Shown here piece by piece: positions 1 through 64,000 of a stretch of 64,000 bases of DNA. How positions within the stretch are numbered: position 1 is the first letter of the stretch; every line of letters begins with the position of its first letter. This DNA comes from Podarcis liolepis (taxonomy: Eukaryota), in NCBI GenBank assembly GCA_965112155.1, contig OZ218110.1. One strand, 5' to 3'. The notes beneath the pieces were generated by a model, which searched no databases, was not told the origin of the DNA, and worked only from the letters and a program-made list of their open reading frames with translations. A program made the translations under genes and the position numbers.

Positions 1-1060
1 AATTCACTCACTTCAAGTATCTGTTCCCTTCCTGGCACAGTGAAAACTAAAATAACTTTCCCACGTGGCTAGACTCTTGCAACAAAGGAATCATTTTCTT
101 AGATGTTCCAGCCAGAGCGGGAAGAGGGATAATTTTTTCTGATCATAACCCTCCCCCCACCACAATGGACTGCATGCCCAGTATATCCCCATGCACACAC
201 ATGTAAATATGAAAAAAGCTGAATAAAAAATGAAATAATTCTACACTGCACAAGGTCTTTACTAGCAGATGGGGATGCCAAACAGTAAGATAAAATAGCT
301 GCAGATAAGTTAAATACCCCATGGAGGAGCTTTATGTTGATATAAACATATAAAATTTATTGTGGATGCCTAGAAGCAAAATATATAACCATATAGATAT
401 ATGCACACACCTGTGTAGCCTGGCTTTTGATACTTGAGATGAATATTTTTGGGACCCACCTTATTTCTGTGGTTGTTGGATGTTTTAAGCTGCTTTTAAT
501 ATTGTGTTTTATCATTGCTTTTCAAAAGACTTTGCTTTAAAGTGTAGAAGAGTAGCTAGGTGCTGATCTCAAAGACATTTCCTGTAGCCTTGTTAATAGA
601 CGATGAAATATCTAATTTAGGACTAACTTAAACCACTTTTGGAAACTACTTTGAGGTGTCTTCAACAATCAAACAGTAGATAAACTTTATGAAATAAATA
701 AATAAATAAATGTCAGGTAACTTCAGGTAACTTCAAACTTTGGAAAGATGAGATAATAATAGGAATTCATCAGGACTCGGATCCGATTCAAAATTATGAG
801 CTGGCAATGAGAAGAATGAAGACAGCCCCACCTATCTTTCAGAATCTTCACATAAGATCTCACTTGAGTAAACTTGAGCAACAATCTCTAGGTCTGCAGA
901 TCTGGCATTTTTACAAGTGCCACGTAATGTTTGTTCTGTATTTGCAGCAGTTTTGAAACACTTCCCTATAAACGGCTGTCTTCAGATGGTTCAGGGGTTG
1001 CATAACTCCATACCCTCCAATGTTTCCCTGGTTAAAATAGAGATGTCCTGAGGAAAAACA

Positions 1061-1181
1061 GAACTGCTAGGTTAGCAGGAGCTGGGACCGAGCAACGGGA
1101 GCTCACCCTGTCATGGGGATTTGAACCGCCGACCTTCCTATCGGCAAGTCCTGGTTTAACCCACAGCACCACCCGCATCCC
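1061..1181 (-). mobile_element. Sauria SINE, 5' fragment
   Basis: Reverse complement matches the 5' part of the full-length copy at 55751. Confidence 0.85.
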
Positions 1182-1214
1182 AGCACATGCATGTACATTA
1201 GTCCAAATTAAACT

Positions 1215-1486
1215 CTAATTAACTGAGGGGGGTGACATCCAGCACGCCGCCTGCCGCCAAATCCCAAGCCTTCCCTGAGCCATCAGGGGAAGGGGGTAGC
1301 TGCACTGCTTTGCCTTCATTTTGACAGTTCGGGGTAGGCTTGGGAGTCGCGGGGGGGCGGTGCGCCCAGGGGTGACATTCAGCGCACCGCATGCCCACAA
1401 CTCCCAAGCCTACTCTGAGCTGTCAATATGGGGGGGGGTGACAAAAAAAATTCACACTGGGTACCACCTGACCTTGCTACGCCTCC
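1215..1486. mobile_element. GC-rich non-autonomous DNA transposon-like repeat
   Basis: Contains internal inverted copies of cccaagcct(a/t)c(c/t)ctgagc. The same motif recurs at ~17790. Confidence 0.4.
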
Positions 1487-2339
1487 ACAAAACTACAAAG
1501 GAATCCTGAAAAATTGACCCCCAATGGATTTCAAAGCAAACTGATCTAAACAGCAGATTGCGACTACTGGTAAATTATCTTCCTAGTCTCACCAGTCCTC
1601 ATAGCTGGCAATACAAATATGGTTCTTGATTCAAAAAATATACACAAATATATTAAAATGTGTTCGTTTGTTTTTTAATCGTTTTAGAAATGTTTACTTT
1701 GAGATAAAATGTTGACTTGGGCTCCTATGGTGGAAGGTGCAGATTTTATTTACGGTATATGTCTATATGTAAAAAGCGCCTGCTGCTGTTCCCACAGTAT
1801 GGAAGGGAAGGCAGAGTATTTATTGAGGATGGGGCTGGCATGGCAGGGCTTTGTGTCCTTGTGAAATGTCCTTTTTTCTTTTCCTCAGCTCATCTAAGCC
1901 AGTGCCAATGCAACTCCCAAACTTAATGGAGCCTTGAAAAGAACATTCTTGTTAGGTGACACAGATCATTTTTTTAAAAAATCCTTGCAGGTTTCTACTT
2001 GCTTATTCTTCTTGTTGTTAATGTTATCAGTGCCATTGGCATTTTGAGTATCATCTTAAAGAAAATTGATCCCAGGCCAAAATCATTTCTCAGTGATGAG
2101 AGATAGGCAAGTCTGTTTATGGGAAGTTTTACACTTTTGCATGTTTTTTCATCCATACTTCCATTCCATTTCCACATTACTTTGAAAGATGTTTCTTTAA
2201 AAAATCATGACACAACAGTTATTTAAATAAATATTGAAATTATATTGTTTCCTGAACATCTGCTTTCATTGCTGTACTTTAATCTTTTAACTGCTGAGAA
2301 CTGCATCACAACTAGAAATAAAAATAATAATAAAGACTT

Positions 2340-2910
2340 CCTTTAAGAGAAAACCAGAAGCTTACCTCCTGGGGATCACAGATTTGGATATCCCGCAAAA
2401 AATGAAGAGTATATTTTTAGATGCCACAGTGGCAGCAAAAATTCTTATCGCTACAAAGTGGAAGAGTGATGAAATCCCTTCTATTCATGAATGGATCCAA
2501 AAGTTAACAGATTATGCGGAGTTAGATAGTTTATCAGAAAAAATAAAGAACAAACCAAAACAGGAATTCATCTCAAAATGGGAAGTCTTTAAAGTTCTTT
2601 TGAAGAACAATTACTGTAGTTTAAACTCTGTTGCAGTGTTTGAATAACTTTAGTAGTAGATTTAAGAAAGATTGAAACCTTAGATAAATCAATAATTAGT
2701 TAATTAGTCAATTTAAGACAAAAATGTGTAATGGCAACAAATAATAGATAATGGACAGGAGGTTGGGTCTATAGTCCAAGGACCGCTTTTTGTTTTATTG
2801 ATTTGTAATTAATATTGTCCATATTGTCCATATCATGGTTTGGTTTTATTTCTTGTCTTGTTGTTTTTTTTTTGGGGGGGGTGTATCAATTAAAAAAAGG
2901 AAGAATAAAA
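2340..2910 (+). mobile_element. L1-clade LINE 3' fragment (ORF2 C-terminus, 3'UTR, A-rich tail)
   Basis: ORF 2384-2647 (AAKILIATKWKSDEIPSIHEWIQKL...FISKWEVF) resembles the C-terminus of non-mammalian L1 ORF2 and is followed by an A-rich tail. Confidence 0.75.
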
Positions 2911-3135
2911 CAGACATAAAAATATATATATTGTTTCCTGAATATCTGCTTTCATTGAGGTACTTTAATCTTTTAACTGCTGAGAACTGCATCGCAACAA
3001 CTAGAGCAGTACAACACCCAATGAATACTTAATGCAAAAAAGAACATTAGTCTGAGAAGTTTGGATCAAGTTTTTTCATTGAGGAAAATAAGATTGAATG
3101 CAACAAGCAATTGATGACAAAATCATTCTCAAAAC

Positions 3136-4128
3136 TTAATCACAGCACTTTATGTGACACCATGAAACCATATTTCTGAATTTTATGACAGATTTAAACA
3201 GAGCTTCCTTCACCTCTCTGTTTCTCAAACTGTATATGAGGGGGTTCAACATGGGAGTCAAAATGGTGTAGAAGAAAGAGAAGATTTTATGAAGTTCCTT
3301 TAAGGTTTCTGTTTCAGGGACTACATAGACTAAGAATAATGAGCTATAGAAAAGTGTCACAACAATCAGATGGGAAGAGCAGGTGGCAAAGGCCTTCTGC
3401 TGAGCAGCTTTGGATTTAATTCGCAAGACGTTGAGAATAATGCGAACATAGGAAGCCAAAGTCAATAGAAAAGGGAAACCTATTGCCATATACCCGAGAA
3501 TAGAAGTTGCAAGTTTTACTAGGTGGGTATTGCTGCATGAGAGGTTTGCTATTGGATATACATCACAAAAGAAATCATCAATTTCATTGGGTCCACAGAA
3601 CGTTAGTTGTACTAAAAAAGAAGTTATGATAGTGTTGGTCACCAGGCCACACATCCAAGAAGTGAATGCTAATTGGAGGCAGAGTTTACCATTCATAATG
3701 GATGTGTAGTGCAGAGGTTTGCATATTGCCAAATACCTATCAAAAGACATCATTGCCAAAAGATAACATTCTGTGGCTAAACAGAAACCAAAGAAATAGA
3801 ATTGTGTGATGCACCCCTTAATGGATATGGACCTATCCCCAGTAATGAAACTAACCAGCATCCTGGGCAGGATGGTTGAAATGTAGCAAGTCTCCAACCC
3901 TGACAAGTTCATGAGGAAGAAGTACATGGGAGTATGAAGATGCTGGTCAACTGCAACCAGTAAAATAATTAGGAGGTTCCCAACAACAGACAAAGCATAG
4001 ATGGCAAAAAACAATACAAAGAGAAGTATTCTCAATCCGAGGAGATTGCCAAATCCCAGAAGGGTGAATGTTGCAGGGCTTGACAGATTTTTCTTCATTT
4101 CTGTTTGGTGGTAAATCTCAGCATCATT
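3136..4128 (-). CDS. Olfactory receptor OR1 (class II, OR11A-like), main coding exon; predicted CDS join(7386..7442,3136..4128), 349 aa
   Basis: OR motifs LHTPMYFFL, MSFDRYLAICKPLHY, KAFATCSSHL, PMLNPLIYSLRN. Acceptor gtatttcAG at 4129-4130. Internal ATG at 4098. Confidence 0.95.
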   Translation of the reverse strand, partial: NDAEIYHQTEMKKNLSSPATFTLLGFGNLLGLRILLFVLFFAIYALSVVGNLLIILLVAVDQHLHTPMYFFLMNLSGLETCYISTILPRMLVSFITGDRSISIKGCITQFYFFGFCLATECYLLAMMSFDRYLAICKPLHYTSIMNGKLCLQLAFTSWMCGLVTNTIITSFLVQLTFCGPNEIDDFFCDVYPIANLSCSNTHLVKLATSILGYMAIGFPFLLTLASYVRIILNVLRIKSKAAQQKAFATCSSHLIVVTLFYSSLFLVYVVPETETLKELHKIFSFFYTILTPMLNPLIYSLRNREVKEALFKSVIKFRNMVSWCHIKCCD

Positions 4129-4274
4129 CTGAAATACAATTTTAAAAACATTACTGAGCTTGGAAATCCATCTCATTATTATTTTTCCTCTGATTGATTT
4201 TGAAAGTCACATGGGACATCCTTCCTGGGCCTCTGCATTCTATACTACTTAATAATTATACATTATTGGGAATA

Positions 4275-4437
4275 AGGGCCATATCTCAGTAGTAGAACGT
4301 CTTGGTTTTCATCTCCAGATAGAACTGGAAGAGAACCTTGCCTGGATCCGTGGAAAGCCACAGCCAGTCCGTACAAAGGATACGAAGCTAGATAGACTGA
4401 CTGTGGCTGACCTCATATAAGGCAGCTTTCTATGTCA
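4275..4437 (+). mobile_element. Squam3-like tRNA-derived SINE, degraded
   Basis: Head gggccatatctcagtagtaga and tail ataaggcagctttctatgt; related to the copy at 63594. Confidence 0.65.
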
Positions 4438-7385
4438 CCAATAAGTGAGGCTCATGTACTTAAATTAGGGATATGATCTGGCTTTCTGTAGGGTCTGAAT
4501 AGTGAGGCACATCAGGGTGATGCAGGGGTCTTTAACCCCATGCAGTTCACAGTGTGACAGGGGAGCTGACCCAGGTTATGGGTGCCCAGTGCGCATGATG
4601 TCATGATGTCACATTTTTACGTGACGTCATGATGTTATGAATGCACACACACACCCAGCCTCGGAAGCTGACTTCTGGTGGTACTGAAAGTCAGGTTCCG
4701 AGACCTTGGAGACCTCAGAAAGCATCTCTGAGGTCTCAGAAGGCCTCAGACACCATCTTCGAGACTTCATAAGCTGCAAGGGGGCCCTGCAGTGTGGGTG
4801 CTGAGCATCCACAGCCCCCTATAGCTGGTGCTCCTGCACTGTGCTGTTCATAAATCTTGTGTTGGATCAGATCCTCCTGTTGTTCTGTTGTTGCTGTACT
4901 TTTCAGTTCTACAGAGCTCTATCTTTTCCTAGTTCTCGATGTTTCTTTAGACCCCTGGGCACTGCAACAAATGATACTGTCCCAACTGGGACACTAAGGA
5001 GCTCTGGATTTTATTATTTTTTTCTTTCATTACAGTAGTTGAGGATTTATTTGATAAGTTGAAAACTTCATGTAAGTTTTTTTAAAAAAATTTAAAAAAT
5101 CCTACACTGCTCTGCTTTAGCAATAACACTCAAGTCCGCTTCAGAACCCCACAGGCAGAATTCTAGATAGTCTCATGGTATAACCTCAGGCTTGAAAGCT
5201 CTGTTGAAGGGCACAAACAAGCACTGAAGAGGCCAATATGAAGCTGTGGAATTTTAAAAATGTAAGAACAAGTATAAATAACCACTCTTAACCAACTTAA
5301 GAAAAGTAAGAACATAGGACAACCATCTCCCAACATGTACATCCAATAAGGAAATACGGAGGAAGATTATTCCTTTTTACTCCACAAATAGCTCTTGGAC
5401 CTATTTGCCTGAAGTTTGGGTAACTTAAATTCATTTGGGTGGGACTTCTGCACCTTTAACATTCATTCAGGTTGACCGAAGGGGGGGAAAGTTAGGGCTG
5501 TTTTTTAGATTGCAGTGAATAGAGAAGGCAGAGCATCTTATTTTACAATGCAGCTTAGAAGCTTCAACACAGATCAAAGTGTAGGAGGCACAGAGCAATT
5601 CACAAGCAGATTGAAATTTGCAAATAATGCACAGATACAAAATCAAGGCAAATCTTGAGAACAGTGAAGACCACAAATTTAAGCTTCTCCACGTTTGTTT
5701 TTAAACACAGGTGCCTTATACATGGAAACACACAGCACCTATCAAAACTCAAGCCAAGGATCTGGCTAATTAACTGAGGGCAGAAGTAAATTTTTTGTTT
5801 GTATTTTTTTCAGAAACACCTGAGTGTTGCTGCTCCCCTGAAAGGGGAATTGGAGAGGGATGATTTGCAGAATAGAAGCAGAAGGAAAGAGGAAGAGTGA
5901 TTAACCCTTTCTGGTTTCTTGGTTTCCAATGCTGCTTACCCCACCCTCCAAGATGTGGTCCCAGACCTGTGTAACTACACAATTCCAAGAATATCTTGCT
6001 AGAATTCTGAAGTGAAAGAGGTGGTGTTCCTAGTTTTGTAAAATTTCCAGCTTGCACATATGAAAAAAGCTCAGTACTATTCTAGTTTTCTACTTTCAAT
6101 TCATTTATTAAGTGGTCCCTGACTAGCAGTTAGTTCTCTTCTACCTGCTTACAACTTTACTGCATTAACAAAGACTATTATGGCCAAGTCCTGCAATACT
6201 TGTACTGCTTCTTTTGTTTGCAATTTTTTTTTAAGTATTCCAAAAATGTAATTCCCCCACCTGAAGGTTCAAGTAGCGTCCTTGAACCTACCACCTCAGC
6301 ATCTGACCACCTTATTGAGCTGCACACATCAGGGCTTCTAGTCCATACCTAGTCAAAAGTGTTCAATGGTGCCAGGCACTTGTTCCTGATTATAAAATGT
6401 GTGTACATGCACACATGCACACACACATATACCCAGACTGTTGTGAAACTGTGAAAATGATTTTTGTGCAGTTTTCTCTCCCACACACGCTAATGGACAC
6501 ATTCTCCAATGAGGGACAGAGCTTCATGTAAACATTTATTTTCCTTCCCAAATTATCTCAATAAATCAAAGAGTATAACTTCAGATGAACAGTACAACTT
6601 TCCACCATATTATGTGAAGGGTGCTGTGTATGAAAATAGGCAGCTGAGCTTAGTCAATGCTTGGTACCTTAATAGCATGTGAGTTCTCAGAGGAACTTGT
6701 TTTTAAAATGTTTTTAAAATGTTTTGATTTAAGCTGGATCCTTGACATTACTGTTTTCTGAAACCTCTGACAGTTTTCTCAGTTCTATAGTACTTCTAAG
6801 AAATCAAAAATATTAATAAATTGGCAGGAGTTTTATGATTGCCTCAAGCCATGATATGAGGGCATATGATGCAGACCACTTGCTAAAGTTAAGCAGGTTA
6901 GGTGTCCGAATGAGGGACATATGGGAACCACTTGTACATGAGTGCCTTTAAGTACATGACGGGGGGAAATGGGATAAAGATATAGTACATTCAGTGAATA
7001 ATAGAATTTTGTCTTTCTGAATGTATTCTGTGAACTTCAAAAAGTTAATTCTAGGATCCCAAATATTCTAAAATAAATCGGCTCAGTGAAAAAAGATGAC
7101 ATTTCTCTCTCTCTCTTTCTTTTTGGTATGCATATCATAAACAATTAACCAGTTTCCTCATAAAGCTTGAGAGTGACCTATGGAAGGAGGAAGACCAAGA
7201 TCAGATAGGTTAGATTTATAAAGCCCAATTGCCAATTCCTTTCATCCAGTTTACCAAGAAAGTGGTATTCTTAATTGGCATACAGTGCATACGAATCATT
7301 TAAAACCCTCATAAAAATGGAAAATCATGTTTATATGTAGTACATGAAGAGAAATCACTAACAGGATGGATTTATAAACATTTAC

Positions 7386-7442
7386 CTCTAAAATTATAAT
7401 ACTTCCATGTGGAAAATCTGATGTATTCCATTCGGGCTCCAT
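7386..7442 (-). CDS. Upstream coding exon of OR1 (MEPEWNTSDFPHGSIIILE)
   Basis: 19 codons from ATG, then GAG|GTAAAT donor in phase 0. Homologous exons lie upstream of OR2, OR4 and OR5. Confidence 0.8.
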
Positions 7443-7721
7443 AAATAGGATGCAAGTTTCTCTTCCCTACCCCTGTTCTGTTCCAATCATGTCATTCTAA
7501 TGTTGGCTCTGGAATCTTCTTTCCAGTTAGTAGCTAACTGTTAGTATGCTCACTTATTTAAAGTACAAATGATCAAGTTGCCATGCTTTTATTCAGCAGC
7601 AAAATATCAGCAGGTAACCTTACTTGAACATGACTAAATGATCAAGGACATACTGTTTCTACAAGTTAATATTTCATTATGGCTAGGGAAAAGCGCTATA
7701 TCCCCTGAAAGCTATGTGCTC

Positions 7722-7746
7722 ACTCATGCCTTGGGGAAGTCATTAG
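7722..7746 (-). promoter_or_regulatory. Homeodomain (TAATGA) plus O/E (EBF)-like site, putative OR1 promoter
   Basis: Minus strand reads cTAATGActTCCCCAAGGCAtgagt; conserved at 13072-13096 upstream of OR2. Confidence 0.6.
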
Positions 7747-7898
7747 ACTCTTCCAAAGCCAAGGCTCTTAATTAATACTATCCCTTCAGTGCTATGAAGG
7801 TACTCACAGCCTATCCTCAACATCCTGAATGAGAAATGCCACCTCACTTCTACTGAAGTTTTATTTATTATGTATAGAGACATTAAAATAAAGGAGAT

Positions 7899-7968
7899 AG
7901 GGTTTGGACATATTGTAGACTTGGACCCCAGTGAGGGTTTGGACATATTGTAGACTTGGACCCCAGTG
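7899..7968. repeat. Perfect 35-bp tandem duplication
   Basis: agggtttggacatattgtagacttggaccccagtg x2, at the 3' end of the CR1 fragment. Confidence 0.9.
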
Positions 7969-9060
7969 GTCATCTAGTCCAACTCTCTGCAATGCTTTGA
8001 ATCTCAACTAGATGACAATCCAACCTCTGCTTAAAAACTTCTGAGGAACGAGACTCCACAACCTCCCGAGAGAGTCTGTTCTACTATCTAATGGCTCTTA
8101 CTGTCAGAAAGTTCTTCCTGATTTTTAGCTGAATTCTTCATTCTTGCAATTTGAAGGCATTGCTTCAAGTTCTACCCTCCAGAGCAAGAAAAAACAAGCT
8201 TGCTCCATCTTCCATGTTAAGATGGTTAGAGAGTTTAGATAGTTGAAGAAGGCTATCATATCTCCTCTCAGTCTCCTCTTCTCTGTGCTAAACATACCCA
8301 GCTCCCTCAACCGTTCCTCATAAGACTTGGTTGTGGTTCGAGGACCCGATCCCCGCGTAGTGGAATGAAAACACGAGGACACGTGATATAAGGTTAATGG
8401 GCAAGAAAAGGCCACAACTTTATTGATTACAGCAAGTGAAAAGGTATTGGCTTAGGCATTGGATTACGTCAGCTGACTCCACCCCCTCAGAGAGGGGTGA
8501 GTCTAAAACAGGGGGGTTTATTCACCAGTAGGTGGAGCCTGTTGATGCTAATCCAACTATAAGCCCTCCCCTGATGTCACCGAGGGTCGTGCCATGGCCT
8601 CCCGCCAAGCAGGCATCGGACAGAATACACGACCGCCAGATTCCTTTAACGGAATACCCAAAAATTGAAGGCATAGGCGATGGCCACACCTAGCCCTTCG
8701 ACACAACACAACACATTATTCCAATGCCTAACCACCACCCGAGCCCAAAAGACGAAAAGTGAGGCCGGAAGGCTGGTGCCGCAGCAATTTGGGCTGCTAA
8801 ACACGCCCCCTCGCAGGCACCTGGTTGGGTGCCTGCCCGTGGGGGTAGGCCAGCCAGGTGAGTGGGAAGCAGGGGGCTAATGCCCCCTACTTGAGGCGGA
8901 GTCCGGCTCCCAACCACAACCACTCCCCTCTCTTGCAGGAGGAGAGTCTTTTCCAGACCCTGATCATCTTGGCTGCCCTCCTCTGCACATGTTTCGGCTT
9001 GTCAATGTCCTTCTTAAATTGTTGCATCCAAAACTGGGCCTTGTATTCCAGTTGTGGTAT
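7960..9060 (-). mobile_element. CR1 LINE 3' fragment, split by an LTR-like insertion
   Basis: Translation [31 protein letters not shown] is the typical CR1 ORF2 C-terminus. CR1 sequence resumes at ~8950 (ttccagaccctgatcatcttgg). Confidence 0.9.
8328..8922 (-). mobile_element. LTR-like element with adjacent polypurine tract
   Basis: 11-bp terminal inverted repeats TGGTTGTGGTT/AACCACAACCA, AATAAA on the minus strand at ~8420, purine tract AAGAGAGGGGAG at 8923-8934 (minus). CpG-rich. Confidence 0.65.
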
Positions 9061-10031
9061 GATTTTCAGAAAAATATTTTTTTTCAGGATATCAATCTCA
9101 GGGGGCTAGATTCAGACTTTATCATGCTTAGACTCATCAAATAGAGTTATTTGTGCACCTGAGGAATTGGGTCAAGACAATGCCTGGAACCCTGCACATG
9201 CTGTACTTGCCTAGCTGTAAGTTTCACTGAACTCTACAGGACGTACTTTTTAAATATACATTCCACAAGGTTGTGCTTGCATATGAATTAATTCATTTAC
9301 TGCATAACGCCAAAATAGGCTTCTAAGCAGTTTTCAACCAGTTTCACAAACATGTCATAATTTCATAAAATTTCATAAAAACCAGTTTCATAAAACAGTT
9401 TCATAAAAACCAGTTTCACAAACATTAAAATATAAGCATTGCTTATTACAATGCACAATAGAACAATTTCATTTAAACAACATAGCAATTAAAGAGAAAT
9501 TTAGGCTGGTTTATCCTGACTAAGGCTGCAATCCTAATTCCTCTTACCTGAGGAGTAAGCCTCACCGAATTCAATAGGATTTATTTCTAAGTAAATGAAG
9601 TTAGGACTGCACTGCAGGTTTCTGCTTGTTTTATTCTTTGCCTTGTTACGTTACCAGTGAGAGTGGCAGTTTGAGTATCATTTTGAAAAGACTTGAATCC
9701 CAGCCCAAAGGATTGTTATTCAATGGCAAGGGATGAGCCAATCTCTCTGTTTATGGCACATATTAGACGTTTGTGTGTGTGTGTTTTTCCACACTTCTGT
9801 TCCATTTTCAGATTAATTAGTAAAGTTCTATATTTAAAAAAAATCATCACAAAAGAGGTATTGTAATATGCATTGAAAATGTACTATTTTTTCAAAATAT
9901 GCTTTTATTGATGCACTTTAATGACTATGTGAAAACTTAATGCCTCAAGCAACCCAGTCAATGACAAAACCAATCTTTATCTTCCTGTATACTTCACATG
10001 ATCCAACCCACTATGAAGTTATAGAACTCAA

Positions 10032-10988
10032 TCACAAAAAAATTCTGACAAATTTGAACAAAGCTTCCTTGACCTCTCTATTTCTCAAACTGTAAATGAG
10101 AGGATTTAACATGGGAGTAAAGATGGTGTAGAAGAAAGAGAAGATTTTATGTAATTCCTTTAATTTTTCTGTTTCTGGAACCACATAAACTAAGAATAAC
10201 GAAAGGAAGAAAAGTGTCACAACAATCAGATGGGAAGAGCAAGTGGCGAAGGCCTTCTGCTGGGCAGCTCTGGATTTAATTCGCAAGATGGTACAAATAA
10301 TGCAGACATAAGAAGCTAAAGTTAGGAGAAAAGGGGACCCTATTCCCATAAACCCCAAAATAAAAGTTGCAAGTTTTACTAGGCGGGTATTGCTGCATGA
10401 GAGGTTTGCTAATGGATAAACATCACAAAAGAAATCATCAATTTCATTGGGTCCACAGAAAGTTAGTTGACCCAAAAAAGAAGTTATGATAGTGTTGGTC
10501 ACCAGGCCACACATCCAAGAAGTGAATGCTAACTGGAGGCAGAGTCTACCACTCATTATAGTTGGGTAGTGCAGAGGTTTGCATATTGCCAAATACCTAT
10601 CATAAGACATCATTGCCAGAAGGTAACATTCTGTGCATGCCAAGAAACCAAAGAAATAGTATTGTGTGATGCAACCCTTAATAGATATGGACCTATCCCC
10701 AGTAAGGAAACTGACCAGCATCCTGGGCAGGATGGTTGAAATGTAGCAGGTCTCCAAGCCCGACAAGTTCACGAGGAAGAAATACATGGGCTTGTGAAGA
10801 TGCTGGTCAACTGCAACAAGTAAAACAATTAAGAGGTTCCCAACAAGCGATAAAGCATAGATGGCAAGGAACAAGGCAAAGAGGAGGATTCACAGATCAA
10901 AGTCATTGCCAAATCCCAGAAGGATGAATGTTGAAGGGATTGACAGATTTCCTCCCATTGCTTTTTGCTGTTGAATCTCAAATTCATT
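10032..10988 (-). pseudogene. Olfactory receptor OR2 with in-frame nonsense codon (R>stop)
   Basis: From ATG 10958: MGGNLSIPSTFILLGFGNDFDL*ILLFALFL. TGA at 10890-10892 where OR4/OR5 have CGA. The rest of the 7TM frame is intact. Confidence 0.9.
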
Positions 10989-12679
10989 CTGAAATACAAT
11001 TTGAAAAATGTTAGTGAGCTCAGCAACCCACCCCATTCCTGTTTTCCCTCCCATGGATGTTTGTGACTAATGTGGACAGTCGCAGGAGACTGCGAGGGAC
11101 GATTTGCAGAGGAAAAGCAAGAAGAGAGGCAAAGAGCTCACGATTCTTACCAACCTTTTGGTTTGCCCCTGCTCTTTACCCCACTTCACCCACCAATTTG
11201 TGGTTCCAAACCTGTGTAACCGCAAAATCCATGACATCACACAAATGTAGAACTGCAGATGCTGAAGAATTGAAAGTGTTGGAGTGGAATTTAGTACTTC
11301 TGACTGTAGTAGATGTTCCCTATTTTGTAAAAAAAAAAATAAAAAAAAATCCCAGGTTATATATAAAAATAAATTATGACTTTACTATCCTAGTTTTCTG
11401 TTTGCAAGGAGGTGTTTTATGAAGATGTGGTCCTTGATTGGCAGTTAGTTTTCTACTAGTAGTTTAGGACTCTACTATATTTTACTGCTAGATAAATAGA
11501 TGTGCTCAATGGCTATATGTGGAGCAGAATTATGTGGGAAGGAGGCAATAGAATTCCGAGAAATGAAGGCAGCTCTTCAAAATTGTAGGTGGGAAATACC
11601 ACATTGAATGCTTCCTTATAAATGAAATCTCCTTGCCTGCAGAAATCTAGCACAATGGGGAATAATATTCTAGCTAAGGTCTTCCATGTATGTGCATCTT
11701 TTCTTATTTCAAATAATTTATTTCAAAAACAATGTGATTCCTCCACATGCAGACTGAAGTGGCATCCTTTATTCAACCACGTCAGCCCTTGAGCACCTTA
11801 TTGAGCCGCCTATGTACACACCAGGGCTTCTAATCTATAACTAGGATTAAATTCTGTCAGGTATTTTATATGAAACTGTGAAAATGATTTTTGTGTATCT
11901 TATTTCTCCTGATAGTTAAGAGGCATGTCAAACAATGCAGGAGGGAGCATCATATAAGCTTCAATTTTCACTCCAGAACTATCTCAGTGAGTCAAACAGG
12001 ACAACATCAGACTAGGAAGTGGACATTAGGAAAATAGGCAGCTGAGCTTAGTCAATGCTTGGTACCTAATATGCACACCTTCCCTGGCTCCTTGACATTA
12101 CTGTTTACTGAAATCAGCTTTCTCAGTTCTATAGTACATCAAATTAATCCAAAATATTAATAAATTGACAACAGTGTTATTTTTGCCCCAGAGCATGCAC
12201 TGAGGGCAGATGAGGCAGGTTTAGGTCTGGTGAGTGCCTGGATATGGAATGTCAAGGAACCCCATGTATGCCACCTTGAAGTCCACAATGAAATGAAGAT
12301 GGGCTGTTACTGCACTAACTTAAATCAATGATAGCACTGAATATGTTTCCCTGAACATATTCTGTGAAATCCAAAAAAGGTTGACCCTGCAATGCCAAAG
12401 ATCCTAAAAAAATTTGGCCCAGTGATAAAATATGTTGTTTAATTTATTCTGTGTCTACAAGCTAACAACCTACCTTTTCTCCAACAAAACATGAGACTGA
12501 CCTACAGAAAGAGGCAGACTGAGATCAGATTGGTTAGATTGACAAAACCCAACTTTCCCTTCTTATCAGCCACTATCAGTGTATATAAACCATTTTAAAC
12601 CTTTATAAGAATGAAATACTATATCACAAATATAGTACTTGGAGACAAAAGGTTAATAGCATGATTGATAAATATTTAC

Positions 12680-12724
12680 CTCTGAAACTGTTATATTCCT
12701 AGGTGCGTTCCATTCAGTTTCCAT
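12680..12724 (-). CDS. Upstream coding exon of OR2 (METEWNAPRNITVSE)
   Basis: ATG...GAG|GTAAAT, 45 bp, a 12-nt in-frame deletion relative to paralogues. Confidence 0.75.
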
Positions 12725-13071
12725 ATGTAGGATGGAAGCTTCTCTTCTCTATCCCTGCTCTGGTCCAAACATTTCATTCCAGTGGTGACTCTGGTGTCTG
12801 GTGCTTCTTTTGTAGCAAAATATTACTGTACTCACTTATTTAATATACAAATGATCAAGTTGCCTTGCTGTTATTCAGCAGCAAAATATGAGAATGTAAA
12901 CTTATTTAACAGACTATTTCTACATATGAATATTAACTATGGTTAGGGGAAAAACTTAGCAGTTTGCCAGGGTTTGCCTTTCTATGTTTTGAATTCTAGG
13001 AGTTATAGTGAGCTATTACCATAGTCAGGCTTACATAACAGGACATCAATGACCCTGGAAACTACATGTTG

Positions 13072-13096
13072 ACTCATGCCTTGGGGAAGCCATTAG
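13072..13096 (-). promoter_or_regulatory. Homeodomain plus O/E-like site, putative OR2 promoter
   Basis: cTAATGGctTCCCCAAGGCAtgagt, paralogous to 7722-7746. Confidence 0.55.
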
Positions 13097-14413
13097 GCTC
13101 TTGCAGAGCCAAGGTTCTTGATTAAGGTACTCACAGGCTGCCCTCAACAGCCTGAACAAGGAATGGCATTCATTCTGATGACATTTTATTGCTTAATTAT
13201 TGAAGTAACAAAATAAAAGAGATGGAGTTTATTCACAATGGTCTTGTGGATTATCAGAAAAATGTTTTGTGCCAGAATATCATACTCAAAGGGCTGGGTC
13301 CAGACTTCATCATTCTTTGTGTATCTAAATAGACTTATATATGGACTGAGGAATATATAGACTGCAACCCAGCACATACTTGCCTAGCTGTAAGTTTCAC
13401 TGAACTCTATGGTGATAAATTCTTAGATACTCAATCCACAGGGTTGTGCTTGAATATGAATTAATTTACCAGAAAGAAAGCCTCATGGGTTTAATTTTGA
13501 GTACAGATGAATTTAGGATTGCACTGTATGGCTGCAATTTGATGCAAACACCTGTATGAATAAGGTTCATTGAACAAAACATGACGTACATCTCCACAAA
13601 CATCCACAGGGTTCGATTGTAAATGAAAACAACTGAAAGGGTTGCAACTGAGATTTGAGCAATTTATTTATTTGAGCAATTTATTTATTTCAGGGGTTTA
13701 TTGAAACGTTATTTTTCTTACTGTGGTGGAATACATAATCATTATGTTATTCCAAAATATTCATTTTCAATGCAAAGGCAATAATGCAAATTGGAAGGGA
13801 AGGAATCAATTGCATATTGTTTGCAGACTGAAAACAAAAACAGCTGCATTTTGGCACTAGGGCCTGAGATTCTCCACTTGTTTTAAATCATTTATATTCC
13901 AGTGTTACATTTTCAAAACTTTGCTTTTTAGCCAGTGGATCCCATGCTGTGGAACAGAAACCTGGGATATAAACATCTCAACATATCAACGAACTTTTCC
14001 AACTGCTTCTAGTACAATACCTTATACTTCCACAATATTGATTAAGAAAGTACTACTGATTGTTGACTCCACAACTCCTTTCGTGGGAAACTTGTATCCT
14101 TCCAGAGGCTGTTGGACTCCAACTCCATGCCATTCAGGTAGAGCTGATGTGCTAGAGAAGGATTTGGGTGTAGAGTCTCAGAGGCACTGCATGAGAGGCA
14201 GAAGGGGCGCCGAATTTTGGCATCACACAGGGAGCTGCTGAAAATTGAGACCCCAAGATCCGCCACTGGATTTGCGATGGAGTTCAACAACCTCTGGAAG
14301 ACCATTGGTTCCCTATCCCTCCTGTATTCTCTTGAAGGAAACATATTACAGTTAAGAGCATCACACACTGTAGAAATGGTTAGGCAAAACAGGGATCCAT
14401 TTATTGAAACCAG

Positions 14414-15385
14414 TTATGACAGTACATTTTTCGGCATCCTTGCAAAATGCGTCCCCTTGCTGCAAACTCTTCTTAGGGCTCTATGTACTTCTTTATTTCT
14501 TAAACTGTAGATTAAAGGATTGATGAGAGGTGTCAAGACCGTATAGAAGACAGAGAAGACTTTATTGAGGTCTCTCAGAGTTGGTGTATCTGGCAGCATG
14601 TAGACAATGATTATTGTGCCATAAAAAATGCAGACAACAGTCAGATGAGAGGAGCAAGTGAAAAAGGCCTTTTGCCGTCCAGTGGTGGATGGTATCTTTA
14701 GGATGGTGGTGATGATGCAAACATAGGATGTGAGGGTCAGTAGAAATGGGGTGATGGTGAAAATGAAGGTCGAAAGAAAGGTGACAAGTTCAATCATGCT
14801 TGTGTCACTGCAAGAGAGTTTTTCAAGTGGGATGAAGTCACAAAAGTAATGATCCATGACATTTGGGCCACAGAAGGATAACTGGGCCATCAGATATAAT
14901 ATTACACAGTTAGCCAGCAAAGAGTCGATCCATGCCCCAACGATGAGCTGAACACAGAGCTTTACATGCATGATAGAAGTGTAGTGCAAAGGTTTACATA
15001 TCGCCAGGTAGCGGTCATAGGACATCGCTGCCAGGAGATATGTCTCTATACCTACACAAGAACCAAACAAATAAAATTGGGACAGACATCCGCTAAGAGA
15101 AATGGACTTCTCGCCACTTATCAAATTGGCCAACATTTTGGGCAAGATAATAGAGCTATAGCAGGTCTCCAAGCAAGACAAATTGGCCAGGAAGAAGTAC
15201 ATGGGGGTGTGGAGGTGTTGATCAGACACAACTAGCAAAAGGATAAGGAGATTCCCAGTTATTGTCACAATGTAAATCACTAGGAACAGTACAAAAAGAT
15301 GGGGCTGAAGCTCAGGGAGATCCCCAAATCCCAAGAGGATGAATTCTGTGATAACTGTCTGGTTTTCCTTCTCTGTGTTCCACAT
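14414..15385 (-). CDS. Olfactory receptor OR3 (OR11A-like), single coding exon
   Basis: ATG at 15385 (MWNTEKENQT), all OR motifs present. Acceptor ttttattttctAG 30 nt upstream, with an in-frame TGA between, so the leader is non-coding. Confidence 0.96.
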   Translation of the reverse strand: MWNTEKENQTVITEFILLGFGDLPELQPHLFVLFLVIYIVTITGNLLILLLVVSDQHLHTPMYFFLANLSCLETCYSSIILPKMLANLISGEKSISLSGCLSQFYLFGSCVGIETYLLAAMSYDRYLAICKPLHYTSIMHVKLCVQLIVGAWIDSLLANCVILYLMAQLSFCGPNVMDHYFCDFIPLEKLSCSDTSMIELVTFLSTFIFTITPFLLTLTSYVCIITTILKIPSTTGRQKAFFTCSSHLTVVCIFYGTIIIVYMLPDTPTLRDLNKVFSVFYTVLTPLINPLIYSLRNKEVHRALRRVCSKGTHFARMPKNVLS

Positions 15386-16372
15386 TGATTTAATCAACTG
15401 CAGGTCACATCAACCCTAGAAAATAAAAGCAGAAGAAGATGAATTTTGATATAAAGACTTCCATCCACCACCACCCCCTTAATATCAGCAGCACTTGGAA
15501 GCTGTTTTGCAATAGGAGTAGCTCAAGCAAAGTTTAGTGAATTATAGTATGTGAGACAGATTTTGCATACCATCTCTGTTGCACCTTCCAATATGATTAC
15601 AATCCTCATATTACAGTCCAACCAATTAAAACCTGTCCCGAAGTACCACCACGTAGCATCATCATAAAGCCAATTCGGAACGAGGGTGGTGCTTCTTGCT
15701 ATCACTATGGCACCTTGTGGTTAAGCATCTGGATGCTCAGAAAGCAGCTGTGGTCTTTTCTTGTCCTAGGTTCATGCACCAGCTCTGCACATTCCTGAGA
15801 AAATGAGACCTGGCCACTGCAAGCTATGCCTTTGTGACATGCATGAACACCTGTGTTTTTAGTATTCATGGTTTCTTATCTGAGTAACACTCATTTTAGA
15901 ATTTGCAGTGCAGAGTCTGCTTCTATTTTTACTGCTGTTGCTTTAAAGTGGTGTAAGCCCCCCACCCCACCCCCCAGGCAATGCAAATGCTTTGGAAGGG
16001 TGGAGTATAGTTTTCCTAAAATCAATCAGTTAATAAATGCCAAGCATGCTTAGTCAGACGTTCACCCCACTGTTATCACTGAAACAAAGCACTTTCCCAA
16101 GCAAGTGTGTGCAGGATTTCAGCCTAAGGCAATATGAATGCTGCAATGCTAAGCAAAAACACAACACAAGTATCTTTGTCCAAAAATGAGCTGAGCTTTC
16201 TTTTTCCAGTTGGAGTAGTGAATGAAAAGGGGAGTTTGATATAGAAATATTTTGATGAACTGGGTGGATTTGGGAAGGCAGTTGCCATTTCTCCCCATTT
16301 GTCTTCCTGACTAAATGTGGAGGTGGGAGAGCAATTCAATTCAGATTGCATTTCAAGGTGATTCTACCTACC

Positions 16373-16853
16373 TGTCAGGCATGGAGAGTCCTCTCCTCCC
16401 TTCTGTAACTTCACAGATAAGAATTAACAAGCAGTTGATATATTTATAACATGTTGCAAGCACAAATACACAGCTCTCTGCAAGGAGGGCAGTTGGCTAT
16501 TCTAAATCTTCCTTCCAACTTCCGCAGCATTTTAGGTGCCAACGGGAAGTTCCTCCCTCCTTCTGACTCCTTTGCTATCTAATACGTTTGGACCTCTGAG
16601 TCCATGGTGAGGGGGGAGTCCCCCACACTCTCCAGTGATGTCTTGACTAGCTGTCCCCTCCCTTCTGTTTCTCGTGTCATTATCTCGCACCTGGGTAACC
16701 CCTCCCTAAGCTGTTCAGCTTCTCTCTCTCTCCGCTTCTGAACACACTGTGGACAATGGGGACCACTCTTCCCCATCCAACTCTCCATTGGAGAGTAGCT
16801 GGTCTGCCATAGAATGCATTTCCCAGTCGTCATCTTCAGACCATTCCCTGACA
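16373..16853 (-). mobile_element. Solo LTR
   Basis: TGTCAGG...CCTGACA termini with 5-bp TSD ctacc/ctacg. Confidence 0.7.
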
Positions 16854-17694
16854 CTACGTTACACATTCCAGAATGATACGTGAGCCGAAATAAAGCCATT
16901 CCCCAGAATCTTATTTCAGCATTCCTGATGGGGCATCCTCCAATGTACCAAAGGACAGGAGGCTAACTAGGGGAACTCAGGGGGAACGGGGAGTGCCCCC
17001 CACAGCATCTGCCACCAGACTCAACTGCCTCAAGATAGGATCCTCTGTATGTATTTCTTCCTTGAACTTTACATTGATATAATGGGTGAGAGAAAGCCGT
17101 GAAGGATTAGTAAAATAAATTAATTATTTAACTTGTCATGGCCTTTCCAGAAACATCCACAAAGGTAGTTCGAACCATGCATTTGAATTAACAGAACTTC
17201 ACATACAACTGGAAAGAAGAGAAATGGAGAGAAACCAAAATTGACCTATCCTAACACTGGTAAAAACAAACTATCATTTAGAAAAGCTCTTGAAATATGG
17301 TACCTCACCAACAAAAGAATAGCATCATATGGGATTAGCACTTGCCTTCAACCAATCTCTTTGATGCGCAGTGATATTCCCAGGATTCAAAACCTGTAGT
17401 AAAAAAGTTAAGGAAACGCAATAGGCTCCGAGCAAGCTGGAACAGCCACATTTGCACAGAACTGTTAGTGATAATGTTTATAACCCTAAATGGGTGTAGA
17501 TGCTTCTCTCTTAAAATAAGTGATCCTGGGGGACTTTGATGCGGATTGGCTATCGGGGGGGGGGGCATTTATCTTGCAACTGACTTCTAAACCCTATGGG
17601 GATTCTTGTATTAATTATTGCTCCATGGGATTGCTTTACTGTCTGGATGAAACATATGACTGGAATTTTGCAGCGTTCTGGTTTCAAGTTCAGT

Positions 17695-18040
17695 TGTGTG
17701 GGGCAGGAACGGAGGAAGGGGGTGTGGTGGGGATGGACTGCCCCGAGTGTCTTCGCTGAGGGGGGTGATATTTGGCGCGCCACCCACCCACGACTCCCAA
17801 GCTTACCCCGAGCAATCAGGGCAAGGGGGGGAGCTGCTGCCCCCAGGGGTGGCTTGCTCCGCCCCTGGCTACAGAATGTTCACGCCACTCCATGCACCCA
17901 AGTGGATATCCCGCACCTGGGAGGGCACCCTCCACACCTCATGCCCCTCAGGAGCGCACTCTGCCCCCCTCAGAAGCACACCCCACCCCCCTTGGGAGCA
18001 CGCCCATCCTGGGTAGCACAGCCATATGCTCTGCCACTGG
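17695..18040. mobile_element. GC-rich non-autonomous DNA transposon-like repeat
   Basis: Shares cccacgactcccaagcttaccccgagc with the 1215-1486 element; ends gctctgccactg. Confidence 0.4.
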
Positions 18041-18327
18041 TGTGGGGTGTATGTTTTAAAAACAAAATCATAACAAAATACCCGTTTTAAGACTTTTGAT
18101 TTATATACATAAATTGATTGCCTTTAGCTGCCCTCTAGTGTTCAAACTTCCTGCTTGACAGCAGCAGCTTCCTATAGCGTTCAGTTTATGCCCGGATTGA
18201 TTTTATAAACAATAATGGGAAAATAGCAGGCTTTTTGCTGTGATGTTTATTTTCAAAAGTATATTGGCAGTGCCACATTTATGATTTTGCAAAATGAGAA
18301 TCTGGGTTAAAATCATGCATTTCTCAT

Positions 18328-18366
18328 TTTGTTTGTTTGTTTGTTTGTTTGTTTGTTTGTTTGTTT
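18328..18366. repeat. (GTTT)n microsatellite
   Basis: Read directly from sequence. Confidence 0.95.
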
Positions 18367-19960
18367 TAGTGATGGACAATGCCCCATGACTTGATTTGAA
18401 ATCAGCTCAGTATTTATTAACTTCGTCATAGTACTCTCAAGGCGATGAAAGCTCACCTAGGAATGCTCTGAGACAGTTTGGAATGTCATCACACATGCAC
18501 AGGGTATTATTATTTCCCCAGTTCTGCTCCAACAGTCTACCAATGACATTAGAGCAAGGCTTCCATTTGCTCTGGGAAAAGGTGAATAAACTGAGGCTCA
18601 GCCCAGAGAAGAGACAGATGGTGATTGGGGGGAACTACTCCGCAGGTGTGCCAACTTGAATAAAATATGGGAGCGGGATCCAGGTAAGCCCTGCCCCACA
18701 TGATTGATGACATGATGCAGCACACACACACTATTTGAGTGGCAATACCCATTTATTTGGGTGGCCTGGGCCCCTCAAATATTTTAGGGGAGGTGAAGGG
18801 ACCTCGGCACTTAGGAGCTGGTTCCTGTGCTACTCAGTGTGTACCCTTGATGAGATCACAATTCCTCTTTAAAAGGCAGAGGATTACACAACGATAGCTC
18901 TATCCTGGAGTAACTTTAATCAACGCTACTTCATCTGCTAGCTGTGTATACTGCTGGGGGAAAGGGAACTGATTATGACTACTCATACCCTGACAGCTTC
19001 TATACTACTGTCATTCATTAACTTGGTACCTTCCAGTTTAGATTAATTTAACATGCTTCATTTAGAAATGTCCTTAAAAGTTCACTTAATTCAGAATGCA
19101 GAGAATGCATTAGTCATGATTAGAATAGACCCATTCAGTAATGTTAAGAAATCCAGTCTTTTCTCATGCCTAATGCCTGTTAGAGTTTGCTCTCAATAAA
19201 GAAGTTTGGGCACAATCCTTAGTGTAAAGATTATAAGATCAGTAAATAAGTTCCGTTGATTCCAATGGGACTACTCTAAATATGGCAATGGATCCAGCTC
19301 TCAGGTATGATATCTTTTTCCACAAGGACATCATGATCCAACTTTATTTCTTTTATTTGTTTATTTTTACTCCTACACTTGAAAATTAAAGTCTCGGTGG
19401 GTATTCTTGTTCTTGGCTATTCTTGTTCATCCTGCTGAGACAGTGTGTGTGTGTATGTTAATATCAGTTTGGTGCCATTAATTAAATAGACATGGGTTTG
19501 GAAGAGGGAAGAGAATTCTCCTTGAGATGAGTGAGCATCTAACTTTACCTGTTTGAGAACTCCCCCCCCCCTTTGTCTGCAGTATTGACATCCCATTATG
19601 CGAGATAATAGTTTAACACCTAATGCTAATAGTTTAAGACACTTGGCTTAACTCCCAGAATAACAAATATAGGTAGCCAAACACAGGCAGAAACTGCTTA
19701 GTGATTTCTCCCAGTCACTGCAAACATCTAGTGACAGAAGCACTTGTATTTGATTATTTAACTGTGTCTAAATAAGTGTACCTACTGATATTTTGCTACT
19801 GAATGGAAGCCAGACTTCTTGAACATTTGCACTTTAATAAGTGCACGTTGATATTTTGTTAGTGGATGGGAGCAACATTGGAGCAAGACTCCATAGCATC
19901 TACCTGGAACAAAACTTGGGAGCACCATAAGGAATCAGAAGACAGTCGTGCATCCTAAGA

Positions 19961-20017
19961 ATGGAAACTGAGCTGAACACATCAGAGATTCCATCTAGAA
20001 ACACAATAATTTTGGAG
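19961..20017 (+). CDS. Upstream coding exon of OR4 (METELNTSEIPSRNTIILE)
   Basis: ATG 19961...TTG GAG|GTAAAT, 57 bp, phase 0. Confidence 0.85.
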
Positions 20018-20210
20018 GTAAATATAGTTTCTCATCCCCATGTGCTATCCTTGGAACAGGGTGTTTCTTTTTTATAGGCACCATATTTCTATCAGGTATG
20101 TACAGAAACCATTTCAAACTCATATGGCAACTCTTATCAATTTCATGGTGAACTGTGGAAGGTGGGTTGAGTAAGTCTGATCTGATTTCTGTTTAGATTC
20201 TTCCAAAATA

Positions 20211-20346
20211 GAGTGCTATTTTTTCTAGAAAAATAGGTGCCGGTACTCACCCTGAAATTGTTACTGTAAGTGTCACACTTTTTTATCAACAACAAAAAGA
20301 GGTGCCGGTACAGCATACCCTTGAGTGCCCCCTGAAAAAAGCACTG
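20211..20346. mobile_element. Short MITE
   Basis: Terminal inverted repeats agtgctatttttt/aaaaaagcact and an internal repeat aggtgccggtac. Confidence 0.5.
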
Positions 20347-21235
20347 GTTCAGATCAATTGCATTTACTTAATTTGCCTTCCTCTTTATAGGTCAGTCACA
20401 AGGTTTATTAGGAAAATATGCATACAATGTATGAAAAGCCATCTTTTACTGGACAGATCAATTTTAGACTCTTTAGACAACCGGGGATAGCATGTTGGAT
20501 TTCTCAATCCAATGCTAGGTACTCATAGTTTACATAATATTTCACGACATTTGAATATTTTGAATGTACTTCAGTTCTGGCTCAACTGAGTTTGTAGTTT
20601 TGACAGTTACGTTCTTCATCTTCATTTGGAATCTCTCAATCAATGAAGTTTCCAAGCTGCTGATTTTTACCCAGAATTCTGTTCACTTAATATAGGTAAT
20701 AAGGATCTGGAGTTACCTTGTTTGATTCAGTGAGACTGTTCTGGAAGAAAAATCAAAATCTATATGTAGTTTACTTCGGGATTGGAGAATGTTTCCTAAG
20801 CTAGTGTAATAAAAATATTGATAATTTGTACAACAATCAAGGTATTTGGTTCAGCTACTTTTCTCCTCCACCTAAAAATAGGGCTGATAAGAATTGAAGC
20901 CCCAAACCTCTGGTGGACATCACATTGTCTACGCCAGATTTTTGCTATGATGTCCTTTGGAACAGCCTCCCTTTACATGTGATCAGGTTCTTGGAGTGTT
21001 TAACCTATACCAGTGCCCTGGACTAGGGCTACAATTGTATGTCCTCTAACCCATATAGTTCCATTTTAGACTGCAGCTGTAGAAATCATATTAGGAGGAA
21101 TCACATTGAACACCAATAATAGAATCAGCACAGCACAAAAAGGGCATGTATGGAAATAGAGATGGGTGTCTTCAAACATCTGAATGGTTATATCACAGAA
21201 GTTAGTCCAGTATTCTGTACTGTTAGGGGTGTGGA

Positions 21236-21981
21236 ATTATATTATTATTATTATTATTAGACAACGTAATAATCATAAATGAATAAGAATAAAAATGTGC
21301 ACCCCACCACCAAGTCCATTCCATTGTAACTATCCAACCTCCCAAAAATTCAACACCTCTTGCAATGGCTTGACCCCTTTCCATTTTAACAGTACAAATT
21401 ATACAAACACCCTCCATATCTCCTTAAAATAATTTCTCCTGCATATTCCCCGTCTTACCTTAATGGCACATTCATCATTAATAGCTATACAGTGGTACCT
21501 CTGGTTACGTACTTAATTCATTCAGGAGGTCCATTCTTAACCTGAAATTGTTCTTAACCTGAAGCACTACTTTAGCTAATGGGTCCTCCTGCTGCAGCTG
21601 CGCCACCACCATGCGATTTCTGTTCTCATCCTGAAGCAAAGTTCTTAACCTGAAGCACTATTTCTAGGTTAGCGGAGTCTGTAACCTGAAGCGTATGTAA
21701 CCTGAAGTGTATGTAACCTGAGATACCACTGTATCCCACACCTCTTTATACCATTCTTCCATTTTATATTCAGTTTGCTCCTTCCTCTTTCTGGCTATAA
21801 TAATTCATGCAGCTGTCAATAAATATTTGAGCAAGTCCTTCATAGCCTGTGAACCTTACGCCCCATCGTAAATTGATAATAATGCTACCTCTGGACTTTT
21901 GGTCAGCTTTAACACAGTGATTTCTGTTATCTCCTTAAACACCCTTTGCAAAATAATAAATAAATCCATTATTCCATACTA
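21236..21981 (-). mobile_element. L1-like 3' fragment with (ATT)n tail, inserted in a CR1 remnant
   Basis: 14-bp TSD gttaggggtgtgga at 21222-21235 and 21982-21995; tail at the left end. Confidence 0.7.
21490..21731. mobile_element. Tc1/mariner (Tigger-like) MITE
   Basis: TIRs cagtggtacctc/gagataccactg flanked by TA. Same family as 57238-57479, in opposite orientation. Confidence 0.85.
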
Positions 21982-22384
21982 GTTAGGGGTGTGGACTTTA
22001 AGGTAACTCCCAACTCTACAGTTCTGAGATTCTCTGTTGTGTTATATTTCTTTATTGGGGAACATACAAAGCAATATCCCATTCATATAATATGTATGGA
22101 ATTCCCCAATCTTATTCTCAGGATTCCATTCCTGTCACTATTGGGAAGAGAAATGGCATGGGTTTCAAATACAAGATGCTGCAATCATGATTGGATTGGG
22201 GGAGGAAACATGAGAAAGGAGCAGGTAGGAAAACGTCCAGCAACCTTCTTTCCAGCTGCTTCTCTACCACAAATCTTCCCTTCCCAAAGCCATTGTGGAG
22301 GAGCAGATATCTCTTAAAATACAAATACAAATGTGACAACATTAGTTTGCTAATGTTTTTTTTTAAAAAAAAAATGTGTTTTAG

Positions 22385-23356
22385 AATGATGCTGACAGTC
22401 ATCACCAACAAACAGCAGTGGGAGGAAATCAATCAAGTCCTTCAGCATTCATCCTTCTGGGATTTGGCAACCTACTTGAACTGCGAATTCTCCTGTTCAT
22501 ATTGTTGCTTGCAATCTATGTTTTATCTCTAGTCATGAACTTCCTTGTTGTTTTTCTGGTTGTGGTTGACCAGCATCTTCAAACCCCCATGTATTTCTTC
22601 ATCATGAACCTGTCCTTCTTGGAGACTTGCTACATTTCCACCATCCTCCCCAGGATGCTGGTCAGTTTCCTTACTGGGGATAGGTCCATATCCATTACAG
22701 GATGTATCACACAATACTATCTCTTTGGTTTCTTGGCAGCCACAGAATGCTACCTTCTGGCCATGATGTCCTATGACCGGTATTTGTCAATATGCAAACC
22801 TCTGTGCTACATATCCATTATGAATGGTAGACTCTGCATCCGACTGGTGATCACTTCCTGGATGTGTGACCTGTTGACCAACACTATCATCACTTTGCTT
22901 ATGCTAAAGCTCACATTCTGTGGGCCCAATGAAATTGATCATTTCTTTTGTGATGTATATCCAGTGGCAAACCTCTCCTGTAACAATACTCAGCTCGTAA
23001 AACTTGCAACGTTTATTTTAGGAGTGATAGGAACAGGTCCCCCTTTCCTACTAACTTTGGCATCTTATGCCTTTATTATTTTCACTGTCTTACAAATTAA
23101 GTGTAAAGCTGCCCAGTGGAAGACCTTCACCACTTGCTCTTCTCATCTAATTGTGGTGACACTTTTCTATGGATCATTATTCCTTGTCTATATAATCCCT
23201 GAAACAGAAACACTGAAAAGACTACGCAAAACCCTTTCTCTGTTCTATACCATCCTGACTCCCTTGCTCAACCCCCTCATATACGGTTTGAGAAACAGAG
23301 AGATGAAAGAAGCTCTGCTTAAATCTGTCAGAAAATTCAGCAATAGAGTTTCATAG
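22385..23356 (+). CDS. Olfactory receptor OR4, main coding exon; predicted CDS join(19961..20017,22385..23356), 342 aa
   Basis: 7TM OR motifs. Codon 22418 is GTG, not ATG. Acceptor tgtgttttAG at 22383-22384. Confidence 0.9.
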   Translation, partial: NDADSHHQQTAVGGNQSSPSAFILLGFGNLLELRILLFILLLAIYVLSLVMNFLVVFLVVVDQHLQTPMYFFIMNLSFLETCYISTILPRMLVSFLTGDRSISITGCITQYYLFGFLAATECYLLAMMSYDRYLSICKPLCYISIMNGRLCIRLVITSWMCDLLTNTIITLLMLKLTFCGPNEIDHFFCDVYPVANLSCNNTQLVKLATFILGVIGTGPPFLLTLASYAFIIFTVLQIKCKAAQWKTFTTCSSHLIVVTLFYGSLFLVYIIPETETLKRLRKTLSLFYTILTPLLNPLIYGLRNREMKEALLKSVRKFSNRVS

Positions 23357-23749
23357 CTCCAAAATGACTTGATAGAGAAATTGAAGGATACAGAAACGTG
23401 GGGGAAGTCCTGAGATAGAATTGACCTTATCAAGGATGTTTGATGATGTCTGAGGAAACTATATATGCCAAAGTAATCATTAAGATTTACTGATCCAAAA
23501 CTTTCAGTTCTAATATGTCAATTGCAGTTTAGCTGTTTACCAGTTTTTCCACTTCTTCAGTTGTTGTGGCATTATTCTGAGTAGATGGATCTGATGGATG
23601 TCTTCATGGATCTGGTGAAGCATACAGAAAGATTTTGTAATTGTGAAACACATGTAGCTTCTTGTGAGATGGACCCATAATTTTTACAAATTTAAACTCT
23701 GTATTGCACCATGATTGCTTTCGACAACAAATGACGGGGCAAAGCAATG

Positions 23750-23844
23750 GGAGTTAACCCATTGCATGGATTCGAAATGCCGAGCTTATGGTTGGCAAGC
23801 CCAAGAGGCTCAGTAGTTTAGACCACAGCGCCACCTGTGTCCCT
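23750..23844 (-). mobile_element. Sauria SINE 5' fragment, degraded
   Basis: accacagcgccacctgtgtccc is the reverse complement of the SINE head. Confidence 0.7.
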
Positions 23845-24664
23845 GGGGAGAGGATGCAAGTGGACAGCAGAAGTAGATTCTGGAAACTCTTATGCTGGAT
23901 CAGAGACGTATATTTCAAGGTTGGAAGGACAAACATCCACCATCTACTACACAGTGGTCTGAAGACCTCAGTGTCCCTCTTATGATTAAGCACAAAGCTC
24001 CTAATTGTCAGTCTTGTTTAGATACCTTTCTGGATACATGGGCTGTGTATGTTAATCTATATATATATTAGAATTGGTGTAATATGCTTATTGTCAATGT
24101 CAGGTGCTGCTATCTTTATATTTTCCTTCTAGTCATATTGTTATATTTGCAAATATATATATTTTTAAAGAAAACAAATCTGTTTTGTTATATCAAGACC
24201 AGGCTTTGGGAGAGTAACATGTAATCAGTAAAATTAATTTCCCCTGACATGACTGAACTTGTAACTTTCTGCATCTGAGAACATTTTTCCAGTTCATTTG
24301 GCTGGAGTATCGTTGATATCCTATAATGTGAGCCTTACCATGCTAATAGTTTAAGATGTTTGGCATAACTCCCAGAATTACTGATACATAGAGCCAAGCA
24401 TGGGGGGGGGGAATTGATCAGTGCCATCCCCCCAGTAACTGCAAGTATCCATCTACAGAAACATTTGTGCTTGATCATTTAAGCATATTTGAATAAGTAC
24501 ATCTGCTGATACTTTCCTAATAAATAGAAGCAAGACAAATGAGGAGCTTTTAGAAGAGCACACTGGGATTCTGCTATTCTAAGGAAGCATGACTCCACAA
24601 TATCCACCTGAAGCAAAGATTGTTAGGATAGAGAAGCAGCAAAACAGAGACTTGTCTTCTAGTG

Positions 24665-24721
24665 ATGGAACCTGAATCTAACACATCAGAAATTCCACCT
24701 AGAAATACAATCATTTTCGAG
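24665..24721 (+). CDS. Upstream coding exon of OR5 (MEPESNTSEIPPRNTIIFE)
   Basis: ATG 24665...TTC GAG|GTAAAT, 57 bp, phase 0. Confidence 0.85.
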
Positions 24722-24797
24722 GTAAATATTTATGCATTAGCTTTTCATCTCTATGTGTTGTATTTGGAACTGTGGGATTACTTAATGTGCCTTCCCC

Positions 24798-24802
24798 TTT
24801 CT

Positions 24803-24854
<52 letters not shown>

Positions 24855-24855
24855 T
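24798..24855. repeat. (TTTC)n microsatellite
   Basis: Read directly from sequence. Confidence 0.95.
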
Positions 24856-25843
24856 TTTCTCGCTTTATTATTGTACAAAATAATAGTGTTGCTCAGTCCT
24901 CAAGTTTATTAAGTTTATTAAGAAAGTCATAGAGTTGACAAGCATACGAAATGAGATATTTTACTGAAGCAATTAATTTTAAACTCTTTGGAACATTGGA
25001 GGCAACACTTTGAATTTCACAGAAAACAACTCCAGGACTAGGAGCTCAGAGTTAAAATAATGAAAATAATGTAAATGTTAATACAATAGCGATTGTATTA
25101 ATAGAGTTTCTTCTCCTTCCCCCATAGCTACATCACACCAGGCACATTTTCTTTCATTCTCCAATTCCAGCCAAAAAAGAAAAGGTTGGCTATTGCCTGG
25201 CTACAGTATGTTCAGCACTCACTCCAAGTGATTGACTAGAAGTCCTGTGGTACACATGTGGTTGAATGCTGCCTGTAAAAAAAAGCAGGGAAGATGTGAT
25301 AGCTCTCTTCAAATGTTTAAAGGTATAACACAGAGACGAGGGAGCAGACTTGCTCTGCGTTGTTCCAAAATGTAGGACCAGAAGAAATTACAGGGGAAAA
25401 GATTTCAGCTAAACATGAAAAGAAACTGTGAAATAAGAGCTATTCCATAGCGGTACATATGTACCAACTTGAACATTTAGCATTGTGCAATGTGCACTGT
25501 TGATGGTGCTAAAGAACATGTGTTCCACATTTGTAAGAAATCAATAGTGTAAGAAATCTAGAGCAGCGGCTATACTTTGGAATGCCCAACCTACTGATAT
25601 CTGACAGGTATCTGTGCTATACTCTTTTCAATGCCTGCCTAAAATTTCTTTGTTTAGCCAAGCCTCCTCAGATATGTAGCAAAAACAAATGTGTCTTCTT
25701 TTTTAGCTATTGATGATTTCAGTCATCTTTTCACTGTTTTTAAATACCTGCTTTGAGCTGTTTTACAGATAATCGTAATGTTTTATTTCATGCTTTTGTA
25801 AACTGCTGAGGTTTTCTTACAATCAAGCAGTATGCAAAGCCAT

Positions 25844-25874
<31 letters not shown>

Positions 25875-26479
25875 CAATTTTTTTAAAAAAAACAGACTGC
25901 CATGGGAAATCCTGGTCTATCCTCTATTATTTACGCACAGACCAGGCACACATCTTTCGTCGGTGCTGTGCTTGCATCCTGTGTAACAGTGTGTCTCCTA
26001 ATACTGTGAATATCATCACCCAGCACACTGTGTCACCAGCAAAGTTTGATTACAACATCCTGTAGGAAAGTATGGTGTTCCACACAGAAAACATTCCCTT
26101 ACTCTAAGGTAAACTTTTGATTCAGGAAACAAGAGAGTCATTTCTCACTAGGGTCATGTCCTTTCAACTACCAACTGGGCAGGGTAAACTAATGAAACTG
26201 TCCCTTTCATTTCATGCAATAAACCAACCTTTCTTCCTTCCTCTGGTGCATGAACATCTTGGGGCATACAATTAAGGGTAGAAACACATATTCACAGCAA
26301 AAGCACATTTTAACTTCAACAGAAGATCCTAAACCTGTTTGGAGTGTATGTTGGAAAACATATGAGTGCTGGACACACACATGAGTTCAGACACACACTT
26401 CGTAACATCTGCATTGCAGATCTTTTCCTGATTGAAGGGGAGGTGGTGGACTAGGTGATCCGCAAAGCAATCTTTACAA

Positions 26480-26615
26480 CAGGCATGGCCAAATGTGGCC
26501 CTCCAGATGTTTTGGGACTATAATTCCCATCGTCCCTGACCACTGGTCCTGCTAGCTAGGGATGATGGGAGTTGTAGTCCCAAAACATCTGAAGGGCCAA
26601 GTTTGGCCATGCCTG
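26480..26615. mobile_element. Palindromic hAT-type MITE
   Basis: caggcatggccaaa...tttggccatgcctg forms a near-perfect hairpin; 8-bp TSD ctttacaa/ctttacag. Confidence 0.85.
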
Positions 26616-27166
26616 CTTTACAGTCTGGTGATTTTCCATTGTGTAGGTTTACTTCCAGGGAAAATATTTTGTATTACCTGGAAGCACCCAAAACAGTATC
26701 CCCCTTCCTCATACTTTTGAAGGAGATACAGTCCCGTCTCAGGATTGTACAGTCTTACTTTCTCATTACATCACTATCCCTAGTGGGAAGGGCAGCAACA
26801 TAGTACTGGAATCCCAGCTTTGGGAATATTGCCTAGTTTCAGGGAGGAAACGGGAAAGCCACAGGTAGGAAATGGTTAAGCACTATCCTTTTCTCCAAAT
26901 GCCTCACCTCTGCAAATCAGCCCTTCTCACTGGCCCTAACTCTAACCCTTTCTGTGCAAGAAGTGCTTCAAAGTAAAAGAAGTAGGTTAATGGCAGAGCT
27001 TTTAAAACACATGATACTCCATGACCATTATTTTGAAAATAATACAGCATGTGAAAACCATACTGGATACCTGGATCCTGCCAACTTTAAATTCGAACAT
27101 CAGTGGATGGTGAAACAGGAGGAGATGGTGTCTAAGCTCACTATAACTTGTCAAATTGTATTTCAG

Positions 27167-28135
27167 GATGATGTTGAGATTCATCATCAAACAGAAATAA
27201 AGAAAAATATGTCAAGCCCTACAACATTCATCCTTCTGGGATTTGGTAATCTCCTTGACCTGCGAATCTTCCTCTTTGTATTGTTTTTTGCCATCTATGC
27301 TTTGTCGCTTGTTGCAAACCTCCTAATTGTTTTTCTGGTTGTGGTTGACCAGCATCTTCAAACCCCCATGTACTTCTTCATCATGAACCTGTCCTTCTTG
27401 GAGACTTGCTACATTTCCACCATCCTCCCCAGGATGCTGGTCAGTTTCCTTACTGGGGATAGGTCCATATCCATTATGGGATGCATCACACAATATTATT
27501 TCTTTGGTTTCTTGGCAGCTACGGAATGTTATCTTCTGGCCATGATGTCCTATGACCGGTATTTGGCAATATGCAAACCTCTGCACTACTCAACCATTAT
27601 GAATGGTAGACTCTGCTTCCAGTTAGCATTCACTTCTTGGATGAGTGGTCTGTTAACCAACACTATCATAACATCTCTCATGGTAGAGCTCACATTCTGT
27701 GGGCCCAATGAAATCGATGATTTCTTTTGTGATGTATATCCTGTGGCAAACCTTTCTTGTAGCAATACTCACATAGTAAGAACTGCAGTTTTTATACTAG
27801 GGCTGATGGTGACATTACCCCCCTTTCTACTAACTTTGGCCTCCTATAGCTGCATTATTTCCACTGTCTTGCAAATTAAATCCAAGGTAGCGCAGCAAAA
27901 GGCCTTCTCCACCTGCTCTTCTCATCTGATTGTTGTGTCACTTTTCTATGGGTCAATATTCCTTGTCTATATAGTCCCTGAAACAGAAACACTGAAGAGA
28001 CTACACAAAATGTTTTCTCTGTTCTACACCATCCTGACTCCCATGCTGAACCCCCTCATATACAGCTTGAGAAATAGGGAGGTGAAGGAAGCGCTGTGCA
28101 GATCTGTCAGAAAATTCAGCAGCAGAGTTTTGTAG
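27167..28135 (+). CDS. Olfactory receptor OR5, main coding exon; predicted CDS join(24665..24721,27167..28135), 341 aa
   Basis: All OR motifs present. Acceptor ttgtatttcAG at 27165-27166. The paralogous start position is ATA. Confidence 0.95.
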   Translation, partial: DDVEIHHQTEIKKNMSSPTTFILLGFGNLLDLRIFLFVLFFAIYALSLVANLLIVFLVVVDQHLQTPMYFFIMNLSFLETCYISTILPRMLVSFLTGDRSISIMGCITQYYFFGFLAATECYLLAMMSYDRYLAICKPLHYSTIMNGRLCFQLAFTSWMSGLLTNTIITSLMVELTFCGPNEIDDFFCDVYPVANLSCSNTHIVRTAVFILGLMVTLPPFLLTLASYSCIISTVLQIKSKVAQQKAFSTCSSHLIVVSLFYGSIFLVYIVPETETLKRLHKMFSLFYTILTPMLNPLIYSLRNREVKEALCRSVRKFSSRVL

Positions 28136-31100
28136 CTTCGCAATGTTGTGCTGGATCTGGTGAAGTATGCAGAAATGCACATAGATGAAGGGTTGAGAAA
28201 GGATTTGCCATTAATGGGATGTGAGGATCTCACATTTGCAAATACCTCAGTAAAGCAGTCTGAGCCAAATGTGCATATTGCAATTCAGTTCTCCAGCATA
28301 TTTTTTGACTTCTGAAGTTGTTGTGGCACACTTTTCAGCAGGTGGATCTGATCGGTATTTTCATGGATCTGTTAATCCATATTCACAATTATTATGGATA
28401 ATTGTAGTTGGTGAAGATATCAAATAAAGCATGATTTTTTAAATTGTAAAATGTGTATTTTCCATGGCTATTGAAAGAACAACAACAATTACTTGCATTT
28501 ACCTCCTGAATTGGCCTCCATTTCTATAATGCTAAAGGACAGAGGGTCTCTAGCTATTGTTGGCCAAAATGGTCTCAGATGGTAAGGGTTTTAGCCCAAC
28601 AATATCTAATGGGCCATTCATTCCCTACCACTGAACTAAACCAATATGAAAAATTTTAATGGAATTTCAAATGGCCATATTGCTGTGCCATTTCAATCTC
28701 TCGTTCAACTCTTATTCATCACCACTATGTGCTTATGTTCTGTGTCATCAAGATTTCAATCTTATGCCAATTTACTTCAGAATAATCTCCACTGAATTCA
28801 ATAGAAATTCCTTTTCTATACACATGCATAGGATTGTTCTGGAAGGATCCAATCCTGTGCACACTTCTCTGGAAGTAAGTCCTGTTAAAGTCATTGGGGA
28901 TTTTGATTATACATGTACAGGATTGCATGTTAGTTACATCAATATATTAATAATATTTTTAGTATATATATATTTTAAATTTATATCCTGCCTTTCCCCT
29001 GACAAAGACTCAAGGTGTCTTACAGATAAAATAATAACAGCTAAAAACATAGGGGAGGGAAAACAATATTTAAATAAAATAAAGTAATAAAATTAAAATT
29101 GTATCTGGCATGTCTGTGCTCATGTCTGTTCATGTGTGTGTATTTTAATCGACACATATTGGGACATTTCTATGGAAAGCCAGAGTAATGTTTGCTTTTT
29201 ACAAGAAGACAGAGAGATTTGACATGCCGAGTTTGATTTTGCAGGATGTCCTCCAACATTTCCTGAGTATTCTCAGGTAGAAGCAAGAAATTTCACATGG
29301 TTCAAGGACATCCACTATACAGTCTATACTGAACAGATGGGATTTAATCTGAAAGGGAGGATGAAAGCTGAATTGAAATTGGTGCTAGCCAAGTTACTTG
29401 ATTGTGTAGGTCTAGGTGGTCCTCCATCTGCACTTCACACCTTTCTCTGAAACTTGTCTCTTTGAAATATGTTGCCGTGTATTGAATGCTGCAACGGACA
29501 TAGTGATCTAATCCTTCTCACTTCTATTTAAGGCTGTTGCTTGTCCCAATTTATAGTCATCAGCACAGGAAATATTGCTGGGCTCCAGCTCACCTACAGA
29601 AAATTAACAGGTTTCCCAATTAATTAATTAATTAATTAAATTTGTATACCGCCCTATACCCATAGATCTCAGGACAGTTCACAATTTAACATTTCAACAA
29701 AAGTATGACTCTGAAAGGCAAAGATGGAATGTCTAATGAGTGCAAGCTTGTTTGTCCTCTAATTGCAGGCAACATGTGCTGCAGTTCTGGGGCAGTCTAC
29801 CCCCACACACCTCTGCTTCTTTTAGAACAATGTCAGGTTCCTGTCTTACCTAAACTATAAAGGGACCTCTTTGGAAGAAGGGGCTTGGGCCCCATGGAGA
29901 CCCTTGTTCCAGCTGAAGATCTAAAGGTGACCTGAAATACCCTTTCTAGGGCTCCCGCCAATAACTCCTCCTACCCTATACTGCTTTGATCTCCAGTTCT
30001 CTTTGTCAATTGGCCTCAGGAGCAAAGGGAGCAGCAGACCACATGGGAAGCCAAGTGTTTCAATAGAAGCCTCCATTTGCCTACCAAATGCTTCTATTGC
30101 TCATGATCTACTGGGGTGGGAGGGTCTATTCAGTGGCAGGAGGGAAATCGAGCTGCAAGCAATGACTCGGCTTCAAGAAATGAGAAAATAAAGGAGGAGC
30201 TGTCAGTGACTATACAACTCTCTCCATATCCTCTGGACCATTGTTAATGCCCACATTTCCATCTCTGCTCTGGAACTCACTGCCTTAGCTCCTGCCTCCA
30301 CACCTAGAGCTTGACACAGGAACTCAACTTTAAAATACTTGGAAGTGGGCTATGAAACTTCAAGAACCTCCAAGTCTTAGCTGAAATGGCACGAGCCTAG
30401 GATACCTCCTCTCATACCAACTTGTTCACTCCCTGGGTTCTTCTGGGTATCCACTTGTGCCACAAGGGTGGCTGAGGAATGGCTGGTTGAGATGTGAGAG
30501 AGGCCTTTCTCCATGATCATGCCAATCTCTACTTCAGGATGTTCAGTGCCTTCTACCCTCCATTCTTTTCCATGCCTAAGACTTTTATTACTGTTCCAGT
30601 TGGCATCTGCCATTTGACATTCCAAGTTGAGGATTTTTCTGTGGGCTGGATTTTGAAACTGGTTGGACACAGTGCTGTCTTTCTAGAAAAAGAGGTCCTG
30701 GCACTCACCATGGATACCTCCCTTGTTCTCTTACAGTGGCAATGGTGCCCACCTGAGAGGTGCCAAAAAGATTCCAGCTGAAAAAAGCTCTGTACCTGTT
30801 ACACCCGTCTCTGTTTTTCCAAATGTTTGCTTTTACAGTTGATTATTTAATTTTTGTTAGGTTTTTTTTCCTTCCTTAATGGAAGCTGGCTGCGCACGAT
30901 AAAGGCAGTGGTACGGAGGAATATTTTTTTAAATAAATAATACATCAATGACAATCCATCATTCTTTATTATGATGATCATAGTTCAGCCACTAAGTTAC
31001 AGTCAAACAAATACAGTTTGCAATTTGCAGTTAACAAGACAGTAGCAGTCTATTAGGAATTAATAGACAGAAGTTAGACTACATCCCACTTTTATTAACC

Positions 31101-31874
31101 ATTCTGGCTCTGTTTTGTTTGTGGGGCAGTTATAAGGCAATGCACAATCATCCTGATTTGCTTCCAAGGTATTTACACATCTTCCTGTTAATCATTCATT
31201 CCTCCCACACTTTTCAGTTTCTTTCCCCATCACTGCACAGTCTCTGGATGTGTTTTATGTGGATTGCTTATGCTAGGGCATGGGCACTAGGACACTTTAT
31301 TCCACTTGAATTATGCAAGACTACATTTAGTTTTCTGATAAGGGCTACAATCCGACTTGCAAAATAGTGGAAGTATGTGGGACAGGCTGTATGGCACCGA
31401 CATAACTCTCCTCAGTGTCTTGCTGCTGCTTGCTCACTACCCTTCTAGCTCTCTGCCAACCCAAACAAATGCATTGGTGGTGTCACGATGCATCACATAA
31501 GGAATGTTCATGCATGAGTGTATAGCCTGGGCTGTTTGCCTCACTGCCTGATCACTTGGTCAGAGTGAGTTGCCTGCCTTAAGCAGCAAATGCTGCAGAA
31601 GAGAAAGCCATATCAAAGCACTAAATGAAAAGCTCTCCATGCCCCCAAAGCTGAATTGCCTTCAGGGGTAATGCCAGCCTTGAAGGTTAAAATGCCAATC
31701 CAGTCTCTATTTGGAATGAAGGGACACCATATTGTCTTTTGCCTCAGGTAGCAAGATATTTTGGACTGGCCCATGAATGTGTTGCCTTGTGCTTCACTTT
31801 AGGATATAGTAGGAATAAAATATATACATCATTTCCCACTATGGCCATTGCCTTTCAAGTACTCTTTTTGCAAT

Positions 31875-33462
31875 TTCTTTTTTTTTTAATAATCTTTATT
31901 AAAATTTCAAAAAGTACAAAAAACAAAACAGAAAAACAAAAGAAAACACAAAAAACAACAAAAAAGGTTCCACCTTTTAAATCTCATTTTCAATAACTTC
32001 TTTTCATGACTTCCCCACGCCTCCCCTTCTTGTATTCCAGCTCCAATTGTTTGTTCAAACAAGTTTTTATCCTTAGTGTCTTAACCATAATTTGTTAATT
32101 TACTTAGCCATAATTTGTTAATATACTTCTTTATAATATGTTTAACCCTTAGTTCATTATTATGCTTGGTTCAGTTTATTCAGCAACTTTTAAAATATAT
32201 ACCTTAATCATATATAAAAGAAAAAAGAGATAAAGAAACAAGAGAAAAGATACCTTTCCTAAGGTTGTCCCTAGGTCCCATCCACGGGTTCCCCATTCTT
32301 ATAATAATAAACAACATAAAATTTTACACTGCAAAGTAAAAATCAGGCCCCCTTTGGACTTCTAAACCCCACCCTTCTCTCCCCAGTTTCAATCCCAAAC
32401 CAAAGTCCAGTTAGTCCATCTTTTTAGCCTGGTGACCTTACGTCCGAGGCTCTCAAATCTCTCTCAGTCACTTTCAGGCGGCTTCTTCGGAGGTCTCTTA
32501 TGCTTAACACCCAAACTCGAAGCGGTACCTTCTCAGTACTGACCATGTTTCTTCCAGCCAGGCCTACTTGTTTAAAGGTGGAACTCCAGCTCTGTTTCTT
32601 AAATCTATATGTCCCAAATAGTCCAGCTTTCACCTTGATCGAACTATAGTTCATCTTGGCAGGTCTCTGGCTCTCATTTGTCTTCTGTAACATTTCAGCC
32701 ACCCCTTCTTTCTGCTCCTCCTGTTCAGCAAGTGCCTTTTCCTCCTCTCCAATCTTTGATTTCTTTTCTTGTCCAGCTGCCTGTGTTTTGAACATCAAGT
32801 CCCTTTCCAACTCAGTAGGTATATTTTCTGTTGACTTCGATTTTGTAGGACTTGTAGACAAAACATGGCCTTGCTCGAACATCTCTCGCAGCTTTCCCAT
32901 AAGAAAGATAAGCTCTTGCAAGTCAGCTCGTATTTCCCGACCTAATTCCATTCTTGTAATGTCCAAGAATCCCCTCTAGAGGGATTCTGGTTACTTAGTA
33001 TTCCTTTCACTTCCGATCCAAAAGTCAAATTTATTTGTATCAATCTTTCTTTACTTTCAATATTTTGTAGCGATATAACCAGTTAAAATTTAGGCTTTCA
33101 GTTTTTCCCAACTTTGACAGCTAATTTGACAGCTGTCAAAAGTTTTCTGTAGATCCTCAGCAGGCTCTTTTCACGGTTTACTCCCGGGCTTGAGAAAAAT
33201 GGTACTTAATCCAAACAAATAAACTCTCGTCCTCCAGCACATTAACTTAGACTTTTAAATCCGTGGAATTTATATCTTTTATCCAATCACGAAAAGAAAA
33301 AACGACAGTTCTTCTCACAACCTTAGTTGGCAGATCCTTGCTTTAAACTGTTTACAATGGGGGGGAGACGGACTTCCTTTTTTTTTCCACCTCCCCCGCT
33401 CGTACCAAATTTACAAACGAATTATTTGTAATCCAATTTCCAAATTACTCACGGGTTGTTGT
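31875..33462 (-). mobile_element. Non-autonomous poly(A) retroelement, copy 1 (5'-truncated), with 175-aa ORF
   Basis: Poly(A) and AATAAA at the left end; colinear with 35742-38236. Confidence 0.75.
32424..32951 (-). CDS. Retroelement-encoded uncharacterised protein (175 aa)
   Basis: ATG 32951 MELGREIRADLQEL...RLKVTERDLRASDVRSPG; homologous to 36209-36820. Confidence 0.55.
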   Translation of the reverse strand: MELGREIRADLQELIFLMGKLREMFEQGHVLSTSPTKSKSTENIPTELERDLMFKTQAAGQEKKSKIGEEEKALAEQEEQKEGVAEMLQKTNESQRPAKMNYSSIKVKAGLFGTYRFKKQSWSSTFKQVGLAGRNMVSTEKVPLRVWVLSIRDLRRSRLKVTERDLRASDVRSPG

Positions 33463-33639
33463 AACTAGCTGACTCACAACAAGCGATAACGCTAGCAACC
33501 CATATGAAATCAAAGGAACTGAATGGAGTAGTTTGGCTGCTATGTCTCACAACTTTTGATCAGCTTTTAAACATAAGGAACAGGTTTGAGTCAGATGAAT
33601 TCTTGCAATAAATAGTAATCTGCTAAGAACAGCTCTTGG

Positions 33640-33820
33640 GGTTTTGTGGGGGGATTGCTCAAGGGAGTCAGGACAGTGCAGAATACTTTACTAAGCTGTC
33701 TTTGGGTGTTGGGAAACATCTGGAGAATTATTACGGTACCACAAAAAATACAAGCCATAGCGGGATGAGAAGAGTAGTACAAAAAAGGGTTTAGAAGATG
33801 AGTATTTTTTTAGGATGGGG
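33640..33820 (-). pseudogene. Degraded OR TM6-TM7 remnant downstream of OR6
   Basis: Translation YSSHPAMACIFCGTVIILQMFPNTQRQLSKVFCTVLTPLSNP resembles CSSHLTVVCIFYGTIIIVYMLP..RDLNKVF..YTVLTPLINP. Confidence 0.75.
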
Positions 33821-33908
33821 GAACTTTTCTTCTGTAAACAGCCTTCCTGTAAACACTCTATTATAAAGCCTCTCACATCTTACTCTCATAAGCCATGACG
33901 AAGGATCT

Positions 33909-34895
33909 TCAACGGCTAATAAGGTTAAAGGATGGAGGGGAGCAAAGTCTCGCATGAACTGTCAATCTACCACATAGAGTCTTTAAGGCTTTGTGAACTT
34001 CTTTGTTTCTCAAACTGTAGATGAGAGGATTGATCGAGGGATTCAGGATGGTGTAGAAGAGTGAAAATACTTTATTGAGATCTCTCAGAGTCGGGGTGTC
34101 TGGCAACATGTAGACAATGATTATTGAACCATAAAAAGTGCAAACCACAATGAGATGAGAGGAGCAGGTCAAAAATGCTTTTTTTCTCCCAACAGCAGAT
34201 GGAATCTTCAGGATAGTACTCATAATACAAACGTAGGATATGAGAATCAACAAGAATGGGGTGACAGTGATAAAGAAGGCTGAGAAAAGGGTAAAGAGTT
34301 CAATCCTGCTAGTGTCACTGCAAGAGAGTTTTTCAATTGGGGTGAGGTCACAAAAGTAATGATTAATGACATTGGGCCCACAGAAGTATAACTGAGCCAG
34401 AAGACCTACTAGTATGCCATTAAAGAATGGACCATTTGTCCATGTCCCAGCCATAAGCTGACAACATAGTTTTCCATTCATGATGGAAGCATACAGCAAA
34501 GGTCTACATATTGCCACATAGCGGTCATAGGACATCACGGCCAGAATATATGTTTCTATAGCTACAAAAGAGCCAAAGAAATAAAACTGGGTTAGGCACC
34601 CATTTAAAGAGATGGTTCTCTTTTGAGATATCATATCAGCTAACATTTTGGGCAGGATGACTGAGCTGGTACAAGTCTCCAGGCAGGACAAATTGGCCAG
34701 GAAGAAGTACATGGGTGTGTGGAGGTGCTGATCAGCCACAACAAGCAAAATGATGAAACAATTCCCAGTTAGTGTCAAGATGTAAATCATGAGGAAGAAA
34801 GAGAAAAGGAAAGGCTGCAGCTCAAGCAGATTCCCAAAACCCAGGAGGATGAATTCTCTGATTGCTGTCTGGTTTCCTTCTTCTGTGTTCCCCAT
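33909..34895 (-). CDS. Olfactory receptor OR6 (OR11A-like)
   Basis: ATG 34895 (MGNTEEGNQT), full OR motifs; acceptor at 34926-34927. Confidence 0.96.
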   Translation of the reverse strand: MGNTEEGNQTAIREFILLGFGNLLELQPFLFSFFLMIYILTLTGNCFIILLVVADQHLHTPMYFFLANLSCLETCTSSVILPKMLADMISQKRTISLNGCLTQFYFFGSFVAIETYILAVMSYDRYVAICRPLLYASIMNGKLCCQLMAGTWTNGPFFNGILVGLLAQLYFCGPNVINHYFCDLTPIEKLSCSDTSRIELFTLFSAFFITVTPFLLILISYVCIMSTILKIPSAVGRKKAFLTCSSHLIVVCTFYGSIIIVYMLPDTPTLRDLNKVFSLFYTILNPSINPLIYSLRNKEVHKALKTLCGRLTVHARLCSPPSFNLISR

Positions 34896-35198
34896 TGCTT
34901 TAATCAACAGGAGGTCAACACAACCCTACAACATAACAAGAACCAATGGTTTAAATGAAGTGGTATTCACATATTTTGGGGACAGTACTGTGCAAACCTA
35001 TACATGACTACTCAGAAACACCACTGCAGAAAATTCAACGAAACTTATTCCCTGTTTGAAAAATGCGTAAATGATTTCAATAGAAATTAATAATTCGAGC
35101 CATATGCCATGTGTCTTATTAAATTTAAAATTTTTGAATATCTGATATCTCAGTTCTGAGGGTTAGGCAGGGCTTTGATGAAAGCATATGGCTTTAGT

Positions 35199-35430
35199 AC
35201 TTACATGCACCCATTTACTGTTGGATTATGCTCCAGGAGTTAGTGCTGCTAGCAGAGGTTGTGTGATGAACAACACCATGCAATTGAGTGTCTCTGAAAC
35301 TGCATCTTGCAAAAACATAAAAGGAAGTGAGCCTGGAGACTTACTGCTGATTTTCTAGCTGCGTGGAATACATATATGATGCAAACAACTTCTTAAACCC
35401 AACAGGGATCCCAATATTAATTCCTCCTCT
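35199..35430 (-). promoter_or_regulatory. Putative promoter and non-coding first exon of OR6
   Basis: Donor GTAAGT at 35199-35204 and block atgatgcaaacaacttcttaaacccaacagggatcccaatattaa, conserved upstream of OR7, OR8 and OR9. Confidence 0.6.
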
Positions 35431-36208
35431 GTGGACTACTATCTCATCTGGGTAAATTGTGACCTAGAACATCTATAGGTAGGGATGTTAGAGAATTCAA
35501 AACAAAAACAGAAACGGAAATTGAAGAGGAAAGTGATGAAGCTTGCTTATTTGCCCCATATTAGAAATAGAAATCAATCAAGTGAATACCAGTTAGTATT
35601 TGCTGTTGCTGGTGTGCAGGGTTTTAAGTATAATCAATAGCATTATTTTCCCAATTTAAATTGTGTTCCCTTTGCATGAAAATGAACGGCCTTTGAAATG
35701 AAAAGAATGGTGTTACATCAATGATTACATCAATTACTTTATTATTATTTTTTATAAAATTTTTATCAGGATTTTCTCATTTTTTAAGACAAACACACAA
35801 AAACATAAACATACATATCAACATTACACACAAATAACACATATAATTGTAAAATCTTATTTTCTTAACCACTTTCCCGGACTTCCCCCACCTCCCCTTC
35901 TTGCATCCCCATTCAAAGTTTAGCCCAGCAAGTTCTTTGTACCCAAATTAATCCCTTGTTAATATTTTACTTAAATCATCTTAATTAACCAATTTCAAAC
36001 CTCTATATTTCATTTTAATACCCAACATCAACCCCTTTTTCTAAGATTGATCCACATTCCCTTTCACGAAGTTCCCAATTATTAAAATACTTACAAAAAA
36101 TCTTAACAAATAAAAACATATACTTGTAACCCTTTGGGTTCTAAAGTTCTTTCCCCCCCCTTCCCCCGGTTTTGATCCCTAAAAAAATGTCCTTCAATCT
36201 GTCAGTTC

Positions 36209-36820
36209 TCAGCCTGGATCTATCACATCCGAGGCCTTTAAGTCTCTTAAGTCTCTTTCAGTCCCTTTCAGCCGGTTTTGTTGACTGTCCTTTATGTTGA
36301 ACATCCGATCTCGGAGCATCTTTGACCCAGTAGGGTCTGTATTTTTTCCAACCAGTCCTCCATATTCAAAGGAAGAGTCCAGATCCTGCTTCTTATTCTT
36401 TCCAAGTCCAAATATCCCAAATGTCCCAAACATTCCAATTTTCACCTTGGTCAAAATTGTAATCCATAGGTCTTCCGGACTCCCCATAGGGAAGAATCCC
36501 CAATCTTCATTCTTGATTTCAAACCAAATTTTCGACATCCGAACTTTACCTTCCTTGTATTCTGACCTTAGAGGCCTCTGGTTGTCCTTTTTCACTTGCA
36601 TCATTTCTGCTCCTCCTTCACATTCCTCCAAAACGGCACATATATCTTGCTTCCCAGCTGTAGATTCTTCTTGAGTCAAGTCCACCACTTCAGCAGAGTT
36701 GTTTATTTTAAAATTCAAAGTTGTCAGATTCGTAGCCATAACATGACTCTGCTCTTGCAGCATTCCCAGGAGTTCAAAGACCCTATCCAGCTCTGCTTGT
36801 AATTTTCCATCTGCAGCCAT
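36209..36820 (-). CDS. Retroelement-encoded uncharacterised protein (203 aa)
   Basis: ATG 36820 MAADGKLQAELDRVFELL...RLKGTERDLRDLKASDVIDPG; homologous to 32424-32951. Confidence 0.55.
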   Translation of the reverse strand: MAADGKLQAELDRVFELLGMLQEQSHVMATNLTTLNFKINNSAEVVDLTQEESTAGKQDICAVLEECEGGAEMMQVKKDNQRPLRSEYKEGKVRMSKIWFEIKNEDWGFFPMGSPEDLWITILTKVKIGMFGTFGIFGLGKNKKQDLDSSFEYGGLVGKNTDPTGSKMLRDRMFNIKDSQQNRLKGTERDLRDLKASDVIDPG

Positions 36821-36950
36821 TGTAATGTCCCAAATCCCCTCTAGAGGGATTTTGGTTACTAAGTGTTCTTTTTCCAACAATCAGGTTATTTTGTTAAAAT
36901 AAAAAAATTCCTTCCAGTAGCACCTTAAAGACCAGCTAAGTTAGTTATTG

Positions 36951-36988
36951 GTATGAGCTTTCGTGTGCATGCACACTTCTTCAGATAC
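36951..36988 (-). ncRNA. Minimal type I hammerhead ribozyme motif
   Basis: Minus strand reads GTAT CTGAAGA A GTGTGC AT GCACAC GAAA GC TC ATAC. Confidence 0.7.
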
Positions 36989-37363
36989 ACTGAAACAGAA
37001 GTTGCCAGATCCTTCTATATAGTGAGAAGGTGGGGAGGGGTGTTACTCAGAAGGGTGGTGGGAATGGGAGATAGGCAGATAGCTGGGAGAGCCTGTTGAC
37101 GACTCTTAACGACTGTAATAGGTCTTACAGGAAAAGGCAAGGGGTGAGGAGGTGAGAAATGGTTTAGTCATGTATAGTGAGATAAGAATCCAATGTCTTT
37201 GTTCAGCCCAGGTATTTCCATGGTTTTAAGTTTGGTAATGAGTTGTAATTCAGCAGCTTATCTCCCATTCCCACCACCTATCTCCCATTCCCACCACCCT
37301 TCTGAGTAACACCCCTCCCCACCTTCTCACTATATAGAAGGATCTGGCAACTTCTGTTTCAGT

Positions 37364-37401
37364 GTATCTGAAGAAGTGTGCATGCACACGAAAGCTCATA
37401 C
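37364..37401 (+). ncRNA. Minimal type I hammerhead ribozyme motif
   Basis: Stem I GTAT/ATAC, core CUGAnGA, stem II GTGTGC/GCACAC, GAAA, minimal stem III, UC cleavage site. Confidence 0.7.
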
Positions 37402-38959
37402 CAAGAACTAACTTAGTTGGTCTTTAAGGTGCTACTGGAAGGAATTTTTTTATTTTGACTATGGCAGACCAACACGGCTACCTATCTACTACTGGAACCA
37501 TGGAAGGTTATTTTGTTGTTATTGCCACTCTATTTTTAAAAGCTTACAGTCCAATGTAACAAAAGTAACCGACACAAGTAACAAAAACGGAATTTCCTGA
37601 CTTTGACAGCTCAGTTGACAGCTGTCAAACTCTATAGATATCTTCACAGGCTCCCTCACAGGTCACTCCCGGATCCAGGGGAGGGGGTTAAACTTCAACT
37701 CTAAAGATCAGTTCTAATCCTCCAGCGATAAACTTATAAGTCCAAATCGTAAAATTAAGAATTTTATCTCAAAAAGAGAAAAACAGTCTCTCGATCTTAG
37801 TTGTTTAATTCTTGCTTTAAATTGCCTGCAAGGGGGGGGAGACGGACTTCCTTTTGGCACCTCCCCCGGTCGTAATTTTTTAATTCCAAATTCCATATTA
37901 CTCATGGGTTGTTACATTTTGAGTCCAAATGATCAAGGAAAGAAGTCAGCGCTCTCCAGTCATGGCTTGCGGCTTCACTCTGTGGAAGAAGCGGTCTACT
38001 CACAGCACCACGCCACTCTCCGCCACCCGCTCCGAAGCCTTTAAAAAGGCTTCTTTGTGGGTCGGAGGGGGCGCAAATGGTGCCCGCCGAGTCACCAAGT
38101 CCACAGGCATCCGCGCCTGTGGTTTCTAAGGGTCCCTGCATCGCCGCCGCGGCAGGACCCCTCCTCCACCGAGCCGATTCCCTCCAGAGCTTGGAGGGAA
38201 TCCGCCATTAGCTGATCGCACCAACCCGGAAGTCCCTACATCAATTACTTTAAGTAGTAGGCAGGTCAGATGGTTTTGCCTAAGGAGGTGGTCCTTTGGG
38301 TATTTGAAGGCAATATGGATGCTTGATGGTGAGGATTGCAGGCTTGATTGAAGGATGGCAAGAATAACAAAAGCAATGCACACTTAAGTCTGAGCAGACT
38401 GAATAGATATATTACTGTATGCAGCTGAACACAGTTCACAGAAATAGACTACAAGAAACATATTACTCCATAGCCAGGCATGACAGAAAGAAATGCAGTA
38501 AGCAGCATAGATCATGCCCCTTTGGTTGCTGCCAGGGAAATCTGTAGACACAGCTGTAGGTTGTCCCCTTTACACATCTAGAAACAGACACAGCTAAATC
38601 TTAAGGATCCAGCACAAAATATGCTTATTGAGCATTTATCCTGATGTGCTTGCACAAAGATTACACATATTACAGCCATTGTACTTATTATGGCCATCAA
38701 CTCAGGGTAAGGAGATAAGGAGGAAATTACCTACTTTCATTTGATTTAATATATCAAATCAACACTTTCTTGCTAAGACAACAGCCATAACACAGCAGCT
38801 GGTCAGAAATAACAACTGAGAGCATAGTCGGATAAACAAGCCCATGCACAAAAGGTGGTATAGTGCAAATAAACAGAGGAGAAGTCATACAACTAAATGG
38901 AGTACTCTAGTCACCCCAACAGAGTCCAAAATATATACCCAAAATGTTTTATTAGCTTT

Positions 38960-39116
38960 GAAACATAAAGGACAGGGGTGAATTCAGTCAAATCCTTTTT
39001 TAAAAAAATGGCAATAGTACAGTATTTTAAAAATGTAAGACACAAAGAGATGAGCAGGTCAAAAAGGCTTCTCCCCCCCCCCCCTCCATAGCAGAAGGGA
39101 ACTTTAGGATGGTGGA
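38960..39116 (-). pseudogene. Degraded OR IC3-TM6 remnant downstream of OR7
   Basis: Minus strand reads TILKFPSAM...(poly-G)...AFLTCSS; same position as the remnant after OR6. Confidence 0.65.
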
Positions 39117-39223
39117 ATCCTTTTTTCTGTAAAACCCTTTCTTTAAACACTACATTACACTACACAGTCTCTCACATATTATTCTCATAAACCATGATTC
39201 TGTATCTTCAATTTTTGATGCGC

Positions 39224-40195
39224 TTAAAGGGAGAAAATTGAGTAAAGCCTTTCATAAACCCTTAATCTACCAAATACAAACTTTAAGGCTTTGTGAACTT
39301 CTTTGTTTCTCAAGCTATAGATGAGGGGATTGATCAAGGGATTTAGGATGGTGTAGAAGAGTGAAAATACTTTATTGAGATCTCTCAGAGTCGGGGTTTC
39401 TGGCAACATGTAGACAACGATTATTGAACCATAAAAAGTGCAAACCACAATGAGATGAGAGGAGCAGGTCAAAAACGCTTTTTCCCTCCCAATAGCAGAT
39501 GGAATCTTCAGGACAGTGGTGATAATGTAAACATAGGATGTGAGAGTCAACAAGAATGGGGTGATGGTATAAAAGAAGGCTGAGAGGACAGTGAAGAGCT
39601 CAATGCTGCTAGTGTCACTGCAAGAGAGTTTTTCCATTGGGTTCAGGTCACAAAAATAATGGTCTATGACATTGGGTCCACAGAAATGTAATTGAGCTAG
39701 TAAGTATATAACTATGCAATTAATCAACATACCATTAATCCATGTTGCAACTATAAGCTGAAAACATAGTTTTCTATTCATAATAGAAGCATACAGCAAT
39801 GGTCTGCATATTGCCACATAGCGGTCAAAGGACATCATTGCCAGGAGATATGTTTCTACAGCTGCACAAGAGCCAAATAAGTAAAACTGGGCTATGCATC
39901 CATTCACAGAGATGGTTTTCTCTTCAGTTATCAAATTGATCAACATTTTGGGCAGGATGATTGAACTATAGCAAGTCTCCAGGCAGGACAAATTGGCCAG
40001 GAAGAAATACATAGGGGTGTGAAGGTGCTGATCAGCCACAACAAGCAAAATAATGAGAAAATTGCTAGTTAATGTCAAGATGTAAATCATGAGGAAGAGG
40101 GAGAAAAGGAAAGGCTGTAGCTCAGGACGATTCCCAAAACCCAAGAGGATGAATTCTTTGATAGTTGTCTGGTTTCCTTCTTCTGTGTTCCCCAT
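39224..40195 (-). CDS. Olfactory receptor OR7 (OR11A-like)
   Basis: ATG 40195 (MGNTEEGNQT), full OR motifs. Confidence 0.96.
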   Translation of the reverse strand: MGNTEEGNQTTIKEFILLGFGNRPELQPFLFSLFLMIYILTLTSNFLIILLVVADQHLHTPMYFFLANLSCLETCYSSIILPKMLINLITEEKTISVNGCIAQFYLFGSCAAVETYLLAMMSFDRYVAICRPLLYASIMNRKLCFQLIVATWINGMLINCIVIYLLAQLHFCGPNVIDHYFCDLNPMEKLSCSDTSSIELFTVLSAFFYTITPFLLTLTSYVYIITTVLKIPSAIGREKAFLTCSSHLIVVCTFYGSIIVVYMLPETPTLRDLNKVFSLFYTILNPLINPLIYSLRNKEVHKALKFVFGRLRVYERLYSIFSL

Positions 40196-41080
40196 TGTTT
40201 TAATCAACTGGAGGTCAACACAACCCTACAACATAACAAGAACCAATGGTTTTAATGAAGTGGTATTCACATATTTTGGGGACAGTACAGCAAGAGCAAA
40301 TACACAACCTAAATGAAGGGTAGGTGGGCAGGTGTTCCACAGAGCAAGCCCAAAAAGGCCTCCAGTGTCAAGCCACAGTTTTAATTGGCCCCACAGCCAC
40401 ACACACCCTGTGCTCCCATTGGAGCACAGACCCTAGGGTGACCGTGGCACCACCACCAGCGCAACGCAGGGTAGAGCCCTGCCCCCACATTGGGGAGGAG
40501 GGTGTCCTGCACCCAGCGCACAACCTGGACCCTCCATTAAGAAGATCCAATTTACCGCTAAAGTTTACTACAGTTGTTGTTGTTTCTAATTAATTGATGG
40601 CATCACAATATTATTTAATTATCCCTCTTTGCAGGTGGACAGGTAGATCCTTAGGTGGAGAGCAATGTCCTTAGGTGGAGAGCAAGGCCTCCTGCTTCCA
40701 GACATGGAAAGCTCTAAAGCTTCCCCTCCTAAATTATTGGTGCTTCAATGGCAGAGATAACAAAAAGTAGTCATTCAGGGTGCGGGGTACTGGGGATAGA
40801 TCAGGCTGAGCTTTGGATCATGAGACTTCCCAACCCCGTAATATGTATACACACAAGGCTCATTGACACATTAAATGTAAACTCAGAAACAAACCTCACA
40901 TACTTTGGTGGAATGTATTTCCTTCTTACCAAGTGTGTATAGAATCCCACCCTAAATAAATAACAGGAGCCAAATGCTATTTCTGCCATGATGTCCAAAA
41001 TGTTTCTATTTGTGATATTTTGCTTTTTAATGTTTGACAGGACTTTGAAAGAGGTCAAGAATAGAAGCATACGCTTTAGT

Positions 41081-41350
41081 TCTTACCTGCACTCAGCTCC
41101 TGTTTCCTTGAATAATTTTCCAAGATTTAATACCAGTAGCAGAGGATTTCTCTAAATCTGCAAAGAAAAACAACGAGCTGCAGCTCTGTTGTTCCTATTG
41201 TAAAACAAGTGTTTCTGAAACAGTTTCTTACAGAAGCTTCAAAGAGGTAAGAAGTTGAACTTGCATCTGGATTCTTGGCTGTTTGGAAAACTTTTATGAT
41301 GTAAACAACCTTCTAAACCTAATCGGAGACTCCCATATTAAATCTTCCAT
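41081..41350 (-). promoter_or_regulatory. Putative promoter and non-coding first exon of OR7
   Basis: CAG|GTAAGA donor at 41081-41086; conserved block at 41296-41350. Confidence 0.6.
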
Positions 41351-42119
41351 GGAGCATCTACTTCATTTGAACAAGTGTAATCTGTGGCATCTGCAAATTG
41401 TTTCAGCCACACTAAAACATTTCCAAGCTCCCACTGTTGGCTGAAACATATTCATACTCAGAATACAAAGTGGACTGCTATTTGTCTATCAACAGAGTTG
41501 CAGTTTCCTGATGAGCCATCACAAAACCAGAATTGTCAGCATTTTTATCATAGAATTCCTCTCAAGTAGCCCTGGATGTATCAGTAGATGGCCCATTTAT
41601 GCTGTGTGCAGGCAGAGATGACTTCAGAAGCTCTAATGAGCATGTGTGGATTTGACACAGAGCCTATTCCCAAAGTACCACAATCCCATTTGAGTTGATT
41701 ATGCTTCGTTCTGAGTACCTCAAAAGCCCAATGCTGTATCTCAATAATGTTTCAAATTAAGACTGAGGCAAAAGTCCTTACTTCAGAAGTTTTTTGGGGG
41801 TGGGGTGAGATTTGAGGGAACGGTTATTGGTAGTTCATTAGCGTGGAGCTTATCACGTGTTTGGCTGTGCTGACAACGCTGCGCATTGTTGTTTTACAAA
41901 AAGCTTCCTTTTACCTCTGCTGACATGGGGGCGGTGTGCAGATGGGGTCCACTCTTTTCACCCTCCAGAATGCCCCACACAGAAAACCTTGTGGAAGGAG
42001 GGGGATGATGACCACCAAGAGGAACTCTTCACTGTCAGCTCATACAGAAGAGCCAAGATGAAAAATGAAAGAAAAAAGGCAATTTCTGCAACATTCCATT
42101 AATCATGCAAATCCTGAGG

Positions 42120-42490
42120 CCCTTCTCTCAGTTCTGCCCCTCTCACAGGCATGCTTGGTAGGGACACAGGAGAAGACCTTCTCAGTGGCTGCTCCCAGAC
42201 TGCCTCCCTAGGGAAGCTAGACTGGCTCCTTCCTTGGCGGTCTTCCACCAGCACATGAAGACTTCCCTGTTCCTACAAGCGTTTGAGAACTAACTGCTTT
42301 TAATGAAAGGGCTGGTACTGTGCTGTTTTCATTGTAATGATTTGTATGGGTTGAAAGTTTTTATGTATGTATATAGTTTTAATTTGATCAATGTTTAATT
42401 GTTTTCTTAATTATTGCGTTTTTTCTATGTTGTTAACAGTTCTTACTTTTATCTGTAAGCTGCCTTAAGTCCCATCAGGGAAAACAGAAG
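42120..42490 (+). mobile_element. L2-like LINE 3' fragment, degraded
   Basis: gggacacaggagaagaccttctcagtggctgctcccagact...tgtaagctgccttaagtcc is typical of L2 3' ends. Confidence 0.55.
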
Positions 42491-42810
42491 GGTAGGTAAG
42501 ATTTTGAAATATGAAATCTCACAGACAAAGAATGTGAGCGTATGAGATCATAGAAGCCAACTCCAGGGTGCCGTAGGCTCCAGGCACCCCCAAGGTCAGT
42601 GAGAAGGAGGAAGAAGAGCCGCCACCGCAGGCCACCTCAATACGGATGTGCAACGTCACGCACACACGCCTGCACATAGTGCATGTGATGTCACACACAC
42701 TACATGCAGGCATGTGTGTGTGATGTCACACATCCATGTTGTGTCAGTGAGCACCCACAATCCTGAGGGCAAGTTGGCACCCCTGTGTGAAATTTATATT
42801 ATTTGCCTGC

Positions 42811-43253
42811 TGTCAGATGATGGTGTGGTTGCTCGAGAGTAAACAGGCAAGACTCCAACCTGTCTTTTCCAGGCTTTATTATCTGTACAAACTATTTTAC
42901 AGTGCAGAGTGTCACAAGTCCATGTCTGCTCAGTCGCTGGCAGAATCTGGGAGTGGGTGGTCCTTATACCTTCCCCAGCATAACAGTCGTGTGACCCCCA
43001 TTCTTCTCCTCCTCTCTCTGTGTGCAAACCTTCTGCGCAACGTGGGCGCTGGCAAAGAGGGACTTGCCTCCCCTCCCCTTTGCTGGTGTTGAGGCTCTCC
43101 CTAGCATCTTCTGATCCCTGCGCCCCTTCCCCACTGGAGGCGGGGCTTCCCTCCTCGCCAGAGGAAGAACTGCTTCACAAGATCTTCAGAGGCTCCCTAT
43201 AACACAACTGCCCTTCCACCTCTCGCCTCTGAGCTGATGGCAGTTCCCAGACA
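42811..43253 (-). mobile_element. Solo LTR
   Basis: TGTC...GACA termini, AATAAA on the minus strand at ~42875, imperfect TSD cctgc/cctat. Confidence 0.65.
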
Positions 43254-43650
43254 CCTATGGTCTGCTTATGGGTGTCTAGTAACTTGTAACACTCCCACTA
43301 ATCATTTATTGTACGTTAAAAAGGCAAACAAGAAGGGCGGGTGAAAAAGGACTTTTGCCTTCCAATAGTCAATGAAATCTTTATTCTGTTAACAATAGTA
43401 CAAGGATAAAACGTGATTGTCAGAAGAAAGGGATGGCTGTGACTTTAAATGCATTTATATGCACACTTCGACACTTGGCACTCGCACGGGCATTTTTGTA
43501 CACATTACTTTAAGAACTGCATTACAGAATCTAGAGATGTATGGATTTTGAAACATGGCTGCATTTCAGTTTGCATCTTGTTTCAGAATGTGGAAATTGG
43601 GTAAGTTTGCCTTGGAATGCAAGTTGAAATGAATTTCTCTCTACCTTTTT

Positions 43651-43887
43651 TGTTGTTGTTTAGTCATTTAGTCATGTCCAACTCTTCATGACCCCATGGA
43701 CCTGAGCACGCCAGGCACTCCTGTCTTCCACTGTCTCCCGCAGTTTGGTCAAACTCATGTTAGTAGCTTCGAGAACACTGTCCAACCATCTTGTCCTCTG
43801 TCATCCCCTTCTCCTTGTGCCCTCAATCTTTCCCAACATCAGGGTCTTTTCCAGGGAGTCTTATCTTCTCATGAGGTGGGCAAAGTA
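43651..43887 (-). mobile_element. RTE-BovB LINE 3' fragment
   Basis: Reverse complement of the 58595-58964 copy, with (CAA)n tail. Confidence 0.9.
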
Positions 43888-43971
43888 CCTACCTATATAT
43901 CCCACCTGATGCAGTGCAGAGGAAAATTGTTCTTCTAAACTACCATACCCTTAGAAAAACAAGTGATTCTG

Positions 43972-44517
43972 TGTCACGGACTACCTAGATGAAGAAGAAT
44001 GGTGGGAGGCTACAGCTGGGGAACACACACACCCCAGGAAGCATCAGAGTGGTAAGGCTCTAAGCCAGGAAAATGCTGGTGGGATACCGAAGACAGGCCA
44101 GAGGAAGAAGGGGGAGCAGATGGGTTGGAAGCTGAGTAAGCAACAGGTTAAGTGAAAGTGAGGCAGTTAAGTAGGAGAAGCAGGCTGAGGCTGTGACGGA
44201 TCCCCAGCAGCCTGCCAGTTCCACTATTTCCTTCTCCCCTCCTCTTCTGTCCCCAAGATCAAGGAGGGTATTACATAAAGCAGAACAAAAGGCACAGAGA
44301 GCCCCTCCTCGAAGGAGTTTGCAATGGTTAGGAAGGAATCCAGCTGAGGAGGAATCTTAGGAGGAAGTGGGAAGCTCAGATCTTCATTTCTGGCAACTGA
44401 TTCATCAGGCTAGACGTGGCCACAGAGTTTCGCTGATGTTTCCCTCTGAATAAAGACTCAACCTTACTGCTCCTCTCTGAGTTTCTGTGCTGAACTGCAG
44501 CTGAAATTGCTCTGACA
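43972..44517 (+). mobile_element. Solo LTR
   Basis: TGTCA...TGACA termini, AATAAA at ~44448, TSD ttctg/ttcta. Confidence 0.7.
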
Positions 44518-45010
44518 TTCTAGCAGCAGCAGCAGAAGGGGAGGGCAAGAGAGGTTCATAATAAATGCAATGGGTGGAACAGTTAAACTCACCTCTCCTC
44601 ATACTGCAAACTCAAACCAGGTCAGATGTGGTGTCCAATTGGGATTTGTTTGTTTGTTTGTTGTTTAACTTTCCAGGTCCTCATCTTTCCAAGGCACACA
44701 ATTCACTGACAAGCTATACTAGATATTTTTATCTTAACCTCCTGGATAGAAGCTCCAGTTTAAATGTGGATGTTGGGATGATGCCTTGAAGCACAATGAT
44801 ATATTCCATTTGTTTGTTTATACATATTACTGCCATCAACACAGGGCTAAGCAGCTACAGAGCAAGCAACTGACATGTCATTGCTAAGCTAAAAGTCATA
44901 GCACAAGAGTTGCTCAGAAATGTGAACCAAAAGCAAAAATTATCCCAACAACATTTTTGAGTACACCAAAAGGAATTCAACAACCAAATGGTGTGGCCAC
45001 CCAGATGAGG

Positions 45011-46048
45011 TCAGCAGCTATACCTCAAAACTTCTGATTGACTTTTAAGCACTGAGGAAAGGGATGAATTCAGCCGGATCCTTGACAAATTCAGATGACT
45101 CCTTACAAAAAATAGCCATCTACTACAAACCGTTCTTAGGGCTTTGTGAACATCTTTGTTTCTCAAGCTATAGATGAGGGGATTGATCAAGGGAGTTAGG
45201 ATGGTATAGAAAAGGGAGAATACTTTATTGAGATCTCTCAGAATCGGGGTGGCTGGCAACATGTAGACGATTATTATTGTAGAATAAAAAATGCAAACTA
45301 CAGTGAGATGAGAGGAGCAGGTCAAAAATGCTTTTTTCCTACCAATAGCAGATGGGATCTTTAAGATGGTGGCAATGATGCAGACATAGGATATGAGAGT
45401 CAGCAGGAATGGGGTGATGGTGTACAATGCGCACAAGAGGAAGGCGAAGAGGTCGATCAGGCTTGTATCACTGCATGAGAGTTTTTCCATTGGGATCAAG
45501 TCACAAAAGTAATGGTCTATGACATTTGGACCACAGAAGGATATCTGGGCCATCAGATAGGCTACTATGCCATTGCCCAGCAAAGAACTAATACATGGCC
45601 CAGCCATGAGCTTAACACAGAGCTTTCCATGCATGATGGAGGCATAGTGTAAGGGTTTACAGATTGCCAGGTAGCGGTCATATGACATTGCTGCCAGGAG
45701 GTATGTTTCTATAGCTGCAAAGAAGCCGAAGAAAAATAGTTGGGCTATGCAGCCACTAACAGAAATGGTTCTCTCTCCAGTTATCAAATTGCTCAACATT
45801 TTGAGCAAGGTGACGGAGCTATAGCAAATCTCCAGGAAAGACAAATTACTCAAGAAGTAGTACATGGGAGTTTGAAGGTGCTGATCAGCCACAACCAGCA
45901 AAATGATGAGGAAATTCCCTGCTAGCGTCAAAATATAAATCATGAGGAAGAGGGACAAAAGCAAAGGCTGCAGCTCAGGCTGATCCCCATATCCCAAAAG
46001 GATGAATTCTTTGATTGCTGTCTGGTTTCCTTCTTCATTCTTCCACAT
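45011..46048 (-). CDS. Olfactory receptor OR8 (OR11A-like)
   Basis: Full OR motifs; acceptor at 46079-46080. Confidence 0.95.
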   Translation of the reverse strand: MWKNEEGNQTAIKEFILLGYGDQPELQPLLLSLFLMIYILTLAGNFLIILLVVADQHLQTPMYYFLSNLSFLEICYSSVTLLKMLSNLITGERTISVSGCIAQLFFFGFFAAIETYLLAAMSYDRYLAICKPLHYASIMHGKLCVKLMAGPCISSLLGNGIVAYLMAQISFCGPNVIDHYFCDLIPMEKLSCSDTSLIDLFAFLLCALYTITPFLLTLISYVCIIATILKIPSAIGRKKAFLTCSSHLTVVCIFYSTIIIVYMLPATPILRDLNKVFSLFYTILTPLINPLIYSLRNKDVHKALRTVCSRWLFFVRSHLNLSRIRLNSSLSSVLKSQSEVLRYSC

Positions 46049-47178
46049 TGTCTTTATCCAACTGAGGTCAAGGCAGCCCTATAACATAATCAGAGCACTT
46101 TTAATACAGAGGTGCACACTGAGAGCGAAATCCATGGGTGGAGGGTAGGAATGGCATGGAAATTTGATTCATTTCACATTCAATGCTAAATTTATCAAAT
46201 TCACACTTTCTGGTATAATATGATAATCAACACATAACCATCCTCCCATACTATCCAAATTTTGTGATGTAGTTATCCAAACAGTGTTCACAAATATGCA
46301 CGTATTATGGGAAAGTGTGCAAAAAAAATATGTAGATTTGTGGAAGTACCATACAAAATTGTATTATATTGCTGGCCAAAATGTGTCTGTAAGAAATACA
46401 CACAAAAATGCAGAACAACCTTCATGGGGATTTTTCTTAAGAAATACAGATTCCTGCAGATATGTGGTGAACTGAATGTGGAAAAAATAGAAGCTGATTA
46501 GATAGATTCTTCCATCCTTAGCAGTGTCCAGCCACTCCTGCTTCCATCCAAATTTTGCCCCCCTCCCCTATGAATGTTGCTCCAATATCAGACAAAGCAA
46601 AAAGGAGGGCTTCTGGAGTCATGTTGAAAATGGATCAGGCTAAACTTTGGATCCAAAGTCCTCCTATTCCCCTGAGGAATAGGTACACAAAATACAAACA
46701 CATTGCCCTGGATGCAAATACAAGCTATCTCTACACATGTACAGGTGTTTGTGTGAAAGAGTGTACACTTGTTAATTTTGTACAGCTCATGTAGAAACCT
46801 GTGTACATGCAGATAACTGTATGTGTTTTCAGTTTGTTGTTTACACACACCTATAGGTTGTATACTCAATGAATCTGTATCTGTACTCCCCAACACTCAC
46901 ATCAGAACTAGGAGGAAAGCACATCAAATCTTGGAACTGGTTTATGTATTTTCCTTACCATTGAAACCATTGGGGAGGAGAACATTTTATTAAAACAGCT
47001 CCCCCAAAGGGAAACAATGCCATGCACATGATCTTCCACCCTTTATAGAATTGCACCCAAAAATTAACAACAGGAGCCACATTCCACTTCTGCTATCTTT
47101 TCCAATATTCTTGGATTTTGGTTCTTAATGTTAGTCAGGGTTTTGAAAGATGATGAATATAAAGTGTGCGGATTTAGT

Positions 47179-47447
47179 ACTTGCCTTCCCTTATGTATCT
47201 GCATTCAGTGATTAGTACCAGGATCAGTACAGGTAGCAGAGGATTTCTCTGAATTTGTGTTGAAAAACAACGAGCTGTAACTTCATTGTCTCAGCTGCAA
47301 AATGAGTGCCTCTGAAGAGGCTTCTTTCAATAGCTTAAAAGAAGCGAGTCTGGGGACGTGCTTCTGATTTTCTGGTTGTGTGGAAATCATTTATGATGCA
47401 ACCAACCTTCTAAACCCAAAGGAAATCCCGATATTAATTGCTCCTCC
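47179..47447 (-). promoter_or_regulatory. Putative promoter and non-coding first exon of OR8 (GC donor)
   Basis: AAG|GCAAGT at the position of the paralogous GT donors; conserved block at 47392-47447. Confidence 0.55.
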
Positions 47448-49036
47448 ATCAGACTGCAGTCACCTTTTTCCTGCACTCCAGAGTTTGATGCACTTTGGAT
47501 CTCTGTGTCTTTTTATCTACCTTTAAGTCTTAGGCACAAATTGCCTTCTGCTCCTCCTAGCGGTCACTTCTCTCACTTGCATCTCATTAGCTGCTCCCTT
47601 TAAAATTCAGCTGCTATGTACAGGTATTTTAGCTGGGCATCAGTTTGTACTATGTGAACCAAGGTAGGGCAGGAAGATGAGGATATTGTTGGTAGCTGGT
47701 ATGGGAATAGAAGCAGCAAAAAATACAAATGGAGAGGGAGTCTTGTGTTGGACAGGGAGCAGAGAGAGGCTATTGTTTCTTTATTGTTGTTTAACAAATT
47801 TATATCCTGTCTTTCCAGAGAAACACATCGAAGACAAGCAAACACAAATAATCAATTTTAATAAAAGATATCATAATATAAAAGATAAATATAATATATA
47901 TATACATATAATAAAATATAAAAGATCAGTTTCAATAAAAGATATAATAATATTAATAAAAATAATCACATCCATGAATGCAGCAGCTTGATTTTTAAAA
48001 ATCAATGAAGGGATAAAAGCTCATCACATGAATTAGAAACATGGTTAGCTTGTCATTCAAACAACAACAACAATGCTCACACCATAATGAACCCTAAAAA
48101 CTCATTTCTGTAAAACAGCAATATGCAAGAGAAAAGATGGCAGATACTATCACTGAAGCTGATAAACTAGGACAACAACTTGGCAGATCAAATGTCTTGT
48201 AGGTAAGAAAAGCTATTATATAACACTGGAAGGCCAAGTAGCGGAGGAAAGAATGAACTTCCCCAGGGAAGGAATTTTAAAACTTGGACATAACTGAGAA
48301 GTCTCTCTGCCATATTCTCGTCCCAGTCCAATGGAACTCAGAAGTTAGCAAGGCATGAAGCAGAGAACTTTGGAGGGTATATGGGCCACCTACGTCATGG
48401 TTGTGTGCCGCGTATAGGAAAGAGGTAAGACACACACACACCAGACTACAGAAGGAAGCTGCAGCAGTGGTTGATAGACAAGGTTGAGAACTCTTATTCT
48501 TTTCCTATATACCTGGGGGTTACCACCTTTTCCTTCTTCTTGAGACTGATGACTTCCCATTCACTTTTATCTAATTGATCAATGAACCCCAAGTCACAGA
48601 ACAGCTCAAGAAACTGCAGAATTGGAAACATCAGGAACACCAGTTCCTGAAAGAAAATGATCATGGCAAAAAACATGGCCTTGTATCCAACATTAGTTCT
48701 GAAAAGAAATATATTAAAATGAATGAATCTGACAGACTTACATCCATTAATTTCAGTGGATCTATCCAACTTGGTTGGATTCAGCCCATTAAAAAGACTG
48801 CAAAAGATGGGAGTACATATAAACAGGGATATGACTTGAGTGTGCATTTCTGTGATAAAGAAAATATTTTTTAAAAAACACAACCCCTAAATAAAACTAA
48901 CAGCAAACATAGATCTGATGTTTATTACATAATTTGCTTTTGTTGAGTAGTTGATTATTCTTTAACAAATAGCTAGCCACAGGGGAAAATGGAGAACAGA
49001 AGATCAGGACTAAAGGATGATGTGATCCTAATTATA

Positions 49037-49039
<3 letters not shown>

Positions 49040-49080
<41 letters not shown>
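49040..49080. repeat. (CA)n microsatellite
   Basis: Read directly from sequence. Confidence 0.97.
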
Positions 49081-49082
<2 letters not shown>

Positions 49083-49178
49083 TTCACAGTAAGAAGAAAG
49101 TTCCCACTGGAGCCAGGGTTCTGCATACATGAGTACTTTGACTAGCTGATAAACTTAATGGAAAGGAAAGAGTTCAGA

Positions 49179-50159
49179 TCATGCCTTGCAAAAGATGTTC
49201 AGTTTCTTCCAAACTCGTCTTAGAGCTTTGTGAACTTCTTGGTTTCTCAAGCTGTAGATGAGAGGATTGACCAAAGGATTCAAGATGGTATAGAAAATGG
49301 AGAAGACTTTATTCAGACCTCTTAGAGTTGGGGAGTCTGGCAACATGTAGACAATGATTAAAGTGCCATAAAATATGCAAACCACAATTAGATGAGAGGA
49401 GCAGGTGGAGAAGGCCTTTTTCCTTCCAGTGGTGGATGGGATCTTTAGGATGGTGGCAATGATGCAAACATAGGATGTGAGAGTCAATAAGAATGGGGCA
49501 ACATTAAAATTGAAATTAAAGAAAAGGGCGGTGATTTCAACCATGCTTGTGTCACTGCAGGACAGTTTTACAATCGGGATGAAGTCACAAAAGTAATGAT
49601 CTATGACATTGGGACCACAGAAGGATAGCTGAGCCATCATGATGATCACAATGAAGTTAGCCAGCAAAGAATTAATCCATGTTGCAGCCATTAGGTGAAC
49701 ACAGAACCTTCTACGCATAATGGTGCTGTAGTGTAAAGGTCTACATATAGCCAGATAGCGGTCATAGGACATTGCTGCCAGGAGATAGGTTTCTATACCA
49801 GCACACAAACCAAAGAAATAAAATTGGGCTATGCACCCACGAACAGAAATGGTTCTCTTTCCAGTTATCAAATTGGCCAACATTTTGGGTAAGATAATCA
49901 AGCTGTAGCAAGTCTCCATGCCAGATAAATTTCCCAGGAAGAAGTACATGGGAGTGTGAAGTTGCTGATCAGCCACAATGAGCAAAACAATCAGGAGGTT
50001 CCCAGTTAGTGACATAATAAAAACAATCAGGAAGAGGGCAAAAAGAAGAGGCTGCAGTTCAGGGAGATTCCCAAATCCCAAGAGAATGAATTCTATTGTG
50101 GCTGTCTGGTTTTCTTCTTCTCTATCCAACATGGGTCTTGTGTCAAACAAATGAGACAT
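49179..50159 (-). CDS. Olfactory receptor OR9 (OR11A-like)
   Basis: Full OR motifs; ATG at 50159 or 50132; acceptor tattttatAG ending at 50163. Confidence 0.96.
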   Translation of the reverse strand: MSHLFDTRPMLDREEENQTATIEFILLGFGNLPELQPLLFALFLIVFIMSLTGNLLIVLLIVADQQLHTPMYFFLGNLSGMETCYSLIILPKMLANLITGKRTISVRGCIAQFYFFGLCAGIETYLLAAMSYDRYLAICRPLHYSTIMRRRFCVHLMAATWINSLLANFIVIIMMAQLSFCGPNVIDHYFCDFIPIVKLSCSDTSMVEITALFFNFNFNVAPFLLTLTSYVCIIATILKIPSTTGRKKAFSTCSSHLIVVCIFYGTLIIVYMLPDSPTLRGLNKVFSIFYTILNPLVNPLIYSLRNQEVHKALRRVWKKLNIFCKA

Positions 50160-51394
50160 CAACTATAAAATATAATCTGAAATACAGACATTTTAATGTA
50201 GGGGAACCATGAATTATATTTTGTGCATGCAATTTTCTTGTAAACGCAACAGGGATGTCAGTCAAATCCATCAAAAGTGAACAATGAAATGGATTTATTT
50301 CAGTCTGTTTGATCCCTAGCATGGCACAGATGGTTGCTAGAAATGGTTTTTTTTCTATTTTTCTCCAGCATAAAGTTGTTTGGTTGGTTTGACATGAGCC
50401 CATTACCCCCAAATAGATATGTACATTATTTTGAAATTTTTGTTATTTACATATCCTTTGATGTATAATAACTGCTTTCCCAAATTCACAACAGAGGCCA
50501 TGCTGCCGCTCTCGCATCTTCTCCTAGGGTGGGTTCATTGCTTATGTGCTGGCAGAGGCAAGCAATGGGATTGGCTAGCATTAGCAATGCTAGAGTGAAC
50601 TAGGAAATGTTGTGTCTGTTCAGTTACCCCCACCCCAAGCTAATCACAATGATTCTAGGCAGTGTTCCTCCTCTACCTCAGAGAGTCTGTTGTGGAAAGA
50701 AACACCCATCCACCTTGCAGGATGTGCAGAGGGAGAGCTGTGAGCCACAGAGATAAAGAGTTCTGAACTTTGTGTGCAGCAGCTAGCAGGAGGCAGAAGC
50801 AGATAGTGGACTTGAAGCAATTGCATTGTAGTTAGGAGTTGACGGAATGGAAGGGGGAAGAGTTTGTGCAGGTGGGAGGACACCACCCCATTTTGCCTTA
50901 ATGACTAGCATCCATGGCCAGTCCTTCTTGACACCCTCCTTTACCCTTTCTTTCTGATTCAAATGTGTGCTTAAACCCTGATGATGCTTTTTGCTTCTAG
51001 ACTGCTACATCGTTGCCCAAAATAAAATGTGACCTTTAGAATGAAAAAGTTTCCCTACTCCTGGTCTAGATCAAATCCAATATAACAAAAGCATCATGAA
51101 TGCAACCAAAAGATATACATTTAGTTTTTATTATGAGTCTACATTATTCAAGCTCTCAATAGGACATGAAATATTTTGCCAAAAATGAGCTCCACTTTTC
51201 TAAATTAGGAGGAGGAGAGACGATTGGACTGAGATATGAAAACATGTTAGTAGAGTGCCTTCACCTCAGAGCTAGACTCCATATCTGCTACTGAGGTTCA
51301 TTCAAATATCCTTGAATTAATGAACTGATGTGTCCCAAAGACATACAAGAGTTTTAAAAATGGCATCACTCTGCAGAGCATAGCAGTGTTCGAT

Positions 51395-51715
51395 AACTTG
51401 CCAGAGTGGTGCATACTCTAGTTATCTCTAGACTGGTGACAGGGAGTGGCCGCCGAGACCATTTAACACCGGTCCTGAAAAATCTTCATTGGCTCCCAGT
51501 ACGTTTCCTAGCACAATTCAAAGTGTTGGTGCTGACCTTTAAAGCCCTAAACGGCCTTGGTCCAGTATATCTGAAGGAGCGTCTCCACCCCCATCGTTCT
51601 ACCCGGACACTGAGGTCCAGCACCAAGGGCCTTCTGGCAGTTCCCTCACTGCGAGAAGCCAAGTTACAGGGAACCAGGCCAAGGGCCTTCTCCCTAGCAG
51701 ATGTCAAGGCAATAA
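51395..51715 (+). mobile_element. L2 LINE fragment
   Basis: RRDHLTPVLKNLHWLPVRFLAQFKVLVLTFKALNGLGP is the typical L2 ORF2 C-terminus. Confidence 0.9.
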
Positions 51716-51937
51716 ACATATTTTGTCAAAAAAATAATCTCAACCTCTTTCATTGGGATAAAAAGGGAGGAGAGCAACACAGTAAACTACATTAGCTTGA
51801 GAGCATAGACTGCCCTTTTTTTTTTTTTTTACTGACAGTCAATTTAAAAATCATTGAATTAATGAGTTTGTTTGCCTTAAAGTCAAAGGGGGCATTGAAA
51901 GATGGTACAATGCTGCCAAGAATAGCAGTGTTCTAGA

Positions 51938-52270
51938 ACTTACCTGTAGTAAGTCACTGTCACAATCACAGATGTCCCAGGATTCATTAGCACCATTTCT
52001 CAAATCCTTTATAAAGAAACTGACATATTATCACCTATGGTGAATGCGTGTTCATAAAATAGCTTCTCATAAGCACTTAAAGGAAGTGATCCTGGGAGAG
52101 TGGCTTTTAATTTGCTGGCTTTCTGAACTATATGAATGATGCAACCAGCCTCCTAAACCCAAGAGAGATACCAAGGTTTTTTACCGTTCCATGGGATTTC
52201 TACATTGCCCAAAGCCTAGTACTTCTGAGGGCTAGGTTTTAAATCTCCAGGTAATTAATTCTGGGAGTTC
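51938..52270 (-). promoter_or_regulatory. Putative promoter and non-coding first exon of OR9
   Basis: CAG|GTAAGT at 51938-51943; atgatgcaaccagcctcctaaacccaagagag block; aactcccagaattaatta on the minus strand at ~52252-52269. Confidence 0.55.
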
Positions 52271-54520
52271 AAAATGTCTGATTTATACAGAGATTATAAT
52301 GTACGAACTGGGGAGAATATTGCAAAAAGGATCCCTCAGAGATGGGTGTGTCTCCAGCTTAATATAGAGGCCCCAATTGGAGCACAGTGCTCCTTGAGGA
52401 GAAGCATCTCACACTGGAGTTTACACCACTAGACCCGCAACCAACTACTGCCACTGCCACTTCCACTTGTACCTTTTGTCTCCCTTCCAGAAATGGGGGG
52501 AAATGTATTTTGGGGGAAAGTATAGCAAGTGGCAAATGGAATATATTTTTCCTATTAAACTGTGTAAATGGGCCACACAATAGCATTTCACCTCCAACCC
52601 TAAACAAGATTTGACTGGATAGCCAAATACATAAAATGGTTTTAGTTAGAAATATTCATGTATGGGATCTTAATATTTATACTGAGCGGAATATGTTTTT
52701 GGCATTATTATTGTTTCTTACCTAGGCATAGATAGACCCCCTGAACTCTGGTCCATCCCTGTTTTCAGAGGGGATGGGACTAAGAAAAATATATCTGCCA
52801 CCAGTGTTTACATGGGGCAGCCATGTTTTCGCCACACAATTCCCCCTGAGAGTGACATAATGTCGTCAAATCTCATCGCTCTCAGGGTGATCTATGAGTA
52901 AGTGTGTGACAGCAAGGACCACCATGTGATGGCTGCCCAGATAGATCTGTGGACAGATAGATATTCTTATTTAAAAGTGTTAAAGGGGAGAGGGATTAAG
53001 GATGAAGGCAGTGAGAAAACCACTGAGCCACCTGGTAAAGTCATCCACTATTCCACAGATTCTGAATGACCTATTGATCTGTTCCATATTGTGATCCATC
53101 CTGTTTGGATCAACTGTGTCTCCTTTGAATTTGAGAAAGGTTGATTCCTCCTCCATCCCTCTTCTTATCTGCTCCTACCTATTAGAATTATTATAATGTT
53201 TTTGGAGGGGTTGTTTTAAAGCTCAGATAAATGTTTTAAAATGTATTGTCATGTAGTTTGGGAAGAAAGTCAACACATTGGGAAGAAACTGGGAAAGAAA
53301 GCCACGCAATGTACATTATGAGAGCATACAGTGTAGGAAAGTGGTGGGGAACTTCATGTCTAGGAGCCAAATGTGTCCCTCCAAGTTTCTCTGTTTGGAT
53401 CTTGGGACTCCCCAAATACCACACCACCTCATTGGCCACACACATCTCTTTCCAGGCCACCTTCCTCCCACTGACCCTGCTTAGAAACCTCAGTGAGTGT
53501 TTTCAGATGACTGGAATGTGTCCTTGAGCTCTGATAATCCCGTTTGTTTTCATGGATGAAGCGAAAAGAGGTCTGTGTCTGTCAGGATGCTGTCATCCTG
53601 GTTGCCCAGGAAAGTATAAAGACAAGGAAAAGTTTCTTACAGTCCTTTTTTATTAAAAAAAATTCTACAGAGAGAGGCTATAGAACCCAGACTCTGGGAT
53701 AATGCCATTGTTCCGAGTGAATCTCCACACACACCCCGTCTCTCCCACTTCCTCATTTGTCGTCATTATCTCCTCCTTTACAGGTGTCGCTAAGTGCCCT
53801 CAGTCTTTGACCTCTTTGCTTTCCTACTTTTAAGGCTTGCCATGTTCTGGAAGATGGTGGGTCTAGAATTTTTTCTAATGACAACATGTCGGTCAGCTAT
53901 TATTTCTCAACTTTCCCATCTACCTTTGAGCTGTAACCTCCTGCAAACCCCTGTTGTAACTCTATACTGTCTTCCTCTTCCAGTGTGTAGAAATAAACCT
54001 ACTGAGGAAAGTAAAAATTTATATTGATTGCTTGGCCCATTTTTTACTACTGCCCTTCCCCAGAATGAACTCTGCTCAGAAGGAAAGAGGCCATCAGTCT
54101 GAAAATGTTCCCCACTCCTGACATAAAGAAAACATGCAATTGCATTAGTTGTAATAAACTAAGAAACATTTCTTAAGGACATAGATTTTTATTTTTATTT
54201 TTAAAAAAAATCCAAAATTATTTTTCTGAGCAGTCCCAACAGACAGTCAAGATGCAGAAGTAAGCAGCTTTATTGACCAAAGTGCTTCAGAGATTTTAGT
54301 GGGAGAATCTATTTTACCACATGAATTATCTTTATTATTTATACCACCCATGATGGACTGGTATGGAAATGCTTAATAAATATTTTACATCATAATCCCC
54401 CCACACCAACTAAGTGAGCCTTATTGCTGAAACTACTCCAGAGATCTGCATCTAAGCAGAGAAGTATGTGGGGAATATTAACAATAAATAAACGGTGCTG
54501 TGAAATTTGCAGCCCATCTT

Positions 54521-55483
54521 CTAAATTCCTGTATGAATTGCAAATTTCATAGAACCCTTTTTAAGGGCCTCCTTGACATCATTATTTCTTAAGCTATATA
54601 CGATGGGGTTGAGAAGGGGAGTCAATATGGTGTACAGGAGAGAGAAAACTTTGTTCAAGTCTCTCAGGATGCTTGTCTTGGGTACAATGTAGACTATAAT
54701 CAGCGTCCCATAGAAAACTGTCACCATTATCAGGTGAGAGGAGCAAGTAGAGAAAGCCTTCTGCCTGCTGGAACGCGAAGAGATCTTCAGGATGGAGGTG
54801 ATGATGCAAACATAGGATGCCAGGGTCAACAGGAAAGGAGGAAAGGCACACAGTGATGACAATATTAAAATTGAGGTGTCTATTGTATGTGTATTACTGC
54901 ATGACAAGTCAATGACTGGGCCAATATCACAAAAGAAGTGGTCAATCTCATTAGGGCCACAAAAGACTAACTGGGACATGAGAGATGTGGTTATGGTGGC
55001 AGCTAAGCCCCCACTCACCCAGGAACCAGCAGCCAGTTGAAGACACAATCTGTCTGTCATTTGGATAGCATAATGCAATGGCTTGCATATGGCTAAGTAA
55101 CGATCAAAGGACATTGCGGCTAGGAGAAAGCACTCTGTAGTAACAAGTATGCCAAAAATGTAAAACTGTGTAACACAAGCAGTGAATGAAATGGACCTGT
55201 CCCCTGTAAAGAGACTATAGAGCATCCTGGGCATGATGGTGGAGCTGTAGAAGGTCTCCAAGCAAGACAAGTTCCCTAGGAAGTAATACATGGGTGTGTG
55301 AAGGTGCTGGGCAGACACAACAAGAAAAACGATGATGAGGTTCCCAGAGATGGTCACAATGTAAATCGCCAAAAACAGCAACAGGAGAACAGTTTGCAGA
55401 TTCTGACCACCCTCAAACCCCAGGAGAATAAATTCTGTGATCATGGTTTGATTTGCCCCATTTTGCACTTGCCAGGAGATCAT
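54521..55483 (-). CDS. Olfactory receptor OR10 (OR11A-like)
   Basis: Full OR motifs. ATG 55483 lies after a strong polypyrimidine/AG acceptor at 55502-55503; the longer ORF start is intronic. Confidence 0.95.
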   Translation of the reverse strand: MISWQVQNGANQTMITEFILLGFEGGQNLQTVLLLLFLAIYIVTISGNLIIVFLVVSAQHLHTPMYYFLGNLSCLETFYSSTIMPRMLYSLFTGDRSISFTACVTQFYIFGILVTTECFLLAAMSFDRYLAICKPLHYAIQMTDRLCLQLAAGSWVSGGLAATITTSLMSQLVFCGPNEIDHFFCDIGPVIDLSCSNTHTIDTSILILSSLCAFPPFLLTLASYVCIITSILKISSRSSRQKAFSTCSSHLIMVTVFYGTLIIVYIVPKTSILRDLNKVFSLLYTILTPLLNPIVYSLRNNDVKEALKKGSMKFAIHTGI

Positions 55484-55750
55484 GTAGATAAGATTTGCAC
55501 ACTGGAAAACAAAAAAAGAAAGGAGAAAAAGGGTCGAACTAAACTGAAAGCATATTTGAAAGAAGCTAGAAAATGTATAGGTGTGGCTCTCACAAGGTGT
55601 GGCTCTCACTGGATATTTTTAGCCACACACTTGGCAGCAGCTGCTGCTGCTCTTGCTGCTTCTTCTCCTCTCTCTCTCTGTCTCTCTCTGTTGTTCCTCT
55701 CCTAGCAGAGGAGGGTGGGGTTTTGGGGGGGTAGTAAGAGGGGCACATAA

Positions 55751-56107
55751 GGGACGCGGGTGGCACTGTAGGTTAAACCACAGAGCCTAGGACTTGCTGA
55801 TCAGAAGGTTGACGGTTCGATTCCCTGCGACGGGGTGAGCTCCAGTTGCTCGGTCCCAGCTCCTGCCAACCTAGCAGTTCGAAAGCACGTCAAAGTGCAA
55901 GTAGATAAATAGGTACCACTCCAGCGGGGAGGTAAACGGCGTTTCCATGCACTGCTCTGGTTCGCCAGAAGCGGCTTAGTCATGCCGGCCACATGACCCG
56001 GAAGCTGTACGCTGGCTCCCTCGGCCAGCAAAGCGCGATGAGCGCTACAACCCCAGAGTTGGTCACGACTGGACCTAATGGTCAGGGGTCCCTTTACCTT
56101 TACCTTT
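55751..56107 (+). mobile_element. Full-length Sauria SINE
   Basis: tRNA-like head with ggttcgattcc B box, BovB-like 3' end, (ACCTTT)n tail, TSD aggggcacata (55739-55749, 56111-56121). Confidence 0.93.
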
Positions 56108-57237
56108 AATAGGGGCACATATCATCCAGCACCACAGGATTACTCAAGACTTTGAGATTGTATTGCAGGGCAGATCTCAGTGGTTTTATTAAATTCTGAA
56201 GCTGAATTGATTTTGCACAGCAATATCAAAATATCAAAAAGCAACATCAATAAGCAATATCAGAAATATCCAGTGGTGATAAAATGTGGACCTTGTCTTT
56301 TCCCATTCTGTAAATATGTGAGAAAGGTTGCCTTACCTTTAAACGTGTCTACTGTAGAATGAGCAGTGTTGTGAATTCTCTCAGCAGCAATATCAGCGCC
56401 TGAAGGTTCAAAACATCCTTTGACATCTTTAACTCCAGTACATGTCTTCAGGCTGATACTAACAAGAATGCAGGGAATCAATCTGAACACTTCTAGATCA
56501 TGATGTCCCAAAGGCATCGCTCTTATTTGCCATTGATCCTAAAGGGGTGCTTAGCACTCCTCTTTGGGTTATTTACTCCTTTTATCCTGGAGGAATGTGT
56601 AATCTCCCTTGACATTTGTTCACATCAAGAATGTCACCTACTTTAAACTGCCAGAAAATTAATTCTACTTTGAGCATGCAGTAAAATTTAAGGTCAGGCA
56701 GAGCCATCAAAATAATATTGTTTTCCTTTTGTTTTGCTACTGTGATTAACTGTACAGAAAGAAACTCGTTGAAGTTCATGGGGCATGAACTAGTCAAGCC
56801 AAAACACTTTCAACTTCCATTTGCTTCCAGAGGGAAAGCTAGGCACTTGCTAGCATTGCTCCCATTGAAAAAGAAAGAGGCTGGGAACTATTTAACTTGG
56901 ACTACTTTGTCTATATATTAGTAATAGGCAGTCCTGGACTACACACACTGAGGGAATGATTCAGTCCCACAGAAGCACTGTTACAAGGTATGCATCTGAA
57001 CCCATATGTGTGTCCACCACTTACATGTGTTCTATGCATATTCCTGAGAGGATTCAAAACTTTTCCCATAGTCAATATGTGCATGTGTTATGAATGTATC
57101 TCTACTGTTAACCCATATACCTAATAAAAATGTTCACAAACAAGAGCATTAAAGAAGAATCGGTTTATGACATGAAAGACAGAGTATACAGATGCTCTTT
57201 CGGACAGCAAGGTTACAGGTGGACAGCGGTATATATA

Positions 57238-57479
57238 CAGTGGTACCTCGGGTTACAGACACTTCAGGTTACAGACGCTTCAGGTTACAGACTCCACTAA
57301 CCCAGAAATAGTACCTTGAATTAAAAACTTTGCTTCAGGATGAGAACACAAATCGCACGGTGGCAGCGTAGAGGCAGCGGGAGGCCCCATTAGCTAAAGT
57401 GGTACCTCGGGTTAAGAACGGTTTCATGTTGAGAACAGACCTCCAGAAAGAATTAAGTCCTTAACCCGAGGTACCACTG
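57238..57479. mobile_element. Tc1/mariner (Tigger-like) MITE
   Basis: TIR cagtggtacctcgggtta/taacccgaggtaccactg with TA flanks. Confidence 0.88.
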
Positions 57480-58594
57480 TACCTTAGATTTGAAGGGCAA
57501 AAGAGATTCTCTAATTACCCAAGCTTGAGCTGTGAACACAACCATTTGCCATAGTCACATACTAATCAGAAAGAGAAAAGGAATTAATATACCTGATCTA
57601 GCTGTAAGTAGATCATTGAGTCAGGGATAGAAGATGTGTGCCTTTTGTTTGAAAATTAAGATTTGCCCTTAAAATCTTATATCACCATGACTACAGTGTG
57701 TGTCACTCATTCCTTGGTCCATATTCTACCAAAGCTAAAAAGTTCAACCTTGAGATCAGAGAGTGAAAAGGGAGTTCTAGTGGAGCTCTGAGCTTCCCAA
57801 CGATTGAAAATCTGGGGCATGAACACTATTTTGAACCCGTGTAAATCTCAGAAAAGGAGGTGGAGCTTCCTGGTTGAGTTAATATTGTAGTATCGTCATT
57901 CCTTGGAATCATTGCTTCTTTCTTGCAAGTTCCTGTCTGTTTACCACTTTGTTTACTCTGGTTGAAGTTGAAGGGACATGGTCCTAGTTAGAAATGACTA
58001 ATTGGTTATCTGTGTTTTTCTTGAATAATGAATTTATTAATATAAGACAATTTCATCATCTAGGCAGAATTCTATTCCTTTTTACATGAAGTGATGATTA
58101 AACTTGGTTGGAAAGTAACACAGGATCAGGGTGCTGACCTTTAATTTAATATTAAGAGTTCCAGATATTTGCTTGTACTTTCCGGGATATGTATAAAGCA
58201 AGGTCTGTTACCAGGGTCAAAGACAGCCCATTAAAGGGCATATTTCATATTCAGGTAATGCCAACTGCACTGATGCCCTGCTCCTCAGTTATAATCCAGA
58301 TTCACCCAGCATTACAGCACTATTAAGGATCATGACACAGGACAGGTGCAATCCTGCTTCTACCTCTTCCCCATCCCCGCTTCTGTGCCTAACAGTAAGT
58401 TGGGAGAGGGGAATTTAAAGAGGTTTTCAGATAATGTTTTTGGCATGCGGCCAAAGTGCGAAGAGAAAGTGGACACGCCCCCCCCCCGAGCTGAAAGACC
58501 CACCCTAACATCTGCTCCAAAAACAGGTTCCTAGAGCTCAGTAGGCATAAGCTCACCACCCTGCTTCGATTAGTGGTATTAGTACTACTACACC

Positions 58595-58964
58595 TGCTTT
58601 TGAATTCTGGTGCTGGAGGAGACTCTTGAGAGTCCCATGGACTGCAAGAAGATCAAACCTATCCATTCTGAAAGAAATCAGCCCTGAGTGCTCACTGGAA
58701 GGACAGATCCTGAAACTGAGGCTCCAATACTTTGCCCACCTCATGAGAAGGGAAGACTCCCTGGGAAAGACCCTGGTGTTGGGAAAGATGGAGGGCACAA
58801 GGAGAAGGGGACGACAGAGGACGAGATGGTTGGACAGTGTTCTCGAAGCTACGAACATGAGTTTGACCAAACTGCGGGAGGCAGTGGAAGGCAGGAGTGC
58901 CTGGCGTGCTCTGGTCCAGGGGGTCACGAAAAGTAGGACACTACTAAATGACTAAACAACAAGA
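58595..58964 (+). mobile_element. RTE-BovB LINE 3' fragment
   Basis: RVPWTARRSNLSILKEISPECSLEGQILKLRLQYFAHLMRR; (CAA) tail; 11-bp TSD actactacacc. Confidence 0.95.
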
Positions 58965-59297
58965 ACTACTACACCACATCATACTCATTTCTGATTTGCA
59001 TGAACTCATTTGTTTATTGTGGCAGCCCCTGCACTTTAGAACTCCCTGTCTGTTGAGATCAAGCAGGTGCTTTCTGTGTACTCCTTTCAGTACCTGTTAA
59101 AAACATTCTTATTTAGACAAGCCTACCCAGATGCTTAGAAAATTGAGGTCATTTGAATCTGTTTTAGTATTTTTATTTTTGTGTGTTTAAGGTTGCAAAT
59201 TTTTCTCAAGTTTATTGTTTGATTATTTTTGGAATCTGCTTTGAAGTTTTTAATAATCAAGTGGCATATACATTTTATGAAATAAAAAAATTAAAAG

Positions 59298-59561
59298 AAA
59301 TAATTGAGATACTTAATTGTGCAGGTCCCTGATATGCATATATAATAGCTCCTTTCAGATGTGGCACTGAATGCATGGGCATCATGTAATGAAATAATCA
59401 TAAATAAATCATAACCATAAATCATTACATCATAAATAATCATAAATCATTACATCATAAATAAATGTAATGAAATAATTGGGCTACTTAATTGTGCAGG
59501 TCCCCGATATGCATCCATAATAGCTCCTTTCAGGCATGGCGCTGAACACATGGACATCATG
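59298..59561. repeat. ~90-bp diverged direct duplication with a patchwork spacer
   Basis: 59298-59386 resembles 59473-59561; the spacer is built from cataaat/cattacat/taatgaaataat units. Confidence 0.8.
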
Positions 59562-60917
59562 GAGTCAGGGTTGGTAGGGATATTCCTGAGGGCCAATGGC
59601 CCAGCAGGCTGGGAATTTATCCTTGCCCTGGACACCCGTCCAAGCAACGCTATTGGTCAGTTGGTCTTGTGCTTAGGGGAACACCCTCTAATTCCTGCCA
59701 TCATTGGCCAATTTGGTGGCAGAAGGACGATCTAGCCTGCAATCTAGCCAGTTCACAGAGGAGACCCAGGGTACACTTGCAAAGCTGCCCATCCAAGAAG
59801 AGGGAAACGTACTTCCTGTTTCTCTCTCCACACATTCAGTGTATAGACGGAAAGGAAATGGTTTAAAATGAGTACAGACAGCAGGGGATCTCCCTTAAAT
59901 CAATGGTACTTGAGATTACAAAAAGCCAGTGCATGCAAGTGTTCTTTTTCACACTATGTCACTGATTGTGTCAGGTGTGTATGTCATGCATAATATAATC
60001 AATGTATTAGAAGGCAGGGTCAAACACAAAAGGGAATAGCTACTTGTATGAAGGGGAAGACTGAACTTGCTCCTCATATACAAATTTAAATAGTTGCAGA
60101 TACTCCAGTCTAACTGGAATGGAGGGAAAGATGATTGAGAGCTAAATGATTATTACATGTAAACAAGACATGATGCTCACATCAGAAGTAAAGGATTCTG
60201 GAAAGAAATTTGCTTACACCTATGGAGGATAGCAAACAGAAGTGTCTCCTCCACAAGGGCAGAGCTGCAATGCTAGATTCCTGGCAGCTGCATACTGGGA
60301 GGGATAGAGATGAGGTTGGCAGAGGTTTATTCAGTGCAGGTGCATGGGCAGAACAAACTCTCCGCCACTTCACCACATCCTCCTGTCCTTCCTTGTAGGT
60401 AGCAGCAACACCATTTTCAGGAAGCTAGCATTGCGGCTCCACCAGGTGAATCACTTCTGATAGCAAAAAAATGTGTTGGAAAAGGAATGATACTGTTTGC
60501 CTCACCAGCATATTCCATCTCAGGTTTGCAAAAAATAAAAATAAAGACACACACACCCTTCTTTATATGTGACTGTGGCAGGCATGAATATACTAGCACT
60601 TTAATTTGTCTCATACCCACATATGCACAACCCTTCACACTTTGATTATTATTTTTTGGCATAATTTCTATACACTTTCCTATTTATAAAATAATGGTTG
60701 CAACAAAAAGACAGGACCAATAATCAGCTAAGAACTACTATACACAAGTTGTCTATAAAGTCAAACCTACAACACTGGAAAAGCTATCTGCCATTACCAA
60801 GGAGGCAATCCAATGTGAATGCCTTTTGGGCATTACAACAGTATTAAGTAGGGTAATGTGTGTGTGATTTTTCCCCACGGAAAAAATAACATCCTCAACG
60901 AGGAGCAAAATCAACTT

Positions 60918-61904
60918 CTAGATAAACAAGCATATTAAACGATGGCCCTGCATTCTTTCCCAAATGCAACATTTAGTAAATGTTTTTCTGAAGGCTTCCT
61001 TGACCTCTCTATTTCTCAGGCTGTATATCAGCGGGTTGAAGAAAGGTGTCAGGACTGTATAGAAGAGAGAGAAGACTTTGTTGAGGTCTCGCAGTGCATC
61101 TGTTTTGGGCAACATGTAGACAATCATGATTGTTCCATAGAAAATGGACACCACAGTGAGGTGTGAGGAACAGGTCGAGAAGGCTTTCTGCCTCCCACTG
61201 GTGGAGGGGATTCTCACAATGGTAGATATGATATAGACATAAGATGTCAGGGTCAACAAGAAGGGAGGCAAGGAACATATCGCAGCCAGGAAGGTGGTTA
61301 AAAGTTCAATCACGTGTGTGTCGCTACATGAGAGCTTTAATATTGGATTGAAATCGCAAAAGAAGTGGCTGATTTCACTGTGGCCGCAGAACCTTAACTG
61401 GTGCATTAAATATATAGTCACGTTAATAGCCAATGAACCGCTGATCCAAGATGCAGCTATTAGCTGGAGGCAAACTCTGCCATTCATCAGTACCGTATAG
61501 AGCAGTGGCTTACAAATTGCCACATACCTATCGTAGGACATTGCTGCTAGGAGATAACATTCCGAGGCTGCCAAGAAGCCAAAGAAGTAATATTGGATCA
61601 TGCATCCAGTTACAGAAATGGTTCTTGGACCTCTCTCAGAGAGATTGGCCAGCATCATGGGAAGGATGTTGGAGCTGTAGCAGGTCTCCAGGCAGGACAG
61701 GTTTCCCAGGAAGAAGTACATGGGGGTGTGAAGGTGGCGATCAGCCACAACAAGCACAACAATGAGAATATTCCCAAGCATGGTCACAATGTAGATCACT
61801 AAGAAGAGCAGGAAGAGAGGAAACCGAAGATCTCCTAGATCTCCAAATCCCAGCAGAAGGAATTCAGTGAGGACTGTTTGATTTCTCAGTTCTGCTTTTG
61901 CCAT
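60918..61904 (-). CDS. Olfactory receptor OR11 (OR11A-like)
   Basis: Full OR motifs; acceptor ctttccAG 16 nt upstream of the ATG. Confidence 0.96.
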   Translation of the reverse strand: MAKAELRNQTVLTEFLLLGFGDLGDLRFPLFLLFLVIYIVTMLGNILIVVLVVADRHLHTPMYFFLGNLSCLETCYSSNILPMMLANLSERGPRTISVTGCMIQYYFFGFLAASECYLLAAMSYDRYVAICKPLLYTVLMNGRVCLQLIAASWISGSLAINVTIYLMHQLRFCGHSEISHFFCDFNPILKLSCSDTHVIELLTTFLAAICSLPPFLLTLTSYVYIISTIVRIPSTSGRQKAFSTCSSHLTVVSIFYGTIMIVYMLPKTDALRDLNKVFSLFYTVLTPFFNPLIYSLRNREVKEAFRKTFTKCCIWERMQGHRLICLFI

Positions 61905-62391
61905 TGTATTAGCTTCACACCTGGAAAGATTAGATAAACTCTACTTCAGATGGGCAGAAAGGATTAATATACAATAGCTCTTTTCATTTGCACCCATAAG
62001 ATTTAGATGTTGGCAGTTATACATCAGGTATTAAACTAGAGAGAAGAGGGTGGGAGGAGGTTTTCCAGGACAACTTTTCAAGTCGTAAGTGAACACAACT
62101 AGAGGGCTCAAACAAATATTTTCCCTTTCCATCACTAGGAATTTTTAACAGGACCTAGGTTGACCACGATGCACATTATCCTTAATAATATATTTGCTTT
62201 TTAATTCTTCATTAATAGTAGCAAATACTAGGGATGGACAAACCTCACAATTTCAGTTTCTCTTAGTTTTTCTTTTCTGTCTTATACTTGGTTCACATTT
62301 CCACACCATGAAAACATTCATACAATTTTATTTTGTGCACATTTCACCTAACATACACTTGCCTGCACACAAGACAACCAATCTAGAATGA

Positions 62392-62833
62392 GGCTACCAG
62401 ACTGATGACTGGGAGCGGCCACAGGGACCATATAACACCAGTCCTAAAGGATCTATATTATCTCCCATTACATTTCCAAGCACAATTCAAAGTGTTGGTG
62501 CTAACCTTTAAAGCCCTAAATGGCCCTTGGCCCCGTATACCTGAAAGAGCATCTCCACCCTCATCGTTCAGCCCAGTCATTGAATTCCAGGTCTGAGCAT
62601 CTTCTGGTGGTTCTTTCACTGCAAGAAGTGAAGTTATAGGAAACCAGGCAGAAGTCCTTCTTGGTAGTTGCATCCACTCTGTGGAACACCCTCCCGTCAG
62701 ATGTCAAAGAGATGGACATTTATCTGGCATCTGAAGGCAGCCTGTATAGGGAAGTTTTTAATGTTTGGTGTTTTAATTTGCTGGAAGCAACTCAGAGTGG
62801 CTGGGGCAACCCAGTCAAATGGGTGGCATATAA

Positions 62834-62863
<30 letters not shown>
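62392..62863 (+). mobile_element. L2 LINE 3' fragment with (TTA)n tail
   Basis: HRDHITPVLKDLYYLPLHFQAQFKVLVLTFKALNG; homologous to 51395-51715. Confidence 0.9.
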
Positions 62864-62864
<1 letters not shown>

Positions 62865-63593
62865 GGTCACAGGTTTAATCCCCATACATGACAACTGCTT
62901 ATTCCTGCATTGCAGGAGGTTGGATTAGATTATCCTCAGGGTCCCTTCCAACTCTACAATTCTATTATTCTATTATTTTATTTATGACACCTACATTTGT
63001 CCTAATGTACAAATGGCTTTTAATGCCCATTGTGCCTTTAGAGTTTCAATCAAAGCACATGGCAACCTCTTGCCAGCCGTGTCCAGATGCTTCTGTTTCT
63101 TTCCCCCCCCCCTCCTATCTCATTCTTACACATCAATGGAAAAGCCAGTAGTTTGCTTACCTTATTCCTCGTTATCACTGTTTTCATGTCTCAGTTGACT
63201 GTAGTATGTTTGCTTTGATTAATAACATTTTTAAAAATGTATAGATTACAACATGCCCATAGTGCTGGAATTCAATTTACTTCTTCTGCTGTATCTCTGT
63301 TCTGAAAACAGCCTCTTCTCATTATCCCCATCTTATTCCTGACCTCAGTTCATTCTTGAAATTAAAAAAAGGCATTTTTGTTTTCAGTGTTTCTTCTCTC
63401 CATATATATTCCATCAGAATGATTATCGCGTTGCATCTCTCTCTTCCCATAGGGAAATCACAGTCTCCTTTGACATCATTTTAATAATAGGTGTTTTAAT
63501 GCTAGAAGCAGCAAACTACCTGTACTTATGTACTTAAGCATATTGCAATTAAACTACTGACTTCAAAGCTTGCTCTTTTTTAAAGAATATCAT

Positions 63594-63757
63594 ATAGGAA
63601 CATAGAAAGCTGCCTCATAATGAGTCGCCCCATTGGTCAACTTAGTATTGTTTGTACTGACAGAAGCTCCCAAGGGTTTAAGGCAGGGAGATGCCATGCA
63701 ATGAATCTAGGACCTTCTCTACTCAAGGGAGATGCTCTGTCACTGAGCTATGGCCCT
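63594..63757 (-). mobile_element. Squam3-like SINE, degraded
   Basis: Minus strand head agggccatagctcagtgacagagcatct and tail gaggcagctttctatgttccta. Confidence 0.7.
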
Positions 63758-64000
63758 TCCCCTTTGAGTTTCCCTGGAAGAAATCAACAGTAAGCAAACA
63801 GAGTAAACAATGGCTCAAAACAGAAAGAGGCAAATTAATTTTATGCTCTACTGTAAGTGGGCTTACAGGAATGTGCATACTGGAATTTGTCCTCACTTCG
63901 TACACATCATAGTGTGGCTGTGGCAGCCTAAGCTGTTGAACAATGGGAGGGAAGAGAGTTGTGTGAATGAGCTAACCCTGTGCCCCTCCTTGTAAAATTA

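Follow-up and report, generated by a model that had tools for sequence, protein, structure and literature searches.

Class II olfactory receptor (OR) genes of Podarcis appear to have a coding sequence split over two exons, with the initiation ATG carried by a mini-exon upstream of the main receptor exon. A probability of about 0.8 is given to this reading, which concerns four neighbouring genes (OR1, OR2, OR4, and OR5) in a 64,000 nt stretch of Podarcis liolepis DNA, here called the window. A preliminary description of the window had proposed that the ATG and the first ~19 residues are contributed by a conserved upstream exon. This is supported by the loss of the usual start codon in OR4 and OR5, shared by intact orthologues of other lacertid genera, and is also backed by the TAG that adjoins OR4 exon 2, the coding-type island at the mini-exon and the occurrence of the mini-exon peptide across Squamata.

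Exon anatomy of the four genes

The coding part of OR4 exon 1, the mini-exon, is found at positions 19961–20017 (+) and consists of 19 codons from ATG to GAG (METELNTSEIPSRNTIILE, then GTAAAT). The mini-exons of OR5 at 24665–24721 (+) (MEPESNTSEIPPRNTIIFE, then GTAAAT) and of OR1 at 7386–7442 (-) (MEPEWNTSDFPHGSIIILE, then GTAAAT) are also 19 codons long. That of OR2 at 12680–12724 (-) shows a 12-nt in-frame deletion and has 15 codons (METEWNAPRNITVSE, then GTAAAT). The four ATG-started mini-ORFs ending in GAG/GTAAAT agree to the base, in position and sequence, with the preliminary description. One N-x-S/T sequon is present in each of the four, e.g. NTS at residues 6–8 in OR4 and NIT in OR2. 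The description held that every mini-exon keeps a sequon; this is so in the window, but the sequon is gone in some gecko models (P0057, P0054).

OR4 exon 2 (22385–23356, +) begins with an 11-codon linker, NDADSHHQQTA, followed by the seven-transmembrane (7TM) body and a stop at 23354–23356. In OR1 (3136–4128, -) the linker NDAEIYHQTE precedes a retained internal ATG (MKKNLSS...), and in OR5 (27167–28135, +) the linker is DDVEIHHQTE and the ancestral start position shows ATA. Exon 2 of OR2 is situated at 10032–10988 (-). All four are preceded by a cag or tag acceptor, with 10–11 stop-free phase-0 codons ahead of the usual start position, exactly as first described. The introns are 3257 nt (OR1), 1691 nt (OR2), 2367 nt (OR4), and 2445 nt (OR5) long, and each of the four genes has a GT donor and an AG acceptor in phase 0. 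The mini-exons differ in length by 12 nt and the linkers by 3 nt, both multiples of three, in keeping with the earlier claim.

The exon-2 translations score 135.8 bits (OR4), 150.8 bits (OR5), and 155.5 bits (OR1) with Pfam 7tm_4 (PF13853; cut-off 27). Motifs of ORs that can be read in the translations are F-I-L-L-G-F before TM1, PMYFF in TM2, MSYDRY at the end of TM3, KAFSTCSSH in IC3/TM6, and NPLIYSLRN in TM7, as well as an N-terminal N-x-S/T; the signature motif positions form invariant columns in protein alignments. TM1 of OR2 holds an in-frame TGA at 10890–10892 (after GNDFDL), where the P. muralis and P. raffonei orthologues have R. OR2 is thus either a pseudogene or a null allele here.

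The OR4 intron, 20018–22384 (+), displays the donor GTAAAT, a branch-point-like tgctaat, a T/A-rich tract, and the acceptor ttttag. As judged from read depth, high-copy repeats occupy ~20163–20404 and 21252–21977; a tRNA scan of the OR4 intron repeat found nothing. Upstream of the mini-exon, the putative OR4 leader carries a 30-codon open reading frame (uORF) at 19866–19958 (+), whose TAA stop lies 2 nt short of the mini-ORF ATG. Two Zootoca RefSeq models, P0123 and P0010, fuse this uORF in frame with the mini-exon. Upstream ATGs and short uORFs are found no more than 130 nt from the mini-ORF ATG in all four genes, therefore a "first AUG" argument is not available. Farther upstream is a conserved island at 19736–19843 (+), obtained by blastn among the paralogues and alignment, with blastn counterparts at 24457–24538 (+), 7551–7660 (-), and 12813–12908 (-). 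This ~110-bp promoter-like island may have a promoter role.

Conservation among paralogues and distribution in Squamata

Upstream of the main exon, OR1 can be aligned with OR4 and OR5 only at the ~110-bp island and at the mini-exon with its donor (86–91 nt). Within the mini-exon the window paralogues show pN of 0.11–0.25 versus pS of 0.42–0.69, with dN/dS of 0.14–0.45; dN/dS is 0.19–0.27 for the main exon and near 1 for the linker. Variable sites of the mini-exon (n = 19) fall 5, 4, and 10 times on codon positions 1, 2, and 3 (one-sided Fisher p = 0.03). In a related species (run X7) the OR4 mini-exon shows one change only, T>C at 19969, which leaves the amino acid as it was (ACT>ACC).

The 9-mer GAGGTAAAT has five exact copies in the window. 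Taken alone it was rejected as a signal, its counts being equal to those of shuffled sequence (19 vs 19.5 at one mismatch). The fifth copy, which follows ATGGAG at 28497 (-), shares no homology with the mini-exon regions and lacks a partner exon; it is taken as chance. What counts as signal is that the four mini-exon copies are homologous and keep the frame, as read from the sequence, not the bare 9-mer.

The peptide MExExNTSEIP..E/N is found in RefSeq models of lacertids, an amphisbaenian, a skink, snakes, and geckos. Compared with OR4, the mini-exon peptide shows 41–100% identity in Lacertidae, Rhineura, Tiliqua, five snake genera, and four gecko genera, and the receptor body 64–95% identity in the lacertid, Rhineura, Tiliqua, snake, and gecko set. 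M1, E4, and the E/N junction are aligned across the clade from geckos to snakes, in predicted proteins rather than genomic DNA. Models bearing the mini-exon form one squamate-only clade (SH-aLRT 99), apart from turtle ORs and from the other ORs of the window. A protein search with residues 1–40 of P0001, the P. muralis model described below, matched only P0001, the search being word-based and too insensitive for a variable piece of 40 residues. An alternative first exon, MTIAPMSCLTASQWLTAGESW, is present in a sister paralogue (P0008, P0126); tblastn with it over the window gave only noise.

Start of the reading frame

OR4 has GTG at the ancestral ATG position and no ATG ahead of TM1. An in-frame TAG at 22382–22384 lies directly 5′ of exon 2, therefore read-through is excluded for OR4. 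In OR5, with ATA at that position, the only earlier Met sits within the NMS sequon. Both start losses are common to Lacerta and Zootoca orthologues with intact open reading frames, therefore the genes remained intact after the old ATG went. The start-less orthologues in P. muralis, L. agilis, and Z. vivipara are predicted proteins with intact open reading frames of 336–369 aa.

The joined form of exon 1 and exon 2 appears as a database protein, P0001 (XP_028558736.1 in RefSeq for P. muralis, A0A670JIE3 in UniProt), which, with the mini-exon and the canonical acceptor, is exactly the OR4 model of the preliminary description. Residues 1–19 of this protein are identical to the OR4 mini-exon peptide, and OR4 exon 2 shares a 98% identity with it. 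The OR5 peptide opens the P. raffonei and Zootoca orthologue models. Other models of the clade are XP_033024649.1 (L. agilis), XP_034991441.1 (Z. vivipara), and XP_061446079.1 and XP_061445190.1 (Rhineura). RefSeq models of the clade are inconsistent, being spliced, read through the intron or begun at the internal ATG only, and those of OR5, OR2, and OR1 orthologues conflict with one another. An intronic ATG is used in P0133, P0131, and P0134, and another acceptor, with 23 extra residues, in P. raffonei P0002 and P0132; OR1-orthologue models (312 aa, including P0029 from this genome) begin at the internal ATG. Models of 312 aa are seen in Iguania and Varanus as well as among the OR1 orthologues.

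The upstream exon had been called hidden in the preliminary description. This applies to the OR1 orthologues, which are annotated from the internal ATG, but not to the OR4 orthologues in P. muralis and L. agilis, which are modelled with the mini-exon. Thus the architecture is real and only modestly new, as some public gene models already contain the mini-exon. It is unrecognized as a common architecture, sister-gene models within a species using other N-termini. A literature search found no published description of the automatic RefSeq and UniProt models of this clade.

The upstream exon could instead be a non-coding 5′UTR, its open reading frame an in-frame accident passed on by tandem duplication, with the main-exon ATG used and no receptor made by the start-less members. 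The internal ATG is kept in OR1 and OR2 and is where the OR1-orthologue models begin, and one of the upstream ATGs in the leader, rather than that of the mini-ORF, may be the first AUG. However, the peptide is recognizable throughout the clade, geckos and snakes included, and keeps M1, E4, and the E/N junction, substitutions in the mini-exon are coding-like, distant paralogues are alignable at the mini-exon but not at the flanking intron, and the OR4 and OR5 lineages are intact in three genera despite loss of the internal ATG; a 5′UTR exon is given a low probability. Even less probable, and the least so of the alternatives, is that OR4 and OR5 are start-codon-loss pseudogenes rescued by gene predictors via a fortuitous upstream open reading frame. 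Their canonical start is missing, the neighbouring OR2 is broken by a stop, and the P0001 cluster has no member from this genome's own annotation. Yet their open reading frames are complete save for the start, with all OR motifs and Pfam 7tm_4 scores of 136–151 bits, paralogue dN/dS is 0.19–0.27, and genes that lack the start but are intact in other respects are still present in Podarcis, Lacerta, and Zootoca. Members in Rhineura, Tiliqua, and snakes are likewise without the internal ATG and with the mini-exon.

The N-terminus could also be made otherwise, from an unspliced or intron-started transcript with an in-frame intronic ATG, or by joining of the mini-exon to another acceptor. About 16–20 codons before the acceptor are open with an ATG in OR1, OR2, and OR5 (MRWISKLSNVFKIVFQ..., MVKQEEMVSKLTITCQIVFQ...), and several RefSeq models use these intronic ATGs. 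A contig of run X1, only guessed to be RNA, has a match that ends at 22383, as expected of a spliced cDNA, and its remaining 60 nt, unplaced on the mini-exon, make a different upstream partner possible. No RNA run on record contains the stretch, and contigs from the runs that may be RNA derive mostly from repeats. But by chance alone 16 open codons would occur in about half of cases, and OR4 exon 2 is directly preceded by a TAG codon. The intronic ATGs vary in position and are not conserved even between versions or species of Podarcis (M vs G in ...GVSKLT...), the conserved letters read as splicing signals (ctcactaac, pyrimidine tract, cag), and OR5 of the window does not conserve the 23 residues added in the P. 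raffonei model. Such an origin of the N-terminus is given a slightly lower probability than a 5′UTR exon and a slightly higher one than start-loss pseudogenes.

Predicted product and comparison with known systems

Under the two-exon reading, exon 1 would consist of a short leader, the initiation ATG, and 15–19 codons ending in GAG/GTAAAT. An intron of 1.7–3.3 kb would be spliced out via a conserved branch-point-like CTAAC/CTAAT, a pyrimidine tract, and YAG, and exon 2 would resume in phase 0 with 10–11 codons, formerly 5′UTR, followed by a normal receptor. The predicted 7TM receptor would have an extracellular tail at its N-terminus that exceeds the usual length by ~30 residues and is acidic, predicted to be disordered, and provided with a second N-x-S/T sequon. 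The arrangement would have originated within one OR clade, no later than the common ancestor of living squamates. With the upstream ATG in use the old start may have become dispensable and decayed in some lineages (GTG in OR4, ATA in OR5).

AlphaFold2 gives pLDDT <50 for residues 1–47, so there is no predicted fixed fold for the tail. The mini-exon plus linker peptides of the four genes (25–30 residues each) contain 5–8 acidic and 0–2 basic residues; with this composition and no hydrophobic core, the tail is ruled out as a signal peptide. We infer that the two exons are actually spliced and translated, and that the tail is glycosylated and has a role. By analogy with artificial N-terminal tags, the preferred guess is that it may help with ER export and surface delivery. 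A wider reading is held tentatively and is on the whole rather doubtful: an entire OR clade of squamate-ancestor age, with several paralogues per genome, would have an obligatory two-exon coding sequence, and its conserved, acidic, glycosylated tail of ~30 residues would be a natural counterpart of the Rho-tag, aiding folding, ER export, or delivery to the surface, or else gating the access of ligands.

Published OR mining handles ORs as single-exon genes, and the counts of intact and pseudogenized ORs in reptiles derive from such mining (PMC10869828). OR4-like genes, which lack an ATG ahead of TM1, would presumably count as truncated or dead, and the tail of OR1-like genes would come out 29 residues too short. 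If an obligatory two-exon clade is true, single-exon surveys of squamates would systematically truncate its members or miscall them as pseudogenes. One recognized architecture could also let curators harmonize the contradictory RefSeq models, and a natural N-terminal extension could be tested for an effect on OR trafficking, which has long been a practical hindrance when ORs are to be de-orphaned.

Rho-tag, the first 20 residues of bovine rhodopsin, and the Lucy tag are N-terminal tags placed on recombinant ORs (PMC6706138). Such an extracellular addition of ~20 residues aids arrival at the plasma membrane, and the squamate tail is of similar length, a functional analogy only. The Rho-tag itself bears N-glycosylation sites. 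Unlike the Lucy tag, which is a hydrophobic signal peptide that can be cleaved, the squamate tail is acidic and not hydrophobic.

Split ORs with a two-exon coding sequence are known in mammals, 13 in human and 41 in mouse (Barnes et al., 2020, BMC Genomics 21:196, PMC7055050), and the squamate genes are of the same kind. In all four genes an upstream-exon initiation ATG (iATG) can be joined in frame via GT-AG, and the initiation Met and the junction are conserved in paralogues and in orthologue models, the latter being predicted proteins. Mammalian split ORs also have the ATG in an upstream exon and a kilobase-sized intron in the extracellular N-terminal region (mean 3.4–3.8 kb, versus 1.7–3.3 kb in the lizard genes). 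Some were once called pseudogenes for want of a start, and some keep a single-exon alternative start. They have RNA support, while the squamate genes are known here from sequence; in mature olfactory neurons the mouse split ORs, with the junction spliced, match intact ORs in expression level (PMC7055050).

The mammalian cases differ in being small independent events, 23 in mouse (clusters of 2–4 genes) and each one independent in human, while the same exon is carried by one clade across geckos, skinks, lacertids, amphisbaenians, and snakes. Most add 1–13 residues and leave a normal open reading frame of 305–327 aa; the squamate product would be ~30 residues longer (336–345 aa) with an extra sequon. 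The squamate clade would be the oldest and largest example so far of split ORs, a phenomenon first curated in mouse and human. The closest geometry is that of mouse Olfr718-ps1, with 344 aa and an intron after residue 16 (PMC7055050, Supplementary File 3), i.e. ~16–19 residues from exon 1 and an unusually long open reading frame of 342–344 aa. Olfr718-ps1 shows abundant, singular expression in a mature olfactory neuron, thus such receptors can be functional (PMC7055050). It is restricted to rodents, whereas the squamate clade is far older and has several paralogues per genome; the likeness drawn here is one of geometry.

Organization of the predicted split genes

Class II olfactory receptor (OR) genes are clustered in tandem along the window. 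Ten OR bodies are found among its 12 open reading frames of at least 200 aa, and a protein search gives the nearest matches in Podarcis muralis (98%) and other lacertids, pointing to a Podarcis-like lizard as the source. Three non-OR open reading frames of 164–223 aa are situated between OR genes: one at 17596–18090 (+), which is G+C-rich and Pro/Gly/Arg-rich, and two at 32424–32966 (-) and 36209–36880 (-), whose C-termini resemble each other (..RLKxTERDLRxxxASDVxxPG).

In four genes, which make up a single subfamily, a small upstream open reading frame (mini-exon) accompanies the receptor-bearing exon 2. These are OR1 (exon 2 at 3136–4128, -), OR2 (10032–10988, -), OR4 (22385–23356, +) and OR5 (27167–28135, +); the exon 2 translations of OR1, OR4 and OR5 have Pfam 7tm_4 scores of 136–156 bits. 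In all four, the mini-exon begins with ATG, is 15 or 19 codons long, ends at GAG/GTAAAT and lies 1691–3257 nt upstream of a cag/tag acceptor. Each acceptor is followed by 10–11 open codons in phase 0, the linker, and then by the usual OR start position, where the ATG is kept in OR1 and OR2 but reads GTG in OR4 and ATA in OR5. The mini-exons, acceptors and stop-free linkers are found exactly as the preliminary description gave them, and the length differences it called multiples of three are indels of 12 nt (mini-exon) and 3 nt (linker).

The donor matches MAG/GTRAGT at 7 of 9 positions. Upstream of the acceptor the paralogues keep gctcactaac (or ctcagtaat, ctcactataac, tgctaat), followed by a pyrimidine-rich tract and ttcag/tttag before exon 2, which reads as a predicted branch point, tract and 3′ splice site. 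The presence of these splicing signals accounts for the open and seemingly conserved state of the approximately 16 codons before the acceptor in OR1, OR2 and OR5, with no need for them to be coding; ATGs there vary in position and are unstable even within Podarcis.

The OR4 intron carries very high-copy repeats at approximately 20163–20404 and 21252–21977, with a summed contig depth of 10^4 to 10^6 versus ~33 in the flanks in DNA runs of two species. A T9/A10 run at 22350–22375 connects to 21487 in some contigs, like a repeat tail. A tRNA scan of the intron repeat found no tRNA-like part.

Constraint, start loss and initiation

The 9-mer GAGGTAAAT occurs as often in shuffled sequence and by itself carries no signal. 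The 9-mer is found exactly a fifth time at 28497 (-), as part of a segment at 28480–28522 (-), ATGGAGGCCAATTCAGGAG/GTAAAT, that imitates the mini-exon start and donor; this segment lies out of phase, is not homologous to the four mini-exons, lacks a downstream exon and is put down to chance. Support for the mini-exon is drawn from homology and constraint, not from the 9-mer. When the regions upstream of the distant paralogues OR1 and OR4/OR5 are compared by blastn, only two islands align. One consists of the mini-exon together with its donor and approximately 22 nt of the leader (86–91 nt); past the donor the intron no longer aligns. Mini-exon pS is 0.42–0.69 and pN 0.11–0.25 among paralogues, giving a dN/dS of 0.14–0.45; that of the main exon is 0.19–0.27. 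Counted among the three intact genes, the mini-exon varies at 5, 4 and 10 of 19 first, second and third codon positions, respectively (one-sided Fisher p = 0.03). The linker is almost neutral (dN/dS near 1), its reading frame nonetheless open.

The other island, ~110 bp long and 120–220 bp before the mini-exon ATG, is kept in all four paralogues (blastn; OR1 7551–7660, -; OR2 12813–12908, -; OR4 19736–19843, +; OR5 24457–24538, +). It displays, in order, ..CTGATATTTTGCTGCTGAATAA..TTGATCATTTG..TTTAAATAAG.., the last TATA-like, and is a candidate OR promoter; inspection of the island by eye showed no clear O/E site (TCCCNNGGGA).

OR4 exon 2 reads ...QQTAVGGNQSS, with the ancestral ATG now GTG and the first Met within TM1. 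Read-through of the intron is ruled out as a source of a start, since the TAG of the acceptor itself (22382–22384) is the codon immediately before exon 2. In OR5, the sole earlier Met is inside the NMS sequon. One alternative is that OR4 and OR5 have been dead since losing the ATG. The OR4 orthologues of P. muralis, Lacerta agilis and Zootoca vivipara all show AVGGNQSS, those of OR5 in other genera all show EIKKNMSS, and the open reading frames are otherwise intact; open frames in three genera would not be expected of dead genes. A coding exon 1 for this subfamily, as proposed earlier, is supported by constraint, shared start losses and a squamate-wide peptide, and we put the probability that the clade truly uses the mini-exon as its coding exon 1 at about 0.8.

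OR2 has an in-frame TGA at 10890–10892 (-) in TM1 (GNDFDL-stop-ILLF, R to stop). In P. muralis and P. raffonei the orthologues (P0032, P0136) keep an intact frame with GNDFELRILLF, and a CGA>TGA change seems likely; OR2 in this genome is either a pseudogene specific to the species or a null allele still segregating. The OR2 mini-exon is also the most altered of the four (12-nt deletion).

The sequencing-run records list no RNA run that contains this stretch. A 222-nt contig from run X1, whose RNA identity is only guessed, matches 22383–22544 over 162 nt with two mismatches. The match stops two bases before exon 2, the limit for a spliced molecule, since the last bases are ..GGAG in exon 1 and ..TTAG in the intron. 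However, the remaining 60 nt do not place on the mini-exon, where X1 depth is 0, and the contig may represent the acceptor joined to another partner or may have no meaning at all. Runs X5 and X7 are DNA, of the same species and of a relative respectively; X7 differs from the window in the OR4 mini-exon (19961–20017, +) only by a synonymous 19969 T>C.

All four mini-exon ATGs have upstream ATGs within 130 nt. The OR4 uORF, 19866–19958 (+), has 30 codons (MGATLEQDSIASTWNKTWEHHKESEDSRAS, then stop) and ends 2 nt before the mini-exon ATG; its own ATG falls in an 11-nt insertion specific to OR4 among the paralogues. Zootoca RefSeq models fuse the homologous uORF in frame with the mini-exon, there being a one-base length difference between species. 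With these upstream ATGs, the mini-exon ATG need not be the first AUG of the transcript.

Distribution in squamates and state of annotation

The first protein search returned P. muralis XP_028558736.1 (UniProt A0A670JIE3; P0001), a 342 aa protein beginning METELNTSEIPSRNTIILE/NDADSHHQQTAVGGNQSS, which is exactly the spliced OR4 model proposed in the preliminary description. L. agilis XP_033024649.1 shares 18 of 19 mini-exon residues, and Zootoca shows the same peptide less four residues by an in-frame deletion. RefSeq models with the mini-exon are also found in the amphisbaenian Rhineura (MGPELNTSEVPPANIIILE/N.. and MEPERNTSEFPARNITILE/D..), the skink Tiliqua, the snakes Thamnophis, Erythrolamprus, Crotalus, Notechis and Liasis, and the geckos Euleptes, Paroedura, Eublepharis and Heteronotia. 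Identities to the OR4 protein in models with the exon are 41–100% (mini-exon), 29–91% (linker) and 64–95% (receptor body).

In a quick IQ-TREE search on the receptor body alone, every model with the mini-exon falls in a single squamate-only clade (76 sampled rows, SH-aLRT 99). A sister clade includes P0104 and P0105, two models whose look-alike exon is shorter; the remaining ORs of the window and those of turtles lie outside. Exon-bearing and exon-less models are interleaved within the clade. The DNA of OR1 contains the exon, yet over the part of the receptor body that entered the tree OR1 is identical to P0029, this genome's 312-aa single-exon model, so an exon missing from a model is not necessarily missing from the gene. 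Since the mini-exon is present in Gekkota and in other squamates, its origin is placed at or before the crown-squamate ancestor, ~200 My ago.

A sister paralogue in P. raffonei and Zootoca (P0008, P0126) also has no main-exon ATG (..TALGGNQSS). Its models open with another first exon of 21 residues, MTIAPM(S/T)CLTASQWLTAGESW, conserved between the two genera; in P. muralis and L. agilis this gene is modelled with other starts, and no counterpart of this first exon was found in the window.

The models of the clade contradict one another, with five kinds of N-terminus: mini-exon with the canonical acceptor; in P. raffonei, mini-exon with an acceptor lying 23 codons further upstream; in P. muralis.1 and L. 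agilis, an intronic ATG with read-through; in Zootoca, an additional in-frame upstream ATG; and the internal ATG only. The exon, earlier called hidden, is left out of models that begin at the internal ATG, but is not hidden in NCBI/Ensembl for genes that lack any other start. Split ORs are described for human and mouse (PMC7055050). A large vertebrate survey mines ORs by a single-exon procedure and only cites that work and a cichlid study (PMC10869828); for coding introns in ORs of squamates or reptiles, the literature searched yielded nothing on this clade. The kind of gene is already known (Barnes et al. 2020), and the very OR4 model is already in RefSeq and UniProt. New are the recognition that these genes share a single ancient architecture, spread across squamates in multiple members and marked by a long tail that is conserved, and the inconsistency among current annotations of the clade.

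The N-terminal tail

Mini-exon and linker together form a predicted tail of 25–30 residues with 5–8 Asp/Glu and 0–2 Lys/Arg, a composition that agrees in all four genes with the acidic extension of ~25–30 aa proposed previously. The tail holds one sequon, besides the normal sequon just before TM1. The sequon said to be kept in every mini-exon is indeed present in the window's four genes but is absent from some gecko models. A signal-peptide reading was rejected, as the tail has no hydrophobic core. AlphaFold2, run on a 63-sequence alignment, gives pLDDT <50 at residues 1–47, with the 7TM body folding as normal (mean pLDDT 70, pTM 0.66); a flexible, extracellular tail is most likely.

The natural tail, via a putative extra glycan, might assist folding, ER export or surface delivery, although a glycan at the first sequon cannot explain everything because some gecko models are without it. 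Addition of approximately 20 N-terminal residues, e.g. the Rho-tag, improves surface arrival of recombinant ORs (PMC6706138). The role proposed for the squamate tail is drawn from such additions by analogy only.

What the first reader, a model, noticed from the sequence alone, without database searches (positions are those of the whole stretch)
22385..22420. Main-exon start codons have decayed in OR4 (GTG) and OR5 (ATA)
Seen: OR2 has gca ATG gga gga aat where OR4 has gca GTG gga gga aat. OR1 has gaa ATG aag aaa aat where OR5 has gaa ATA aag aaa aat. Without the upstream exon, OR4's first in-frame Met is inside TM1, and OR5 would start at the M of its N-M-S sequon and lose it. Inference: two independent losses of the conventional start suggest initiation really occurs in the upstream exon. 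OR4 would otherwise be mis-called a pseudogene.
Basis: partly seen in the sequence, partly recalled or inferred. Interest (0 to 1): 0.7.

Follow-up and report, generated by a model that had tools for sequence, protein, structure and literature searches.

The report
Ancient split smell-receptor genes in lizards
Two lizard smell-receptor genes lack the usual start codon in their main exon and likely begin in a small conserved exon about 2.4 kb upstream, a layout already known from mouse and human receptors, which here appears to be shared by a whole receptor family from geckos to snakes.

Summary
In detail: GTG at 22418-22420 (OR4) and ATA at 27197-27199 (OR5) sit in the column where OR1 and OR2 have ATG. 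A third copy just outside the window has TTG. All five paralogues, and a sister gene, carry a 15-19-codon upstream exon (ATG...GAG|GT, phase 0) that joins in frame. It shows dN/dS 0.36, only in-frame indels, and a second N-glycosylation sequon. Orthologues in three lacertid genera have the same Val and Ile, so assembly error is unlikely. Public models for Podarcis muralis and Lacerta agilis already use the two-exon OR4. This is a split olfactory receptor of the kind Barnes et al. 2020 described, and this scan noted that kind before in three other genomes. Corrections: the main-exon Met may not be the ancestral start (1 of 19 gecko proteins have it). OR5 has other in-frame ATGs. OR4 gets truncated rather than called a pseudogene in at least one database. 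No transcript across the junction was shown. One possibly-RNA contig breaks exactly at the acceptor, but its other end did not lie on exon 1. Verdict: a new, old, squamate-wide member of a known kind; interest 0.3.

The parts
19961..20017 (+). OR4 upstream coding exon, 19 codons, ATG to GAG, followed by GT donor; carries an N-T-S sequon at residue 6
   Evidence: peptide identical to the N-terminus of P. muralis XP_028558736.1
20018..22384 (+). OR4 predicted phase-0 GT-AG intron, 2367 bp; the acceptor TAG is itself an in-frame stop that closes the unspliced frame
22385..23356 (+). OR4 main exon, 323 codons plus stop, intact 7tm_4 receptor
22386..22388 (+). out-of-frame ATG at the second base of the main exon, present in all five clade genes
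22418..22420 (+). GTG (Val) in the column where OR1 and OR2 have ATG
   Evidence: Val in orthologues of three genera
22535..22537 (+). first in-frame ATG of the OR4 main exon, inside TM1; gives 273 aa
   Evidence: used by Zootoca model XP_060138183.1
24665..24721 (+). OR5 upstream coding exon, 19 codons, with N-T-S sequon and GT donor
27167..28135 (+). OR5 main exon, after a predicted 2445-bp intron
27197..27199 (+). ATA (Ile) in the same column
   Evidence: Ile in orthologues of three genera
7386..7442 (-). OR1 upstream coding exon, 19 codons
3136..4128 (-). OR1 main exon; keeps ATG in the column
12680..12724 (-). OR2 upstream coding exon, 15 codons (12-nt in-frame deletion)
10032..10988 (-). 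OR2 main exon; keeps ATG in the column but has an in-frame TGA at 10892-10890 in this assembly

Best explanation
OR4 and OR5 are intact olfactory-receptor genes whose translation likely starts at an ATG in a 19-codon upstream exon that is predicted to splice in frame onto the main exon, which would leave the main-exon codon free to drift between Met, Val, Ile, Leu and Thr. Shown: the exon, its ATG, the GT donor, the AG acceptor and phase 0 in six neighbouring genes; open joined frames of 336-349 aa (OR2 has a separate stop); purifying selection and in-frame indels in the exon; the same peptide in predicted proteins from geckos to snakes. Inferred: splicing at this junction, initiation at this ATG, and a second N-glycan as the thing selection keeps. 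In the spliced message a scanning ribosome would meet the exon-1 ATG first and then an out-of-frame ATG right after the junction, so the main-exon ATG of OR1 and OR2 is probably little used as well.
For: Exon with ATG, GAG|GTAAA donor and phase 0 in 5 of 5 clade genes plus the sister. Pooled dN/dS 0.36 in exon 1 and 0.20 in the 7TM core; all 4 internal gaps in pairwise exon alignments are one 12-nt deletion, against 11 of 69 and 16 of 66 gaps of 3n length in the 150-nt flanks. Neutral simulation: all five keep ATG and stay stop-free in 0.1-1.8% of runs. Met missing in 3 of 5 clade genes against 3 of 90 controls. The neighbouring OR3/6/7/8/9 group has upstream exons with in-frame stops and no in-frame ATG, and keeps the main-exon ATG in 5 of 5. 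A profile from the five local exon peptides hits 16 of 140 proteins and 0 of 2800 shuffles; 20 of 158 after more were fetched, from gecko, skink, amphisbaenian, lacertids and snakes. Two or more N-terminal sequons in 27 of 29 hand-picked exon-bearing sequences against 2 of 87 controls. Val, Ile and Leu are shared by orthologues in three genera with intact frames. One possibly-RNA contig stops matching exactly at the acceptor AG, 22383.
Against: No joint 20017 to 22385 was listed (18 joints were hidden). The 60 further letters of that contig did not lie on exon 1 (depth 0 in bin 19891-20181), so it may splice to another exon, or not be RNA. Public two-exon models are predictions whose RNA support I could not see, and predictors reach for the upstream exon mainly where the main-exon Met is missing (15 of 16 hits). 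The 11 codons between the acceptor and the column show dN/dS 1.09, and the next 12 codons 1.15. Exon-1 ATG context is mixed: purine at -3 in OR4 and OR5, pyrimidine in OR0, OR1 and OR2. The estimates rest on 18 codons and non-independent pairs, with signs of gene conversion. The longer N-terminus alone raises the chance of a second sequon.
Confidence: 0.85

Rival explanations
1. Near-cognate initiation: GUG (OR4), UUG (OR0) and AUA (OR5) still serve as starts, and the upstream exon is untranslated.
For: GTG and TTG sit in strong context (purine at -3, G at +4). All three codons are one base from ATG. GUG starts in vertebrates are known (recalled).
Against: It does not explain an ATG-led, in-frame, selected upstream exon. 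An out-of-frame ATG precedes the codon in all five genes. Relatives have Gln, Glu, Lys, Ala, Ser, Asn or Pro in the column (ungapped anchoring).
Confidence: 0.04
2. OR4 and OR5 are decaying pseudogenes, and the lost ATG is the first lesion.
For: OR4 departs from consensus motifs (MN for GN in TM1, YLSIC, KTFT, YGLRN) and has private changes G181D and H160C. Neighbour OR2 does carry a stop.
Against: Frames are intact here and in orthologues of three genera that share the same Val or Ile. Core dN/dS is 0.20-0.25 for all OR4 pairs and 0.16-0.25 for OR5 pairs. The odd motifs are shared by the orthologues.
Confidence: 0.03
3. Transcripts are mixed: a different or non-coding upstream exon, or no splicing, is used in part, so OR1, OR2 and OR5 start at main-exon or intronic ATGs and exon 1 gives only one isoform.
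For: The X18 contig's 60-letter end did not lie on exon 1. OR1, OR2 and OR5 have in-frame ATGs just upstream of the acceptor. OR5's N-M-S Met is conserved and gives 308 aa. Barnes 2020 describes two-isoform split ORs.
Against: OR4 and OR0 have no such ATG, because a stop closes the frame at or near the acceptor. A non-coding exon would expose the out-of-frame ATG first. This rival is compatible with the best explanation as a minor isoform.
Confidence: 0.08

Closest known systems
Split olfactory receptor genes of mouse and human, class 1 (Barnes et al. 2020, PMC7055050; e.g. Olfr1174-ps, Olfr1175-ps, Olfr1177-ps / OR5D3P)
   Same: No initiation Met in the main exon; ATG in an upstream exon; intron in the extracellular N-terminus; intron size 1.7-3.7 kb here, within the reported 550-22628 bp; small paralogue clusters.
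   Different: The upstream exon codes 19 residues (most listed mammalian N-terminal introns lie at residues 1-13, a few at 16-35) and carries its own sequon. The clade is larger and spans squamates. Orthology to any mammalian split OR was not tested. The mammalian cases rest on RNA junction reads; this one does not.
Public gene models of the same genes: P. muralis XP_028558736.1 / A0A670JIE3, L. agilis XP_033024649.1, Zootoca XP_034991441.1
   Same: 342-aa two-exon OR4; exon-1 peptide identical in P. muralis; 98.5% identical overall.
   Different: Annotation is inconsistent: orthologues of OR0 and OR5 often carry unrelated predicted N-termini, and other models are cut to 273 or 255 aa. No record seen describes the clade as split.
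[quoted passage not shown] 2014, PMC4122780)
   Same: OR coding sequence not confined to one exon (search listing only).
   Different: Teleost genes; I did not read the paper, so intron position and family were not compared.

Membership tests
Olfactory receptor (Pfam 7tm_4, PF13853) | 7tm_4 score above the curated cut-off over the whole domain | tested here: met
   OR4 135.8 bits, OR5 150.8 bits, cut-off 27; profile positions 3-276 and 1-276 of 280
Split OR (Barnes 2020) | Intact frame of 300-350 aa across two exons | tested here: met
   OR4 342, OR5 341, OR0 341, OR1 349, sister 336 aa without internal stop; OR2 fails through a separate TGA
Split OR (Barnes 2020) | Initiation Met and splice junction conserved in orthologues or closest paralogues | tested here: met
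   DNA level in 6 of 6 paralogues; in other species through predicted proteins only
Split OR (Barnes 2020) | No conserved in-frame ATG after the junction that still gives more than 300 aa (OR4, OR0) | tested here: met
   OR4's next Met gives 273 aa; OR0 has no in-frame ATG in the first 200 nt of its main exon
Split OR (Barnes 2020) | Same criterion for OR5, OR1 and OR2 | tested here: not met
   OR5's N-M-S Met gives 308 aa and is shared by orthologues; OR1 and OR2 keep the Met. They have the split layout but would fail that paper's strict filter.
Split OR (Barnes 2020) | Junction supported by RNA reads | tested here: inconclusive
   a contig ends at the acceptor but is not joined to exon 1; no joint listed
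Split OR (Barnes 2020) | Expression in olfactory neurons at protein-coding level | not testable with these tools
   No run identifiable as olfactory tissue was available

The most novel reading that the evidence does not exclude
A squamate-specific OR lineage moved its start into an upstream exon before geckos split from other squamates and gained a second N-glycan. The main-exon ATG arose later by drift (Thr to Met) and now works as a start-codon relay: lost again in some copies, perhaps letting others return to single-exon coding. One exon 1 may also splice to either of two neighbouring receptors, as the Zootoca X1/X2 models sharing one first exon suggest.
Probability: 0.25. Interest if true: 0.5.

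Novelty: new member of a known kind. Interest (0 to 1): 0.3.

Why it matters
It extends split ORs to a large and old reptile clade and shows how single-exon annotation garbles such genes (invented N-termini, truncation at TM1), which affects repertoire counts and any cloning for function. The conserved extra sequon gives a testable reason for keeping the exon. It does not overturn a principle: split ORs and loss of the main-exon Met were described in 2020, and OR4 is already modelled this way in public records.

Tried and rejected
Run search on the OR4 main exon: no RNA holder listed. Two raw RNA runs of unknown tissue, 12% and 6% read, gave no depth on the OR4 coding exons, which is uninformative. 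Contigs of X17 cover 22763-23739 at about 94% identity but are not shown to be RNA. Protein searches with the first 45 residues found only P0001 itself and no shorter protein, so no transcript-derived protein was found. Cluster look-ups showed no sequencing-run member in the exon-bearing clusters asked about. The rattlesnake models come from AUGUSTUS trained on earlier annotations, so they do not prove the junction. A DNA search of the own genome with OR4 exon 1 found only OR4 and OR0 and missed known paralogues, so it is too insensitive to count copies. The short-peptide tblastn was mostly noise apart from the clade exons and the sister lead. A simple scan for a phase-0 coding exon upstream of the three other Met-less ORs gave one unconvincing candidate. 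The ancestral residue of the column was not reconstructed; two-state parsimony is nearly tied (9 changes with a non-Met root, 10 with a Met root). Searches used the wrong strand for OR10 and OR11, and those rows were ignored. and the profile part of 37 failed on script errors and were rerun. Literature searches for a squamate split OR found nothing relevant; subscription papers and Hogan 2021/2024 were not searched or read.

Full report
Setting. The window is a tandem cluster of olfactory-receptor (OR) genes at G000:C14:27528001-27592000. OR1, OR2, OR4 and OR5 form a clade with a fifth gene, OR0, 5 kb outside the window. OR4 and OR5 main exons score far above the Pfam 7tm_4 cut-off.

Observation. 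They occupy one column, 12 codons before LLGF: ATG in OR1 and OR2, GTG in OR4 (22418-22420), ATA in OR5 (27197-27199), TTG in OR0. OR4's next Met is residue 51 of the main exon, in TM1, leaving 273 aa; OR5's is the M of N-M-S, leaving 308 aa. In unspliced DNA OR5, OR1 and OR2 also have in-frame ATGs shortly before the acceptor; OR4 and OR0 do not. For background I fetched 700 kb of the same chromosome around search hits and found 99 OR frames: 6 clade or sister, 90 full-length controls, 3 short ones left out. Three of 90 controls lack a Met 10-24 residues before LLGF, one of them broken by a stop, against 3 of 5 clade genes (p 0.0014) or 4 of 6 with the sister (p 0.00015). Paralogues are not independent and the sample is not the whole genome.

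The upstream exon. Alignment of upstream regions shows a block running from ATG to GAG|GTAAA in all five genes, 1.7-3.7 kb from a conserved AG acceptor, in phase 0. It codes 19 residues (15 in OR2, by a 12-nt deletion). Joined frames are 341-349 aa and open, except for OR2's separate TGA. A divergent sister gene has a homologous 18-codon exon and no Met before TM1. Pooled over ten pairs, dN/dS is 0.36 in exon 1 and 0.20 in the 7TM core, but 1.09 and 1.15 in the two short main-exon N-terminal segments. Pairwise alignments show only the 12-nt gap in the exon, while 11 of 69 and 16 of 66 gaps in the flanks are multiples of three. Under neutral substitution five copies keep ATG and stay stop-free in 0.1-1.8% of simulations (star tree, no indels, conversion ignored). 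As a control, OR3/6/7/8/9 have predicted upstream exons with in-frame stops and no in-frame ATG, and 5 of 5 keep their main-exon ATG.

Other species. The best homologue, P. muralis XP_028558736.1, is 342 aa, with the same exon-1 peptide and Val in the column. L. agilis and Zootoca orthologues also have Val; OR5 orthologues have Ile and OR0 orthologues Leu in all three genera; the L. agilis OR2 orthologue has Val (one P. muralis UniProt model of OR0 carries an OR1-type Met start). This argues against assembly error, which was not tested on reads. A profile built only from the five local exon peptides hits 16 of 140 fetched proteins and 0 of 2800 shuffles, and 20 of 158 later, from a gecko, a skink, an amphisbaenian, lacertids and snakes; the next six scores are all recognisable copies. 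These are predicted proteins, and 15 of the 16 lack the main-exon Met, as expected if predictors look upstream only then. Many other models of the clade have unrelated N-termini or are truncated. Of 29 exon-bearing sequences picked by hand, 27 have two or more N-terminal sequons, against 2 of 87 control ORs (one of the 27 counts a sequon upstream of the exon, and length contributes).

History of the column. In a FastTree tree of 108 of 111 sequences (3 lacked my anchor motif), clade plus sister has support 1.00 and only squamate or unnamed members. The Met 16 residues before LLGF, seen in most outgroups, occurs in 1 of 93 tips. The Met at -12 occurs in 1 of 19 gecko, 0 of 5 skink or cordylid and 33 of 59 other squamate proteins; two-state parsimony gives 9 changes with a non-Met root and 10 with a Met root. 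So the column is a freely changing site, and Met may be a later gain; the direction at the root is open. Within lacertids and Rhineura, Met surrounds the Val, Ile and Leu tips, so recent losses remain the simplest reading (inference). OR4 and OR5 are sisters by core but not by N-terminus. A gecko-to-snake spread implies an age near 200 million years (recalled, not from a call).

Transcript evidence. Four runs were laid on 19600-28300. One 222-letter contig from run X18 (another species; RNA by guess only) matches 22383-22544 with 2 differences and has 60 more letters that do not follow the intron. A break at 22383 is what splicing to an exon ending in GAG would give. The letters were not shown, so this supports use of the acceptor weakly and leaves the donor open, or counts against it.

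Mechanism. Likely: splice, initiate at the exon-1 ATG (G at +4 in all six), translate a longer N-terminus with two sequons. An out-of-frame ATG at the second base of the main exon in all five clade genes would further shield the -12 codon, so it drifts. Rivals (near-cognate start, pseudogene, mixed isoforms) are weighed in their sections; core dN/dS of 0.16-0.25 for all pairs and shared unusual motifs in OR4 orthologues speak against decay.

Comparison with the literature. Barnes et al. 2020 (PMC7055050; passages, section 7 and supplementary file 4 read) report 13 human and 41 mouse split ORs, including genes once called pseudogenes for lack of the initiation Met. OR4 and OR0 meet their sequence criteria; OR5, OR1 and OR2 would fail the filter against a downstream Met giving over 300 aa. 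The vertebrate chemoreceptor survey PMC10869828 (passages and section 17) takes frames of 750 bp or more and looks for extra exons only where none is found; OR4's main exon passes that length. The rattlesnake paper PMC12400810 (passages and part 1 of 7 of its supplement) treats ORs as typically single-exon. PMC4122780 was seen as a listing only. Five searches for a squamate split OR found nothing relevant; closed-access papers and unread supplements may hold it. Three earlier scan notes describe the same kind in other genomes, at least two of them cats; none overlaps this locus, and they are not evidence.

Verdict. Observation confirmed; interpretation largely right but unproven at RNA level and too simple about which start is conventional. 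New member of a known kind, partly in public annotation already. Interest 0.3.

Noticed in passing
window 10892-10890 (-): OR2 has an in-frame TGA where orthologues of P. muralis, P. raffonei and L. agilis have Arg: a recent or polymorphic pseudogene, or an assembly error.
   Followed up: partly
L032; G000:C14:27515489-27515542 (+) and main exon from 27517839: A divergent sister OR has a homologous 18-codon upstream exon and no Met before TM1; both its sequons lie in the main exon.
   Followed up: yes
L031; G000:C14:27526663-27526719 (-): Fifth clade gene OR0 has TTG in the column, a third Met-less copy; an acceptor-like sequence directly precedes its exon-1 ATG.
   Followed up: partly
G000:C14 near 26567699 (+) and 26718614 (-): Two further intact OR frames lack a Met before the sequon and begin after acceptor-like sequence; possible unrelated split ORs, donor exon not found.
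   Followed up: partly
P0123 and P0010 (Zootoca XP_034991441.1 isoform X1, XP_034991442.1 isoform X2): OR4-like and OR5-like main exons are modelled with the same first exon, which has a 4-residue deletion; it suggests one exon splicing to two receptors, or a merged model.
   Followed up: no
window 4000-4130, 22385-22460, 27167-27240: N-terminal segments and 7TM cores group differently (OR1-OR5 0.91 over 45 nt against 0.84 in the core; OR4-OR5 0.69 against 0.85), which suggests gene conversion between inverted neighbours.
   Followed up: partly
window 17346 (-) and 47185 (-): Predicted non-coding upstream exons of OR3 and OR8 end in a GC donor where OR6, OR7 and OR9 have GT.
   Followed up: no
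window 19961, 24665, 7442, 12724: The exon-1 ATG has a purine at -3 in OR4 and OR5, which lack the main-exon Met, and a pyrimidine in OR1 and OR2, which keep it; OR0 breaks the pattern; numbers are too small.
   Followed up: no
window about 22805-22870: This OR4 allele has private H160C and G181D (342-aa numbering) against its orthologues and paralogues.
   Followed up: no
window 36209-36880 (-): A 223-codon open frame that is not an OR; it looks like a retroelement ORF1 remnant (label recalled, not tested).
   Followed up: no
window 21486-21734, 57235-57481; 43650-43887, 58728-58965: Dispersed repeats of about 240 bp; the 21486-21734 copy in the OR4 intron has very high depth in all four runs laid.
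   Followed up: no

Follow-up and report, generated by a model that had tools for sequence, protein, structure and literature searches.

HAL1 elements are non-autonomous derivatives of L1 which encode only the ORF1 protein (ORF1p) and which arose several times (PMC5753468). The repeat family of lizards analyzed here resembles HAL1 in being non-autonomous and poly(A)-tailed, in bearing L1-type insertion marks and in containing one open reading frame (ORF) but no ORF2, and the lack of ORF2 in both cases implies copying by the L1 ORF2 protein in trans. However, the HAL1 ORF encodes a recognizable L1 ORF1p with a coiled coil, an RRM and a CTD, whereas none of the 21 aligned members of the lizard family matches Transposase_22 and no ORF1 structure was matched. 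Also unlike HAL1, the lizard protein has a length of ~200 aa, is mostly acidic and contains a single confidently predicted helix.

HeT-A of the Drosophila telomeres is a non-LTR element which encodes only a Gag-like protein that directs its own RNA, and which uses the reverse transcriptase (RT) of another element. By analogy, the lizard family would likewise combine the non-LTR mode and one non-RT protein with the RT of another element, although HeT-A Gag has zinc knuckles and is targeted to telomeres, while the lizard elements occupy dispersed TT/AAAA-type sites and their protein, with 0-2 Cys, has no knuckles. The ORF1 protein of the zebrafish element ZfL2-1, studied by Nakamura et al. in 2012, is said to have neither an RRM nor a zinc knuckle, to consist of a coiled coil and low-complexity regions, and to self-associate. 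The lizard protein is similar in having a predicted heptad helix and neither of these two domains. ZfL2-1, however, is an autonomous L2 whose 3’ end is of the stem-loop/microsatellite type and whose ORF1 protein includes a basic nucleic-acid-binding region; the lizard family instead ends in poly(A), lacks an RT and encodes a mostly acidic protein, and the large protein searches returned no sequence similarity to the ZfL2-1 ORF1 protein. Finally, L1 passengers such as SVA and processed pseudogenes share with the lizard family a Pol II transcript (presumed in the present case), a poly(A) signal, a target site duplication (TSD), 5’ truncation and mobilization in trans, but, unlike the lizard family, conserve no ORF for their own spread. 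To our knowledge, nearly all non-autonomous passengers of LINEs have no coding capacity (SINEs, SVA), while the others carry a recognizable LINE gene (HAL1, HeT-A).

The sequence studied was a 64,000-nt window of Podarcis liolepis (assembly GCA_965112155.1, contig OZ218110.1). The two related copies in this window probably represent a family of polyadenylated, non-autonomous non-LTR retroposons of lacertid lizards that keep an ORF of their own for propagation and undergo L1-type mobilization. An earlier note on this DNA had proposed an L1-mobilized, HAL1-like family; this stands with regard to the L1-type insertion marks and the RT-less lifestyle, but not with regard to HAL1 membership, considering that no L1 ORF1 domain is detectable. 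The family is therefore described here as HAL1-like by lifestyle and not as a member of HAL1.

Organization of the two copies

Copy 1 is a complete retroposon on the minus strand (38236-35742), with a length of 1,873 bp after subtraction of a nested 609-bp insert (Table 1). All structural features reported by the earlier note can be read in the sequence, these being an element of ~1.9 kb with a 16-bp TSD, an A-rich tail, a G-rich 3’ tract and a CpG-rich leader. Its description as an element with a single 203-aa ORF and no RT or endonuclease was equally borne out, as no Pfam domain, RT and endonuclease included, was found in any ORF of at least 60 aa on both strands of copy 1. The pre-insertion site, ..CTACTT/AAAGTAATTG.., is a TT/AAAA-like endonuclease target, seen in a single insertion to which no statistic applies. 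A TSD of about 7-20 nt directly adjoining the A-rich tail is characteristic of L1-mobilized retroposons, and together the poly(A), the TSD and the TT/AAAG target suggest L1 as the driver; no L1 element is present within the 64-kb window.

Table 1 Features of copy 1 and copy 2 in the 64,000-nt window.
Feature	Position	Strand	Details
Copy 2	31878..33462	-	shared 5’UTR, ORF, 3’UTR, AATAAA at 31900-31895, A10 tail at 31887-31878
ORF of copy 2	32424..32951	-	175 aa + stop; pI 9.7; 77% identical to P0009 cluster
TSD of copy 1, 3’ copy	35726..35741	-	TAAAGTAATTGATGTA, direct repeat, 16 nt
A-rich tail of copy 1	35742..35756	-	AAAAAATAATAATAA
3’UTR of copy 1	35757..36208	-	G-rich tracts at 36168-36153 and 35910-35874
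ORF of copy 1	36209..36820	-	203 aa + stop from ATG; 223 aa from upstream in-frame TTG
Shared 5’UTR, last 75 nt	36821..36895	-	89% identity to copy 2
Nested Penelope-like insert	36896..37504		609 bp; two 183-nt inverted arms
Shared 5’UTR, upstream part	37518..37914	-	conserved block GGGGGAGGTG..AAAAGGAAGTCCGTCTCCCCCCC
CpG-rich 5’ leader of copy 1	37915..38236	-	322 nt; starts GGGACTTCCGGG; absent from copy 2
TSD of copy 1, 5’ copy	38237..38252	-	TAAAGTAATTGATGTA, 16 nt; preceded by CTT; target TT/AAAG

The 5’ leader of copy 1 (38236-37915) has a GC content of 0.60 and a CpG observed/expected ratio of 0.77 (22 CpG), compared to ratios of 0.36-0.51 in the other parts of the element, and is presumed to act as an internal Pol II promoter and transcription start region. 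The 5’UTR totals 794 nt. The upstream part of its shared portion contains a palindrome, TTGACAGCTGTCAA, together with a second GCTGTCAA (37629-37601), and an imperfect palindrome, CCAAAATCCCTCTAGAGGGGATTTGG (36855-36830), is located 10 nt upstream of the ATG. The last 75 nt of the shared 5’UTR form one family-wide depth peak among the contigs of related organisms, and in the 3’UTR the tract at ~35864-35907 forms a depth peak in four of four runs. Also in the 3’UTR, a GATAAA (35767-35762) occupies the position of the AATAAA of copy 2. A start-codon hairpin is predicted in both copies, with z of only -1.2 and -1.6, and neither the start-codon and 5’UTR hairpins nor the fold at the G-rich tract lie above shuffles (z -1.6 to +0.5). 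The interval 31500-38600 gave no Rfam match at E up to 1. A conserved antisense gene was ruled out, the two antisense ORFs having only 17 residues in common.

The nested Penelope-like insert, whose inverted arms are 98.4% alike, is flanked by its own 13-nt TSD (AGGTTATTTTGTT, at 36883-36895 and 37505-37517); it is not a component of the family and came later than the retroposon.

Copy 2 is ~63% identical to copy 1 and belongs to a different subfamily. The earlier note had recognized it as a second, diverged copy with a homologous intact 175-aa ORF, to which a correction must be made: no TSD was detected, and the CpG-rich leader is absent, with no alignment to that of copy 1. Copy 2 is therefore either 5’-truncated or endowed with a different 5’ end. 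The DNA identity between the two copies is 63% for the ORF, and 70% and 60% for the UTRs, the shared 5’UTR (70%) being the best-conserved part of the element. Tandem duplication of the olfactory-receptor unit was considered as the origin of the two copies and rejected, as copy 1 is flanked by a TSD of its own and its site is apparently empty in other species; such a duplication is also contradicted by the placement of the copies in separate sublineages, where each has relatives closer than the other copy.

Copy number, spread and recent insertion

Parts of the stretch studied are present in 20 sequencing runs, which carry 8 organism labels and derive from 8 studies. The region 35600-36895, encompassing the ORF, the 3’UTR and the flank, was compared to contigs assembled at low coverage from the DNA of four related organisms, at a likeness of at least 80%. 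In these organisms, the ORF and 3’UTR are matched by 430-1000 contigs in each run, and the summed depth over the element is roughly 50-190x that of the unique flank. An X1 contig spans the 3’ junction of copy 1 with 0 differences, whereas in X4 and X8 the match of the contigs ends at 35741, this being the boundary of TSD and tail, beyond which they continue with 357 and 837 letters of unlike sequence, respectively. The site orthologous to that of copy 1 thus appears to be empty in the X4 and X8 organisms, which would make copy 1 a young insertion. The elements constitute a multi-copy repeat family with insertions that differ between related organisms.

The open reading frame and the encoded protein

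The ORFs of the two copies are homologous (BLASTP E 8e-20 with 31% local identity; 41% identity in a MAFFT alignment), and the shared blocks listed by the earlier note (EQxHV, EGxAEMxQ...QRP, KVKxGxFGT, KKQ..SxF..GLxGxN and RLKxTERDLR..ASDV..PG-stop) are all present. Its statement that the frames stay open despite indels also holds: the two ORFs are separated by six indels (3, 1, 10, 33, 6 and 3 aa), all of which are in frame, unlike the indels of the UTRs, which are of mixed lengths. Copy 1 ends in RLKGTERDL(RDL)KASDVIDPG-stop, the extra RDL being private to this copy; a 9-nt deletion at 36238 is found in contigs of other copies.

Protein searches, covering 5.8 and 1.84 billion sequences, retrieved only ~25 relatives of 129-215 aa, all of which are unnamed or “hypothetical” (Podarcis lilfordi), and a profile search against 1.84 billion representatives yielded 11 clusters, the longest with at most 215 aa. 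The 21 aligned members form two major clades and ~8 supported deep sublineages, with path lengths of more than one change per column. All 21 are intact, with homologous start and stop and 28-82% identity to copy 1, where “all intact” refers to database relatives ascertained as called ORFs and not to genomic copies. N-terminal extensions occur in P0010, P0013, P0023, P0024 and P0026, and some subfamilies translate the last stretch of the 5’UTR from an upstream ATG (M.IPLEG..DIT).

In a non-coding repeat, open frames could in principle be accidental, owing to its young age and its base composition, considering that the frame of a young copy 1 would survive anyway and that, between the two copies, the DNA of the ORF is not conserved above that of the UTRs. 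Nevertheless, none of 20,000 shuffles of either ORF remained open, and following simulated neutral substitution at 37%, corresponding to the divergence between copy 1 and copy 2, ~0.09% stayed open (P ~0.0009, indels not counted), so that open frames by chance are excluded. Since every indel that separates the two ORFs preserves the frame and start and stop are homologous across the 21 members, this reading deserves practically no credence, and the simulations together with the conservation in sublineages refute it for practical purposes.

No Pfam match was obtained for the two window ORFs or the 21 members, and neither Transposase_22 nor any other ORF1 was matched by these members at E up to 10. 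A profile search of the PDB gave a chance match only (E 2.1) and no L1 ORF1p chain, scores in the ESM Atlas (0.77-0.79) were below the useful level, and a full-text search of the literature found no such family described in lizards. As judged from these sequence and structure comparisons, the ORF specifies a protein without detectable relatives outside its family, in agreement with the earlier note, which had called the protein unrecognized and had seen no L1 ORF1 RRM-entry motif: the two very large protein searches find family relatives only.

It is on this point that a true HAL1-type derivative has to be weighed, in which the ORF would be the remnant of a lizard L1 ORF1, composed of the fast-evolving N-terminal coiled coil and a degenerate tail, with RRM and CTD lost or unrecognizable, and in which the protein would join L1 particles through its coiled coil. 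The N-terminal heptad helix is positioned like the coiled coil of L1 ORF1p, the 3’UTR contains an L1-style G-rich tract, the insertion marks are of L1 type, and coiled coils evolve too rapidly for their relationships to be traced by sequence searches. However, to the missing ORF1 match among the 21 members and the missing L1 ORF1p structure in the PDB it must be added that the unfiltered-length profile search (1.84 billion) reports partial matches (P0015, profile positions 1-81) and yet nothing above 215 aa, and that lacertid L1 ORF1 genes should occur in the same Logan assemblies, yet no longer relative was retrieved. We therefore regard descent from a lizard L1 ORF1 as unlikely.

The layout of the elements is also that of an mRNA, comprising a CpG-island-type leader, a single ORF, AATAAA, poly(A) and TSD, and two such ORFs figure among the gene models of Podarcis lilfordi as hypothetical proteins. 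This might suggest processed pseudogenes derived from a host gene family specific to the lineage, whose highly expressed germline mRNA was copied many times by L1. Such an origin is very improbable in view of the hundreds of contigs per genome and the ~8 deep sublineages, all of which have intact copies of their own, since the retroposed copies must then themselves be transcribed; furthermore, no longer or named homologue is present in any annotated proteome searched, and the 794-nt 5’UTR is conserved better than the ORF.

Turning to the protein itself, the AF2 model of copy 1 (8 rows) predicts a helix at residues 2-43 with a pLDDT of 77-89, and that of P0005 (21 rows) a similar N-terminal helix; both models are of low confidence outside this first helix (mean pLDDT 44 and 46, respectively). 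In copy 1, an acidic low-confidence middle lies between the heptad helix (~2-43) and the conserved C-terminus. The hydrophobic a/d positions 7, 11, 14, 18, 21, 28, 32, 35 and 39 are kept across nearly all aligned members, the heptad pattern being lost after position 28 in the clade of copy 2; the earlier note had anticipated a helical or coiled-coil N-terminus. Net charge is not conserved, with pI values of 4.5-6 for the majority of members and of about 10 within the clade of copy 2. The C-terminal family motif, ASD[VL]xxPG-stop, is invariant.

Between the two window copies, the only pair from which dN/dS was determined, dN is 0.48 and dS 0.81 overall (dN/dS ~0.6), and identity by codon position follows the order 0.66 > 0.61 > 0.57. 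The best-supported variant sites of the ORF among the contigs, counted by hand, are distributed 8/5/6 over codon positions 1/2/3, with no third-position excess. Protein-level constraint is weak overall and stronger at the two termini, notably the C-terminus. The claim that master elements were selected to keep the protein was upheld insofar as the ORF is intact in ~8 sublineages and dN/dS is below 1 in this one pair.

On another reading, translation, and not the protein, is what matters. Transit of the ribosome to a stop near the 3’ end would then protect the RNA or place it for capture by nascent L1 ORF2 protein, with sequence constraint confined to the start region and to the final ~15 residues (ASD[VL]xxPG-stop, which might act within the ribosome at termination). 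In line with this, block conservation is 0.73 for residues 1-10 and 0.84-0.89 at the C-terminus versus 0.50-0.60 in the middle, dN/dS falls to ~0.23 in the last 20 codons (dN 0.19, dS 0.82; 6 of 11 differing codons synonymous) versus ~0.6 elsewhere, the middle varies freely in charge and length, and a language model sees the sequence as barely protein-like (recognition score 1360). We nonetheless hold this to be quite unlikely, because the heptad pattern conserved over residues 7-39 argues for a folded, interacting helix, because KVKxGxFG and KKxDW, two blocks of the middle, reappear in different clades, and because the C-terminal motif does not conform to the 2A consensus D[VI]ExNPG-P. A 2A-type ribosome-skipping peptide, as known from some non-LTR elements, where the consensus lies inside a longer ORF, was rejected for the C-terminus on several grounds, given that the motif has one residue too few between D and PG and lacks the E, that the N is present only in some clades and that a stop codon replaces the proline.

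Proposed life cycle

Returning to the preferred reading, that of a retroposon family which keeps its own ORF for propagation, the element can be regarded as an unusual, recently active parasite of the genome’s L1-type copying machinery. A master copy would be transcribed from an internal Pol II promoter in its CpG-rich leader, and the RNA would be polyadenylated at the AATAAA signal at the end of the element. The endonuclease/RT of a resident L1-type LINE, the presumed partner, would then reverse-transcribe this RNA at a nicked TT/AAAA-type target, resulting in a poly(A) tail, a target duplication of 15-16 nt and frequent 5’ truncation. A protein of 170-215 aa is specified by the single gene that the family carries. 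Given that replicating lineages have maintained this frame despite more than one substitution per site and numerous in-frame indels, it is proposed that translation of the ORF is needed for propagation.

The most likely mechanism would have the protein act on the RNA from which it was translated. It may oligomerize through the conserved N-terminal heptad helix, possibly co-assembling with the coiled coil of the partner ORF1 protein, and may mark or package the RNA for use by the L1 ORF2 protein (ORF2p), a role that would parallel those of ORF1p for HAL1 and of Gag for HeT-A. As most members are acidic, a protein-protein adaptor would fit better than a nucleic-acid chaperone, and the variation in charge (pI 4.5-6 versus about 10) is hard to reconcile with an RNA-binding, ORF1p-like role.

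A more specific version, which we consider distinctly improbable, is that the orphan protein is a purpose-built hijacking factor, whose helix enters L1 ORF1p trimers or binds ORF2p, while the C-terminal ..RDLxASD[VL]xxPG-stop holds the terminating ribosome on its own RNA beside the poly(A), handing this RNA to L1 ORF2p. If true, this would represent a de novo evolved protein that gives a non-autonomous retroposon a cis-like preference.

The preferred reading amounts to a recently active vertebrate family with a private protein, the latter being without detectable ancestry and kept through deep subfamily divergence. Such a family may serve as a test case for what besides a poly(A) tail helps an RNA to compete for the L1 ORF2 protein, and for the origin of a new protein inside a transposon. 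Since its ORFs are already being listed as “hypothetical proteins” in gene sets of lizards (Podarcis lilfordi), they should be annotated as repeat-borne.

Architecture of the two copies

The retroposon copies in the window are members of a non-autonomous, poly(A)-type family. The structure that the earlier note had ascribed to copy 1 was recovered in full, namely a ~1.9-kb element (1,873 bp without the nested insert) with a 16-bp target-site duplication (TSD), an A-rich tail, a G-rich 3' tract and a CpG-rich 5' leader, as was the lack of an RT or endonuclease, its ORFs on both strands having no match to these or to any other Pfam family. The element starts 5' with GGGACTTCCGGG and is composed of the leader (first 322 nt; GC 0.60, CpG o/e 0.77 versus 0.36-0.51 elsewhere in the element), a long 5'UTR, the ORF and a 3'UTR of 467 nt, which contains the G-rich tracts, carries GATAAA at the place of AATAAA in copy 2 and ends in the tail. 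The pre-insertion site is CTT|AAAG, the kind of site nicked by L1 endonuclease. Judging from such insertion hallmarks, the family would be mobilised by the L1 ORF2 protein, and an internal promoter may reside within the CpG leader.

Coordinates of the retroposon copies and neighbouring features
Feature	Coordinates	Strand	Remarks
Copy 1 element	38236 to 35742	minus	1,873 bp without the insert
TSD of copy 1	38252-38237 and 35741-35726	minus	16 nt, TAAAGTAATTGATGTA
ORF of copy 1	36820-36209	minus	203 aa
ORF of copy 2	32951-32424	minus	175 aa
Penelope-like inverted-repeat insert	36896-37504		609 bp; 62 nt upstream of copy 1 ATG
Insert with its TSDs	36883-37517		13-nt TSD, AGGTTATTTTGTT
Start of homology, copies 1 / 2	37451-37460 / 33451-33460		AACAACCC[G/A]TGAGTAAT
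5'UTR block, copies 1 / 2	37601-37629 / 33107-33136	minus	TTTGACAGCTGTCAA-n5-GCTGTCAAAGT
Palindrome upstream of ATG, copies 1 / 2	36830-36855 / 32962-32988	minus	imperfect, CCAAAATCCCTCTAGAGGGGATTTGG
Antisense ORFs, copies 1 / 2	36294-36674 / 32656-32979	plus	126 / 107 aa
Olfactory-receptor ORFs	33909-34907, 39224-40207		7tm_4
ATG ORF	17596-18090	plus	164 aa

The nested insert, whose two inverted arms (183 nt each) are 98.4% alike, is cleanly flanked by its TSD and, having landed upstream of the ATG of the element, is younger than copy 1; no hammerhead was found in it by Rfam with E up to 1.

Copy 2 could be aligned to copy 1 from the shared motif (~33462) to its A10 tail (31887-31878), with ungapped identities of 70% (shared 5'UTR), 63% (ORF) and 60% (3'UTR). 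The CpG leader is absent from copy 2, and a search for its TSD detected none. Homology of its intact ORF with the copy 1 ORF was confirmed (BLASTP E 8e-20; 41% identity in a MAFFT alignment), and both frames remain open despite several indels, as had been noticed before, all six indels between the ORFs being in frame and those of the UTRs of mixed lengths. A consensus-looking splice donor (copy 2, CCC|GTGAGTAAT; copy 1, ATGAGT) follows ~8 nt after the point at which homology between the copies starts, and the differing 5' ends could therefore stem from the use of alternative leader exons instead of simple 5' truncation.

One 5'UTR block is kept in both copies. Its perfect palindrome, TGACAGCTGTCA, equals the site of TALE homeodomain factor dimers (MEIS/TGIF/PKNOX) and is possibly an internal promoter or enhancer element. 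The imperfect palindrome just upstream of the ATG is the break point of many contigs from other species and is translated in some subfamilies (M.IPLEG..DIT); in copy 2 a left-arm A-to-G is matched by a right-arm C, which looks like a compensatory change, and the folding energy is no better than that of shuffles. In each copy an antisense ORF overlaps the main one. As these two have no Pfam match and share no more than one 17-residue stretch, they probably result from the purine richness of the sense strand.

The encoded protein and its relatives

The ORF product is, as originally proposed, an unrecognised protein: none of 21 members matched any Pfam family, Transposase_22 (L1 ORF1) included, at E up to 10, and neither a PDB relative nor an Atlas neighbour was found. 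The family has the same lifestyle as HeT-A and as HAL1 (half-L1, defined in PMC5753468), but lacks the ORF1p-type protein that defines the latter, so that the "HAL1-like" designation holds for lifestyle and fails for membership; a degenerate L1 ORF1, which would make the family a true HAL1, is unlikely.

AlphaFold2 models of two different members had a mean pLDDT of 44-46, with usable confidence only in an N-terminal helix (residues 2-43 of copy 1, pLDDT 77-89). This predicted helix carries a 3-4 hydrophobic repeat (positions 7, 11, 14, 18, 21, 28, 32, 35 and 39), which is kept in nearly all members, is gone after position 28 in the copy-2 clade and is typical of coiled coils, in agreement with the helical or coiled-coil N-terminus suspected earlier. 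Through this coiled coil the protein might serve as a cis-acting adaptor or packaging factor. The middle of the protein is acidic and variable in length, and the pI is 4.5-6 in most members and ~10 in the copy-2 clade. Conservation is highest at the C-terminus, ..RDL[KR]ASD[VL]xxPG-stop (36209-36250; last 12 columns of protein alignment A3), near which a 9-nt duplication (RDL) is private to copy 1. The C-terminus resembles the viral 2A peptide D[VI]ExNPG-P, an identity that was rejected as the consensus is not met.

A word-indexed search of 5.8 billion clusters returned 6 matches with a single protein and 14 with a profile, and an exhaustive profile search with HMMER, run over 1.84 billion representatives, returned 11 clusters. 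All matches are 129-215 aa long, and the HMMER search, which had no length filter and reported a partial match (P0015), yielded no longer relative. Apart from two Podarcis lilfordi models, they all derive from Logan contigs of ~1 kb; the only named relatives are "hypothetical" proteins of that species. An origin of the copies as retrocopies of a host gene is very improbable. The tree of 21 members comprises two major clades and ~8 supported sublineages separated by >1 change per column, with a start (MAADGK.. or MELGRE..) and an end (ASD[VL]xxPG-stop) common to all members. In this tree copy 1 falls with P0001 (82% identity) and copy 2 with the P0009 cluster (77%), so that the two stem from different subfamilies and were inserted independently. 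An olfactory-receptor gene cluster occupies the window, and tandem duplication of receptor genes as the source of both copies was rejected on the same grounds.

Selection on the open frame

The family carries an ORF that is kept by its replicating lineages. None of 20,000 shuffled ORFs stayed open, and a 203-codon frame subjected to 37% neutral substitutions was open in ~0.09% of trials, indels not counted; chance opening is so rare that retention in ~8 deep lineages needs selection on replicating lineages, and open frames due to chance are hardly credible. Between copy 1 and copy 2, a single pair of dead copies whose alignment was guided by the protein, dN/dS is 0.59 (NG86: 0.48/0.81), falling to 0.23 in the last 20 codons, where 6 of 11 differing codons are synonymous. 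Considering this single pair, an ORF no better conserved than the UTRs and the codon-position spread of the 19 best-supported variant sites (8/5/6 for positions 1/2/3), amino-acid constraint is real but weak, and lies mainly at the two ends of the protein. The idea that selection kept a small protein is supported by retention and dN/dS; that translation itself matters, and not the protein, is decidedly unlikely.

Distribution and recent activity

On the available data the family is lacertid, and it was recently active. Parts of the copy 1 ORF and 3'UTR were found in 20 runs (8 organism labels, 8 studies). Four DNA assemblies aligned to 35600-36895 (3' half of copy 1; likeness at least 80%) gave 429 to 995 matching contigs per run and a summed word depth of roughly 50-190x relative to unique flank, a figure not to be read as a copy number. 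The 3' junction of copy 1 is spanned in run X1 by a contig of 839 nt with 0 differences. Contigs of runs X4 and X8, which bear other organism labels, agree with the flank as far as 35741, at which the TSD copy ends, and continue with a further 357 and 837 letters unlike the element; judged from this 3' flank, the orthologous site looks empty, which suggests that the insertion of copy 1 postdates the split from those lineages. Searches of the full-text literature turned up no account of such a family, whose interest is moderate, resting on an orphan protein and on an age young enough for testing.

In three runs a single contig apiece links 36530 directly to 36786, shortening the ORF by 255 nt (exactly 85 codons). 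The match on the shorter side is 27 letters, and the join may reflect either a subfamily with a short ORF or an artefact of assembly. Within the 3' flank of copy 1, otherwise unique, there is a bin (35644-35687) with 3-10x the depth of neighbouring bins in all four runs and shared differences (G-to-T at 35678, C-to-T at 35687), probably a small older repeat fragment. The receptor cluster, in which further ORFs match 7tm_4, also harbours the 164-aa ATG ORF, which has no Pfam family.
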